Notes under the pieces: generated by a model
Databases searched by the model: none
What the model was told of the DNA's origin: nothing
The model's input: the letters and a program-made list of their open reading frames with translations, nothing else
Translations under genes and position numbers: made by a program
Source of the DNA: Lytechinus pictus
Lineage: Eukaryota
Direction: 5' to 3'
NCBI RefSeq assembly: GCF_037042905.1
Contig: NC_087245.1
Location: 39,742,001-39,806,000 of the forward strand
Length of the DNA: 64,000 bases
In this document: positions 1-64,000 of the stretch, one piece after another
Layout: every line of letters begins with the position of its first letter
How positions within the stretch are numbered: the first letter of the stretch is position 1

Positions 1-337
1 TTTGAAGGAACCGCCCGTCTTTATCATGAGGTTTCTTTTACAACAAAATGAAATGAAACTGAAATGAGATGAAAATAATTAATTATTTAATTTTTATTCC
101 ATACAGAGAGAATAATGTGTTATGCCATCGAATGAATCAATTTTTGCACAGCTCGTGTTAAATGAGGGCTTTATTAGAACTAACTCTTATTTCTTAAAAC
201 TTGAAAAAGTTTAACTCTGGAACAAAATAAGGCTATTATTTCGCTTACCTTCCATTATGTAATGTGGACCTAATTGACATAAGCTTGAAATATCTTTGAT
301 TTACGGGTGTATGCAAAACAGTCAATGTAAAATCGAT

Positions 338-646
338 GGCCCGTATTCTAAAGTCAGGTCTTGCTTAGACCATGGTCTAACTCTGTGTTAAAATTATGGG
401 GAGCCAAAAGTTCAAAAATTCTGTTTATATTGTATATATCTTATGTTTACTATTTTGTTTACTTTTGCTTTCATAATGAAGGAAAATACTTCAGTTATCA
501 TTTCCAGACAATTATGAACAATTTGGGTGTCATATGTGTTAATATATTGAAAGTGTACTGTTAGGGATTTGTGCTCTAATAGGCTCTCCATAGTTCTACA
601 ACTTTAAACCGGAGTTTAATTCAAACCCGAGTTCAGAATACGGGCC
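338..646. mobile_element. MITE, PIF/Harbinger-like
   Basis: Terminal inverted repeats GGCCCGTATTCT(a/g)AA ... TTCAGAATACGGGCC; no coding capacity. Superfamily assigned from the GGC termini only. Confidence 0.7.
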
Positions 647-1951
647 AATGTATTTACTCTTCTTGATAGTACTACTCAAACAGGAGGATCAGACCTCGAT
701 GTCACTCTGTTTGCAAGATGACCACGGAAACATGCTGTCTGCGAATACAGACTAGGCAATATGGTTTTGATATTCAGCTTTTATCAGAAACTCGTCCCAC
801 AGGTGGCATTAAAATACTTGTGTATTACCCATTAAAAGGCCATTTTCATTTTGTACTGCCAAGTCTATCCCGATGGGACTGACGAGAGTCGGACCCGACG
901 TCTGACCTTTGACCTTTCAACTTAGCAAAGTTATGACCTCCATTTGACTCAGAAAAAAAACTTTGGAGAAAAAGAGCATCTCCTGAGGGTTTAATACCAA
1001 ACGTGACAATTTTCTTTTCGATTTAGGCGCCTATTGAAACACCATAATATCAATTCGCAGATGACATATCGTACAACAGTAAACTTTTCATAAGAACATT
1101 CACATGAATCAGCCGCTGTCAGCCCGAGCGGAAATTACTTTTGAAGGGTGGAGGCCATTGTCATATCAGAAGATAAGATACAATTCATATTTAAATCGTA
1201 TGTGCAATCAGTCCTTAACTGTGTTTAATTTTTTACCAAAGTTAAATATTCAAATGTTTTCAAGCTCATCAAGGATTATCATCAACATGGTAAGCGATTT
1301 GGTATTCCTGAAAAAACCCACAACTAATCGATAAGGCAAGAAATTCAACCCCCCCCCCCGAAAAAAAGGCGCTAAAAATCTATGATTCCAATGACCTTAT
1401 TAAATAAACTTTTTTTATTATGTCACAATAAAAAATGTGATTGAAATTTCTCTAGTAAGACTTACTCCAAACCGTCGAGGAATCGCGTAATCCAAACTTT
1501 CGTGGATAGAGCCCCCCCCCCCCCCCCGCTAATTTCCGAAAGGTTGGGACTGCCATTTGAGTAATACATATTCACTTTTTCACTCAATTCCTAACAACGA
1601 TTCTGATTGAATGATCATTGGTATGTTGGGCAATGCGCATAATTTGTTCCAAATTTGATTGGTTGTAGGAAGCTTAGGATACAGATAATAGTCGGTCTGA
1701 TCCTGAGAAAAGACGTTATCACAAAAGCTTACTTAATTGCAGTGATAAATATTATCACGAAAGCTTACATAATAACGACGATATATAACGTAATCATTAA
1801 AATGCTGATATTTATGTAGTAATCTTTATTATTCGTTAACTTCAAATAAAATTTATACATACATAATCTAGAAAATATTATTTAAAAAAACAATCTAATC
1901 AATTGCAGCTGTTAATACACAAGTCAAATAACACATTATCAACACTGTAGA

Positions 1952-2028
1952 GGTGTTGTGGCTCAGTGGATAATTCTCCGGACTTTGAACCACTAGGTCC
2001 GGGGTTCAAATCCCTCCGCAGCACTTTT
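1952..2028 (+). mobile_element. tRNA-derived SINE head or tRNA pseudogene
   Basis: Pol III A box TGGCTCAGTGG, B box GGTTCAAATCC, pairing termini GTGTTGTGG/CCGCAGCAC and a TTTT run. The anticodon stem around CTTTGAA does not pair. Confidence 0.6.
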
Positions 2029-2928
2029 CGTTTATTTTGTTGTGATGAATCTTATAACGAAATGTTTTGGTTCTCTTATATTTTGAATTATGTTTTTTTT
2101 TATGTATACGCAGAGCCCCAAACACTCGTACTCAGAGCTCGCCCACACGCGTAGATAAAAAAATAAAAATTAAGTACGTGACAGCAAAACGTGTCTCTCG
2201 AATTACATGCTATGCAACCTTTCCAAACACAGAGTTGAGCGTAACACGCTTCACATTACAAAGAGGTTAACTCAGTCGAATGTTCAGGTCGAAGAGGATT
2301 TGTTTGAGAATGTTGTAGAGGCGGAATTCTGTATGTACCCAGTATATCATTATATGCATTAAGAAGAAAAACCAGATTTGCTACTGGTGACTGAACTTTC
2401 GACAGTGCATGAGGTTTTATATGCAATGATGTACTAGTTTGTCGATTAAATTGTACAGGTTCAGTATATGCATAGAGCTCTATGGTATATGTGTATACGT
2501 GGAGGCCTACGCACTTACACACACTACAACCGAGGACTCATACACAAACTTCACACACAGCGAACCAATGGCGTCCTCGGTTCAAAGAGCCTTGCAAACG
2601 GTCTCAAATTCCATTTGCTTGTGAATAGTAGCGATACAGCTTAAAAATCCCCAGACTCGTCCTCGGTTGTAAAATTGAAATGATCCTTGGTAGACCAAAT
2701 TCCTACTAACGCAACAGGTCCTTGGCTTTAAGTATTATAAATTACCCTCCAGGGGATCATGACTGTGTCTCGGATTCGCTCAGATTCGCTCAGATTACCA
2801 AAATGGAAGCTTTATTAGTGTTCCTATACACTTATTCTGAAACTTACAACTATTTTTTTAAGTTTACTACTTTCCTTTAAGATATAGGCTTTATTAAAAA
2901 TGACTATCATTTCAAAAATCGTAAACTA

Positions 2929-3973
2929 CAGAGTGAGTCAGAAAAAATGTCCCACTTTTGTAAAGTTGAATTGTTTAAAATATGAATATTTAATCATTAG
3001 TTTCATGATATGTCTTGATAGAGGTATCCTCCAAGTACATTCAGGTACCATTTTCATTTGATCCCGTGCACGCATGACTGAAATCGGACAATCTTTAGAA
3101 GACTGTCAGATCTCACTTGCGCCAGGTTACTGGGTGATGAATAAAACAGTGCTTTAGACAAAGACAGACAGACTGGCATGCTCACACACACACACACACA
3201 CGAACACACACAACACACATGGTAATAACTGGTTCATAATTTTCTCTTTTCTGATTAAGCATTGATTTTTAGCAAGATCGCTGAATGTTTAAGTGGCAAT
3301 TTCCGACAATCTTTCCCCTTAAAACACATTCACTACCACCATCATGTCATCATCATCATCCTCATTGTCATCCTCTTGATCTTGATCTTGATCATCATCA
3401 TCATCAAGTGCACATAAATCCAATATGCTGGTTATGTCCTTTGTTGGTTAACAATGAAAATTTACAATGGATGTCTGTGCTTTTGTTGCACTTGCCTATA
3501 AAAGGGCTTGCCTCATTTGGCGGCAGTCACTTGAGCCTCTTTTTACAGTAGCAAAAATTCCCTTTTAATTGTTTGTGTTTTTATTCACCGACNNNNNNNN
3601 NNNNNNNNNNNNNNNNNNNNNNNNNNNNNNNNNNNNNNNNNNNNNNNNNNNNNNNNNNNNNNNNNNNNNNNNNNNNNNNNNNNNNNNNNNNNNNNNNNNN
3701 NNNNNNNNNNNNNNNNNNNNNNNNNNNNNNNNNNNNNCTTGGTTCAAAAGAGTGTTTTATTCCCCACCCTGTAACTTGGCGCAAGTGAGATCTGACAGTC
3801 TTCTAAAGATTCTCCGCTGTTCAGTCATGCGTGCAGGGGATCAAATGAAAAAGGTACCTGAATGTACTGGGAGGATACCTCTATGAAGACATAACATGAA
3901 ACTAATGATTAAATATTTATATTTTAAACAATTCAACTTTACAAAAGTGGGACATTTTTTCTGACTCACTCTG
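2929..3973. mobile_element. Tc1/mariner-type non-autonomous element with ~230-bp TIRs (spans a gap)
   Basis: TA|CAGAGTGAGTCAGAAAAAATGTCCCACTTTTG ... CAAAAGTGGGACATTTTTTCTGACTCACTCTG|TA; TA target duplication. Confidence 0.85.
3593..3737. other. assembly gap (N run)
   Basis: Run of N. Confidence 1.
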
Positions 3974-4340
3974 TATATATACGCAAGGGGTCGAATGGCG
4001 TCGAGATTTTGGTAGATGCCAAATGGTCAAGAAACTAATAGGCCCTATTCCTTTTCAATGTAGTTAAGAGAGATGACGATGTTTATTCTATCATGTGGTC
4101 TTTACTTCCGAAAACCTCTATATTTTTATGGCTCTTTTCATCTGAAATCTTATTACTTGACTTTTGCTCCAAACTCCTTAACATTAATATATAAATGTCC
4201 AAAGTTCACAACTTTAAATGTGTACGATTACCATCGTGGGATGCGATTTTCGTAAATCTCCCAAAAGAGGTATCAATTCTTTCTGTATTCGTCATGTTTG
4301 GTGGAATCAGTTTTCAGCCGAGCGTGAGAAACCTCTTTAA

Positions 4341-4958
4341 AGGACAAGTCCACCCCAATATAAAGTAGATTTGAATAAAAAGAGAAAAATCAAAACAAGC
4401 ATAAAACAGAAAATTTGATATAAATCGAATGTGAAATAAGAAAGTTGTGATATTTTTTTACTTTCTCTTAATTTCACAAAACAGTTATATGCACATCTTG
4501 GCCGGTATGCAAATGAGGAGACTGATGGCGTCATCCACTCATATATCTTTTGTATTTTATTAAATGAAATATGAATTTTCTCACTGTCAATTTAAATAAA
4601 TTATTAATTCCTCCCTGAACATGTGAAATTAACATTGTTTAATACTATACAGTCAAGTCAATCAGTCAAGTTGGTCCTTATTGTCAAATCTGTAAAAAAA
4701 AAGAAATATTGTATAATTCAAACAATAAACAAAATAATTAATGAGTGGGGGACATCGTCGACTGTCTCATTTGCATGTCACTGAGTTGTGCATATCACTG
4801 TTTTGTAAAAAAAATAAAAATAAAATAAAATAAGCGAGACTTAAAAATGTCATAACTTTCTCATTTTACATCCGATTTTGATGAAATTTTCAGCATTATG
4901 CCAGTTTGATTTTTCTCTATTTATTCAAATCAATATTTTTCTGGGATGGACTTTACCT
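4341..4958. mobile_element. Kolobok-like MITE (TTAA TSD, AGG...CCT termini)
   Basis: TTAA|AGGACAAGTCCACCCC ... GGATGGACTTTACCT|TTAA with long imperfect inverted arms; same family as 12953-13538. Confidence 0.8.
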
Positions 4959-5269
4959 TTAAGTTGCGATTAATAGGTCAAGGTAGTGATAAAAGCTATG
5001 TGCTCATTCATTAGGGAATTTAGCGGAAAGTCACAGAGAAGTGAATATTGACACATCAATACACACTTTACTTTAATGTAGCGTGATAAGTGTCTCTTGT
5101 AACACAATACTTTACACTATTTCCACTTTTTTGTAATGCAACAGCTCTTCTCCAATAACAACTTGAGTTTTCTTTGGAAATGCTAACAAATATTGATACA
5201 CTTTGAAGATATGTATTGTATTCATGGTGGATTTTGAAGCGTTTGTTTGTATTTTATATTGTGTTTGTG

Positions 5270-5680
5270 TGAATATTGTGGGGGTGGTGAGTGTGTGGAT
5301 GAGGGTTCGTGTGATGTGGTGTGAGTGTGTGTATTTGTGAATAGGGAGCATGCGTTCGTAGGAGATGGTGAGAGGGTGTTGTGTGAAGGGTGTGCGTGTG
5401 CGTGTCTGTGTGTGTGTGTGTGTGGGGGGTAAGTTTAGAAGGGGCTATCTTGGCAAAGAGCATATGCATATCTCACCAACACCAGCCAATACGAACACAC
5501 ACACACCCACGCACACATGAATCCTCACATAAACACACGCTCTCTCTCACACACATACTCACGCACCCACACACACACACATCATTATTTTTACTCCTTG
5601 TCTCCACTCGCAACCCCTATGTCATGTATGTGTAGATCTCTCTCCCAAACTCTCTTTCTCTCTTTCCCTCACTCGCCTTC
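5270..5680. repeat. degenerate (GT)n/(CA)n and (CT)n microsatellite tract
   Basis: A GT-rich block followed by CA-rich and CT-rich blocks; explains the His/Thr and Val/Cys junk ORFs. Confidence 0.85.
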
Positions 5681-5712
5681 ACTACTTTTATTTTACGTAA
5701 CGCAATGTCTCT

Positions 5713-5849
5713 CTCTGACCATGGAGCTATTACAGATGATTAACAGAGGAATTGGAAGAAGGATCTCCTGTGTTTAAAGGCTCCATGCTCTGACCAAGGA
5801 GTCCTTGCTCTGACCATGGACCTATTTCGTAATAGGTCCATGCTCTGAC
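5713..5849. mobile_element. three tandem P-element-like mini-inserts/footprints sharing the 7-bp target CTCTGAC
   Basis: CTCTGAC at 5713, 5788, 5808 and 5843 separates inserts CATGGAGC..GCTCCATG (68 bp), CAAGGAGTCCTTG (13 bp) and CATGGACCTATTTCGTAATAGGTCCATG (28 bp). Confidence 0.7.
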
Positions 5850-6704
5850 CTATGATATTTCTCTATATTTTCTCTCTCTTTCTTCTTCGGTCTACGCCCT
5901 TTTTTTCTTCTGTTAACTAACCAGTTACCACTTCCACCTATCTCCCCATGCATTAAACGCCATCTTCATACTGCTTAAAAGTCTAGACGGTTGCCGCATA
6001 ACAAATCCCTGGTTACTACTGCAATTACTCTTTATGCCCTTTATGCCAGCCACAAACACACTACCTAGCACCCCTTAACAATCTCTGTCCATTTTACCCA
6101 CTTTCTGGATTCTTCAGAAAATAACACGTGACAGTCATTACGCGTGCGGTGTTTTGCTCATTATCCACTTCTTCAAGGAGAATATAGATAATAATGCCGC
6201 AAAGAGCCACCAGAAGTAATCGTAAATGTGGTAATTTAGGACTTCTTTATTTTCTATTTTTTGTGTTCTATGATAATCCCCTATCACCACGATGGCGAAT
6301 TTCATGAGTATTTACGAGACTTTCTATTGAAAGACCACCGTGACCGAACTTGTGATTTCTGTTCGTGCATCAAGAAGTACTTCGTACTCCATCGTCTTTT
6401 AAATAGTTCAAGAATATAATGGAGCCTGAAACTCAAAGGGAGCACCTTAAAATAGATAATAACAGTGACACTCCAATGTTTCCTTTCCGTTAATTTTTAT
6501 GTAAAAACACGCACATGAATTGTTATGTAAATGCCCCCTCTCTTTCTCTTTCTCCCCCTCCCTACCCTTCTCCCTTTCTCTCCAATGGTAGACGCCCACC
6601 CTTGCAACTTTAATCATCAGTAGACTTAGACTTGCTTGCACGCTTTTAGTATTTTCAGGTACTTACTATATACGTATACTTTCTCTTCTTCCCCCACGTT
6701 TTCT

Positions 6705-6874
6705 TTGTGCAGCACGTGCGTGGCTACCATTAGCCGAGCGCGGCGCCGCTATAGCAGGGCCGCCAATCGTATCCGAATGACATCATATCAAGACGTGTAT
6801 GGGCTGCGCTCAGACAGCAACAGGCATGCGGTGCCCTTCTCACTTCCCTGAGAATGAATCTTGCTAAGGTATGG
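6705..6874 (+). promoter_or_regulatory. CpG-rich candidate promoter/first exon
   Basis: Local CpG/GC enrichment in an AT-rich background, CACGTG E-box, GCCAAT, and a donor-like AAG|GTATGG at 6868/6869. The linked gene is unknown. Confidence 0.3.
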
Positions 6875-7695
6875 TCATGATAAATATGTCTAGTTTCCCA
6901 CATCTTCAATTCTCATAAACTTAAGAATGAATACTTCAAAGAGTTTACTACTCTTTTTATTTGAACCAAAGTTTGGATATTCCATATTTGCCTTTCATAT
7001 TGTTTCCTGATCACTCAAGAAGCCTCAATAACAAAGATGACTGCGAACAATGATATATATCTAATACAAAGAGATGGTACATTTTTAAGTTTTACAGCAG
7101 TAATCCATAACTGGTTCAATCATACCAAATGATATCAAACTGACAGCTTGAATTTTAACATGTTCTCAAAAATGTGACCTGTGCATGAATTTGTTTAAAA
7201 GTCCATTGGTTTTGGGGAAAGGTCTTCCTTTAAAAATATTCTTTTTGAGATGCCACTCCTGCATGATGTCTTCAAACGACCCTGTCGTGGAAGGGAGATC
7301 ACCCCGGCCCCTTCTCCTTCAGTCCTTCTAATCACAAACCCTCTCTCGCTTGGTTCATCCACTCCCTCGCCGCTGCCGCCCCTTATTGAAATTCCAAGAT
7401 CTGTCTCTGCTCTCCATAATTTTTTTATCTCCCTCCGTCTTTCTCCTCCTTAACCCCCCCCCCCCCCCCCCACCATCATCGGTTGCATGGTTAACTGACT
7501 CAAGATGCTCTTTTAGCATCTTTAGTCAGTCATATCTGTTATGTTCCCTTTTTTGTACAGGGGTATGGCTATTTATTAATTATTTAATTATTATTTTAGT
7601 TAAACAACTTAGGGATCCAATTCTAACAATAGAGATCTTAACCCTAATAATTCGAATGAAGTTTTTTTTTCATCTCCTTTTTTCCATTACATACA

Positions 7696-8856
7696 TTTTT
7701 TGTCTCGCCCACCGGAGGTGAAGGCGAGACTTAGGGATCAAAATGTCGTCCGTCCGTCGTCCGTCGTCTGTCGTCCGTCCGTCACAAACTTAATGACACA
7801 TAACTCCACAACCGTAAGTCGATTTTCAACCAAACTTGGATGGTAGATGGACTTGGGGGACCTGCATGTTATGCTGCAGTCATAGGTCACATGGTAAGGT
7901 CAAAGGTCATTTTCAGGTCAACGTTAAAGTTTACATGCAAGACTCTCTTATGACACCTAACTCCGCAACCGTAAGTCGCTTTTCAACCAACTTGGATGGT
8001 AGATGGACTTGGGGGACCTGCATGTTATGCTGCAGTCATAGGTCACATGGTAAGGTCAAAGGTCATTTTCAGGTCAACGTTAAAGTTTACATGCAAGACT
8101 CTCTTATGATACCTAACTCCGCAACCGTAAGTCGCATTTTAACCAAACTTGGATGGTAGATGGACTTGGGGGACCTGCATGTTATGCTGCAGTCAGAGGT
8201 CACATGGTAAGGTCAAAGGTCATTTTCAGGTCAACGTTAAAGTTTACATGCAAGACTCTCTTATGATACCTAACTCCGCAACCGTAAGTCGCATTTTAAC
8301 CAAACTTGGATGGTAGATGGACTTGGGGGACCTGCATGTTATGCTGCAGTCAGAGGTCACATGGTAAGGTCAAAGGTCATTTTCAGGTCAACGTTAAAGT
8401 TTACATGCAAGACTCTCTTATGACACCTAACTACCCAACCATAAGTCACTTTTCAACCAAACTTGGATGGTAGATGGACTTGGGGGACCTGCATGTTATG
8501 CTGCAGTCAGAGGTCACATGGTAAGGTCAAAGGTCATTTTAGGTCAACGTTATAGTTTACATGCAAGACTCTCTTATGACACCTAACTCCGCATCCGTAA
8601 GTCGCTTTTCAACCAAACTTGGATGGTAGATGGACTTGGGGGACCTGCATGTTATGCTGCAGTCGGAGGTCACATGGTAAGGTCATTTTCAGGTCAACAT
8701 TAAAGTTTACGTGTAAGGCTCTTATGACAAGTGTTATTCCATCCCAGTCATTTCACAATGCAGTTTCGATATAATTATCTTGCGTGCCCTCGCAAATCAC
8801 GATATTTCTGGTCATTTTCATAAGTGGGCGAGACACAAAATTGCTTTTGCCTTGTT
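7696..8856 (+). mobile_element. non-autonomous Helentron-associated element (HINE/DINE-1/pearl-like) carrying a tandem array
   Basis: Subterminal inverted repeats TGTCTCGCCCAC / GTGGGCGAGACA, 5' hairpin GTCTCGCC..GGCGAGAC, (GTCC)n microsatellite, ~6 core repeats, T-rich junctions. Confidence 0.8.
7801..8728 (+). repeat. tandem array of ~6 x 156-157 bp
   Basis: The unit marker TAACT(c/a)C recurs at 7801, 7958, 8114, 8271, 8428 and 8584. Confidence 0.95.
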
Positions 8857-9128
8857 TAAAATTATTTGATAACTCCTCAAGATTCGAATGGTAGCCAGAC
8901 CACTCCCCCGGTTTTTCTCCACACCTGTTTTTTCATACATTAAAAAAAAAAAATTCACCGTTGAGGATTCATGTGTGTGGCTGATTTGCATGTTTTTATT
9001 GAGAATCCATTGATTGCGTGTGGGAGTGTCTTACGTGTGACCAAATATAAGGTAGAGTTGGGACGAGAATGGGATATAGAATGAGGGGGCGCAGATAGAG
9101 AGGGGGATCAAGAGAGGTTGTGCTTTAA

Positions 9129-9710
9129 AGGGGAATTAAACCTTTGGAACAAGTGGGCTTCTGCGGAAAGAGACAAATCAAAGAATAAGATGAAAGAAAG
9201 TTTTAGAAATATCGGACAAATAATGAGAAAGTTATGAGCATTTGAATATTGCGATCACAAATGCTATGGAGATCTTCCTATTGGCAATGCGACAAATATT
9301 TTAGATGCCACATGTGAACATCTTTCTCTGTGATAGACTATAAAATACCCCCAAAATGTATGTTTTATGCTCAATCTTATGGTGATACAAACTTTTTATC
9401 CATAATGTATTCTTTAAAAATCTGGATTACATGCCCTCCTATAGAAAGAATACATGAATACAATAGATATGATAAGAGGCAGTTTAGATGAAATATATAG
9501 AAAAGTAATGGGAAAGTAGTTCACATGTGACATCACACATCTTTGTCGCATTGCCAACTGGAGGATCTACATTATTATATTAATGATCTAAGGTTCAAAT
9601 GCTCATAATCTACTTATTTTTATGCAATTTTTCTCAAAATCTCGTTCATCTGTTTCTTTAATTCGTCTGTTTTCACACAAGCAATCTCGTTTCAATCGTT
9701 TCATTTTCCT
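9129..9710. mobile_element. Kolobok-like MITE
   Basis: TTAA|AGGGGAATTAAAC ... GTTTCATTTTCCT|TTAA; internal arms are inverted. Confidence 0.7.
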
Positions 9711-11765
9711 TTAATGTTGCGTGACGGTGTGTGTTATACCCAAGAGATCTCCAAAGTTATACAGAGTGCGTGCTTTGTCTGTGATTAGTGTGCTGTTCTT
9801 TCTTTCTTTTTAATCCAATACTGGTCTGACATAATCATTTTTAAATCTACTTCAGCTTTTACTCTATACTGTAATTTACTTATTTTTGAGATCTCTATTG
9901 TTATAACTGGAAATTATTTTTATGTATGTAGGTATGTATATTTTGTGCTTTAACAGGACATCGATGAAAAACAGCCTAGCTGAATCGAATGTTTCTTTTA
10001 TTCCTGTATACATATGTTGAATAATTGAATAGATAAATAAATGAATATACAAATAAATGAATAAATATATAACGCTGCCACAATGCGTATTCTTCGCCAT
10101 AGCAGACGTATCGCTTACGTTCAGCATAACAGCAAAGACAATAACTGCAGCCTTCGCCTATAGTATAGGCTAGGAGCTGATCTGCCTGCATCAGTGTGTG
10201 AACACCCCCGCCCCCCCCCCCCCTGTCCAAATTCGTAAAACTTTGAGTTAAGATAATATAGGCTTAGATACAGATACATTTACTATAAAAGCTTAGGATA
10301 ATTAACTTCAGTAGCTGTTAATTAAACATTTTATAAAATATCTCTTTTTTTTTACTTGCGTATCATAGGCACAGTCAGTGTGTTGTTATAATCTCAAAAG
10401 TACGTAACATTCACAAAATCAAGAACCTTCGTTTTCGACTCACCGTACAAGAATTGCGAGGTTGATGTGATTTCAGTTTAAGGAATCTCTGAATTTTCGG
10501 CCGATTAAGAAAAGTAGGGCGACGCAAAAAGAAAGGGCAAAAGATAACGTCTGGTGAACTTGTTTTGTTTTTGTTTATGATCGTCAATTTGGGAGGACAA
10601 ACTACATTTTTTCATTTCCTTTGGAAAACTAAGATCAAAAGGATCTCATGCAGCGTTTCGCAAAAATACAAACAAACAACCTATTCAAATGCGGGTATCA
10701 AATGGAAGAATGCTCCCATGGCAAAGAAATTAAATACTTTAAAAGATTTGTTTTTAATAATAGCCATATTGCCGTTGAAGCATAATCGTCATCGTCAAGA
10801 CTCGTTAGACAGTAACGGAATGGCGATTGTCCGTCTGATTCATATGGTTTAAACTCTTAAACCTTTGAACTTCGTCACTGAACATGATTGATGTTGGACA
10901 CGTACACCATCTTTTGTATTTTCATCGTGAAAGCAGATGATCTTTTTGTTCGGCCTCTGTCGAAACCACGGTTCAACTCCCATATGCCCGAAGCCATGAA
11001 CTCGGCTAGTACGGCCATGGTTTTTTTCTCACTCTGTATGACCCTGATTATTCTACAACCAAGAAATCGGCCTCATTTAGCTGCGTTTTGAACTAATCCT
11101 CCAGCCATTATCACCCCAATTTGGGACCCCCCCCCAATAAAGTATAAGAATTGGCCTTTAAAAAAGCATCAATTTTTTTTCCATTACACATACGCTAAGT
11201 TTACACTGTACATTAATTTAGTATAAGTATTTTTTTTCAGTGAAAAAACAGGAAATTGCAAATAAGGCCAATGATCAAAACCACTCCTTTTTAATTCTCG
11301 CAAACATACAAAAACACAAAAAGAATATGAACAAAAAACGGGGGGAAATCGCATCCTTTGGCGGCACAAGAGAAGCGTCCGTGTTCCATTCACTCATAAA
11401 CATAAACCCCCGTTCGGAAAGAAACTGATCAAACTTTTACGAGGGCACTGCACGAATTGCTCTCTGTCAAAATGAACAATATTTTTACACAGACTAGCTT
11501 CCTTGATAGTCGCTATTATAGCACATGTCAATAATTAAGAATTGGTTCAATCACGGAGAGGCTAAACAACCCCTCACGTTAATAGTTTCTGAATCCAAAC
11601 AGAAACAGAAAGTCACAAAATGGAGACCAATATGCCATTGTGATGGGACAAACTTCCCAGTTTATTTACACATGTTGTTCATGGGCATGTTTAAAAGATT
11701 GACTCAAATCACAAAGAAACTACAGGATGTTGAAAAAATTAAATGACTGGATGTGTCACGCGCGT

Positions 11766-12325
11766 AAAGGAAAAGAAAAATGAGACAAGATGATAGGTGA
11801 AAGTTTGAACAATATTGGACAAACAACAAGAAAGTTATGTTTTTTTTAAGTTGTATATATTGGTAATCACTATACCCATGGAGACTTCAAATTGGCCACA
11901 TATGGGATGTCATAGTGATGTAAGGCAAGGACTACTCTTCCATGTACTCCAATACATATTATGGCTAAAATGTCATTTTTCCCAAAAGTTTTATTTCAAA
12001 TTATATTTTTCTTTCATGAGGACATAAAACATTATACTACCTGGGTTATATATAGATTACTGCCCCAGGGGAATGGGTACTTAGGATAAAACCACAAATC
12101 CCTGATAATAAAGTACATGGCCTATGGGAAAGATGTCCTTGCCCCTTGTCATAATTTACTTACCCAGTTGCCAATTTGAAATCTACATAGTATTAGAGAT
12201 CTCAATTTTAAAGCAGCTATAACTTTCTTATTGCTTGTCCGATTTCTTTCAAACTTTCACCATTCTGTTTAATTTATTTTTCTCCTTCCCAACACAACAT
12301 TTTATGGCCAAGGCTGGATTCCCCT
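11766..12325. mobile_element. Kolobok-like MITE, left end degraded
   Basis: Right end GGATTCCCCT|TTAA; the left arm GGTGAAAGTTTGAA..AAGAAAGTTAT is the inverse of the right arm. Confidence 0.6.
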
Positions 12326-12329
12326 TTAA

Positions 12330-12738
12330 GAAAAATTCATGAAAAATAAAAGTGAAATTAGAGGGTCGAATCTTTACTACCTTTGGATAGGATATATATC
12401 TGACATTCCATATCTGACCAGAGAAGGGTATCGTAGCCAGCTCATTTCAAAAATAAATCGCCATTTATGAAGATAACTATGATGGGATCAAATTCATCAC
12501 CTGAAACAGTATAATAGCCCCAATTCTTCCGCCAGTCAAAAAATAGTTCCAAATCATTGATATATCTTCCCAATTTGGGCAAAGGAAGTTCAGTAGTTAC
12601 CATTTCTAGAATCAGTGTTAGATTTTGAATCATATTCATACACTTTTGTCAATCAGCAATATCAAATTGAAAAAAATCGAATGGGTTGGGTCGAACGAAT
12701 ATCTTAAGCCCTCCTGATGTAATTAGGCTCATGGCACC
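12330..12738 (+). repeat. dispersed ~400-bp repeat, copy 1 (inverted copy at 18291-18700; diverged partial copy at ~60690-60920)
   Basis: Shared blocks such as CTGACATTCCATATCTGACCAGA, TTTTGTCAATCAGCAATATCAAATT and AATGGGTTGG; ORFs 12442-12639(-) and 18389-18583(+) translate alike. Confidence 0.8.
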
Positions 12739-12952
12739 TGGAACAATCACAGCGCCACACACACACACTCTGGGGGGATGTCCCGGTAAGCGGGGGATAA
12801 TCTGAACACGGCGTGTATGTGAGATACAGTTCAGTTACAAGGTCCCAATGATTGGCCGCATTTCCGAACCTAGACTTACACCTACACTCTGCATTGTAAG
12901 ACCCTTTTTTCCAGAAATACAATTGTCAAAATTTCAATATTGTCCATCTTAA

Positions 12953-13538
12953 AGGACAAGCCCACCCCTAAAAGATGTTGATTTGAATAAATAGAGAAAA
13001 ATCAAACTAGCATAACGCTGAAAATTTCATCAAATCGGATGTAAAATAAGAAAGTTATGGAATTTTAAAGCTTCGCTTATTTTTTACAACTTAGTGACAT
13101 GCAAATGAGTCAGTCGATGATGTCTATCACTCACTATTTCTTTTGTTTTTTATTGTTTGAATTATACAATATTTCATTTTTTACAAATTTGACAATAAGG
13201 ACCAACTTGACTTAACCATATAATATTAAACAATGCTAATTCCACGTGTTCAGGGAGGAATTAATCGTTGTTTCACTTGACAATGATGAGAAAATTCGAA
13301 TATTTCATATTTCATATAATAAAATACAAAAGAAATAGTGAGTGGATGACGTCATCAGTCTCCTCATTTGCATATCGACCAGGATGTGCATATAACTGTT
13401 TTGTGAAATTAAAGCGAAACTTTAAAATGTCATAACTTTCTTATTTTACATCCGATTTTGATGAAATTTTCAGTGTTATGCATGTTGGGTTTTTCTCTTT
13501 TTATTCAAATCAACTTTTTGTTGGGGTGGACTTGTCCT
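12953..13538. mobile_element. Kolobok-like MITE
   Basis: TTAA|AGGACAAGCCCACCCC ... GGGGTGGACTTGTCCT|TTAA. Confidence 0.85.
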
Positions 13539-13881
13539 TTAACCTTTTGCAACCTCGTTCTTGAAAGCGTGATATTTTAGAGTGTATGGACTGTGTAATA
13601 TGATTGCATAATGGTTCCTTATATCATAGAGCTAGCTCTATACTTATATCGAGCGCAGGAAGAATAAGAAGATTTACCTCTTTATGTAATCTTCTCAATC
13701 ATGTCAATGGTTTATTCTTTCCCAACGACAAGACGTTACGTAATGGGGGTAGTGTTGTGTACGGAATAGTATCTCTTTCTGCAATCGGAGTGACATGTCA
13801 CACCCGTCTTTCTAATGTTTTCAAAATGCCCCGCTCTGCGTTGAATATTTAGCGGGAATTATAAGTATGTGGGGCTTTTAA

Positions 13882-14368
13882 AGGGGAAGTTCACCCTGAC
13901 AAAAAGTTTATTGTAAAATTAGCAGAAAATAATGTTACCAAAATATTTGCGGAAGTCCATATCAACGATTTTGAAAGCTATTAGAATTTCAATTATTTGA
14001 TTTGTGACGTCACATGCTAGCAGCTTATTATGTATCGTTGATTTTAAAAATCAGTGAAATGTCGTCGTCCCCCCCCCCCCCCAAAAAAAAAGGGAAAATG
14101 GGCTTTATTGTACTTTTAGTACATCAACAAATTATTTCACACCTGCTCTTAAACAAGCCGTCATCATGAACCATTTAAGATTGAAATTTATGCATTTTAT
14201 AGTACATAACATGGGGTTCAGCTGCTCGTCTATGAAGTCACAGATCGCCAAATTGAAATTCAAATAACTTTCTTAATCTTTAATGGATTTTCCTCAGACC
14301 TTTACCAATATTCAATATTTTTTCTGCTATTTTTACATTAAACTTTTCGTCAGGGTGAACTTTCCCCT
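13882..14368. mobile_element. Kolobok-like MITE
   Basis: TTAA|AGGGGAAGTTCACCCTGACAAAAAGTTTA ... TAAACTTTTCGTCAGGGTGAACTTTCCCCT|TCAA (degenerate TSD). Confidence 0.75.
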
Positions 14369-17219
14369 TCAAAGGGGGTCGAACTGATTAATGGTGAATG
14401 TCATAAATATGGTTTCTCGTTGATTGTACGTTCTAAACAGCTACTCTTGAAATAAAGTTTTACAATGAATATTAATGAATGATACAGATAATGAATTAAC
14501 CCTTTTTAGAAACTATAATTTTGAGAGGAAAAAACTTGCTTTGCTGGTAGCAGTAACATGATTATTGCGATATTCAAGTAATGAGTAGTGAATAATTCAC
14601 TTGGTCGAAAATGCACCCCGTTATATACCTCTCTCTATCTTTCCACCACCCCCCCCCCCCATTCTCTGTCTCTCTCTCACAATATCTTTCTATTTCTACC
14701 TTTTCTTTTTTTCGTCTGTACAACGAACGGTAGATTCGGGAACGACCATAATTATCTGAAGCATGTTTTCCACGATAAGGTATGAATGGTCAAAACCAAT
14801 AAATAACCCCGTGTGCAAAACTCTTGAATAGAAAGAAAATACCTTGAGTCCCATCCAGAATTGTATGACCTCTTTTTATGAATACAGACTCAAAAAGCAG
14901 TTGGTCGATATTTCTCCAAGAGATCTATCACTTTGAATCGACTCCCGGAGACATACATCCGATGGTGGGTATATACATAGACCGATTTGGCTTGTTTTCT
15001 TTGGTAATTTCGAACGGGGGGGGGGGTCAAAAACATTGTTTGCATTGACAAAGCAGCGGGCTCATTGCATAAGCAATTGAAAGTGTTTTTACCCTTCTTT
15101 GGTACACTCCACCCCCCCCCCCCCCCTTTTCGATTCATCTGCTGGCACGGCCACACCTATGAAGCTGCGACTCTGATCCAGACAATTCGATCGCGCTATT
15201 TAGCTACGCAGTATCGATCATTATGGGTGGGGTGATGGGTGTCACTGAGGCCTCTAAAAGAGGGTCGGGCAGTTTACCACAGATCAAGGAATTCGTTCAA
15301 ATTGGATGAAGGTTTGCAAGTGTTCTGCAAACTTATTCTTGATTGAAAATGAATATTATGGATCGCGCAAGGTGCCTTTCCGACAGTGTAACCCTAGTTA
15401 GTCACGAACGGCTACTTGAAGTTGAAGAGCAATTATTTTGGGGTTTTATTTTGGCCGGGGCGGAGTACTTTTCAGCTGTCTTGCCTGTCTTTCGTGATAG
15501 TTTGATAATCTGCTCCCAAAGGTGCACCGGTGATTACCCGGAAAATATAGGCCCTATTCCTGCCATTTCTCTTTCTTTCCCGTATTCGTCCATCTGCATG
15601 CAAAGAAATTAACTGCCACATGTTCTTCGATTGATGGCGCTGTTAACATTTAACTTTCAATACCTGTGATTTGAATTTAAAATTGTATATTTCTCTAATA
15701 ATGTGATATGAGTTAGCTTTTGAGTATTACAAGCAAATATTGTGGAGCGTTTGAATTAATTTTAAAGCATCGAAATCTAATTAATATTTTTTAGTGTTGA
15801 AAGATTTTCAAAACATGAATGTTCATGAAATAAGCTACGTGTAGTTAAGTTCACATCGTACACTCATTTTTCTTTATGTGGGTCCACTTTATGTGTAACT
15901 GATAGTAAAACAGAGTCTTTTTCCTGAGGCACAATTGTTAATATCATCTGTGAGGAAAAAGAATAAATGACATTTTCATAAATGAAATAGGCGTACATTC
16001 GGATTACTAGTTTGATATACATTTTCATTGTACACTGGTGAAAGTGCGGCGTAATACGTCAAGATGCAGTGCCTTATTGAGTCGATTTTTAATTAATTAA
16101 TTTTTTTTGCCGTGTTTATGACATAGACGGAACGGTTTCTGTGTTGCTTACGTTTACTCTTTTGAGATGGGATGAATTTTGAGCGCGTGGGTTACTCGTC
16201 TAATAGTGTTGAGTCGTACCATTTTTATATCCATGATATGCGCAAATATCTATATAATAATCTTCCCCTTCAAATCCTTAGCAAATCGGTCCTTACGATT
16301 ACCTACTGATGTGCACCATTAAAATACACAGTGCATTACCATGACCCCACTTTGAACTGTGCTCTCTAATTGCCCCGAACTAACTATTATTGTAAACGTC
16401 GTATTACAATGACTAATTATTGTATAGCTGGTGGGTGTGTCATGAAAGCCCCCATCACAATCGGTGCGACTGACTGCAACCGTTTGGATTGCGTACAACA
16501 TAATTGAGACCAAACGATCACACGGGCAATTGTGAAAGCCCCTAGATTCCTAGAAGATGTCCGTAAGTTACGAGCGACTTTACGAACGACTGGTGATCCT
16601 TTCTTGTGCTTAATGTTACACACCAGATTTCCACTGATGTTGATTAAGTTCATAAGAAAGGGTCACCAGTCGTTAAGTCGCTCGTAAATTCCGGACAGCT
16701 TCATGAAACACACATGCCACTCCCAACATGGTTGTCAATGCTCTTAGAACATGTCAGCAATGATATAAGGCGATATAAAATACTGATAAATGAACAATGC
16801 CCCAGTCATACAAATGCAATTGACTCCAGACCGATCAAAGCTATTATGTTATGTCCAGTGACGTACCATCGGTCGGTTTGGAGTCGGTTTCGTTGGTATG
16901 GCTGGAGCATGAAAATGGAAGAGCTTGTCACGCTCTTTGCTCTTCAACATTTGAATAAATCATGAGATAATACTGACCTTCCCATCTCGTTTTGTCTTTT
17001 GTTCTCTCGATAATAGTTCTAAAATGAAGATGAACCGCGGACCGTCGACCTGGCACGATTGCGCATTTGTCCTTAAAAAATGTTTAGTAATGGGAACAGT
17101 CATATCATTCATTATGTCAAGAATTATAATCATGACAAAATAATTTTGGAATCATGAGTGGACCCCTCCCCCTTCAACCTTGTTAACATAATAATAAACC
17201 ATCTAGCCAATAAAGAAAT

Positions 17220-17366
17220 GGCGCCCGTTGCAGAAAGAGTTGCAATCAATCGCAACTCCAAAAATCACGCGCAACTTGATTTTCAACCAATCAACAGCGC
17301 GCATTTTGGACTTGCGATTGATTTTTTGACTTGCGTTTTAACGCAAGTCTTTCTGCAATGGGCCCC
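17220..17366. mobile_element. Harbinger-like MITE (diverged second copy ~54885-55027)
   Basis: TIRs GGCGCCCGTTGCAGAAAGA / TCTTTCTGCAATGGGCCCC. Confidence 0.7.
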
Positions 17367-18290
17367 TGGTATGCTTGGGCGTTCATGCTCTCAGTTACCT
17401 AAATGGCTAAGTCACAATAATTGTAAGTTCATGAAACTTGCCTTCTTGTCTGATCAATTACAATAAAACACAAAACACGTATAAAATTTCAATTTTGTTG
17501 GTTAAGGAAATGTAATAGGTGATGGGAGGGGTTCGACAGTTTCTGTCCACTTCATATCAGCCACCCCCAATCCTTTTGATATTCTCCAGATTAGCTAAGT
17601 GGCAAACAAAACGCTTTCTCGTGTAGCCAGCCAAAGGGTTGATGAAAGACATGCAGTAGTTCATCCATGACTGACATACCAAGGTGAACTTACGTGAAAA
17701 CAAAAGGAAAAGCTTGCCAATATTAATACCTCACGTAATTGTGGCAAATGCTGGTTGATTCCTGGAAGGTCGATGTGGAGACTGAATTAAGTCCAATAAA
17801 CAAAACAAAAAATTTCCCATTTGTTGCCTTATATCGAGCACAAGGCGTAATCAACACTATACACTATAGAACACCGATAATTTCGCCGTCTTTGGTGTGC
17901 ATTTGGTACCAACATGTACATGTAGTCGGGCCCATGGTACCAATTATGTTGTTGTACAGCATTGGCGATTGGCGTTGTCGATACGCTTTCGATGGGTGTC
18001 ATTGTGGTGTCGGCAACGTGTTGATTTGCCTACCAATCAATGTTGATGTGCTTAACGCAAGAAGTAGTGTTATTGTTATGTTATGGCGTGATGTCGATTT
18101 GTTGCCGAAATGTTGTCCATACGCGTTGGCATGGGGGCATGGTGCCGGTATGGCGTCGGCGACACACTGGGATTTTGTGTCAGCGACGTTTTAAGTGTCG
18201 ATGTGTTGTCGACATGTAGTATAGATATGTGTCGAGTTAGCTCCGTCTAGGAGTTGTTGTGTCGTCTGTCTGCGGCGGTCTCTCTGGTGG

Positions 18291-18700
18291 TTGCACGGGC
18301 CTAATCACAACTGGCAGGCCATAGATATTCATTCAAGCCAACCCATTGCTCAATTTTTTAATTTGATATTGCTGATTGACAAAAATGAATGAATATGACT
18401 GACAATCTAACACTGATTCTAGGAAGGGTACCTACTGAACTTTTTCCAAATTGGAAAGATATATCACCACTGCGGAACTATATTTTTACTGGCGGAAGAA
18501 TTAGGGTCATTTTACTCTCTCAAGTGATGAATTTGGTCCCGTCAGGTGTAGTCTTCATAAATGCTGATTTATTTTTAAAATGAGCCGGTCGAGGTACCCT
18601 TTTCTGGTCAGATATGGAATGTCAGACATTTATCCTATCCACTGGTAGTAAACATTCAACCCTCGAATTTCCTCCTTATTTTTTATGAATTATTTTTAAG
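18291..18700 (-). repeat. dispersed ~400-bp repeat, copy 2 (inverted relative to 12330-12738)
   Basis: Reverse-complement match along its length. Confidence 0.8.
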
Positions 18701-19171
18701 TGCCACTTTAACACACGAGTCTATGGGAAATGAATTAGGCCTGTGAGCCCTGGTGTCTTTTGACTCGGGCGGCCATCATGCCCTAAATTCATCGAAATTT
18801 GAGGATGCACAGCTTCGTCAAACATGTTCATGATGTTACTCGTAGGTGAACATGACGGAGAGGCGAGGCTTCAATAAAGACTTTAATACATTTATGATTG
18901 ATTAATTGACATGCAGATAATTCCAATACTTTGCTGTGAGGTGTATTTGTGCTGGTGTATTTGTTTGGATACGTGTGTGCGTGTGTTACCGTCAGTCCCA
19001 CGCTGGTCATGCTGTTGGCGATCTTGAGGCAGAGACTGAACTGACCGGAAGATCGCCATCTGCGTGAAATTGACGGTAGCAGAATTGACCAAGTTATGGC
19101 AAAATCATATGCTCTGTCCATCGCGCACATTTTTAAACCTCTAGTAAAATGAATCCACGGATTTGTATATA

Positions 19172-19995
19172 CAGTGCGTCCCAGAAAAAACGAAACCGAG
19201 ATTTAGCGATGATTTATCATAACTTAATCATAAATAAAATAGACAAATGACCTACCAATGTAAAGCTTAGAATCTCCTCTTTTATCTGGTATTACTTAGT
19301 TTATTTCTCATTCACGCATGAGTGAGCAAAAACAATTTGAAAAGGGGATACCAAAAAGTCACTTGGCGGGCCGTATCTGGGTTTTCAAATGAAAACCATA
19401 TTTTTAAAAAGTTCAATATCTGCTCTTTAATTTGATACCTCAATTACAGAAAATGGTCAAGAAATAATAAAGTTCTGGTTATTTGAAATAAGGCTTGAAT
19501 TTCAATAATTTCATAAAATGAAAAGGTTTTACAGGCAAGCGTCCAAACTCACTCCACACTCCGTTTTGTTGACGATCAACCATGCATTAATATAAGTCTT
19601 TTGTTACCGTGTGATAGCTTCTGTGGGAAACCGGTGAAAACACGTTTATTTAATGAAATTATGGAAAAACAAGCATTGTTTCGAGGGATCATAACTTGTT
19701 TACGTCTTGACCATTTTCTGTGATTAAGGTATCAAAGAAAAGAGCAGATATTGAACATTTTTGTCATGTGATTTTCTTTTTGAAATTCAGATACCCCCCG
19801 CCAAATGAGTTTTTGGCGTCCTTTCTTCGAATTGTTTTTGCTCACTCATGCGTGAATGAGGAATAATCTAAATAATACCAGATGAAAGAGGAGATTCTAA
19901 GCTTTACATTGGTAGGTCATTTGTCTATTTTATTTATGATTAAGTTATGATAAATCATCGCTAAATCTCGGTTTCGTTTTTTCTGGGACGCACTG
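19172..19995. mobile_element. Tc1/mariner-type palindromic MITE
   Basis: TA|CAGTGCGTCCCAGAAAAAACGAAACCGAG ... CTCGGTTTCGTTTTTTCTGGGACGCACTG|TA; inverted arms cover most of the element. Confidence 0.9.
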
Positions 19996-20120
19996 TATAT
20001 TTCTACACATATGAATGTATATATGAATATAATTTCTTTTTCATGATAATTATTATAATGATATTTTGCTGGCAGAAATTCCCTTAATGGGAATTTGAAA
20101 TTCAAATTAAAAAATATATA

Positions 20121-20349
20121 CAGTTGTGCTCGAAAGTTAGTAAATCCCTCCAAAAATTAACATATTTAAAGTGTTCGAGTTCCGCTATGTTTTAGATACT
20201 AAATTGTGAAGTCAGATGATAAAATATTACATTAAATAAAGTATTTTTTTCTGGTCTCGCCGAACATTGTGGTGTTGTTGTCTAAATTCAACACTCAGCA
20301 TGGAGGAGTGCATTTCGTGGTGGGGTTCACTAACATTTGAGCACAACTG
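20121..20349. mobile_element. short Tc1-like MITE
   Basis: TA|CAGTTGTGCTCGAAAGTTAGT ... ACTAACATTTGAGCACAACTG|TA. Confidence 0.8.
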
Positions 20350-20989
20350 TATAAATGAATATCATACAGTTCATCCTCGGTTCAATTGAGAGTTGCTGAG
20401 AAAAATAAATTATTAAAATGACCCAGCAAAAATATAGGTCTCTGTGCATCTGTTCTGGTCATCAGATTATTGTCAATGGAGCTTATTTTGCTTGCCCCTG
20501 AAATGCCAAGATTTGATGAATCAAAACAGAAATGAAAAAAAAATGATTGTCTGAAAGAAGAAAGATTACCTGGACACCCCCCCCCCCCCCCCCGCCTTCC
20601 CTCTTCTCCGTCATAAAGAGCTTACCATTCACTTTGTTATGAATATGAATAGTCTACTTGTGAGAAGTTTACTTTGCAATGGTATCACACATTATAACAA
20701 TCGCGCCCGTCTCATGCAAAGCCAGGATGACTTTATCTTCTTATGAATTACATTTTACGTTGACCATGAACAGATGAGCACAATCATGATCAGTAAAGAA
20801 TAAAGTAATAAAAATAAGACATAAAGTGAGTAAAGAAATATGAATATGAGCCTTAACGCACACACGCGCACAGGCATGCAAACATTCTCATATTTACATA
20901 AACACCAATACTTCTTTTTCATTACGTAGGTCCATGGTCCCACACATTCACTAACGCACACACACACACCCGACGCAAAGCTGTTAGAG

Positions 20990-21312
20990 TACCCCTATCC
21001 AGTTACAGACTGACAAGTGGCGACACTCGATGGAAATGAACGGCGATAAACACACACCCTCACATTCACCCACGTATACACACACCCCCTACACACCCAC
21101 ACACCTGACGCACAGACATGCCCCTGACCCAGTTACAGACCAACAAGTCGCGACACTCCTTTCTTTACATGTACACACTCATTCCACCACGCACATACAA
21201 CCGCCCTACACACACAGACGCACACACACCCGACGTACAGATGATGAGACACGCCCCTGACTCAGTTACCGACCGACAGGTCGCGCGACGCCCGATCCAA
21301 AATGAACGGCGT
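20990..21312 (+). repeat. diverged ~130-bp minisatellite with CA-rich spacers (3 cores)
   Basis: Core CCCCT..CAGTTAC(a/c)GAC..ACA(a/g)GT..GCGAC at ~20991, 21121 and 21254. Confidence 0.6.
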
Positions 21313-22200
21313 TGAACTCGATTCAGTTGGCATGGTTAGTGACTTATTAGTTCGTCCAAGGAGCTTGGGTTCATCCCAGGAAGTCTTTTAGTTATCAATC
21401 ACACACACTAAAACGACACAATACGGTGACATGTTCCATATCGGCAAGTAGACCATATGCGATTCCGCGTCCCTGTGATGTATTCGGTCTATTGAAGATT
21501 CACTAGACCCAATCGTCTTTTAATATCTAATTAACCTTTTCGCCAGTCATGAGTGGGTTTGAATGAATGAATGAATGGGATTCCTTGAAGTTCTTGGAAA
21601 TGATTAAAGAGGGAAGACGAATTGGGAATGCAAACTCTTGGTGAACCGTTAATGACTAAAGCAGCATTTTGTCTGGTTCGAGACCAATGCTTTGAACTAT
21701 TTTTCACCTCCGTTTGTCGTACTTGGACCCCTTTGCACCTTTCCATCTTTTTTTCTACGAATGCAGTATTTGCAAGTTGTGACTTCCAGATATCACGATT
21801 ATAATTAAGATATGATATATACTTTTATTTTTATAAAAACGTAATTTGCCCTCCCCTTTATAATGAATAGTTATTATCGTACTTAGAAGTATAATCTAAA
21901 CTAGATGCACACGTATAGAAAAAAAAACACATCTACCACCATCAGACCATTGCCGAAATCGCCACCATCTTCATACACCATCACCACCACCACCACTGTA
22001 GCACTGCTGTTGTTGCAGACACTACCAACCACTTCTTCTAAAACTCTTTTCTACTACTACCATTAGATATCATCGATGCCCATGTTTCTGCTATATTTCA
22101 ACATTTACACGTCAACTACTACTAGGAGGAGGAGGAGTAGAACATCTTAGTGCTACTGTAACTGCTATACAGCATAAACATTCAAAATATTCGTTTTTTT

Positions 22201-22226
22201 GTAGTACCATAGATCTATGGTAGTAC
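22201..22226. mobile_element. P-element-like footprint
   Basis: GTAGTAC|CATAGATCTATG|GTAGTAC: a 12-bp palindrome with CATAG termini between 7-bp direct repeats. Confidence 0.6.
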
Positions 22227-22704
22227 TATGCGTGTTATCTCACTCGGCCATGTAAAGTTTCCAGGATGATCAGGATTTTATATACATTCTCTTACATCTT
22301 TCTAGAATCTGATAAACTACTTTCTCAGTCAGGGTCTTCTTCAAAGCAATGTATCCCAAACGATAAGCATAAAAATTGATCCTACTAGAGCGATCCAGTT
22401 AATAAAAGTGGCAAGACCGATGGCGAAAGAGATCATCCAGACGGTCTTTAAGGCGCTTTCTCAAACTTAGCAACGTGGCTGTTTCTTGTCACTGAACCGG
22501 AACGGTATCTTAAAAATTACACTTTTTGAATGACACAACCAGTAACATACACAAGAAATGATAGAAGTTGGACTTACGTAGCGCTTTTTTTTTCAAAGGG
22601 TACGAGGCGCAAGTATCATTACCAGGGCGTCATACAGCTCGAGCTACCGTTTCATTAGCAGCGCTCAGTGCATTCAGGAATTCAAATTGATTTATAGGTA
22701 CCGA

Positions 22705-23123
22705 GGTAAATTGCCAGTAAATTGTCTACTGCCAACTTGTCCACTCGCCACATGGTCTACTTTCATTTAGTCTAATACCATTCCGTCCAACATTTCGTCT
22801 AACAACCATTAGGTCCAATAACTATTTGGTCCAATCATCACTTCGTCTAATCACCATTTCGTCTATGACCATTTCGTCTCATAACCAGTTGGTCTAATAT
22901 CCATTTTATTATCATTCATTTTGCAAAATTAACACCTAGTCCATTTAGACAAAATGGTATATGGACTAATTGGCTATTGGACCAACCGGTTATTAGACGA
23001 AATGGTGAGTGGGCGCATTGGCAATTAGACCATGTGGATAGTGGACGAACTGATGATAGACCAAATGATAGTAGACGAGTTGGCAATTGGACGAAATTGC
23101 ATTAGACGAATTGGAAATAAACC
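22705..23123. mobile_element. foldback-type element with modular tandem-subrepeat arms
   Basis: The left arm repeats CATTTCGTCTA/TTGGTCCAA and the right arm repeats the inverse TAGACGAAATG/TTGGACCAA. Confidence 0.7.
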
Positions 23124-23252
23124 GGTGCCAGCTAGGTGCCAATTCATCTCACCTGGGATTAGTGCAGGACCATGTGGACAAATTTCAGATGTAAATGGAT
23201 CCATGTTTCAAATGAAAATCTAATCATTTATTTCTATGATTGTTCTTTTTAG

Positions 23253-26200
23253 GTTGGTCCTACCTTGGGACTCTTGGTCGCACGGAATGGGACACCATTC
23301 CTGGTAGCTACTGCAACGGTACTCATCAGTCTCCCATCGATATCATCACCAATATCGCCGTCCCTACTGACCTTGGTACCTTCGTACTGGATGATTACTC
23401 AGCTACTAACCCAAACTTGGATATGGACAACAACGGGCATGGAAGTAAGGAATTAAATGCATTTACTGCACTTATTGCTGTTGTATTTTTTCTTAATTTG
23501 GTTTTTAACGGCGCTCTCATTCAAAGAAAAAATGCGTGGACTGATTTTGACGGATGGGAACTTGTATATGAAATTACTTTTTGTTTGTATGTTTATTTCC
23601 GTATATCAAATAACAAATACAAAATACATATAACATGAAATGATAAAGGTCAAGGTTGCAATACTGAAGAGTAAGAAATGGTAAGGATAACGTAAAACAT
23701 ACGGCTGGCCGTCATATTCAGCTGCAATATTATATTGCTGCTGGCCTTTCATGGAGCCAGTTAACTTGAATAATAGCAATGATTACCATAATGTAAATGA
23801 TGTTGACCATTAAAATAATTATTATAAACAATTCCTATAATTAAATCGTAATCAAAAGCATTACATTTAAAATGGAAATGGAAATATAAATTTTTGTTTT
23901 AGGTTTATTCGTTCCTTTGGTCCGAAGCTAGTGGTCATCTACATGAATGATATGGCAAACCAAAGATACCTCTAACTACCGTTTACCACAGGGCTCTGTT
24001 TGCGGGCCCACCTTACTTTTGGTTTACCTGATTAGTTTTGGACACATCCTACGAATCTACAATGTTCATTATCACAAAATCATGCGCCAATGATATCCAA
24101 AGTTATTACTCTTTTCAAACGAAACCAGGCTAACGAAAGATATAAATTCATCCACCCTCCCTTGTGGCTTAACCGTCATTCTTGGAAACTGATCGCTCCA
24201 AATCTAAGCTCCTTTAATTTGGTTCAAAGACTCAATTTGGTTAAGCCTATGAATATGTCTCTTTTCTGATTGTACGCTGAATGCGGCCTACGCATGATGC
24301 GCAACCTACGGTGATTGTTTTTTGTAGAATGACAATGTCTCGTCAAATTGACAAGCATTAATTCTGTATTTATGTAAAGGTACCAACTCCGCAACATTTC
24401 ATTCATAAGGAAATGTTCAAAAATCTTCATTTGTTACCTATCATGTAGTAACGGTCAGATTGCACGATGAGCTTCAACATTTATACAATCTTTCTGGAGG
24501 AGGCCTCCCTACTACTTACACTGCTACCCAGTTCCATTTCCATTGGGGATCTGTCAACACTCAAGGCTCTGAACATAATGTTGATGGTACAGCATACCCT
24601 GCTGAGGTGAGCGTAATAATGTGTGTGGCCAATCCCAGGCCTTAATGGGTGTGGTCACTCCAGGCCATAATCCTGGGTGTGGCCACTCCAGGCTGCTATG
24701 TGTGTGGTCATCGAAGGCAGAAATGGGTGTATCCATCCCCTGGGGAGTGTTTCATCAACATTTTTATCCGACAAGTTGTCAGTTCTGACATCTTTCCTTG
24801 ATTCTGATTGGCTGAGAGGCACTGTTACTATGGTAACTGTCGGATAAAACAGGACTTGTCGGATAAAACGTCTGACAAGTCCTTTCATGAAACGCTCCCC
24901 AGGCCACTAATTGGTGCGGCCATCCAAGATCATAATGGCCACCTCCCCCATCCCATCATGGGTGTGACTACATGGGCCACATTGGATGGGATCCACGCAT
25001 ATTATGGCCAAGGAAAATTGTAGAATTTCTCTCACTCTGTTCCTTTCTACCGAGGTTTTTTTTTGTCTTTGTCAAGGATTAACATGTGTGAATCTTTTCT
25101 TTGAATCAACAATTACGGAAAACATATATATATTTCTGACATGGGAGTTTAATAGAAAATATATTTTGAGCGATAATGATGTTTTATGCGGTATTATCTG
25201 GAAATAATCCCATGATGAGGGGGGGGGGCTACTAAAGCAACAAAATATATATCTTGGCTTGTTTCGTTGATAAGTGTCTAGATTGGCCTATAGCTACCTA
25301 TCGTAATTGCTTCTAAGCCAATATTCTCATTCATTTAGTTACACATGGTTCACTACGACAAGTCCAGATACAGTGATGTCGTGGCCGCTTTGACGAGCTT
25401 GGAATGGAACGCCGTCGCCGCCCTGGGTGCGTTCATTGAGGTGAGATGGTTTTTTTTTCTGCCGTTTCCTTCTCCTATATTCATCTCATCCTCCTCCTCC
25501 TCCTCGTTCTCCTTTTCTTCCACCTCCCTCCAGTCCTTCCCGTTCTGTTATCCTACTGCTATCACTTGAAGCTCGCTCTGTGATAGCCGGTCTGATTTCC
25601 CAAGTTATTTTTTCCTTCACCATCGATAATGTATGACTAGATTTGCAAATATCCTGTCACTTTTGATTTACACTGAATCTTGATAATATCACTGTGTTTG
25701 TTCTTATTTGGTTGTGAGAAATAATGAATACAGCAGCTTAAAAATTCGTGATCATAAAATAACATAATCCTCGCATCATTAGGAGTAATCATATCTCTTT
25801 GATTTCTCTTTTTCCAGATTGGAGAGGACAATAATCCCGCCTTCGATAATTTCATAGCTTACTTCGACCAGATCTCTAACTACTCATCAGGCGACACATC
25901 TCTTGGTATTGGAAACCTTCCATCGTTCCCGATCCGTTCCGTCTTTCCCTTCGACCTCTCCAGGTTCTACCGATACAACGGCTCTTTGACAATACCAAAC
26001 TGCTACGAATCCGTCATCTGGACTGTTTTTGAAGATACCATCAAAATTTCTCAAGAACAGGTTAGTATAAGAACAGGGACTTGGTGTTTGTCGCGTGGCC
26101 AGATAATTTCATCGAGGGGACGGTGGTAACTCGTAGGCGTAAAGCAGTATTGCGAGATGAGAGGTTTTTTTTGTGAGACTTTTTTTCNNNNNNNNNNNNN

Positions 26201-27795
26201 NNNNNNNNNNNNNNNNNNNNNNNNNNNNNNNNNNNNNNNNNNNNNNNNNNNNNNNNNNNNNNNNNNNNNNNNNNNNNNNNNNNNNNNNNNNNNNNNNNNN
26301 NNNNNNNNNNNNNNNNNNNNNNNNNNNNNNNNNNNNNNNNNNNNNNNNNNNNNNNNNNNNNNNNNNNNNNNNNNNNNNNNNNNNNNNNNNNNNNNNNNNN
26401 NNNNNNNNNNNNNNNNNNNNNNNNNNNNNNNNNNNNNNNNNNNNNNNNNNNNNAAGCCCACATATCCACCAGGCATGACGCACATGGCGCTATGTAAAAT
26501 CATAAAAATTAATGACATAAATACAAATTGTCTTACATTTTATTATTAATGGCAAAAAGAAGCTGCTGAAAACTGCTTATCTAATAAAAGAGAGCCAATG
26601 GAGTAAATTAGAAAGTCAAAAGGGGCCTAAGCTTTCGAACCTATTTTGCCTCCGACAAAGATTCTGCTAGGATCTAAAGCTTAGGCCCCTTTTGACTTTC
26701 TATTTTATTATTAAGTACAAACTGACAAACTTAATGTTACGGAGCAAAAAAAACTGGAGGAAACTTTAGACAGATATGACTGTTTGATTTACAAAAACAT
26801 TACTAAGAATGTTTGCTTAATATTATATAAACATCTATATAAGATCTAAGCCAAAAATGAAAAAATACAACATATTGATAATGATGATTCAGTTAATACA
26901 AGTGGATAATTAAATTATAAGGTGAATAGATGTGTTTTAAGTAATTGATATAATTGAAAGTATAGATCTGCAAATTTAAACTTAAAGATAGGGCTAGGAT
27001 TGCAGGAATGGGAAATGAATCAAGGTTGAGCTGGGTGTGACACAACACTACAACAAACATGCAAGCTTATAATATAACGACCGAGCGAGAAAAAAAATCT
27101 TGCTGATTTTACCATAAAACCTACACATAAGTTATTGGAGAATGTGAAAAACTAAATTTCTGTTTCATCAGTGAAATTTAGCATAAGTACTTGAAGCACA
27201 ATTCAGATTGCCCTCTCTATTGCTCTTCTATCTGATGTAGGTTTGATCCACATCGTGTTTTGGCTCGACTTCCACTAAGATTCCTAAGACTAAATTCATG
27301 CTATGTTCGGCACTGTGCTAATTTGGAATGAGTCCAATGCCAATTAGACACCAACAGGTTATCACCGAGCTTGAAAATGTCCATTTTGTCATTCAGTGAA
27401 TACGAAATGACAGAGGTTTCTTTACAGAGGTAGGCCTACTCTAAGCAGTTAGCTGAAGATCACCTTCAACTTTATGTTATTAATAACTGATGATGACTGC
27501 TTCATTTAATGATGGACCGGTTTATATTTCTATCTTTTTTGTCTAGCTTGACAAATTCCGCACCGTATATGGCGACCAGAAGAACGTTAATGGCACTGAC
27601 CTACCTATCGTCGACAACTACCGCCTCACTCACCCTCTGTTTGACCGCACAATCTATTACAGCAGACCGAGCGCTCCAGCCGGCGGCGACACGACACCCA
27701 GTCCAGGAGATGGAGGTGGTGCAGTTACCATCTCACCGATGAGGGCGCTGCTCTTGATAGCTCTTGCCCTTCATATGCTCTTCAGTCGCTTTTAG
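23253..27795 (+). CDS. alpha-carbonic anhydrase, extracellular/probably GPI-anchored (CA4/CA14-like); 5'-partial
   Basis: join(23253-23444, 24449-24606, 25339-25440, 25818-26060, 27547-27795), all GT-AG with compatible phases. Motifs: WSY..W..C.G..QSPIDI, NNGH (His64), QFHFHWG (His94/96), GSEH, ELHMVH (His119), YRYNGSLTIPNCYESVIW, DNYR. Ends in a Pro/Gly spacer and hydrophobic tail RALLLIALALHMLFSRF*. Confidence 0.93.
24742..24900. mobile_element. Harbinger-like MITE in a CA intron (other copies 28922-29068 inverted; fragment ~32836-32875)
   Basis: TIRs GGGGAGTGTTTCAT / ATGAAACGCTCCCC; inserted in a GGGTGTGGCCA-type degenerate minisatellite. Confidence 0.8.
26188..26453. other. assembly gap (N run) in a CA intron
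   Basis: Run of N. Confidence 1.
26609..26702. repeat. perfect 27-bp inverted repeat, possibly a Penelope-like terminal remnant
   Basis: TAGAAAGTCAAAAGGGGCCTAAGCTTT (26609-26635) and its exact reverse complement (26676-26702). The Penelope origin is inferred. Confidence 0.6.
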
Positions 27796-28921
27796 TTTAT
27801 AACGATTTAAGGAAGGGAGGAGTTTTGACTTCTAAGCTAATCAGATACCAAAGTAATTTCTAGGTTATTTTGTTGTTGTTAATGTGCAGGGAAGTTAATT
27901 GTTAAGATTGAAATAAGCAGTGATAAAATTCAATACTTCTATAAAGGCCTCTAAACCTAGAGACTGAGAGGGTCACTTAATCCTGTTCATCAATTTATAT
28001 GTGATTATGTTCATTTTGTATGTACATTATAACATTTAATTGATATCACACTCGTTTAAGAATGGTACCAGAAAGGAACATGGCCCCTGAATATGTGTAT
28101 TTTACATTTGACCTCAAAATAGATAGGTCTATAGGGTCATTTCCTTTTGAGAAGAGTGTGAACTTGAATTGATTGAATTATTCTCCCTATATAATAAGAT
28201 GTCATCAGGCATCTGAACTAAATTATACATAATTTGGTGTAGAAGTCTTGCAGTACTGTTAATAAACGCTGTTTTCTGTGTATGAAATATAGCTGACATA
28301 TTTTATATAGAAGACGTTTGTTCAAGCGACCTCTGATGTAAATAAAAGAATAATCGTAAGATTTCAAGAAAGAAAAATAACATAGAAATAATCAATTAAT
28401 GTGTTTTTAACATAGAAAACTCGTACTATAGTTACTCTCAGAACATTTACCTACATTTGGGCCTTCATTGTATCCTTGTAATGTAGCCTGAAAAAAAAAT
28501 ATGTAGGTGTAAACGCTTTACTCGAGTGACTATCGTGCACACCTCTATATAGTGTATTTATTCTTCTTCATCTCATTCATTTATTTTATTGCGTCAAGAG
28601 TTTTTTTTAATCATTCATTTTTTTCCTTCTGGGAATCTATATGCTAAGCTTTTTAATAGGTTCCTCATGTTTCACGTCATTCAATTACTTTGTAAAACAG
28701 TGAATGTAATAATTGTGATAATACTCTCACTTGCTCCAGATTTTGGGGGATTGTAAAGCAATCGATGAAATGAAATCAAACTCTGTATATATGACAAGGC
28801 ATGATGAAGTGTTTTCAGTATTTGCAGTTGCCATTTATAACAAGTAATATTTTATACGCTAGAGTGGACCAACTACAGACTTGGTCTGTTGTAATTTGTA
28901 GAGATAGAAATATTGATATCG

Positions 28922-29068
28922 GGGGAGTGTTTCATGATAGGACTTGCCGGAAAATTCCTGTTTTATCCGATAGTTACTATGGTAACAGTGCCTCTCGGCC
29001 AATCATAACCAAGGAAAGTTGTCAGACCTGACAACTTGTCGGACGAAAATGTTAATGAAGCGCTCCCC
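28922..29068. mobile_element. Harbinger-like MITE (same family as 24742-24900)
   Basis: GGGGAGTGTTTCATGA ... AATGAAGCGCTCCCC; the interior is the reverse complement of the 24742 copy. Confidence 0.8.
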
Positions 29069-30896
29069 AGTACTTCGAAAGTGATATATTATTTGATTTT
29101 ACTTTTTCTTTGTAAATGAATTGAATGGGGGAAAAAATCACAAAAATCATAATAAATCCGAGAGTTATAGCTACGTTATTTACTATATAACACCGCGTTA
29201 TTTACCAATTCACAAAATAATGACAGTGCCTTCAAGTACATTTAGCTTTTTAAATAGCGCCAACTAAGTTTGAATTGGGAAAGAAGGTGCCGATAATATT
29301 GGGCCTTTGGCATGTTTGGTGCAAGGGGTGCAACGCTTTCTTTTACGACATTTAATTCCGAAAATGACAGAAAATGCGTCATTTCAAGGTCATACGAGTA
29401 AGAGTGATGCATTTCGTGGTTTGTTCCACGCGCGCATTGATTTATTCCTGTGTGCGAAACATCACAGACTATTTTGATTGAACTAATATTTCGAAGCATA
29501 TCATGATTACATTTGTATGGATTTCTCATTAAGGCTTTCCACAAAGTTTGTCAGTCTGCTTCCTACTATCACTGATCTGTACACTATCATATTCATCCTA
29601 ATATTCAATCAGTGCCTACTATTTAAAATTCTGATGGTATTCATAAAGATGAAAATCAGTTCGAGATTGATTATACTGCTTGTACTTCCTTGCAAATGTT
29701 GATTCAACTCAGTACTATACTGTAGATCCTCCAAACAATAAATACAGGGCCGAATTCTAATTATCTCTTTTGCTTACATGACAGCATTACCATGTATATA
29801 TCTTTTTTCATGTATTTAAGTTAAGATTACTTAGATTGTATTTACAAATCTCAAACAAAGTACTGAATTCTCTTTGCACAGGTTTCTTAAAATTTGGGTT
29901 TGAAAAGTGCGATGTTTCAAGATTCATTTCGACACGCTTCTCGATATGCATACTATTATCAAAGCTAGATGATGTATGAACAAGTACGAACACCGAGTGA
30001 TTAGTTTCCTTTAAAACTTAATTTTGTGCTTTTCTTGAAATGTACTCGTGTTGAGAAAATATGCAAAACGTTTCTATTACTTAATGTTCTGAGAATCTCT
30101 GTGTCTGTGTAGAATATGTGCGGACACAACATTACTGAATCCGATGACGTCGAGAAGACATTGGAGATGTATGAAGAACTATCATAACCCAGAATATATA
30201 TATATTTCAGCGTCATTGTTTGTATAGGTTGCTTTAGATCTGCGACGCTGCACCCTCGACGTGGTTATTTCTCAAGAATAGAATCATGCGCATGCGTATC
30301 AGCTACTCCTTGTCCCGCGCATGTAAATCTTTGACCAATAATCACGTTCGTCATGGAAGTTGCATCGTAAATCTAAAGCTCCTGCATTGTTGATGTGGAC
30401 TATAAGCGGATGTGAGAAGTATTCATTTTAGAATTCAGTTACTCTTTATATTATATTGTGAGATTGTACATTGAATGTTTGTTATCATTCAGAACAAATA
30501 TATATATATAGTTCTCAAAGGAGACTTTACCTCTCAACACCAAACTATATGTTATGTTTTCAAAACATTCTTATCAAGATATTCACAACTTTGAAGTAAT
30601 AAAGTTTTCTAAACATTCATTATCAAGATAATCACATCTTGAAGTAATAAAGCGATTTAATAAATGTGATGCTTGGAGTTTTGTGTCATAATTGATAGTT
30701 ACTGGAAATTGGTCGAAAGCTTGTTAATTACTTAACACAGAAATGCAAGCTTCTAACACATCATGACGTCACGGGCTCGAGGCCCGTAGCACGTCTAAGA
30801 TGCCTACCTTCGAAACCAGACAATTGGAGCTCGTCTGAAGCAAAATACTCAGCAAGAAAGCGATGAAACCGCGAAAAGCTTGCATATCTGTGTTAA

Positions 30897-31570
30897 CCCC
30901 AAAAAGGACTGGGCTATTTGAGATGCATTGAGGATTAGGGGGCCATGATGCCCCCCCCCCCTTCTGATCTCGGCCGCCGTTCGCGCGATCGCGCCGAAAT
31001 TTGGCACGCACATTTTTTACCACGTAAACTACAAGCCGGTATATAAAAAATCTTTTTAAAAATATTTATTATGAATAAAATATGCAAATTTATTCGTGAA
31101 AAAAACATTATTGGAAATTTCACACCCAATTTCTCTTCAATTTTTTTTTCCGATGTCATTTTTTGTATTTTTTGTTTTTAGAATGTTTTATGTAATTCTG
31201 TGTTTTTTCATCTTCGTTTTTCATTGCTTTTTCAATGAAAATTATTATAGACCATTTACCAACTAAATTAAACCCTAAATTAATTAAGCAGACCGATTAG
31301 AATGAAAAATAATCTCCCGTTTATGAATTTCATCTCCCATAGACTTTGTACACAAAGTGTAAAAATGAGCCTTTTTATTTTCGGCATGATCTTGTCTCGT
31401 AAAAAGTCACGTTGCGTTACGATGCTATACCCGTATGTCGCGAATTTGGTCTCAAAAGTTGCGCGAGACTTTAATAAAATGCATAAAATTTTGCGGTGCT
31501 ATCTTTTTGCGTTTCGGAAATATCGCGCGAAGCGTTGAGGGGGTCATCATGGCCCCCAGTCCTTTTAAGG
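30897..31570. mobile_element. piggyBac-like MITE
   Basis: TTAA|CCCCAAAAAGGACTGGG ... CCCAGTCCTTTTAAGG|TTAA. Confidence 0.8.
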
Positions 31571-32525
31571 TTAAGTAGTATATATAAGCTTTCGATTGGT
31601 ATATGATTTGTCAATTTCACTTTTGGGTCTGGTCTGGGTCTTTAAATTTTAGAAATTCCAAATAAATGCACGTCTGTTAATAAAACGAAAGGGGTTTCAT
31701 GTAGAGGCGGATTGTGGAGAGAAAGCGTGGAGATAAATCCTGATTTTTCCATATTTTATTCGAAATAGACATGAAAAATACTCTGAAAAGTACTCTAAAG
31801 ATAAAGTGAAAGGAGAGCAGACTGTCAAACGGAAGGGATATCAAGATAAATATGACCTCCCCCCCCCCCTCACCGAACTTTTGAAACATATTTGTTTTGC
31901 TGAACATTTCCCCCAAAATACCACAAAATTCTTCAATTACGCTTTGAAATATGCAAAATTAAAGCAAGCTCGGTCATTTCGCTCCATTGCTTTCGAGTGT
32001 CTTTTTTTTAATGATGCCTTGCCCCCTCCCCCAGCAGGAAAAAAATAAATGATTGGCTATCGTAGAGGATCGAAATCACTTATTCTCATGTTTTTAACAG
32101 TTTATTACACATATTTCTTTATGATTTTGATCTTAGAAACTCATAACACACGTTATGTAGGGAATCCTAGTGAGAGGAATGTTCTAAGGAATGATTCAAG
32201 AAATGTGCATATTTTGACATTTTCTCTGCGTAATAATTGATGTCTTTCTGCAATGTTGTGAATAAGAGCAATATATGCATGTTAGATATGAAAAAAGAGA
32301 TATATTAATGAGAATATTATATGCTCTGTATACGTGGCGGTATTCCTATTTTTGTTTGCTTGTATAGAAGCTGGTGATGTATCACTAAACTATATACGAG
32401 TGTGTGGAGGTGTGTGAGAGGGTGGGAGTGGGTTTAAGTGGGTGTTTCTCTTTCACCCTCTCCTCCTCCCCCCCCCCCCTCTTCTTTACTTCCCCACCCT
32501 CGCCCAACTCATTCTTTTCGGTTAA

Positions 32526-32709
32526 CCCTTTGCACGCTGATGTTCTTCCCTAACTGCAAATTAGATAACCTAATAAAAGACAGAAGTTCTTAGATAACAT
32601 CTATGGAATGATAAGTATCAATGGTGCAATATGGAAATCTTAAACTAAAGAAAATAACATGGAAACAATTGTCATTATTATCCCCAAAATTAATTCAGCG
32701 TTCAAAGAG
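32526..32709. mobile_element. piggyBac-like MITE
   Basis: TTAA|CCCTTTGCACGCTGA ... TCAGCGTTCAAAGAG|TTAA. Confidence 0.7.
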
Positions 32710-33521
32710 TTAATACTTCGAGTGTTATTATTAGTCTCCTCAGCAGATCTTCTTTTTTGTCAGATACAGATATCTTGAAAGTGTTCATATGAATTTGATT
32801 CTTTTCTTTTCTTTCATCCATAAAAACACAAGTCCGGACTTGTCGGATAAAACGTCTGATATGACACGCTCCCCGGGATATTTTGATAATAACTTTGTGA
32901 TTGTAAACAATGCCTTGATCTAAAGTCTATCTAAAAACAGTAGATAAGGCCGAAATTTGACTTGATGGTCGAACTTTTATATAATTGAGAACTTTCATAG
33001 ATATAAAAGGGGAAAGGGCCAGTGTATTTCGATAGAAAAGCCAACAAATGTAGAGGGCGTCAACACTTTCCAAAATATGTTGATTACCCCCATGGAAGAA
33101 CAGTGGTATTTTATTTATACCGCTGAAATGGGCCATCCTCCATATGATATGTACGTTATGTTAAATTGAGCATGTATATATTTTATATGGAAATAAATAC
33201 AAACAAACCTTTACTAAAGGTAACGCCATGTTCTCAATTGAATATTGTGTTTTTTTCCATGGAGGTAAAAAGAATGGAGAGACAACGATATGCAAATAGC
33301 TTCCAATTTCTAAAGAGAAGTACAAACAGAATACAGAGGTGCACTGTGTAGCCTTTGGTGGCGACCTATGATGGCGCCAGTTTCATGCGCCATCTATGCT
33401 TTTGAGTGAATATCTCATTTCCGCAGACCCTTTTTTTCTATTGAAATTATGTACCATAATTTGTCTACAAAATGTACCGTATTATGTAATTACTTATATT
33501 AATTATCATTAAGTCATTTTC

Positions 33522-33671
33522 TCCAAGTCAAAGTCAAGTCCCAAGTCATTTGTTGAACGTCCAAGTCAAGTCCCAAATCGTTTTGGCATTAGCAACTTAA
33601 GTCGCAAATCAGCAAAATGGCGACTTGAGTCGTTAGTCAAGTCCAAGTCACACGACTCCAGTCGACAACTC
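33522..33671. mobile_element. DNA transposon end fragment with CAAGTC subterminal repeats (hAT-like)
   Basis: Dense CAAGTC/GACTTG repeats ending GTCGACAACTCT. Confidence 0.45.
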
Positions 33672-33731
33672 TTCAATCAACTGTCGCTACAGTTGCGCTT
33701 TGCAAGTCATATTATTAACAAGTCATATTAT

Positions 33732-33985
33732 TAGGATAAGTCTAAAAAGTCTAGGTCTAAAAAGTCTAGGTTCAAAGACTATTAATGAAAGGGGCGTGAC
33801 AGGGGTGTTTATATAAGCACACATCCAGTGGCGTAGTTAGATAGCATTTGGAGTGGGCTTGGATTAGGATTCGGTGCATTTTTTAACTTTTGCATTTTAA
33901 CTTTTTAGACTTGCGCTTTGCAAGTCATATTATTAGCACTATCATTATTATTATTATTATTATCATCATCATCATCATCATTCAT

Positions 33986-34016
<31 letters not shown>

Positions 34017-34941
34017 GTTAAACTACCCAGAACTCCTTTTGATACTCCTTTTTTTCTTTTCAAACATTTTTACCTGCTACCCTGCTACCTGCTGCTACCC
34101 TGTTTGGCGTTCAACGATCAAAGGGATAGAGCCTCGTCGATCTGGCGCTGCACAGCGGCTGCCGGGCCCACGATCAATTGGGCAAAGCAAATTTTCGGAG
34201 TATTTCATTTCATGTCTATTTCGAACAATAAATTATGGATTTTCATTTTTCATTTCATTTTCATTTATAGGGCATCCCAGGTAGCGCCGTCAACACAGAA
34301 TAAATATCTTGAAAAGTGAATACCAGGAGACAGCTAATATGCATGTATGAAGAGCGGAGAACGCACGAAACGCAAATAAGATCGTTCTACATACCCTGGC
34401 ATCAGTGTGATCTTTGAAAGTCAACACAACAAAGTCAATTCAACAATTTGACACTCTAAATACATGAAACAGAAGAAGTACAAATGTCATAATCTAGGCA
34501 AGACATGGCTTGGAATGATACAAACCGTTAACATGCTAATATTAGTCATGATCGCTGCGTATAATGCCGCGGGGTTGGGGGCATTCGAAGATTTTCACGA
34601 AAGTTGCATTTTACGTTTAATCAATTTATTTATTTAACATCATACATTCAATCAAATGTTCTTTACTGTACGCCCGATCTAAATTTGTTTCACCCAGAAT
34701 ATATTGCAAAGTTAATCATTGATGTTTTTTTTATTCTTTTTACTTTTCTTCTTCTTCTTGGAATTTTTTACGCACTCGCTTCGCTCTCTCGAAAACTGCG
34801 CGAAAAAATGCACCGAATCCTAATAACAAGCCCACTCCAAATGATATCTAACTACGCAACTGGATGTGTGCTTATATAAACACCCCTGCCACGCCCCTTT
34901 CATTAATTGTCTTTAAACCTAGACTTTTTAGACTTATCCTA
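33732..34941. repeat. long inverted repeat pair (~140-150-bp arms: 33732-33884 and 34803-34941)
   Basis: TAGGATAAGTCTAAAAAGTCTAGG...GGATTCGGTGCATTTTTT versus its reverse complement, with a ~920-bp spacer. Confidence 0.85.
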
Positions 34942-37361
34942 TTATTTTTTACATATTTTTATACTTCTTTTTTTTTGTCGGGTAAATTCTTTTTTATATC
35001 GGGACACTGCTACAACCCGACAGGTAAATCAAATATAATGTGCAATCTGTATACCAGGCAACGTTATTTTAGATGTGCAATTTTTAAGCTTTAGTGGATT
35101 GTAATCGACTATCACAAAATGTGATATAATATTTTTTTAATGCAATAACACATAAAAGCTACTGAAATCCTTCAATCTGATTGGCTGATAGTATTTTTTA
35201 AATAGAAATTGTGCATTTGCTATTAAAACAAGTATTTGTGAAACGGGACCCTGGTGGTCAGTGACACGTGACCACCCATTATTATTACAGCTGAATTGCT
35301 AAGGTACATTTTCACTTCAAGCTGATTTTAATAAAGCAAGAGATTAATGAGATAGAAAAAAATAATCATACAGAGTTACCCATACGTTATTTTTTTGACG
35401 TCACATGAAAGCAAATATCCACCTCCCTCCGAATAAAAAAATTTAATATTTCATGTAACACAAAAAGGGTGCCATGTTTAAGACAATTATTTAACTTGTG
35501 CATTCATTGTATAATGAGACGCAATATTTAATTATCGTCAATTGGACTTTACCCTACCCAGTCAGTTCATGTATATATGCACTAAATGAAAAGCTTCACA
35601 TGACACATAATAAATCCAACAGATGAAGGAAATGTATCATGATCATACGCTCCGTCTGCATTGTCAAAACAGTCATTAAACAGTTAAATACATTACCATT
35701 AACAAGTATGTTTTGTGTCAACAAATTCATATTTTCCATTATTGAATAAGTTTATATTTAAACATGGAATTCTCTCATTATTTTGAGAGGTTGAGCTGGA
35801 ATAAAGTAATTTTGAAACACCATCCTTCTCCTCTTCTATTCATGTTGCTTCTGCACGCTGCACCTTCCCCCCCCCCCCCCGCCCGCCCCGCCTTGCCTCC
35901 TCCCCCCTCTCTCTTCCCTCATTCTCGTTCTCATGCCATTCTTCTTTTTTATCTGGTCACTCATCCGTCCATGGGCGCCAATTTCAGAAGGATGGGGAAC
36001 GTACGCCCACTATCCCATATCCCCGGGAATTTTGAACTTTGTACAGCTTCCGACGGGGGAAGGGTGACGAAAATCGCGGCAGAGCCTGCATGCAAACATC
36101 AATATTCATTCATCTATCTATATATCTATCAATATATTAATCTGGCTATCTATATATCCGTTTTTACCAACTCCCCTTCATCCATTTCGAAATATATCTT
36201 AAAACGTTATCGTTCCATACAATTGCCTTGTTTGACAAACCTATTTGTCAAACTTTGTACACACATAACCGTAAAATAACAAACTCATAAGACTGCCCGA
36301 ACAAAGGTCATTCACATGAACTATACTACTCTATATTGCAAAGATGCTATATACTTTGTTTCACCTGGGTTAAGTGTCGAGTGACTATAGGCTTGCCGGT
36401 TTATTCAGGAAATTATGAAGGATTAACGAGCTTCATTAATTACATGTCACGTGGAGGTAAGCCTTGGTTGTTAAACTTTTTTTCATATTTCATTCATAGC
36501 TTACCTACTCGAGGCCACCGTCGTCATGGAGCTAATTACATATGATGATGGTTTCATCGAGTTCGTTAATAAAATCATTAATGTGATAAATTCTTATTTA
36601 TATTGGTTTATGCAAGGGGTTAGCTTGTTGTTCATTTGATTTTAATTATCACTGCTCCCGAATATATTTACCATCTTCGATAGTCGAGCGTAATTAAATT
36701 CAGAATTAATCTAGCTCAAACTTAATGACACAAAACCCGATGATATAATATAGCACAATTCTTCATTTGTGCAGAACTTTCCTCATGGTATGGCTGCAAA
36801 ATTGATATTACAATTTGATTATACGCCGTTTATAGTTTTATGAATAAGCGATCACCAGCACAGATAAGTACATGTGGGATAGTATATTATTATTATTGCT
36901 TGGAAAAGACCCGACATCGTGCTGAAATTTCATGCTTGGTTTGCTCATGTCTAAGCAATCACAGAATCCTTCATGGCACATCATTTGTCCTTCATACATA
37001 CATACACTTGTGTGGTCACTTTATTGGATTCTGTACGAACCCATTTTTTAAATCTTAACAACTGGGGTTATTTAATACTTTTGTCAAACGCAATGCCAAG
37101 GAAGAACCACTATCAGATTGTAGGCCATCCGATGTAAACATACCAAAATTATTATCAACAATCATTGCTGGACTTGATCAACAGGGGCAAATATTCCCTC
37201 AAAATTGGGCATCGTGTTTTACAACTATTTGAATCAGAAGCAAACATAACTCTTCTGAAGTTCTATTTCTATGTCACTATTTCACCCAGATTATAGCAAC
37301 GGTACAGTAGCATTCTTTATCATTTGGGTGTATCCAAAAGACGACTCGTCACCCGTCGATC

Positions 37362-39957
37362 ATGGCATCGAATCGGACGTTGATGCTGGTCATTGGATTG
37401 GTGTTGGGTGCAGGAGGTCTTATTGCGGCGATCCTGTGTGGGGTGCTCATTGACACCTCGGAAGGACCGGTGTTTACCCCCGTCACCGATGGTCATGTGG
37501 AGATCAGACACGGGGACGACGTCGTACTCGTCGGGCAGGTTGGGGTAACGCTAGACGGTTCCGGTGACGAGTGCACGAGCGAAGGGGAGGTATAGGCTAA
37601 TATGATCGCTTTCTCTAAAATTCCTTTTCTGTTATGAAAAGATTAACATCTACCAGCCAAAATAATTCAATATTACCATGGTACTTCGATGAAATTTACA
37701 TGGCTCTCGCGGATTACCTCTAGAATAAGAGGTGATTGTATGCATCCCCTATGATCAGCAATATCTACATACGAGAAAACCGGCATAGCCCGTCTAAAAT
37801 TCAAAGCAAGGATGAATATTATAAATCACATTTGACAATTATTCTTAAACTTTCAATCACAAAAATATAGTGCCGTTGTAGCATTTGTTCATCGCTTAAT
37901 TCTTTATGTAATTCAATTTTCTAAATTAGATCAAAAGTTGTAATTGTTATAATCTTCCGACAAAGGACAGCTATTATTATCCTTGATAACATTATAGGGA
38001 CCCCGGGAAGAAGAGGTTGATAACCAGTCTATCCCTGCGATATATAATTTTGTATTACATGTATTGTTATTTTATATTATTGTTATATTGTATATAATTA
38101 TTTGATCATGTAATGCTTATTTAGTTTATATTTATGTATTTTTTTTAATCGTGAATAAAACCAACCAAACAATCTTAACTTAATCTATTTTTCCTCTTTG
38201 TTCTTTCCCAGAATGTAATTCAGTGTTTCGAGTGGGAGAATAAAGCAAGGTTAGAGATCCGACAAGAAACACCAGATGACATTATATGTAACCGCGTGAG
38301 TTGGCAAGCCATGACGCCCGACGTCGTCCTCCAAGACTGCTACGAGCTCGGCGATGCCCATTGGTTCGGTAGCGCCAATAGGTTCTTCCAACACTGGCCC
38401 ATCAACGAATGGAACGAATCTATGACCATGTATGTCTCCGGTGATATGTACGCCAATTATAATGACTATGGTTCGGTGCTCGAGAGGTACTGGCTGTCGT
38501 CAAAGGGAGTGGCCATTCGGGCATCGCATAATTCGCCGCTTCACGTGAGCTTGAACTACGACGATGACGGCTTGGTGTGTTTCAAAGGAGAATTCAAAAA
38601 CTCTTACTACCCAAGTACGGAAGATTCTCCGAAGCCGTTTCTGGATTACACGATCTGCGCTGGTGAGAACACCAGGGTTATTCATGACTACATGACGCAA
38701 AGGTACGTGAAGAAACCATCAGGTTTACCTGACATCCGAATGATGCGTTCGCCAATTTGGTCAACATGGGCAAGGTACAAGACAACTGTCAACCAGTCGC
38801 TCGTCTTAGGTTTCGCAGACGAAATCATCTCCAATGGATTCAACAACAGCCAGATAGAAATCGATGACGGGTATGCTGGAAGAAATTACGGGGATTTTTT
38901 CTTCGACGAAGACCAGTTTCCCGATCCCGTCCAGATGATCACGGACCTCCATGACAAGAACTTCAGAGTCACGCTCTGGGTTACACCTTTTGCGAATTCC
39001 AACACGGACGCATACACCGAAGGTGACGAGAATGGGTTCTGGGTGAAAAACGAAGATGGGTCTACGGCTTTGATCAGATGGTGGGCAGGAATTCAAGCTG
39101 GAATGCTTGATGTCACGAATCCCGAAGCGGTCACCTGGTTTGTCAACAGGCTTGAGGAAGTCCGTTCCGTCTATGGTATCGACTCATTTAAGTTTGATGC
39201 TGGTGAAACAAACTATTTAGGGTACCACAAGACAATGGTCCCAATCGTCAATCCATGTGAGTACACCACGGAATGGGTAAAGCTTGCGGCTCAACTGGGA
39301 AGACAGATTGAAGTGCGAGTAGGCTTTGAGACACAAGACCAACCGATCTTTGTTAGAATGATGGACAAAGATTCCCAGTGGGGTTGGAACAATGGTCTAA
39401 AAACTCTCATAACATCTGCCTTGTCCTTCAGTGTTTTAGGATATCCATACGTCTTGGCCGATATGATAGGAGGTAATGTATATGAGGGGGGCTTTCGGGA
39501 GACCTATCTACCTGACAAAGAACTTTTCATCCGATGGCTACAGATCACAGCATTCATGCCGTCCATGCAGTATTCAATATCACCATGGCAATACGAGGAT
39601 GACCCGGAAGTGGTCGAGATATCTCGCAGATGGACAAGTTTCCACGAGAACGTCATTACACCGATACTAGTTGATTTGGCAGAAACGGAAGCTATTCCTG
39701 AAGGAAAACCTATGATCCGACCTCTTTGGTGGATCGCCCCGACCGATGAAAACGCCCTCCTCAGCGATGATCAGTTCCTAGTAGGTGACGACATGTTGGT
39801 CGCACCGATTGTCGAAAATGGTACTCTTTCTCGCGATGTCTACCTACCAGGAGGTAGATGGCGAGACGAGCTTCATGGAACTGAACATGATGGTGGGGAA
39901 TGGCTAAGAAACGTAGGAGTACCTCTATCGGAAGCCCTCTATTACACAAGATTGTAG
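37362..39957 (+). CDS. MYORG: myogenesis-regulating glycosidase-like (GH31, NET37/KIAA1161 subfamily), type II membrane protein, 657 aa
   Basis: join(37362-37589, 38212-39957), phase-0 GT-AG intron, with an in-frame stop upstream of the ATG. N-terminal TM segment LMLVIGLVLGAGGLIAAILCGVLI. Motifs ERYWLSSKG, PIWSTWARY, IEIDD, nucleophile SFKFDAGE, acid/base RMMDKDS, DMIGGN, PMIRPLWW, QFLVGDDMLVAP. The symbol indicates family membership, not proven 1:1 orthology. Confidence 0.93.
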
Positions 39958-41792
39958 CCTTGGTACCATAGCTCGTAAGAGAGATATTGCAGTAATATTT
40001 TTTTAATGATCAGCTCATGCATTCATAAACGTAAACATGGCTGTATTCAAAAATATATTCTATCATGTGGCACACACAAAATAAATAATAAGACATTCTG
40101 GATCAGTATCATAGTGTCAAGAACTGATATTGTTCTTAAGAAAAGGTGAACTATCATTTAAGTTCACCATCCTATACAAGAATGTTGAAGTTCTTATATT
40201 CAATGGTAAATTATTCAAAAGCGTAGTGTCGCCGCTGAGAAATTCTTTGCACCGTCGTTGTCGAAACGTTTTTTGGGGGTTTTAAGGTATATGATAGTCG
40301 CATGCTATGAGCTGATGTGTGAGAAAGATCTTGTAAATATTTTCGCGCCAGCCAGTTTGAAGCACAGATGTTGAAATATGCAGATTTTGATTAACATTAT
40401 AACATGTATAATGTTAGATTACTATATCATATAACTCTGATTAGTTATCATGAAAACTATACGCAAATTTAATATTAGTAATAAAACAACAAGATCACAT
40501 TTGATTGAGCAAATTTTAACATCAATGTATTTATCAATTAATTCGTGTATACTGTAAGTAATGTAAAGATCTGTAATATTTTGAGTCAATCATTAAAGGA
40601 TTAAACTTTGAAATCGTCATTTAGTAAACTGTTGAGGGGATTTGCGCTTATTCCTGTTGTATTCATCGCAGAATGTTTTTTGTGAATTTAATTTAGATTT
40701 TAGATTTAACATGAACATGGCAATATTGACAGGCATATAATGATTAATTACATCTTTGGATGGCACATATTTCATCTGCATTGGGAATAACGTAGACAGA
40801 GGAGGAAAATTCAGTCATGGCCATATTCATCCAAAATAACTTTTCTCTCTGATATTAACAAGGGAATAAGAGATTATAGAGTTGAATAGGCGTGCATCCC
40901 AAACTATTTGAAAAGGTGTTGGTCAAAGTAACCAATTTGAGGGTGAATAGGGGTCCAACCGATAAATATTCTGGTATATCCTTAACCATTCATAACAACT
41001 ATTCTTTAAAAATCATTAACAAGTTACTTAACGTTTTAAACAAGTTGTTAAAAAACAAACGAAAGGTTTTGACCATTTTAGTCGGTCGGACACGCAACAC
41101 ATTGGCTATTTTGACCGATAATATTTGAGAGTGCATACGTTTCATACATTTTATTAAAACAAAACACCCTCCAGAAAAGTAGCACATCTCTTTATTGTCA
41201 CTAAGTTGTCTAATGACATTTAAATACAAAGAAAATTTAAAATCTTCACGATACCTGTTCAAGATCTTTCTTTCCCGTCTGGTTTCACTGTATCTGACAT
41301 AGCACCAAATGTGTTATTAACCCGTATGTGTTGTAATCGGATGCCTGGTGACGCGACATTTCGCCATTTGCTCCGGTCTCAATATCTTAGAAGGGGTTAG
41401 AGATAGGATTGCAATAGAGTTTTATTGGTTCAGAATAATGTCAAGATGTGGATTAAGGTATAGAGTTTTGGAGGTTGGGTTTGGCTAGTTAACTTGCAGA
41501 TTTTCCATCGGAGCAATTGTCACTGGAGCAAATTAGTACCGGTTTTCAGCTATGATGGTTTTATGTATCGTTCCAACGCTATCTAAAAGTTTAAGCACGT
41601 TGTTCAACCTCGTTTCTCACAACTATTGTTTATAAGTTTTAAACCCGTTGATTAAAGCTTGAAAATAAGTTGTTTAAAAAAATGGTTTAACTTGTTGTCA
41701 GAGTAACAGACTTGCTATTTTAAGCAACGTTTTTACAGTATCCGTAAATCTAAAGATGAGAAATAGATCAGTGAGTAGTGCGGTGGTCTAAC

Positions 41793-42874
41793 TGTTGTGA
41801 AAGTTGATTGAAAAATATATGATTTCTCATTTGATATTGATGTGAAATATTGCAGAAACATTATTTTATATATTTCATATTTCCATGATGATATAACATT
41901 TATCACTGGTTATGTTTTATAAAAACCTTTGGTCATGTATATAGCACAGTGCATATATGTCATTATCAATATTGCTTGTGCTAGGCATTTATTGACATAG
42001 CGCCAGCTAGTGTTCTCTCTAGGACAGTGTTTTCCATTGCACCAATCACTGTATGTAAACATGGAAGAACTGACAGGTTTGAGGTGACACAATCATCCAA
42101 GTTCCAGTGAATTCTGGAAACCTGGTTATTGATTTGATACAATAAGGAGGCAAAGAGGTTAGTGTCTCATAGGAAGTCTTTATTTTATGAAATGATAAAT
42201 GTTAAAGATGAAAATAAGTTGAATTATTTTAGGTTCTAAATCCAGCTACTGTGCATGTAGATTACATAACAATTATACATTCACATGTGTGTTATAAGAT
42301 TGTGTAAGCAAGAAATAAGATCAAGTCTATAGCTTATACATTAGATCCTCACATTTGAAGATGACATAGTGATGAATAGGAGATTCATGTATGTTCACTG
42401 AATTTGATATTAGTTTACTGAAAATAAGATAATTCAGGATTTGTTTTGTGGAATTAATGACCAGAAAGGTTACACTATATGTAGGTCAGCAGAAAGTCAA
42501 GATATGGTAGCTTCATATTTAAAACACAAAGATACACCTGAAGTTATTGATAGTATAGTGGTAACTCTAATTGTTGTGTAAATCAATGTGTCAATATACA
42601 CATTTTATTATCAGATTATAAGCACATTTCACAATAATTGTTTAGTTTGTTGCTTGAAGAAAGAGTGAATTATCAGATGATCACACATAAGTGTATACAA
42701 TGTATTTATGATGCCTTTTTGTATGTTTCATTGATACAGTTTTCACGGAGCTTTTGGAGCTATATCAAAGTTTGAAGATGATTAATCGAAATGAGATGAG
42801 TCAAGAATAAAGTCTCGAAGCTCCCGTAGAAGCCTTTGTCTGTGTTTCATTCGTGTACCTTGAATGCTGTCACA
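41793..42874 (+). repeat. 5' LTR
   Basis: TGTTGTGAAAG...TGCTGTCACA; direct repeat at offset 7938; AATAAA at 42806-42811. Confidence 0.97.
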
Positions 42875-43015
42875 GTGAAAACTCTGCCACTCTGAAGAGT
42901 GAAAGGTCTACCCATTCTGAAGAATGAAATCTCTCGCCATGCTGAAGTTTGAATTCTATCGCCTTTAAAGAGTCAGTCTGTCTTCACAATTATAATCAAC
43001 GGAAGTCATCTGAAA

Positions 43016-46000
43016 ATGTCTACTCATCGCGAGGAAAGCTTATCTGAACCTGGAGCAGTCGGAGGTGACAAGCGAATTCGTCAACCTACCAATAAGGGAT
43101 TGCAATGGCAGTTAGAAGTGAAAGAAAAGAAATGGAAAAGCTGCATTACTTCATGGAGAAGATCATCAACGAAATTAAGGGCTCTTCTTACAGATGAAGA
43201 CGCAGAAGTTAATGCCATAAAATCCCATAGAGATGCTCTGCAGGCAATTACGGATGATGCTATAACAGCTCAAGAAGAATTTTCTACAGCTGCAAAGATG
43301 CTTTCTAAAGAGGAAAACAGTGAAGCAAAACTTGATGAGCTAGAGGAAGAACATTCAGTTCTAATGAAACAAACGTACGATAGAGTGAGAGCCGCCCAAG
43401 GAAGTTTGAGATTGTCTACGTCAAGTTCTTCATCGAAACGTAGATGTCAACAATGGCTTGATCAACAGTTACAACCCAACAATACAGATGACGTTCAAAG
43501 TGATAAAGTACGTCAAGAAAACGGGGTTGAAAAGAAAGTCAATGCCGACAAACCAATTCCAAACGAAGATCTCAGACCTAGACAACAACAAACATTTGAG
43601 GAGCCTGCAAATCCTGTACAAGAGCTTCATCAAGACCCAGAATTCCTCACATCATGTCTGATTGACCAGATGCGACTCAATCGACTCCCTATTCCAGAGC
43701 CACCAGTCTTTGATGGAAGCCCCCTACAGTATCCGGCTTGGAAGAGAGCTTATGACATGCTCATTGAAAAGAAAGAAATTTTGCCAGAAGACAAGTTTTA
43801 CTACTTGTTGAAGTACCTAAAGGGCCGTCCCTTTGAGTTAGTTCAGGGATACTCACTCCTTAGTAACGACCATGCTTACACAATCGCAAGACAGGAATTG
43901 GACAAACGTTATGGAGACACGTTTGTCCTGTCCAATGCATTTCGGGACAAGCTAGATGCATGGCCTAAGATAGGTGCAAGGGATTCAGATGGCCTCCGAA
44001 GATATGGTGATTTTCTCCGTCAATGTCTTGCTGCATCTCAGGTTGTACATCATTTGAACCACCTAGACGATGAGAGGGAGAACAGAAAGCTACTGTCGAA
44101 GCTTCCAGACTGGCTCACGTTTAGATGGGGTCGGAAGGTTGTTCAATGGAGAAGAGATACGAACTCATTCCCTCCATTCCCTGTCTTTGTGAACTTTATC
44201 GTAGAAGAAGCAGAGGTAGCAAGTGTATCAGTAATGTCTGTTCAGGAAAAGAAACCATCGTCTAAAGCTAGGACTCTATCTACTGGCGTACAGAAGAAAG
44301 ATGAAGGAAGCAAGAAGAAATTTGCCTGTCTTTTTTGCAAAGGACAGCACCGTCTGGCAGAGTGTACTTCTTTCGCATCGCAGCCTATGGAAGAGAAGAG
44401 AAAATTTGTCCATAAGTGTAATCTGTGCTTCGGATGTCTTAAGCCTGGTCATAGATCGAAGGAATGTCGCTATAAGAGCACTTGTTCGAGGTGTAAGAAA
44501 AGACATCCTACAGCACTTCATGATGATAATTGGAGTAGTAAGCGACAATCTAAAGAAGATGACTCTCTGCATGAGACAGAGGAATCTCATTCGTCCCATG
44601 CATCAAGCAACAAGAGTAGCTCCCATACTTCAAAAACCTCTTCTATTGTTCCAGTATGGTTATCCCATACTTCAACGCCAAAGGAGTTGTTGGTATACGC
44701 AATGCTTGATACCCAATCTGACACGACGTTTATCCTTCGAAGGACGAAGGAAAAAATGGGAGTTACGGGTACAGAGGTCAACCTACTCCTCTCAACAATG
44801 TCCAAGGCTGAGGAAAGAGTTGCAAGCGAGAAGATTAAAGGTCTCAAGGTGAGGGCCTTAAATGGTGAAAAGGAGATTATGTTACCACCATCTTATACCC
44901 GTGATATCATGCCGGCAAATAGAACTCACATTCCCACGCCTGAAGTCGTCGAGAATCTCACCTATCTGGAGTCCATTAAAGATCACCTATCGCCATTGAT
45001 GGATTGTGAGATAGCCTTACTTATAGGCTATGATTGTCCTACTGCACTTGCTCCTCGAGCTGTCATTCCCCCACCGGTACATGGAGGACCTTTCGCAATG
45101 CAGACTGACCTGGGATGGAGTGTCATAGGCATGGTGGATCATGACTGTAAAGAAAATGACCCAATAGGTATAAGCCATCGTACCATGGTGAAGGTCCTTC
45201 CTGAGGAGGTGCAGCTAGACGGTCATCCTACCGAAGTCTTGTTCTCATGCCAATCCACAGTTAGAGAGGAGATAGCACCGCATCAAGTCATCAGGCTCTT
45301 AGAAGCAGATTTTGCTCCTGAAAGAGCACAACGGCCTTACTCTCAGAATGATACCAAGTTTCTGAGACTGATGGAGGAGCAGATTCGCGTCACAGACGAT
45401 GGACACTATGAAACACCCCTTCCTTTCAAGGAAACACATCCTAAGCTGCCGAACAACAGAAATATGGCTTTGAAGAGGTTAGGCAGCTTAAAGAGAAAAT
45501 TTGAAAAGGACTCTGAGTATCACAAGCTTTATACTCAAAAGATTCGATCACTAATAGAGAAGGGTTATGCAGAATATGTTCCAAACTCATCTAGGGAAGC
45601 TGACACATTTTGGTACATCCCTCACCACGGAGTGCAGCAACCCAACAAGCTTCGTGTGGTTTTTGATTGCAGTGCACAGTGCAACGGTGAGGCACTGAAC
45701 CATCATCTGTTAACCGGCCCAGATCTGACAAATAATCTAGTAGGAGTATTATGTAGATTCCGTACTGATTATGTGGCCTTTAGTTGTGACATACAGGAGA
45801 TGTTCTATCAGTTTCAAGTCAGAAGTGATCACCGTGACTATCTTCGATTTTTATGGTGGAAGGACGGAGACTATCGACAACCTGTATGTGATCTGCGTAT
45901 GAGAGTACACCTTTTCGGAGCTTCATCATCGCCAGGCTGTTCAAATTTCTGCCTCAAACAGATAGCAACAGATCATGAACAGCAATTTGGAAAAGACGTA

Positions 46001-48706
46001 AAAGACTTTGTGCATCATGACTTTTACGTCGATGATGGTTTGAAGTCGGTCCCTACAGCTGAGAAGGCTACTGACCTGATCGTGAGAACAAGAGAGTTAT
46101 GTGAGAAAGGTGGGATACACTTACACAAATTTATCTCCAACTCTCGAAAGGTGATTGAAGATGTGCCTGAAGCAGAAAGAGCCAAAGATCTAACAACCAA
46201 AGAATTATTCCACAATGACTTACCAATCCAGAAAGCGTTAGGAGTACAGTGGTGTGTGGAATCAGACACATTTCAGTTTCGGATAACATTTGACCCGAAG
46301 CCTTCGACCAGACGTGGAATCTTAGCAACTGTGATGTCGGTGTATGACCCTCTAGGTCTACTAGCTCCAGTTATTCTTCCCGGCAAATTAATTCTTCAAG
46401 AATTATGCAAAGGTGGTGCCGAATGGGATGATCTCCTGAGTGCTGACCTCCAAGCAAGATGGGAGAGATGGAAGAACGACATTGTAAAGGTGGAGAGTCT
46501 CTCAATCAATCGATGTTTCAAGCCTAACAACTTTGGTGCGATCCAGAGGGTGGAACTCCATCATTTCTCAGATGCCAGCAGCATAGGCTATGGTCAATGC
46601 ACCTACTTGAGACTGATAAATGAGAAGGGTGATGTACACTGTGCTCTAGTTATTGGAAAGTCCAGAGTTGCTCCTGTAAAGACACCTACAATTCCAAGAC
46701 TCGAGCTAACTGCAGCCTTGCTCTCAGTCAAAGCAAGCCTGTTTCTTAAAACGGAACTGGGTCTCACAATCGACAAAGAAGTCTTTTGGACGGACAGTAG
46801 AGTTGTGCTCGGTTACGTTAAGAATGAGACAAGACGTTTCCACGTATTCGTTGCTAATAGGGTGAAACAAATCAGAGATGCTTCATCACCATCTCAGTGG
46901 AATTATGTGGAAACCAAAGATAACCCAGCTGACCAGGCATCTAGAGGGATTAGAGTTGACCAACAAGAGATGACGAAGTGGCTGATTGGCCCAGGGTTCT
47001 TGTGGAAGGATGACGTCGAAGATGAGATGAATAAAGATGAAAGCACAATTCTTCCGAACGACCCTGAGGTGAAGCGCTCCCATGCTACAATCAAGCATGC
47101 AGAGAAATTTGATCTTGAGAGACTCAGACGATTCTCTACCTGGCATCAAGTCAAGAGGGCAGTAGCCAACTGTCTTCGTCTCAAGCTTTACCTCCAGAGA
47201 TGCCGCCAGGAAAAGCAAAAGGATTCACATAAAGCCAAGATCGCCATTCAACCTCTGTCCACCGAACTACTTGTCAATGCTGAGACAGAAATCATACGAC
47301 ATATTCAGAAAGATGCTTTCGAAGACGAGCTACGGACATTGGGTGGCATAGAAGGAGCTACTCGGAAGGGCAGACGTCTCGTCAAGTCTAAGAGCCGTCT
47401 ACATCAGTTGGATCCCTTCATAGACACTGAAGGAATTCTTAGAGTTGGAGGTAGACTGACAAGGGTTGAGGGACCATTCGAGCTTAAGCATCCTGCCATT
47501 CTCCCACAGTGTCATATTACAGAGCTCCTAGTTGCCCATTGCCATGCAGAAATAGCTCACCAGGGGAGAGGTATGACAATCAACCACGTCCGAGCTAAGG
47601 GATACTGGATCCTTGGTTGCAGTCACTTTGTGTCCAAGTTTATCTCCAGATGTGTGACCTGCCGTAAACTCCGTCAACCAGTCCAAAGTCAGAAGATGGC
47701 TGATCTTCCCAAAGATCGGCTTACACCTAGTCCTCCATTTACTTACTGTGGTGTAGATTGTTTTGGCCCGTGGACTATTAAAGAAGGCAGAAAAGAGTTG
47801 AAAAGGTATGGCCTCATCTTTACTTGCATGGCATCAAGAGCAATTCACATAGAAACGCTAAATTCAATGACTACTGATGCCTTCATAAATGGATTACGAC
47901 GTTTCGTTTCTATACGTGGTCCTATCAGGCAGTTGAGATCAGACAGAGGGACAAACTTTACTGGTGCAGCGACTGAACTCTCAAAAGCATGGAAAGAAGT
48001 GGACCAAACGAAAGTGGCATCTATCCTGCTTACAGAGGGCTGTGACTACTTTGATTTCAAGTTCAATTTCCCAGCCTCGAGTCATATGGGAGGGGCATGG
48101 GAAAGACAGATTCGTTCAGTACGCACCATACTCGATGCACTACTGCATCGAAATGGTCACCAACTTGATGACGACTCGCTTCGTACCTTGCTCTGTGAAG
48201 CAGCTGCTATCGTCAACAGTCGTCCTTTGGCTGTGGAATTCCTCAATGAGCCCAACCACCCAGAACCACTAACTCCAAACCATCTACTGACCCAAAAGAC
48301 GAAGGTTATTCTGCCACCACCTGGGAGGTTTCTTCGTGAAGATGTTTACCTGAAGAAGCGCTGGAGGAGGGTTCAGCACCTTTGTAATGAGTTTTGGATC
48401 CGATGGAAAAAAGAGTTCTTGAACCAACTGCAATCACGAAAGAAATGGACTCATACTCGTCGTAATATGAAAGTTGGTGATGTCGTAATCATCAAAGATG
48501 ATCAGTTACCTCGAAACTTATGGCCACTTGGGAGAATCGTCGAAAGTTATGAATCTGAAGACAATCGCGTTCGCAAAGTGAAGGTAGCAGTAGGCGATCG
48601 AAAACTAGCAGCATCAGGAAAGCGAACTACTTCAGTGAATTACTTATATCGCCCTATTCACAAACTAGTACTGTTACTTTCATATGAAGACCAGGTAGAT
48701 TCCTAG
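43016..48706 (+). CDS. BEL/Pao Gag-Pol polyprotein (1896 aa): Gag, protease, RT, RNase H, integrase
   Basis: Three Zn knuckles (CLFCKGQHRLAEC, CFGCLKPGHRSKEC, CSRCKKRHPTALH); protease LDTQSDTTFI; RT YIPHH..LRVVFD..FYVDD; RNase H FSDAS..PRLEL..WTDS..NPAD; integrase HHCC plus GVDCFGP, SDRGTNF and GAWER. Confidence 0.97.
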   Translation: MSTHREESLSEPGAVGGDKRIRQPTNKGLQWQLEVKEKKWKSCITSWRRSSTKLRALLTDEDAEVNAIKSHRDALQAITDDAITAQEEFSTAAKMLSKEENSEAKLDELEEEHSVLMKQTYDRVRAAQGSLRLSTSSSSSKRRCQQWLDQQLQPNNTDDVQSDKVRQENGVEKKVNADKPIPNEDLRPRQQQTFEEPANPVQELHQDPEFLTSCLIDQMRLNRLPIPEPPVFDGSPLQYPAWKRAYDMLIEKKEILPEDKFYYLLKYLKGRPFELVQGYSLLSNDHAYTIARQELDKRYGDTFVLSNAFRDKLDAWPKIGARDSDGLRRYGDFLRQCLAASQVVHHLNHLDDERENRKLLSKLPDWLTFRWGRKVVQWRRDTNSFPPFPVFVNFIVEEAEVASVSVMSVQEKKPSSKARTLSTGVQKKDEGSKKKFACLFCKGQHRLAECTSFASQPMEEKRKFVHKCNLCFGCLKPGHRSKECRYKSTCSRCKKRHPTALHDDNWSSKRQSKEDDSLHETEESHSSHASSNKSSSHTSKTSSIVPVWLSHTSTPKELLVYAMLDTQSDTTFILRRTKEKMGVTGTEVNLLLSTMSKAEERVASEKIKGLKVRALNGEKEIMLPPSYTRDIMPANRTHIPTPEVVENLTYLESIKDHLSPLMDCEIALLIGYDCPTALAPRAVIPPPVHGGPFAMQTDLGWSVIGMVDHDCKENDPIGISHRTMVKVLPEEVQLDGHPTEVLFSCQSTVREEIAPHQVIRLLEADFAPERAQRPYSQNDTKFLRLMEEQIRVTDDGHYETPLPFKETHPKLPNNRNMALKRLGSLKRKFEKDSEYHKLYTQKIRSLIEKGYAEYVPNSSREADTFWYIPHHGVQQPNKLRVVFDCSAQCNGEALNHHLLTGPDLTNNLVGVLCRFRTDYVAFSCDIQEMFYQFQVRSDHRDYLRFLWWKDGDYRQPVCDLRMRVHLFGASSSPGCSNFCLKQIATDHEQQFGKDVKDFVHHDFYVDDGLKSVPTAEKATDLIVRTRELCEKGGIHLHKFISNSRKVIEDVPEAERAKDLTTKELFHNDLPIQKALGVQWCVESDTFQFRITFDPKPSTRRGILATVMSVYDPLGLLAPVILPGKLILQELCKGGAEWDDLLSADLQARWERWKNDIVKVESLSINRCFKPNNFGAIQRVELHHFSDASSIGYGQCTYLRLINEKGDVHCALVIGKSRVAPVKTPTIPRLELTAALLSVKASLFLKTELGLTIDKEVFWTDSRVVLGYVKNETRRFHVFVANRVKQIRDASSPSQWNYVETKDNPADQASRGIRVDQQEMTKWLIGPGFLWKDDVEDEMNKDESTILPNDPEVKRSHATIKHAEKFDLERLRRFSTWHQVKRAVANCLRLKLYLQRCRQEKQKDSHKAKIAIQPLSTELLVNAETEIIRHIQKDAFEDELRTLGGIEGATRKGRRLVKSKSRLHQLDPFIDTEGILRVGGRLTRVEGPFELKHPAILPQCHITELLVAHCHAEIAHQGRGMTINHVRAKGYWILGCSHFVSKFISRCVTCRKLRQPVQSQKMADLPKDRLTPSPPFTYCGVDCFGPWTIKEGRKELKRYGLIFTCMASRAIHIETLNSMTTDAFINGLRRFVSIRGPIRQLRSDRGTNFTGAATELSKAWKEVDQTKVASILLTEGCDYFDFKFNFPASSHMGGAWERQIRSVRTILDALLHRNGHQLDDDSLRTLLCEAAAIVNSRPLAVEFLNEPNHPEPLTPNHLLTQKTKVILPPPGRFLREDVYLKKRWRRVQHLCNEFWIRWKKEFLNQLQSRKKWTHTRRNMKVGDVVIIKDDQLPRNLWPLGRIVESYESEDNRVRKVKVAVGDRKLAASGKRTTSVNYLYRPIHKLVLLLSYEDQVDS

Positions 48707-49730
48707 CCAAGGAGCCTTGAACGCTTGAATTAGAAAATCGCTGAATTGGGTCTGAACTATAGACTAATATTTGAATGGACCAGACTGAACAGTATTAATT
48801 TGATATGTGTCTGAAACCCAGACTATATGTTTTATCTATTCCACTTACAGGGTCTGAATTTAAAGACTAAGGATACAATTTGAAACAGCAAAAGGTCTGA
48901 ATTTAAAGACTATATATGTTTATTTCACTCAAGAGTCTAAAATCAAGACTGGTATTTCCAAAGTACAGGAATGTATATTGTTGTTTTTTTTTTTGGTAAT
49001 TTTTCAAAGAAATCAAGGTATAGAAAATATTGTAAAATAAAGTATCTATATTGGTATGTTACATATATATTACAATTTGTTATTATCAGGGCAAATATTT
49101 TCACCATTTATGCCATTCAAGTACATGTATCTATGACCTGAAAAACTGTACGTAACTTGAGTTTGAAAGACAGAATTCATATAAACAGTTCATTTTATAA
49201 ATTTTTATCAGACTTTTATCTGATTCCCATTGTCGAGAAATATGGTATCGAACAATGAATTTATGCAAATGAAGCAGAGTATTTGAGTCAAAATTTGTTT
49301 TATTTTAAATTCAAAGGTCTTATCAAATTTGATTAAATTAATCATAGGCCTAGTTGATGCATTTTTGATACGTGGAAAAATGATAAAAACAAATGTCGTT
49401 TTTTATTAAGGTTGATTTATCTACATTAAGTATTTTCTGATATGTGGAGAAAAGATTAAGTATCTATGGGCTACAGCCATGTGTAAGTAAACACAATTGT
49501 GAATGGATGTTTTTCAATTAACAGTAAAATGAAGAGTTCGTTGTTAGTCAATTCGGTAAATTGGTATTTTCTTTGTATGCATTTGTCCAGCAAACATTAT
49601 GGTACTTTTGCAGATTGATGTCGTGTCCAGAAATGTTATGCGTTGGATACGTTAAACGGAAAGTAGCATAAATCTATTCATTTTTCAAGCCCATAGTTGT
49701 TGGGTAAATTTGTGAAATTTAAAGGAGCCA

Positions 49731-50812
49731 TGTTGTGAAAGTTGATTGAAAAATATATGATTTCTCATTTGATATTGATGTGAAATATTGCAGAAACATT
49801 ATTTTATATATTTCATATTTCCATGATGATATAACATTTATCACTGGTTATGTTTTATAAAAACCTTTGGTCATGTATATAGCACAGTGCATATATGTCA
49901 TTATCAATATTGCTTGTGCTAGGCATTTATTGACATAGCGCCAGCTAGTGTTCTCTCTAGGACAGTGTTTTCCATTGCACCAATCACTGTATGTAAACAT
50001 GGAAGAACTGACAGGTTTGAGGTGACACAATCATCCAAGTTCCAGTGAATTCTGGAAACCTGGTTATTGATTTGATACAATAAGGAGGCAAAGAGGTTAG
50101 TGTCTCATAGGAAGTCTTTATTTTATGAAATGATAAATGTTAAAGATGAAAATAAGTTGAATTATTTTAGGTTCTAAATCCAGCTACTGTGCATGTAGAT
50201 TACATAACAATTATACATTCACATGTGTGTTATAAGATTGTGTAAGCAAGAAATAAGATCAAGTCTATAGCTTATACATTAGATCCTCACATTTGAAGAT
50301 GACATAGTGATGAATAGGAGATTCATGTATGTTCACTGAATTTGATATTAGTTTACTGAAAATAAGATAATTCAGGATTTGTTTTGTGGAATTAATGACC
50401 AGAAAGGTTACACTATATGTAGGTCAGCAGAAAGTCAAGATATGGTAGCTTCATATTTAAAACACAAAGATACACCTGAAGTTATTGATAGTATAGTGGT
50501 AACTCTAATTGTTGTGTAAATCAATGTGTCAATATACACATTTTATTATCAGATTATAAGCACATTTCACAATAATTGTTTAGTTTGTTGCTTGAAGAAA
50601 GAGTGAATTATCAGATGATCACACATAAGTGTATACAATGTATTTATGATGCCTTTTTGTATGTTTCATTGATACAGTTTTCACGGAGCTTTTGGAGCTA
50701 TATCAAAGTTTGAAGATGATTAATCGAAATGAGATGAGTCAAGAATAAAGTCTCGAAGCTCCCGTAGAAGCCTTTGTCTGTGTTTCATTCGTGTACCTTG
50801 AATGCTGTCACA
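49731..50812 (+). repeat. 3' LTR
   Basis: Same length as the 5' LTR; no differences seen on inspection. Confidence 0.97.
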
Positions 50813-50850
50813 CTAACCATCCGGCGAACTAATTCAAAATCCAGTCGGTG

Positions 50851-51070
50851 CACACTTAAGATGCTGGGCAACATACTGTCCACTGTATTGGGTAATGTAT
50901 GTTGGTAAAAATACATAATATTCTGGGCAATCCAATTGAGCAAATTTATTATCCAATGATTAGTTTTTATAACCCGATTTGGGCAGATTTTAACAAATAG
51001 TTGCGTGGACAGTATATTGCCCAGTGATGGTTAAAAATTTGGCCTTTTTTGCCCAACATCTTTAAGAGTG
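50851..51070. mobile_element. MITE with CAC termini (EnSpm/CACTA-like)
   Basis: CACACTTAAGATGCTGGGCA ... TGCCCAACATCTTTAAGAGTG. Confidence 0.6.
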
Positions 51071-51349
51071 TAAGCAAGTCGTTAAACCTCGTCATTCACA
51101 ATTATTAAGTTTTAAACAAGTTGTTTAAAGCTTGAAAATAAGTTTGTTTTTAAAAAATGGTTTAATTTTCTGTTAGAGTGACGGATTTAAAAAAGCAACG
51201 TTTTTACAGTATCCGTAAATCTAAGGACGAGAAAGTGATCAGTGAGTAGTGCGAACTAATTCGAAATCCAGTCGGTGGCCTGGTATTTTAATTCGGTAAG
51301 GCACTATCTTCGTTATCGGGCTACCCGGAGAGAATGTAAAAGCCGTCAG

Positions 51350-52371
51350 AATATATCGACCAAGCAATTTTATCGCACTTTTTTAAATATTAATAACTCC
51401 GAAACCTCCAAGGTGTTTACTCGCTTTAATCAACTTTACAACATCGATAGGCAACATACTTCCAAATTGTTCACTTTTCCATTACGAATCACTATTGACG
51501 CCAGATTTCGAATCACACACTATGAAATTTTAAATAACTTAATACCTACAAATGAATGGCTCACAAAAATAGGAAAGAAAACCAATGCATTATGCTCTTT
51601 TTGCAATGCGACACCCGAGACATTGGACCATTTGTTTTTTGCATGCCCTAAAATAGCATCCTTTTGGAATGCGTTGCGTATGAGAGTGACTGATTTTAAT
51701 CCTAATTATTTCCTTTCACGAGATACTATTTTATTTGGATTACTAGAACCATTAAGTCAATCCACCTTAGCATTTAATTTTCTAATTTTACTTGGTAAAC
51801 AATTCATTTTGCGATGTAAAAACCAAGAGACTCTCCCTAGTTTGAAACAATTTAATTATTATCTTTTATCTTATAAAGTTACTGAGGAAATTATTGCAAA
51901 AAAGAAAAACAAACTCAATAAACACAATGTAAAATGGCAAAATATAAACAAGTATTTTTCCATTGCATAAGTTGTAACCACTGCAGATTAGTATTTTGTG
52001 TTAATCCTCTTTTAGTGAGTTTGTTTTATCTTCTGTTCATGTTGTAGTGATGGTGTTTTTTTGTCATACTTTCGGTCAATGTCAATACATGAAAATGGCA
52101 TATTTTTTGGGTTGCGCTTATACCCCCGGTGATGCCGCCAGGAAGACAGTGGACCGACGGATATTACCGTACCCCTTTTCTTTTTCGGTTAATGGATCGT
52201 CCTGTCGGCAGGACTAGGGTACAAGTTTTTATTCTGAGTACACAATTTATTTAGGATATGTTGTATGTACTTATACACAGTTTGTATCAATGTTCTGTTT
52301 GATTGAAGTGCAACGATATGTTTCGTATACTTTGATTGTTTTTGTGACGAATAAAAACTGCAAAGATAAAA
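51350..52371 (+). mobile_element. 5'-truncated L1/Tx1-clade LINE (ORF2 C-terminal zinc finger, 3' UTR, A tail)
   Basis: The frame to stop 51970 encodes IPTNEWL..CSFC..ETLDHLFFAC..FW (zf-RVT type). AATAAA and an A-run at the 3' end; 12-bp TSD AAAAGCCGTCAG at 51338-51349 and 52372-52383. Confidence 0.88.
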
Positions 52372-52606
52372 AAAAGCCGTCAGTCCTCTTGTGGCTTACT
52401 ATGGAAGAGCATTTCGTGCATTCATAGCTGACAGGATTATAACCACGACATGTGCCGGGTACCGACATGTACGTGAGGGTTTTTCGGAGGGTCTGGCTTT
52501 AATATAGAACAATTATTTTGATTTTTAGTATGAAAAAAAAAATTCACAAAAGGATGTACATTTATATGTACCAATATAGCCAAATTGGATGAAATGACAG
52601 TTTATT

Positions 52607-53013
52607 CCGGGGGGGGGGGGGGCAGTCAAATATATTGCTGTACACATGCGTGCCCGAAAAATGCGTATAAACATGATAAAGGGGGGGGGGTCGGTTTTGG
52701 ACGCGGGCCGCGCGTGCACTCGTTAAGGGTATAAAAACACCGATTTTAAAAAAAGGTGGTTTTAAAAAACTGGTCAATGGTAAATCGCGGGGTCAAACGT
52801 CTTTAGGGTATTTTTTTCCCCAAAGCTTTTTTTTAGGGGTCATATTCTGGCGACAACTTGTTTAGGGGCCAAAATGTGTAAATGAAGCCCGCGAAAAACT
52901 TGTTTAGGGGGTTATTTTGCACAAAGAGAAAAAAAATCGTTTAGGGGGTGTTTGGAAATAATTTGATTACGCATGCGTACAGAAATACATTTGACTGCCC
53001 CCCACCCCCCGGG
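52607..53013. mobile_element. MITE with CC(C)GG termini
   Basis: CCGG(G)nCAGTCAAATATATTGCTGTAC ... GTACAGAAATACATTTGACTGCC(C)nGGG. Confidence 0.75.
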
Positions 53014-53341
53014 TTTATTGAATTGAATTTATTTACACTGTGTAGATTCACATTGCAGTTCAGATCAGTCGCATATTCATGTATGACGTTATCGCGAGTC
53101 CAGTCACATGCAATTGAGAAGAGCAAAGTTCAAAACGTTATAGGCCTATAATATGGGCCTTGGTGTATATTATGCAAATTAATAGAAGGGACGCCTATCT
53201 ATATAGTGTCACTTGCATGGGGTTCACGATACCGTGTCGGTATAGAATGAATATTTTCAGCAAACACAGCCTTGCATAGAAAACCTTAAGATTATATATC
53301 AATTAGCCTATACTGCTTATGACAAAATATAAAGTAAAAGG

Positions 53342-56300
53342 ATGCCGCTTGTGGTTTTCATAACGGGATGCTCGTCTGGCATCGGGCTGACTACAGCTGC
53401 AACACTCGCCAAAGATCCATCCAAACGGTTCCTAGTTTATGCTACAATACTAAAGGTCTTTGAAGAAGAAACACGATTTCAAGAAGCCGTTGATGGAAAG
53501 CAGATTCTGGATCAGACGTTGTTTCCGATCCAAATGGATATCACCAACGATGAGTCAGTAAGGGATGCAGTTGCCACGGTGATGAAGCAACAAGGACGGA
53601 TAGATATTCTCGGTAAAAATAAGATTTTCGCGGTTTAAAGGTGCACGTTCCCGGGATTCAAGAGTGCGCTGCTGGACTATCCTGTACTCGCCGCCATCTT
53701 CATAACGAATCATCGACGTAATGTGCATGCAGCTGTCAATCATCAGCCAGTCGCGCCGCACATGTACACAATAATGCACCGTACAAATATACTTTCTGCT
53801 GCTTTTCGTTGGCCCAAACATCTGTTGACGTCACTTCACGCATCAAAGGGGGAGGGGCAAACCTACAAAGATATTCGTACAGCAGCCGAAGCGTATACGC
53901 GAGAGGAGAATTGCATTCAGAACATGATATACTGTACGTAAGCGTCGTATATTAAAAGTTGGAGTCCATAATTGGTAGCTAGCGCCGTCTGCAGCGCGTA
54001 CGTATGTAGAACAGTGCCCTCTTGAATCCCAGGAACGTGCGACTTTAAATACCACATGTATATACATGTACAAATTATAATGTTACCAGTGAGTCCATTG
54101 ATAACGGATTTAGATGAACAGCTGTTTTCTCTGAATCCTCAAACATACCGAAGGCACCGAGGCCCAATGGCGTATACCTTAAAACCTCGTTGGGGGTAAG
54201 GGGAGGGGGCCAACATTTTCTGACAGTAAAAAAATAAAAAGGAAAGAAAGAAAAGTCAAACGTTGTCGCCATTTCCAGAAGCAAAAACAAAACCACGAAA
54301 TGTTTGTACACAAGCCAGAAATAGGTTATCAAATTTGTGTCGGGGGCGCTCTGCCCTCGCCGTCCCACCCCCCCCCCCCCATTTAATTATGTATGAGACA
54401 TAGTGGCTTGGTATAACCAAGAGTGAAGAGTGACCACTAAATTGAGACTACTTTTTTTCTTACTCAGATTCAATGTCGTTGGACTCGAATCATTATACTC
54501 AGTCATTAATGTTTAAAACTCTTTCGAATAAGATATTAGTGTGAGTTCGTCGTGGTCTAGTGGTTTTGACGCCCGCTTTTCAAACAGAGTGTCGCGGGTT
54601 CGAATCCCTGACATGGCGTATTTTACTCCAGCAACAAATTCACCCTCACTGTGCTTCACTCGTGAGGTGAAGTGGTACCTGGCTGGATTGATTCCTTGAG
54701 TGCACCGAGCGCCGTTGAAAAACTGATAGCCCGAGCTAAAGCCGGGGTAATAATAGCGGCGCTTGTAATCCTCAGATAAAAAGCGTTAATAATTCTAGCT
54801 ATTCATTACTATCATGGTTATTATTATTATTTCTAATGATTGATATTGTATGGCACTGACGCAGTCAGTCTTGATGGTCTCTGTCTTTTGCACAAAAAGT
54901 TGCAATCAAACAACTCTGAAAAAAAATATACGTTCCTTGACTTTCAGCCAATCAAAAGCGACCATTCGGGACTTGCCACTGATTATTGGACTTTCGTTTA
55001 AACTCAACTTTATCCACAACGGGTCCCTAAAGTGATCATGTCAATTTTTGTTCCACGTAAGCCTTTTTTCAAAGGGGGACTCCGGAATGAAAATAAATAG
55101 GCCTATATCTAACTAAATATATAGAGTTAAAAAAAATTACTGAGAAAAGCCCTCATATCATCACTGTCTTATTTAATAACAAAGATATTGGATTTTATAG
55201 TTAAACAATATTTTTGAAAACAGTTATTAAGCACACCGTTATCAGGTGTGTTGATCGAGTCATGTCACCACTTTACTTTGTCTAATGCTGTTTGCATGAA
55301 ATCAGAAGTCAATCAAATTTCTGTCATTCTCGAACTACAAAATTTTAATAAATATAATTTCATGATATACAAAAGAATAAGTGGGAATATAATAATAATG
55401 ATAATACAGAGTATTTATAAAGCGCCAAATCCACATTGATTATGTGCTCAAGGCATCTTGGTAACTGCACATTCATGAAGAAATGCATAGAATTGTTTTG
55501 CCGAAATAATGCAAAACTTTGAAATATTATAACTTTGCTATTCTTTGTCCGGTTTTTGTCAGTGTTTTGTTAGTTTTTACTTTATTTGTTCAAATCATAT
55601 TTTTTTCTGCCAGGAGAACCCCTTTAATTTATCTTTTTCTTTGTTCGTAAGTGAACAACGCAGGAGTGGCGATGATAAACGTTTCAGAGACGGCTTCGGT
55701 TGAACAAGCCAAGAAATTATTCGACATCAATTTCTTCGGTAACTTCCGTGTCACAAAGGAAATACTTCCGGGGATGAAGAAACAGAGGTCCGGTCGCATT
55801 ATCAACATTTCAAGTAACAATGGAATATTTTGTAAGTTGGGAATTCTCTAATATAATTCTTCCTCACCTAACTCTCTCCACCAGAAGGAGTTGAGCGAAA
55901 TAGCAAATATCATTCCACATTAAACGAGTAGATATTTTTATAAAATGAATAAAACGTTAAAATATATTGATAGGAAAATGATTCAAAGAAATACACATCC
56001 ACTTCTCAAAGAGCATCACACTTAAACAATCGCGTTGCCTTACTTTTATATTCCCGACCTTTCGTTGGAGAACGCGAACGCTTATTTGCGACGGTAGTTG
56101 ATTTTGGAAGAGACTTTTGGGCCCGTCGTTATGGTCGTAAAACTCTGTCCTGCAATGCAAATTGTGTGACATGAGATTTTTTTTTCGTTTCGCATCTGGA
56201 ACGGAAACATTCAATCTGCGTTTCGTGTGCAAAATTCTGGTTGCTACTATGGTAACAGCGATATATCCGATTTAGGACGATTTTCCAAAGCCACATTTGG

Positions 56301-59300
56301 TTCCTCCCAGAGCTCGAGAGGCCGCCCGAGGGGCCCACTTCCATTGAAGAGTGGATACCAGGCGCGACTACGCGTAAAAAGGGAAAGAGTGGGCAAGTAC
56401 GTTACGTATAGGCCTATGTAATGTTATAAGGGTGTCAAAAACGATGTTTAAAATACTGAAAAGGAGGATATGTTTTCAATACTTGTAGGGTTTCACAAGC
56501 TAAATACTTGTCAAGAGATGCATTTTCATAATCTGGAAAAGCCTTGCTTCCCTTGTTTAGGGTGCTTTTCGAAACTGCATGGTCGTGCCTGGTATCCACT
56601 CATCAATGGAAGTGGTCCCCCGGGAATTCGAATCTAATCCCCCATTTCTGGGGAAAGTAAAACATAATGCCCATTACATTGTGTGCTAGAGGCATATCTT
56701 TGTGTGGGAGTAAACAAAAGAAAAAAACCCGCAATTTCGGCTGGCACGTGTTCAGACGTATACATGCTGTGTACATAATCAACGCATGCAAAATGGTTTC
56801 GGCTGGAGAGGTGATTTTACCCATGGAATCAATTGCCAGAGATCCACCAATAATCCACATTAAATGCAATATCGATTCGATGGACTGTAATGATCTATAT
56901 CTAAGCCTTAATTCAGTAACTTTTTCCTCACTCAATATGTACTCGATTTGTTTGAAAAACCACTTTCTTATCCATGTCATAGTCTATTGTAGGTCCTGCA
57001 TTTCGAATATCTCCAGACATCAGTCGTAATGTACATGCATGACTTGCATGTATGGTGCGGGTGTCGCGGGAAAGAATTTTGCACACGAAAAGCAGATCTG
57101 TAGGGCCTGTAACCCCCCTGTAACACAAAGCTTAGCAATGTTCTACGTTTGATTCTATTGACTATAATGTACAATCAATCTTAAAAATCAAGTGTATGCT
57201 CAAGCGTTAACTTTTGTGTTAGGGGACCCTAATATTAGCGTCCGTGATGATTGCGAAAGGTGGCTATTATCACTTCCAAGTCTCTGTTAAAGGGGGAACT
57301 CCAGGCTGAAAACAATATGATTTGAACAGATAAAAACAAAACAATGAACATTTTATCAAAATCTGACAAGGAATAACAAAGTTATGACATTTGATTGATG
57401 TGCATTATTTCGGTGAAACAGTTCTGAACTGTTTCACCGAAATAACACATGCATAGAATTGGGTGTTCATAGATATTCAATGAGCAAACTGATGTCATAT
57501 ACCCACGATTTCATGTGATAACATAAGAAAATGCAAAGTGGGGATGTGACATAATCAGCCCACCAAATTCATGATCACGTCCATAATCGTTTTCACAAAA
57601 CAATGCTCAACTTTATAATTAAATAACTTCGCTATTTATGAACAGATTTTGATGAAATTTTAAGCGTTTTGCTAGGTTAATTTTACTCTACTTAGATAAT
57701 TTATAATTATTTTCAGCCCGGAGTATCCCTTTAAAATCGCACAGGCCTTGACACACAACTCTAAAACTGTGGGTGTGAGCCTTAGCCTGTGCGCATCGGC
57801 CAAAATGCACAAGAAAATATAAAATGTTTTATCTTTCCTATCATTCCTAATTCTTACATAAAGGTAACCCTTATTTGGGATTATATGCAGCAACTAAGCA
57901 AGCTATTGAAGCTTTCAGTCAGGAGACAGCTATTATCGGTCGCTTCTTCGACATATGGTAGGTTTAAGAATAAATAAACATAAAAATAAATATTAGTCTA
58001 GTAATGAATAATAATAATAATAGTATTCCCAGTATTCTAGTTTCACAAATGAGTATTTAACTAATTTTTAAGCGCTTACTGATCGATCCTTTTTATATTG
58101 TGATCTAGCACCTCAGTTTTGAGAATAGGGTACCACGATTACTTTGAAGCTGATGAGCCAACGGAACGGGGAAGGTTGTGGGCGGATTGGGGCTTAAAGG
58201 GATGGTCCGGGCTGAAAATATTTATATCCTAATACGTAGAGTAGAATTCACTGAGCGAAATGCCGAAAATTTCATCAAAATCGGATAAAAAATAATAAAG
58301 TTATTGAAGTTTAAAGTTTAGCAATATTCTGGGAAAACAGTAGTCATGAATATTCATTAGGTTGGCTGATGATGTCACATCTCCACTTTCCGTTTTCTTA
58401 TGTAATTACATAAAACCATATTTTTTTCATTATTTCATACTTGTGTGAATAATATGTCTCCCTTATAATGAAATAAGTTGCAGCAAAAAATATCTAACGC
58501 ACTAAATCATTTGTCAATCCAATTTTTCTAGTTCTTGGAAGAAAAAATTTGAATGAACCTAATTTCATATAATAAAATACAAAAGAACAAGTGGGGATGT
58601 TACATCATCAGTCCACCTAATGAATATTCATGACGACTATTTTCACAAAATATTGCTAAACTTTAAAATTCAATAACTTTGTTATTTGTTATCCGATTTT
58701 GATGAAATTTTCAGCATTTTGCTCAGTGAATTCTACTCCATTTATTACGCTATAAATACTTTCAGCCCGGACCATCCCTTTAAGACCCCCCCCCCACACA
58801 CACACACACACACCCTTTCAGTAACCACAACTGTACAAAACGTGAAAATTAACATCAACTTGTGATTTTAATTAATGATATGCATATGCCCATCCCCCTT
58901 ACGTGCCGCGGCCCCTGTCATCTGTCTTATAACTCATTACAATTTGGAAACGTGACTGTGGGTGGGTATACAATAAAGCAATATAGAAATACATACATCT
59001 TATTGATCTTAATAAATGCGGTTAGATTAATTATATTCTTTACTCGATTGTGCATTTTATATAATGATTTCATTTAATCTTTCCAATCTTTCCGATTATG
59101 CATTTTTAGGATAATTTATTTTGATCTTTCCGATCCTCTTTTTATTATTATTATTATTATACAAAGGGTAAGTGTTATTGAGCCTGGTCCCGTTGACACC
59201 CCTATCCGAGAGACGATAATATCCAGTGGGATGGGAGGTGTAGAACATATCTTGCAGACTCCAGACATCGATGACCTCGATAAACGCCTAGTCAGGTACT

Positions 59301-59416
59301 TCGAAGTCGAGAGCGAGTACCACGGTCATCCGATGCAACAGCCTGAGGAAATCGCTGAGATCGTCATCGAAGCGGCCACCGCAGAGAAACCCCATTTTAG
59401 ATACCAGTCATCAAAG
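53342..59416 (+). CDS. classical short-chain dehydrogenase/reductase, RDH8/17beta-HSD1-like; 3'-partial
   Basis: join(53342-53612, 55652-55831, 57864-57957, 59167-59416) with compatible phases 1/1/2. Motifs TGCSSGIG, DIT, GRIDILVNNAG, INFFG, NISS, catalytic YAATK in a 94-bp exon absent from the ORF track, VSVIEPGPVDT, Q.PEEIAE..KPHFRY. The terminal exon was not identified. Confidence 0.9.
53639..54044. mobile_element. Kolobok-like MITE in SDR intron 1
   Basis: TTAA|AGGTGCACGTTCCCGGGATTCAAGAG ... CTCTTGAATCCCAGGAACGTGCGACT|TTAA. Confidence 0.8.
54543..54831 (+). mobile_element. tRNA-derived SINE (near full length)
   Basis: A box TGGTCTAGTGG, B box GGTTCGAATCC, GC-richer body and (TTA)n tail. 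Confidence 0.8.
55073..55623. mobile_element. Kolobok-like MITE (diverged)
   Basis: AGGGGGACTCCGG ... CAGGAGAACCCCT|TTAA; related to 57291-57730 and 58198-58779. Confidence 0.55.
56325..56624. mobile_element. MITE with CCCG termini
   Basis: CCCGAGGGGCCCACTTCCATTGAAGAGTGGATACCAGGC ... GCCTGGTATCCACTCATCAATGGAAGTGGTCCCCCGGG. Confidence 0.8.
57291..57730. mobile_element. Kolobok-like MITE
   Basis: TTAA|AGGGGGAACTCCAGGCTGAAAA ... TTTTCAGCCCGGAGTATCCCT|TTAA. Confidence 0.75.
58198..58779. mobile_element. Kolobok-like MITE
   Basis: TTAA|AGGGATGGTCCGGGCTGAAA ... TTTCAGCCCGGACCATCCCT|TTAA with long inverted arms. Confidence 0.88.
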
Positions 59417-59814
59417 GTAATTACTTCATTCCTTCCTTCCTGCATTCCTTCTTTTATTTCCATATTTTTTTATATTTCTCTCTTTCATTCTTTATATGTT
59501 TCTTCGATTCTTTCTTTCATTCTTTCTTTCCTTTTTTGTTGTTGCTTTCTTTAATTATTTCTTTTTTTTTCTTTTCTTTGTTACTTTCTGTTTCTTTTTA
59601 CCTCTCTCCTTTCGTCCTTCTTACTTTTCCTTCTTTCTTTTTTCCGTCCTTCTTTCTATCCTTCATTCATTCCTTCCTTCCTTCTTTCTTTTTTATATCC
59701 ACCTAACAAGGTAGATATGTGCGCAATATAAATACCCTATATTATTATTATTTTTCTTTTCTTTTATTCTTTTACGGAGCCCGAGAGGGGACATGCATGA
59801 ACATTTTTTTTTAA

Positions 59815-59894
59815 TAAGTCGTTCCCACCACTTATAAGTCGTTCCCACCACTTATAAGTCGTTCCCACCACTTATAAGTCGTTCCCACCACTTA
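59815..59894 (+). repeat. 4 x 20-bp perfect tandem repeat
   Basis: (TAAGTCGTTCCCACCACTTA)x4, probably subterminal repeats of a DNA transposon end starting ~59774. Confidence 0.9.
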
Positions 59895-60349
59895 TTTATA
59901 ACTACCACGTGATGGCATATAATTATGAAGAAGGGAGCAGTACGCCGCGCCCGCTAACTCCAGGAAGCTCCGACGCCGACGCCGAAGCTCTCAAACCAAG
60001 CCTGGCGAAAATCATCGAAATCGATGGATATAGCGCCAACGTCAACAGACCCGGGTACCCAACATTATAACAACAACAAGAAGAAGACCGGCATTCGATA
60101 TTCGATATTCAAACTGTGAAGTTGGTTTGATATTCAGGTTCGATATTCAAACGCGTGTGAAGTTGGACCAATATTCGATATTCGATATTCAAAAATTAGG
60201 GGTCTTGAAAGCTAACTAGGGGGTTAAACAGGTGCAGCACGTCTCGGGCAACCATAACAACACTGTCACTGGCCTGCCCTAGTAAGAGGACATTCAGGGG
60301 ACAAACGTCAGTGAATAAAAGGGCAGAAAATTGTTATTTTTCTTTTCGA

Positions 60350-60655
60350 GGGGCCCCCACATCCCGACGGCCTACCCAGGGCAACCATGTATCCTATCTT
60401 GTAGAACTGGACTCGGGCAACCAGATAAACACTAGCTTGACCCGGCGCATGCACATTTAGGGGGCTCAAATTAACAAAATTAAAGGAATAAAGGGCTATT
60501 TATTGCATTTTTTTAATTTAAAAAGTATTTTTTCAAGGGGCCCCCAGGGATATCCCGACGGCCTAGCAAGGGTAACCACGTATCCTAACTTGTAGAACTC
60601 GACTCGGGCAACCAGATAAACACTAGCTTGACCCGGCGCATGCACATTTAGGGGG
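60350..60655 (+). repeat. two ~115-bp direct repeats (period ~190 bp)
   Basis: ATCCCGACGGCCTA..CTTGTAGAACT.GACTCGGGCAACCAGATAAACACTAGCTTGACCCGGCGCATGCACATTTAGGGGGC occurs twice. Confidence 0.85.
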
Positions 60656-63446
60656 CAACTCGTTAAAGCATCTCATGAGCAGATCTTATTCATCTACTAG
60701 TATTATACTAAGTCCTAATTCCTCCGCCAATAAAATAGTTCCGAAATCTTAGTGACACCTGTATTTTTCTTTCATTTGCACAAAATTTGTTCAGTGGTTG
60801 CTCATTCTTTGTTTATATAATCAGTCTAATCAATATACATACTCTTTTTTGTAATCAACTTACCAAAAAAAAAATGAGAATGGGTTGGGTCGAATGAATA
60901 TCTTTAGCTTTCTGTTGTAGATCGTCAATTCTTGGAGAAAAGATGGGGGCGTATATCGATACAAAACGTATTGTCATGATATAAAATATGAGTATAAAGC
61001 TCCTATGATCTTCGAATGATTCTCATGAGACATTTTATTTTGCATGTTTAGCCTTCAATTTATTTAGTTAGCAAGGAGTTATACCCCTCCAATAAATTTT
61101 AATGAACTAAAATGTCTCTTTTAGACGATATCGCGTGACTAATTCCAAATCTATTGATTGATTGATCGACTAAATTTCCAAAGCTACTATCACATAATTA
61201 GAATTTAATTTCAAAATAATTTTAAAGGCCAAAATTTTCTGGCTTGCTTCGCTCGCTGGCTACTTTTTCAAAATTAATTATTCCACATTTGCTTTGGTGT
61301 GCTGCCTCAACATATTTTGTTTATTATCCTCAACTGCGTTGAACTTAATATAATATGTGGTGTATGTACCCGCGATTTGATAAAAAATGGCCATCTGCAA
61401 TGTTTAAAAATATCACGAGGTTCCGGGGGCTCCGCCCCAGACCAGTGCATGGCGCCACCGAATGGGGATGCCCCATTGAGCCCCCCCCCCCCCCCCCCCC
61501 GAAATTTGAAGGAAAAAAAATGTATATAATTCTCCAAAAATGTTTTTAGTTCTTTAAATTTTCACAATTTTCTCATCCATTCACCGTCACAGCATTTAGC
61601 TCCCAACAATTTTAGTCACTAACATAAATCTTTCAGGCCATTATATAAAATTCAAAATGTAGCTCGCGCTACGCGCTCGCAGTTATTAATGATTATCTTT
61701 TCACATGGGGCTTAAAAATCCAATATTATTAGAGTTTTCATTATTCGTTTTAGCAAGATACATTATCCTAATTGTGCTCATGACTTTTATCTATATGACA
61801 ACACATTGGTTTGGTAAGCCTTGAACATAAATTTTGGCTTTAATAGACATTATTCTTTCCACTTCAATATAGTGGAAACACCTGAACCTCGTCGTAAATC
61901 TTAAATGTACATGATAAATGATTTTTCTTTCTTTTCTCCCCTTTTACATAAAATTCAACTTATGTTTAGTAAAAATTCATTGTTTCTATATTGATTATTT
62001 GGTATAGCATGGTTCATTCATCTTCTGGGCTATTTTATAATATTTTTGATCATTATAAAGTCTCGCTCACCAAAGTTAATTCAATTTCTTTTTTTTAATA
62101 AGTAATCTCTTTGTGATTTTGGTCGCCTATCTGTTTCATGCCTTGTTAGATAAATACAACAATAAAGGAAATTCCATTGCTGTGAGTCCTGAATGGCACA
62201 GATAGTTCAACGCTCCTAATTTGTTTTTACATTCAATTCAACATCTCTTCTAGCTACCCAGGCCGAACAGGTACGGGACTGGAGACTACGTCACACGTGA
62301 TTATGTTGTGTATTGCAGACGCCACTGCCCTCTCCGGTATGGGTATCAATACCGGAGGATTTCCCGCGCGAAAATTAATCGAATTAATTAAGCCGAATTA
62401 ATCTCCTTATAGGCGTCAGTCTCCCTTCACGCCTGCACGACCTGATTTAAAACAGTCACTGCATAGTTCAGAAGTGTATTATTGTGTCAATAATGGTACC
62501 ACCTTGCACCGATTACTTACGATACAAATATTTTCTCGTAATTAACCTAAAGCCTCGATCTTTTCCTTTCTTTTTATGCAAATACACTGTCCCGATATTA
62601 CTATGAAGAATTTGCTTCGATTCACGCCTCAAACTGTCGCCATTTGGTTAGATAAGTCATTTGTCATTTGTCTACATGATAAAGGAGGGACTCTCTTCCT
62701 CCCAAATAACCCAAATAACTCAATTAACGCTAAACAGATCAGTGCGTTCACACCATGACCATTATGAACCAGGGCCTTTATGCAGTCAGTATCATTGTTG
62801 TATTCACATTATTTTGTATTAACTTTTCTCTCCTTCCACATATTTTGCCATCATTAAATGCAATTTTTTTTTCCACTTTATCCATTTACATCTGACCTTA
62901 ATTAACTTTGTTTTCAAAGTCAGAGTTCTTATTTTTCCATTGTCTTAAGATATGAATAAACACTTTGCTATTGAATGCGTATGATTCATATTAATTCATT
63001 TCTGCTCCATACTTATAACAGGGTGTAATTTCAAAAAAGTATATATTTTCGTTTTGTGAAATCGGGTTCTCGCTTGAACATCCCTTATACATGATACGTC
63101 ATTTTAATTTACCATTATTTTGCTCTCTACTGCCCTCTACAGGTGCCTTCGTGGGCTCAAGCAACGGACAATGCACATGCTCAAAACTGCGGCTTGCTCA
63201 CCCTTCAATACACAATAAGCGGACTTCCTTTGCCTCTTCTCTCATCACGCTCGTAGGTTCCTTGAACCGCCTTTGTGTATCGTGCTTTGTATGTTGTAAG
63301 TTCCCTTTCTGTTCGTTTTTGCTTCAGTACCTCTTCTCATTGTATCTGTTCCTGACCGGGACTTGTATTTCAGATTTCACTGTTCCTGTTATAGACATTT
63401 TAATGTCATCTAAACAAAAAAATGCGTTTTCTGATTTTTCTTTAAT

Positions 63447-64000
63447 ATGGCAAATTCGGTAGATACACCATTCAATTCAATTAACGATGATGACTTTCTT
63501 GACCTGTTTAGACCACCATTAGTAGAAGGTGAATCAAACATAAATCCCTATGTTACTTCCTTTGAAAATCATGTTACAGACAAATTTAATTCATCGTCAC
63601 AAGAGTTGAATTATGATTTTGACACTGATAACCAATTTCAAAGTCCATGTTCTGAATACGTCACCCACAACCAGTTTAATAATGTTGTTAAGGAATTTGA
63701 TAACTCCTCTTTTTCTCTTATACACCTTAATATTAGGAGCATTAATAAACACTTTGATGAATTACGGTTACTTTTGAATAATCCCACCATGCAAACATTT
63801 TCAGTAGTAGGTCTAACCGAAACATGGCTTTCTCATGATTCAAGCCTTCCATTCGCTCTCGATGGATATGATCTTTTAGTTAACAACAGACAAAATAGGA
63901 TGGGTGGGGGCGTTGCGTTATATGTTTCACAATCCTATGATTATGTAGTTCGAGACGAACTTAACAGCATGACTGATACAATTGAATCTCTTTTTATTGA
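63447..64000 (+). mobile_element. CR1/L2-group LINE ORF2 N-terminus (AP endonuclease), runs off the window
   Basis: Manual translation from ATG 63447 stays open to the edge: MANSVDTPF...FSLIHLNIRSINKHFDEL...VVGLTETWL...DGY..NNR..GGGVALYV...IESLFI. Confidence 0.88.

What the first reader, a model, noticed from the sequence alone, without database searches (positions are those of the whole stretch)
42737..42883. BEL/Pao retrotransposon with no tRNA PBS but a Tf1-like self-priming signature
Seen: the 5' LTR ends ...GTCACA (42874) and is followed by GTGAAAACT (42875-42883), not by the TGG expected for priming from a tRNA CCA end. The exact reverse complement, AGTTTTCAC, lies inside the LTR at 42738-42746. 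It begins at the A of an initiator-like CAGTT, ~70 nt upstream of AATAAA (42806), where the R region should start. Pairing puts the primer 3' end (C42746) on G42875, flush with the LTR end. Just 3' of the putative primer, GGAGCTT (42747-42753) can pair with AAGCTCC (42818-42824) as a second stem. Established: Tf1/sushi-group Ty3/gypsy elements self-prime by annealing the first ~11 nt of their RNA to the PBS, followed by RNase H cleavage. Inference: this BEL lineage may have evolved the same tRNA-independent priming; I do not know this to be described for BEL/Pao. A given 9-mer is expected in a 1082-nt LTR roughly 1082/4^9 (~0.4%) of the time, somewhat more for AT-rich DNA.
Basis: partly seen in the sequence, partly recalled or inferred. 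Interest (0 to 1): 0.85.

Follow-up and report, generated by a model that had tools for sequence, protein, structure and literature searches.

The report
Retrotransposon primed by its own spliced RNA
This young sea-urchin BEL/Pao retrotransposon has no tRNA primer site; the site matches the exon-exon junction made when an intron inside its own long terminal repeat (LTR) is spliced out, a pattern shared and co-varying in relatives from five animal phyla, so a whole clade probably primes its own reverse transcription.

Summary
The LTR (41793-42874) ends ACA and is followed by GTGAAAACT. The exact complement lies at 42738-42746, and the second stem is real.

In 16 related BEL/Pao elements from echinoderms, fish, bivalves, a coral and a bryozoan, the post-LTR sequence always complements an LTR-internal sequence, with compensatory changes.

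The CAG before TTTTCAC is not shown to be an initiator. It has all the features of a 3' splice site. A conserved donor upstream (AAAGAG|GTTAGT, exon end 42157) would join ...AGAG to TTTTCAC. [quoted passage not shown]

Two genomic LTRs lack exactly this intron. One carries the predicted 30-nt junction with no mismatch. So the splice happens in RNA that is reverse-transcribed.

Best reading: tRNA-independent self-priming by a spliced LTR junction. I found no description of this for BEL/Pao, which ICTV lists as tRNA-primed.

Not shown: the transcription start site, the cleavage, and whether the primer acts in cis or in trans. RNA-seq gave only 7 reads.

Six unchecked first-stage notes on other windows of this genome describe the same signature.

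The parts
41788..41792 (.). 5' target-site duplication CTAAC (its partner is at 50813-50817)
   Evidence: An empty-site contig in run X1 joins 41792 directly to the 3' flank.
41793..42874 (+). 5' LTR, 1082 nt, TGT...ACA, identical to the 3' LTR
42141..42157 (+). Conserved end of the putative LTR exon 1 (AATAAGGAGGCAAAGAG). The last 4 nt, AGAG, would form the 5' part of the primer.
   Evidence: One of only three sequence islands shared with other families. Invariant in 13 family-A LTR copies. Co-varies with PBS positions 8-12 across elements.
42158..42739 (+). Putative LTR intron, 582 nt, GTTAGT...CAG
   Evidence: Donor score and junction complement. The homologous intron is missing exactly in two genomic LTRs: family C at G000:C13:2861305-2861839 and L015, a relative of family A.
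42701..42739 (+). 3' splice-site region: TGTATTTATGA (branch-point-like; also readable as a TATA-like box), a T-rich tract, then CAG
   Evidence: Conserved arrangement in all 16 elements
42738..42746 (+). Its AG would be the end of the intron, and TTTTCAC (42740-42746) the first 7 nt of exon 2, i.e. the 3' end of the proposed primer.
42747..42824 (+). R hairpin (P2): 42747-42754 pairs with 42817-42824, with AATAAA (42806-42811) inside it
   Evidence: Positions 10-14 pair with the 5 nt just before a YGTAGA-like motif in 10 of the first 15 elements, with 7 different helix sequences
42825..42852 (+). Conserved CGTAGAAGCC followed by a GU-rich stretch; probable poly(A) cleavage region and downstream element (inferred)
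   Evidence: the function is inferred
42875..42885 (+). Primer binding site GTGAAAACTCT, flush with the LTR end. It complements the predicted junction AGAG+TTTTCAC.
42876..42963 (+). Leader with 3.6 degenerate 25-nt repeats that resemble the PBS
   Evidence: A similar repeated PBS-like leader occurs in the Ictalurus element L058.
43016..48706 (+). Intact gag-pol ORF, 1896 aa (BEL/Pao)
49718..49730 (+). Polypurine-tract region TTTAAAGGAGCCA, conserved in the echinoderm relatives
49731..50812 (+). 3' LTR. Its copy of the intron is 50096-50677. This copy must stay unspliced in the template RNA for progeny LTRs to keep the intron (inferred).

Best explanation
The element is a recently active BEL/Pao retrotransposon that does not use a host tRNA as primer.

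Its LTR holds an intron (42158-42739). Splicing joins ...GGCAAAGAG to TTTTCACGGAGC.... The junction AGAG|TTTTCAC is the exact complement of the 11 nt that follow the LTR (42875-42885).

Inferred mechanism, by analogy with Tf1:
- The junction anneals to the PBS next to the R hairpin.
- The RNA is cut after CAC, so that C42746 pairs with G42875.
- The new 3' end primes minus-strand DNA starting at the last base of U5.
- After the cut, the effective repeat for the first strand transfer is exon 2.
- The promoter, exon 1 and the intron are restored from the unspliced 3' LTR copy.
- Plus-strand synthesis re-copies the primer, which keeps the PBS matched to the junction.

Shown: the complementarity, its co-variation at three sites, and the reality of the splice.

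Inferred: the priming itself, the cleavage, whether the primer comes from the same RNA's 5' end, and the length of exon 1.
For: (1) Sixteen elements all have an LTR-internal complement of the sequence flush with the LTR end, while the LTRs are otherwise unalignable. They are five families in this genome plus Diadema, S. purpuratus, Patiria, a Logan contig, medaka, Carassius, Mytilus, Crassostrea, Oculina and Watersipora. Only three islands are shared: donor, acceptor plus exon-2 start, and LTR end plus PBS.

(2) There are five 9-mer pairs with compensatory changes, including a transversion. On a polyprotein tree of 10 of the elements (plus an outgroup) they need at least 5 independent double changes.

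(3) Every element has a GT donor whose exon end extends the complement to 10-14 nt. There are 10 junction types, each matching its own PBS. Shuffling PBSs or exon ends among elements reached the observed total in 0 of 20000 trials. Within this one genome, family D has GAAG/CTTC while A, B, C and F have AGAG/CTCT. A shared host RNA cannot explain that.

(4) In Carassius the PBS (GTGAGAATTCAT) equals the junction complement 12/12 but mismatches the unspliced 9-mer.

(5) The predicted 30-nt family-C junction exists once in the genome with 0 mismatches, inside a complete LTR lacking the 468-nt intron. L015 is a second, older intron-less LTR, related to family A.

(6) The host tRNA-Glu(UUC) anticodon arm matches only 8 nt.

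(7) Minimum-free-energy folds of the spliced leaders pair the junction with the PBS in 15 of 16 elements.
Against: - There is no direct RNA evidence. Three RNA-seq runs gave 7 reads and no junction read, so the start site, the splice in the 5' LTR and the cleavage are unobserved.
- For four elements (S. purpuratus, medaka, Oculina, Watersipora) the donor was chosen partly by its match to the PBS, which is circular. In medaka and Watersipora the match is only 10 nt.
- Both intron-less LTRs are single copies, and all lineages keep the intron. This is unexpected if intron-less elements could self-prime, and it hints that the intron holds something essential, perhaps the promoter.
- Beyond 11 nt the match is usually interrupted.
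- TATA boxes about 30 nt before the donor in families B, F and Crassostrea would imply a first exon of only about 4-7 nt, which is unusual.
Confidence: 0.68

Rival explanations
1. One reading: transcription starts at A42738 (CAGTT as initiator, TATTTAT about 30-35 nt upstream). The first 9 nt of the unspliced RNA fold back on the PBS and are cut off as primer, exactly as in Tf1. The LTR intron is spliced only in the 3' UTR and is irrelevant to priming.
For: The exact 9-nt complement never extends in genomic DNA on either side in the 15 elements tabulated at that stage. A YA start context and TATA-like motifs occur 26-37 nt upstream in many elements. The singleton status of intron-less LTRs fits a promoter lying inside the intron.
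Against: It does not explain why PBS positions 10-14 co-vary with the donor exon end hundreds of nt upstream. It does not explain why the Carassius PBS matches the junction and not the 9-mer. The TATA-like motif, T-rich tract and YAG are all required anyway for the splice that the DNA fossils show.
Confidence: 0.1
2. Same spliced-junction primer, but supplied from elsewhere. Either the junction formed in the 3' UTR of the genomic RNA (start at A42738) pairs with the PBS, circularising the RNA. Or a short spliced, polyadenylated LTR transcript anneals in trans, as a tRNA would.
For: The intron-less LTR fossils prove splicing only of the 3' LTR copy. AATAAA lies 69 nt after the acceptor, so short LTR transcripts are plausible. 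Retention of the intron in all lineages fits a promoter inside it.
Against: It needs two RNAs with different splicing states, or the loss of the 3' repeat by the cleavage. There are no data on short LTR RNAs. It is more complex than cis priming.
Confidence: 0.18
3. The junction-PBS pairing is real but serves another purpose (packaging, dimerisation, translation control or poly(A) site control), and an unidentified primer starts DNA synthesis.
For: No biochemical evidence for priming exists. Long-range 5' leader pairings with other roles are known in retroviruses (general knowledge).
Against: The duplex ends exactly at the LTR boundary in all 16 elements, which is where the primer's 3' end must sit. 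No other complement or tRNA match was found.
Confidence: 0.07
4. A host RNA is the primer, for example a 5' half of tRNA-Glu(UUC) ending in the anticodon loop UUUUCAC, as copia uses a tRNA-Met half.
For: UUUUCAC is the anticodon loop of host tRNA-Glu(UUC), and 8 nt match the PBS. The variants TTCTCAC and TTCTTAC also look like anticodon loops.
Against: The match stops at 8 nt (PBS GTGAAAACT versus the tRNA complement GTGAAAACC) and does not extend in any family. This model cannot explain the co-varying LTR-internal sites, nor the different PBS extensions among families in one host.
Confidence: 0.02

Closest known systems
Tf1/Tf2 (S. pombe), Tj1 (S. japonicus) and the Tf1/sushi group of Ty3/gypsy elements: self-primed reverse transcription
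   Same: No tRNA PBS. The PBS sits next to the 5' LTR and complements a short segment (11 nt in Tf1) of the element's own LTR-derived RNA. A hairpin lies next to the duplex. The primer segment is lost from the 5' end and restored from the 3' copy (PMC4600332, PMC6317226; the Tf1 details are from my own knowledge of Levin 1995-1998).
   Different: This is a different superfamily (BEL/Pao). The complement is not contiguous in the DNA: it is assembled by splicing an LTR intron. The core motif is nearly invariant over five phyla instead of being family-specific. Cleavage and the 5'-terminal position are untested.
Predicted self-priming in the plant Ty1/copia TAR lineage (Houba, Osr-1) and the Tcn1 chromoviruses
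   Same: Self-priming inferred from sequence alone, in a lineage outside Tf1 (PMC6317226).
   Different: No intron is involved there. Those are plant or fungal elements. The present case would add the third LTR superfamily.
Canonical BEL/Pao (Belpaoviridae) replication as described by ICTV
   Same: Gag-pol architecture, LTRs, polypurine tract, 5-bp target-site duplication.
   Different: ICTV states an 18-nt PBS complementary to host tRNA-Arg or tRNA-Gly, and priming by a host tRNA (PMC8742986). The insect member Achilles has an 18-nt tRNA-Tyr PBS (PMC4580426). This clade has neither.
copia and plant Ty1/copia lineages primed by a tRNA half
   Same: The PBS does not start with TGG, and the primer's 3' end would lie in an anticodon loop-like sequence.
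   Different: The host tRNA-Glu(UUC) matches only 8 nt, and the PBS tracks the element's own LTR, not the tRNA.

Membership tests
Self-primed LTR retrotransposons (Tf1-type mechanism) | PBS not complementary to the 3' end of a tRNA | tested here: met
   The PBS starts GTGAAAACT, not TGG. There is no tRNA gene in the window. The best host tRNA candidate, the Glu-UUC anticodon arm, matches 8 nt only. Not every host tRNA was compared.
Self-primed LTR retrotransposons (Tf1-type mechanism) | PBS complementary to a segment of the element's own LTR-derived RNA, ending flush with U5 | tested here: met
   9 nt in genomic DNA and 11 nt across the predicted splice junction, flush in all 16 elements.
Self-primed LTR retrotransposons (Tf1-type mechanism) | Complementarity kept by compensatory changes in relatives | tested here: met
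   Five 9-mer pairs and 10 junction types. At least 5 independent double changes on the tree. Shuffles reached the observed total in 0 of 20000 trials.
Self-primed LTR retrotransposons (Tf1-type mechanism) | The complementary segment is the very 5' end of the transcript | not testable with these tools
   Only 7 RNA reads were laid, with no read starts or junctions. A conserved YA 5-7 nt before the donor, and TATA boxes about 30 nt before it in some families, hint that the spliced RNA could begin there.
Self-primed LTR retrotransposons (Tf1-type mechanism) | RNase H-dependent cut of the RNA duplex that releases the primer | not testable with these tools
   Inferred only from the flush geometry and the invariant G after the CAC/TAC/GAC end.
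Self-primed LTR retrotransposons (Tf1-type mechanism) | Helix next to the primer-PBS duplex | tested here: met
   The R hairpin starts at the base after the proposed cut. Ten of the first 15 elements have it, with 7 co-varying helix sequences. It is not shown to be equivalent to the Tf1 U5-IR stem.
Tf1/sushi lineage of Ty3/gypsy | Pol of the Ty3/gypsy chromovirus type | tested here: not met
   Pfam gives Peptidase_A17 (Pao), DUF1759 and DUF5641. The homologues are BEL/Pao polyproteins.
BEL/Pao (Belpaoviridae) | Gag-pol with Pao-type protease, RT and integrase; LTRs | tested here: met
BEL/Pao (Belpaoviridae) | 18-nt PBS complementary to a host tRNA (ICTV profile) | tested here: not met
   Across families only 9-11 nt after the LTR are conserved, and they match the element's own LTR (PMC8742986).
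tRNA-half priming (copia type) | PBS complementary over about 12 nt or more to an internal tRNA segment | tested here: not met
   Host tRNA-Glu(UUC) reads ...GGATTCGTGGTTTTCAC. The match to the PBS ends after 8 nt.

The most novel reading that the evidence does not exclude
A large, ancient clade of BEL/Pao retrotransposons (echinoderms, fish, molluscs, cnidarians, bryozoans) makes its reverse-transcription primer by splicing. An intron inside the LTR must be removed to assemble the sequence that pairs with the PBS, so reverse transcription is coupled to pre-mRNA splicing. The first exon may be only a few nucleotides long.
Probability: 0.55. Interest if true: 0.92.

Novelty: new variant of a known kind. 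Interest (0 to 1): 0.85.

Why it matters
Self-priming has been shown experimentally for Tf1 and Tf2. By sequence it has been inferred for parts of Ty3/gypsy and Ty1/copia.

BEL/Pao, the third LTR superfamily, is described as tRNA-primed (ICTV), and its replication is called poorly understood. If this reading holds, several things follow:
- tRNA-independent priming exists in all three superfamilies and is old and widespread in animals.
- PBS-based annotation tools and tRNA-fragment silencing models would miss this clade.
- A primer that exists only after splicing would be a new link between RNA processing and reverse transcription.
- It also explains why these LTRs carry conserved splice signals.

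The three co-varying sites give a simple signature for finding such elements in any genome.

Tried and rejected
- **Start-site and splice mapping by RNA-seq.** Three ribo-depleted 2026 runs gave 7 reads on the LTR and leader, with no read starts and no junctions. This is uninformative, not negative.
- **Fetching whole copies of about 20 further BEL families of this genome.** I did not try to get those letters another way. Later own-genome work used only hypothesis-specific patterns and coordinate tables.
- **tRNA primer.** ARAGORN found no tRNA in the window. My first tRNA-Glu pattern had the wrong spacing and found nothing. The corrected pattern found about 20 genes, and the match to the PBS stops at 8 nt.
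- **Stem 2 against shuffles, element by element.** Not significant for single elements. It became convincing only when anchored to the conserved motif that follows it.
- **Intron-less junction searches for families A, B, D and F.** No hits. A degenerate 18-mer search gave no excess over the reversed control apart from the one exact family-C hit.
- **Looking for RNA-derived contigs showing the junction.** L057 is a circular contig that keeps its intron. The Ictalurus contigs break about 30 nt into the LTR.
- **The barnacle element L055 (35% identical).** It has neither a TGG PBS nor this signature, so the clade boundary lies between it and the other elements.
- **Literature.** No paper describing self-priming in BEL/Pao turned up in seven full-text searches. 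The two main BEL/Pao surveys do not mention a PBS at all. The original Tf1 papers are not held in the library.

Full report
**1. The observation**

The window holds a complete LTR retrotransposon at 41793-50812 on the + strand.
- Two 1082-nt LTRs (41793-42874 and 49731-50812) are identical at every base, begin TGT and end ACA, and are flanked by a 5-bp duplication, CTAAC.
- One uninterrupted ORF of 1896 aa (43016-48706) carries Peptidase_A17 (Pao protease), DUF1759 and DUF5641. The best database relatives are BEL/Pao polyproteins of sea urchins, the closest from Lytechinus pictus at 92%.
- The 9 nt after the LTR, GTGAAAACT (42875-42883), occur once in the window. Their exact reverse complement lies at 42738-42746, and again in the 3' LTR.
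- AATAAA is at 42806.

So every stated fact holds.

**2. Is it more than chance?**

- The genome (812 Mb) has few copies of this family. All 13 close LTR copies keep the 9-mer; one degenerate copy has a CpG-type C-to-T change.
- A search with the gag protein found about 20 related BEL families in the genome. For four further families (B, C, D, F; 44-52% gag identity) the fetched loci reach the 5' LTR. All have ...ACA|GTGAAAACT after the LTR and CAGTTTTCACGGA 90-302 nt upstream, while the rest of the LTR cannot be aligned.
- Elements fetched from other species show the same arrangement. Diadema, S. purpuratus and the starfish Patiria have the same 9-mer.
- Other hosts have different 9-mers whose partner changed in step. 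Medaka and the coral Oculina have AGTTCTCAC/GTGAGAACT. Mytilus and Crassostrea have AGTTCTTAC/GTAAGAACT. The bryozoan Watersipora has AGCTTTCAC/GTGAAAGCT. A Logan contig has AGTTTTGAC/GTCAAAACT.
- On a maximum-likelihood tree of the polyproteins of 10 of these elements plus the barnacle outgroup, Mytilus groups with Patiria and Crassostrea with Oculina. The changes therefore arose at least five times independently.

**3. The host-RNA alternative**

UUUUCAC is the anticodon loop of tRNA-Glu(UUC), which suggested a copia-like tRNA half as primer. The host genes read ...GGATTCGTGGTTTTCAC|CCACG. Their complement agrees with the PBS for 8 nt and then diverges in every family. A host RNA also cannot explain an LTR-internal copy that co-varies. 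I reject this.

**4. The twist: the 9-mer sits on a 3' splice site**

First-stage notes on other windows of this genome (s1-317469 and s1-317514, unchecked) suggested that a splice junction inside the LTR could make a longer complement. I tested this.
- In all 16 elements the 9-mer is preceded by a conserved (C/T)TTAT motif about 30-36 nt upstream, then a T-rich tract, then YAG. That is the anatomy of a 3' splice site.
- Scoring GT donors in the upstream LTR found, in nearly every element, one whose exon end extends the complement. In the window, AAAGAG|GTTAGT (exon end 42157) would join AGAG to TTTTCAC, giving 11 nt complementary to 42875-42885.
- The match is 11-12 nt in family B, 14 nt in family C, and 11 nt in F, Diadema, Mytilus and the Logan contig.
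- The donor exon end changes together with PBS positions 8-12. Family D and S. purpuratus have GAAG with CTTC. Patiria has AGGAG with CTCCT. Crassostrea and Oculina have CAAG with CTTG.
- Carassius has ATGAA with TTCAT. There the PBS equals the junction complement 12/12, while it mismatches the unspliced 9-mer.
- In all there are ten junction types, each matching its own PBS. Shuffling PBSs, or exon ends, among elements never reached the observed total in 20000 trials.
- Families with different PBS extensions coexist in this one genome, which again excludes a shared host primer.
- Caveat: for S. purpuratus, medaka, Oculina and Watersipora I picked the donor partly by its match. The S. purpuratus donor is, however, the homologue of the conserved GGCAARRAG|GT motif.
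- Between family A and the others, the only significant similarities over about 1 kb of LTR are three islands: donor, acceptor plus exon-2 start, and LTR end plus PBS.

**5. Does the splice really happen?**

I could not see it in RNA. Three RNA-seq runs gave 7 reads. But reverse transcription leaves fossils.
- I predicted the family-C junction (15 nt of exon 1 plus 15 nt of exon 2) and searched the genome. It occurs once, with no mismatch, at G000:C13:2861567-2861596. The chance expectation is about 1e-9.
- BLAST coordinates show a complete family-C LTR there. It runs from the LTR start at 2861305 to the exon-1 end at 2861581, then directly into exon 2 and on to the LTR end at 2861839. It lacks the 468-nt intron and has no PBS after it, so it is a solo or 3' LTR.
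- Independently, locus L015 (78% identical to family A) aligns in one piece with the window's LTR once 42158-42739 is left out, straight across the junction. It is a single copy.

So RNA spliced at exactly these sites has been reverse-transcribed at least twice. Junction searches for families A, B, D and F found nothing.

**6. Structure**

The base after the proposed cut (G42747) starts a hairpin that spans the rest of R and holds AATAAA.
- In 10 of the first 15 elements, positions 10-14 pair with the 5 nt just before a conserved YGTAGA-like motif, with seven different helix sequences.
- Single-element shuffles were not significant.
- Minimum-free-energy folds of the spliced leaders pair the junction with the PBS in 15 of 16 elements.

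**7. Mechanism**

Shown:
- A PBS flush with U5 that complements a spliced LTR junction.
- Three-site co-variation.
- A real LTR intron.

Inferred, by analogy with Tf1 (PMC4600332; details from my own knowledge):
- The junction anneals to the PBS.
- The RNA is cut after CAC.
- The 3' end primes minus-strand DNA.
- The first strand transfer uses exon 2 as the repeat.
- Extension through the unspliced 3' LTR copy restores the intron, exon 1 and the promoter.
- Plus-strand copying of the primer rewrites the PBS, which explains the co-variation.
- When the 3' copy is spliced, intron-less LTRs result, as in the two fossils.

Open questions:
- The start site is unknown. A conserved YA 5-7 nt before the donor, and TATA boxes about 30 nt before it in families B, F, C and Crassostrea, hint at a first exon of only a few nucleotides. 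That would put the primer at the very 5' end of the spliced RNA, as in Tf1. Other elements lack such a TATA.
- The intron is kept in all lineages (47-634 nt), and both intron-less LTRs are singletons. In that case the junction would form only in the 3' UTR or in short LTR transcripts and act in trans.

I cannot decide between these.

**8. Comparison with what is known**

- Self-priming has been demonstrated for Tf1 and Tf2. From sequence it has been inferred for Tj1, the sushi group, Tcn1 chromoviruses and the plant copia TAR lineage (PMC4600332, PMC6317226).
- For BEL/Pao, the ICTV profile states an 18-nt PBS for tRNA-Arg or tRNA-Gly and priming by a host tRNA, and calls replication poorly understood (PMC8742986). 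An insect member has a tRNA-Tyr PBS (PMC4580426).
- The two main BEL/Pao surveys do not mention a PBS. Seven full-text searches found no BEL/Pao self-priming and no LTR-intron primer. The library lacks most subscription journals, so prior description cannot be excluded.
- The element works like Tf1 but is not a member of that lineage.

**9. Verdict**

- This is a new variant of a known kind, with strong comparative support and no biochemical support.
- Six first-stage notes on other windows of this genome describe the same signature. They are unchecked and do not count as independent evidence.

Noticed in passing
window 41760-41792 joined to the flank after 50817: Run X1 (Logan contigs, behaves like DNA) holds a 101-nt contig joining the 5' flank directly to the 3' flank with a single CTAAC. 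This is the empty site, so the insertion is polymorphic and recent, in line with its identical LTRs.
   Followed up: partly
window 42876-42963; L058:30-200: The leader just after the PBS consists of degenerate tandem copies of a PBS-like unit (25-nt period, 3.6 copies). The Ictalurus element also has several CAGTGAAAAACGTGGCC-like repeats after its PBS. These may be traces of primer copying or re-initiation.
   Followed up: no
L026, L027, L028, L031, L035, L036 (family C LTRs): The distance from the 9-mer to the PBS varies from 112 to 302 nt among copies of one family, because of tandem duplications inside R. This recalls the tandem R copies described for Pao itself (from memory).
   Followed up: no
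G000:C37:389170-390511 and G000:C16:25742736-25744078: Some family-C LTRs have an extra stretch of about 596 nt, starting 6-9 nt into the intron just after the donor. It is either a nested insertion or a longer intron variant.
   Followed up: no
G000:C16:2592775-2598837: A cluster of 11 identical tRNA-Glu(UUC) genes spaced about 385 nt apart. Further copies lie on C18 and other contigs.
   Followed up: no
L057 (Logan contig SRR26948359_64391): A circularly assembled BEL element with only a 47-nt LTR intron, and an extra called ORF between the PBS and gag that runs across the contig join.
   Followed up: no
L051 (Mytilus) and L054 (Crassostrea): The two bivalve elements share TTCTTAC/GTAAGAA although they fall in different clades of the polyprotein tree. 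This could be convergence, recombination of LTRs, or a host effect.
   Followed up: partly
L055 (Amphibalanus, 35% identical polyprotein): This more distant BEL element has neither a TGG-type PBS nor the junction signature after its LTR. Its primer is unidentified.
   Followed up: no
window 49718-49730; L046-L048, L051: The polypurine-tract region TTTAAAGGAGCCA (TTTGGGGAGCCA in others) just before the 3' LTR is conserved across echinoderm and mussel elements.
   Followed up: no
window 3593-3737 and 26188-26453: Two runs of N (masked sequence or gaps). Left untouched.
   Followed up: no
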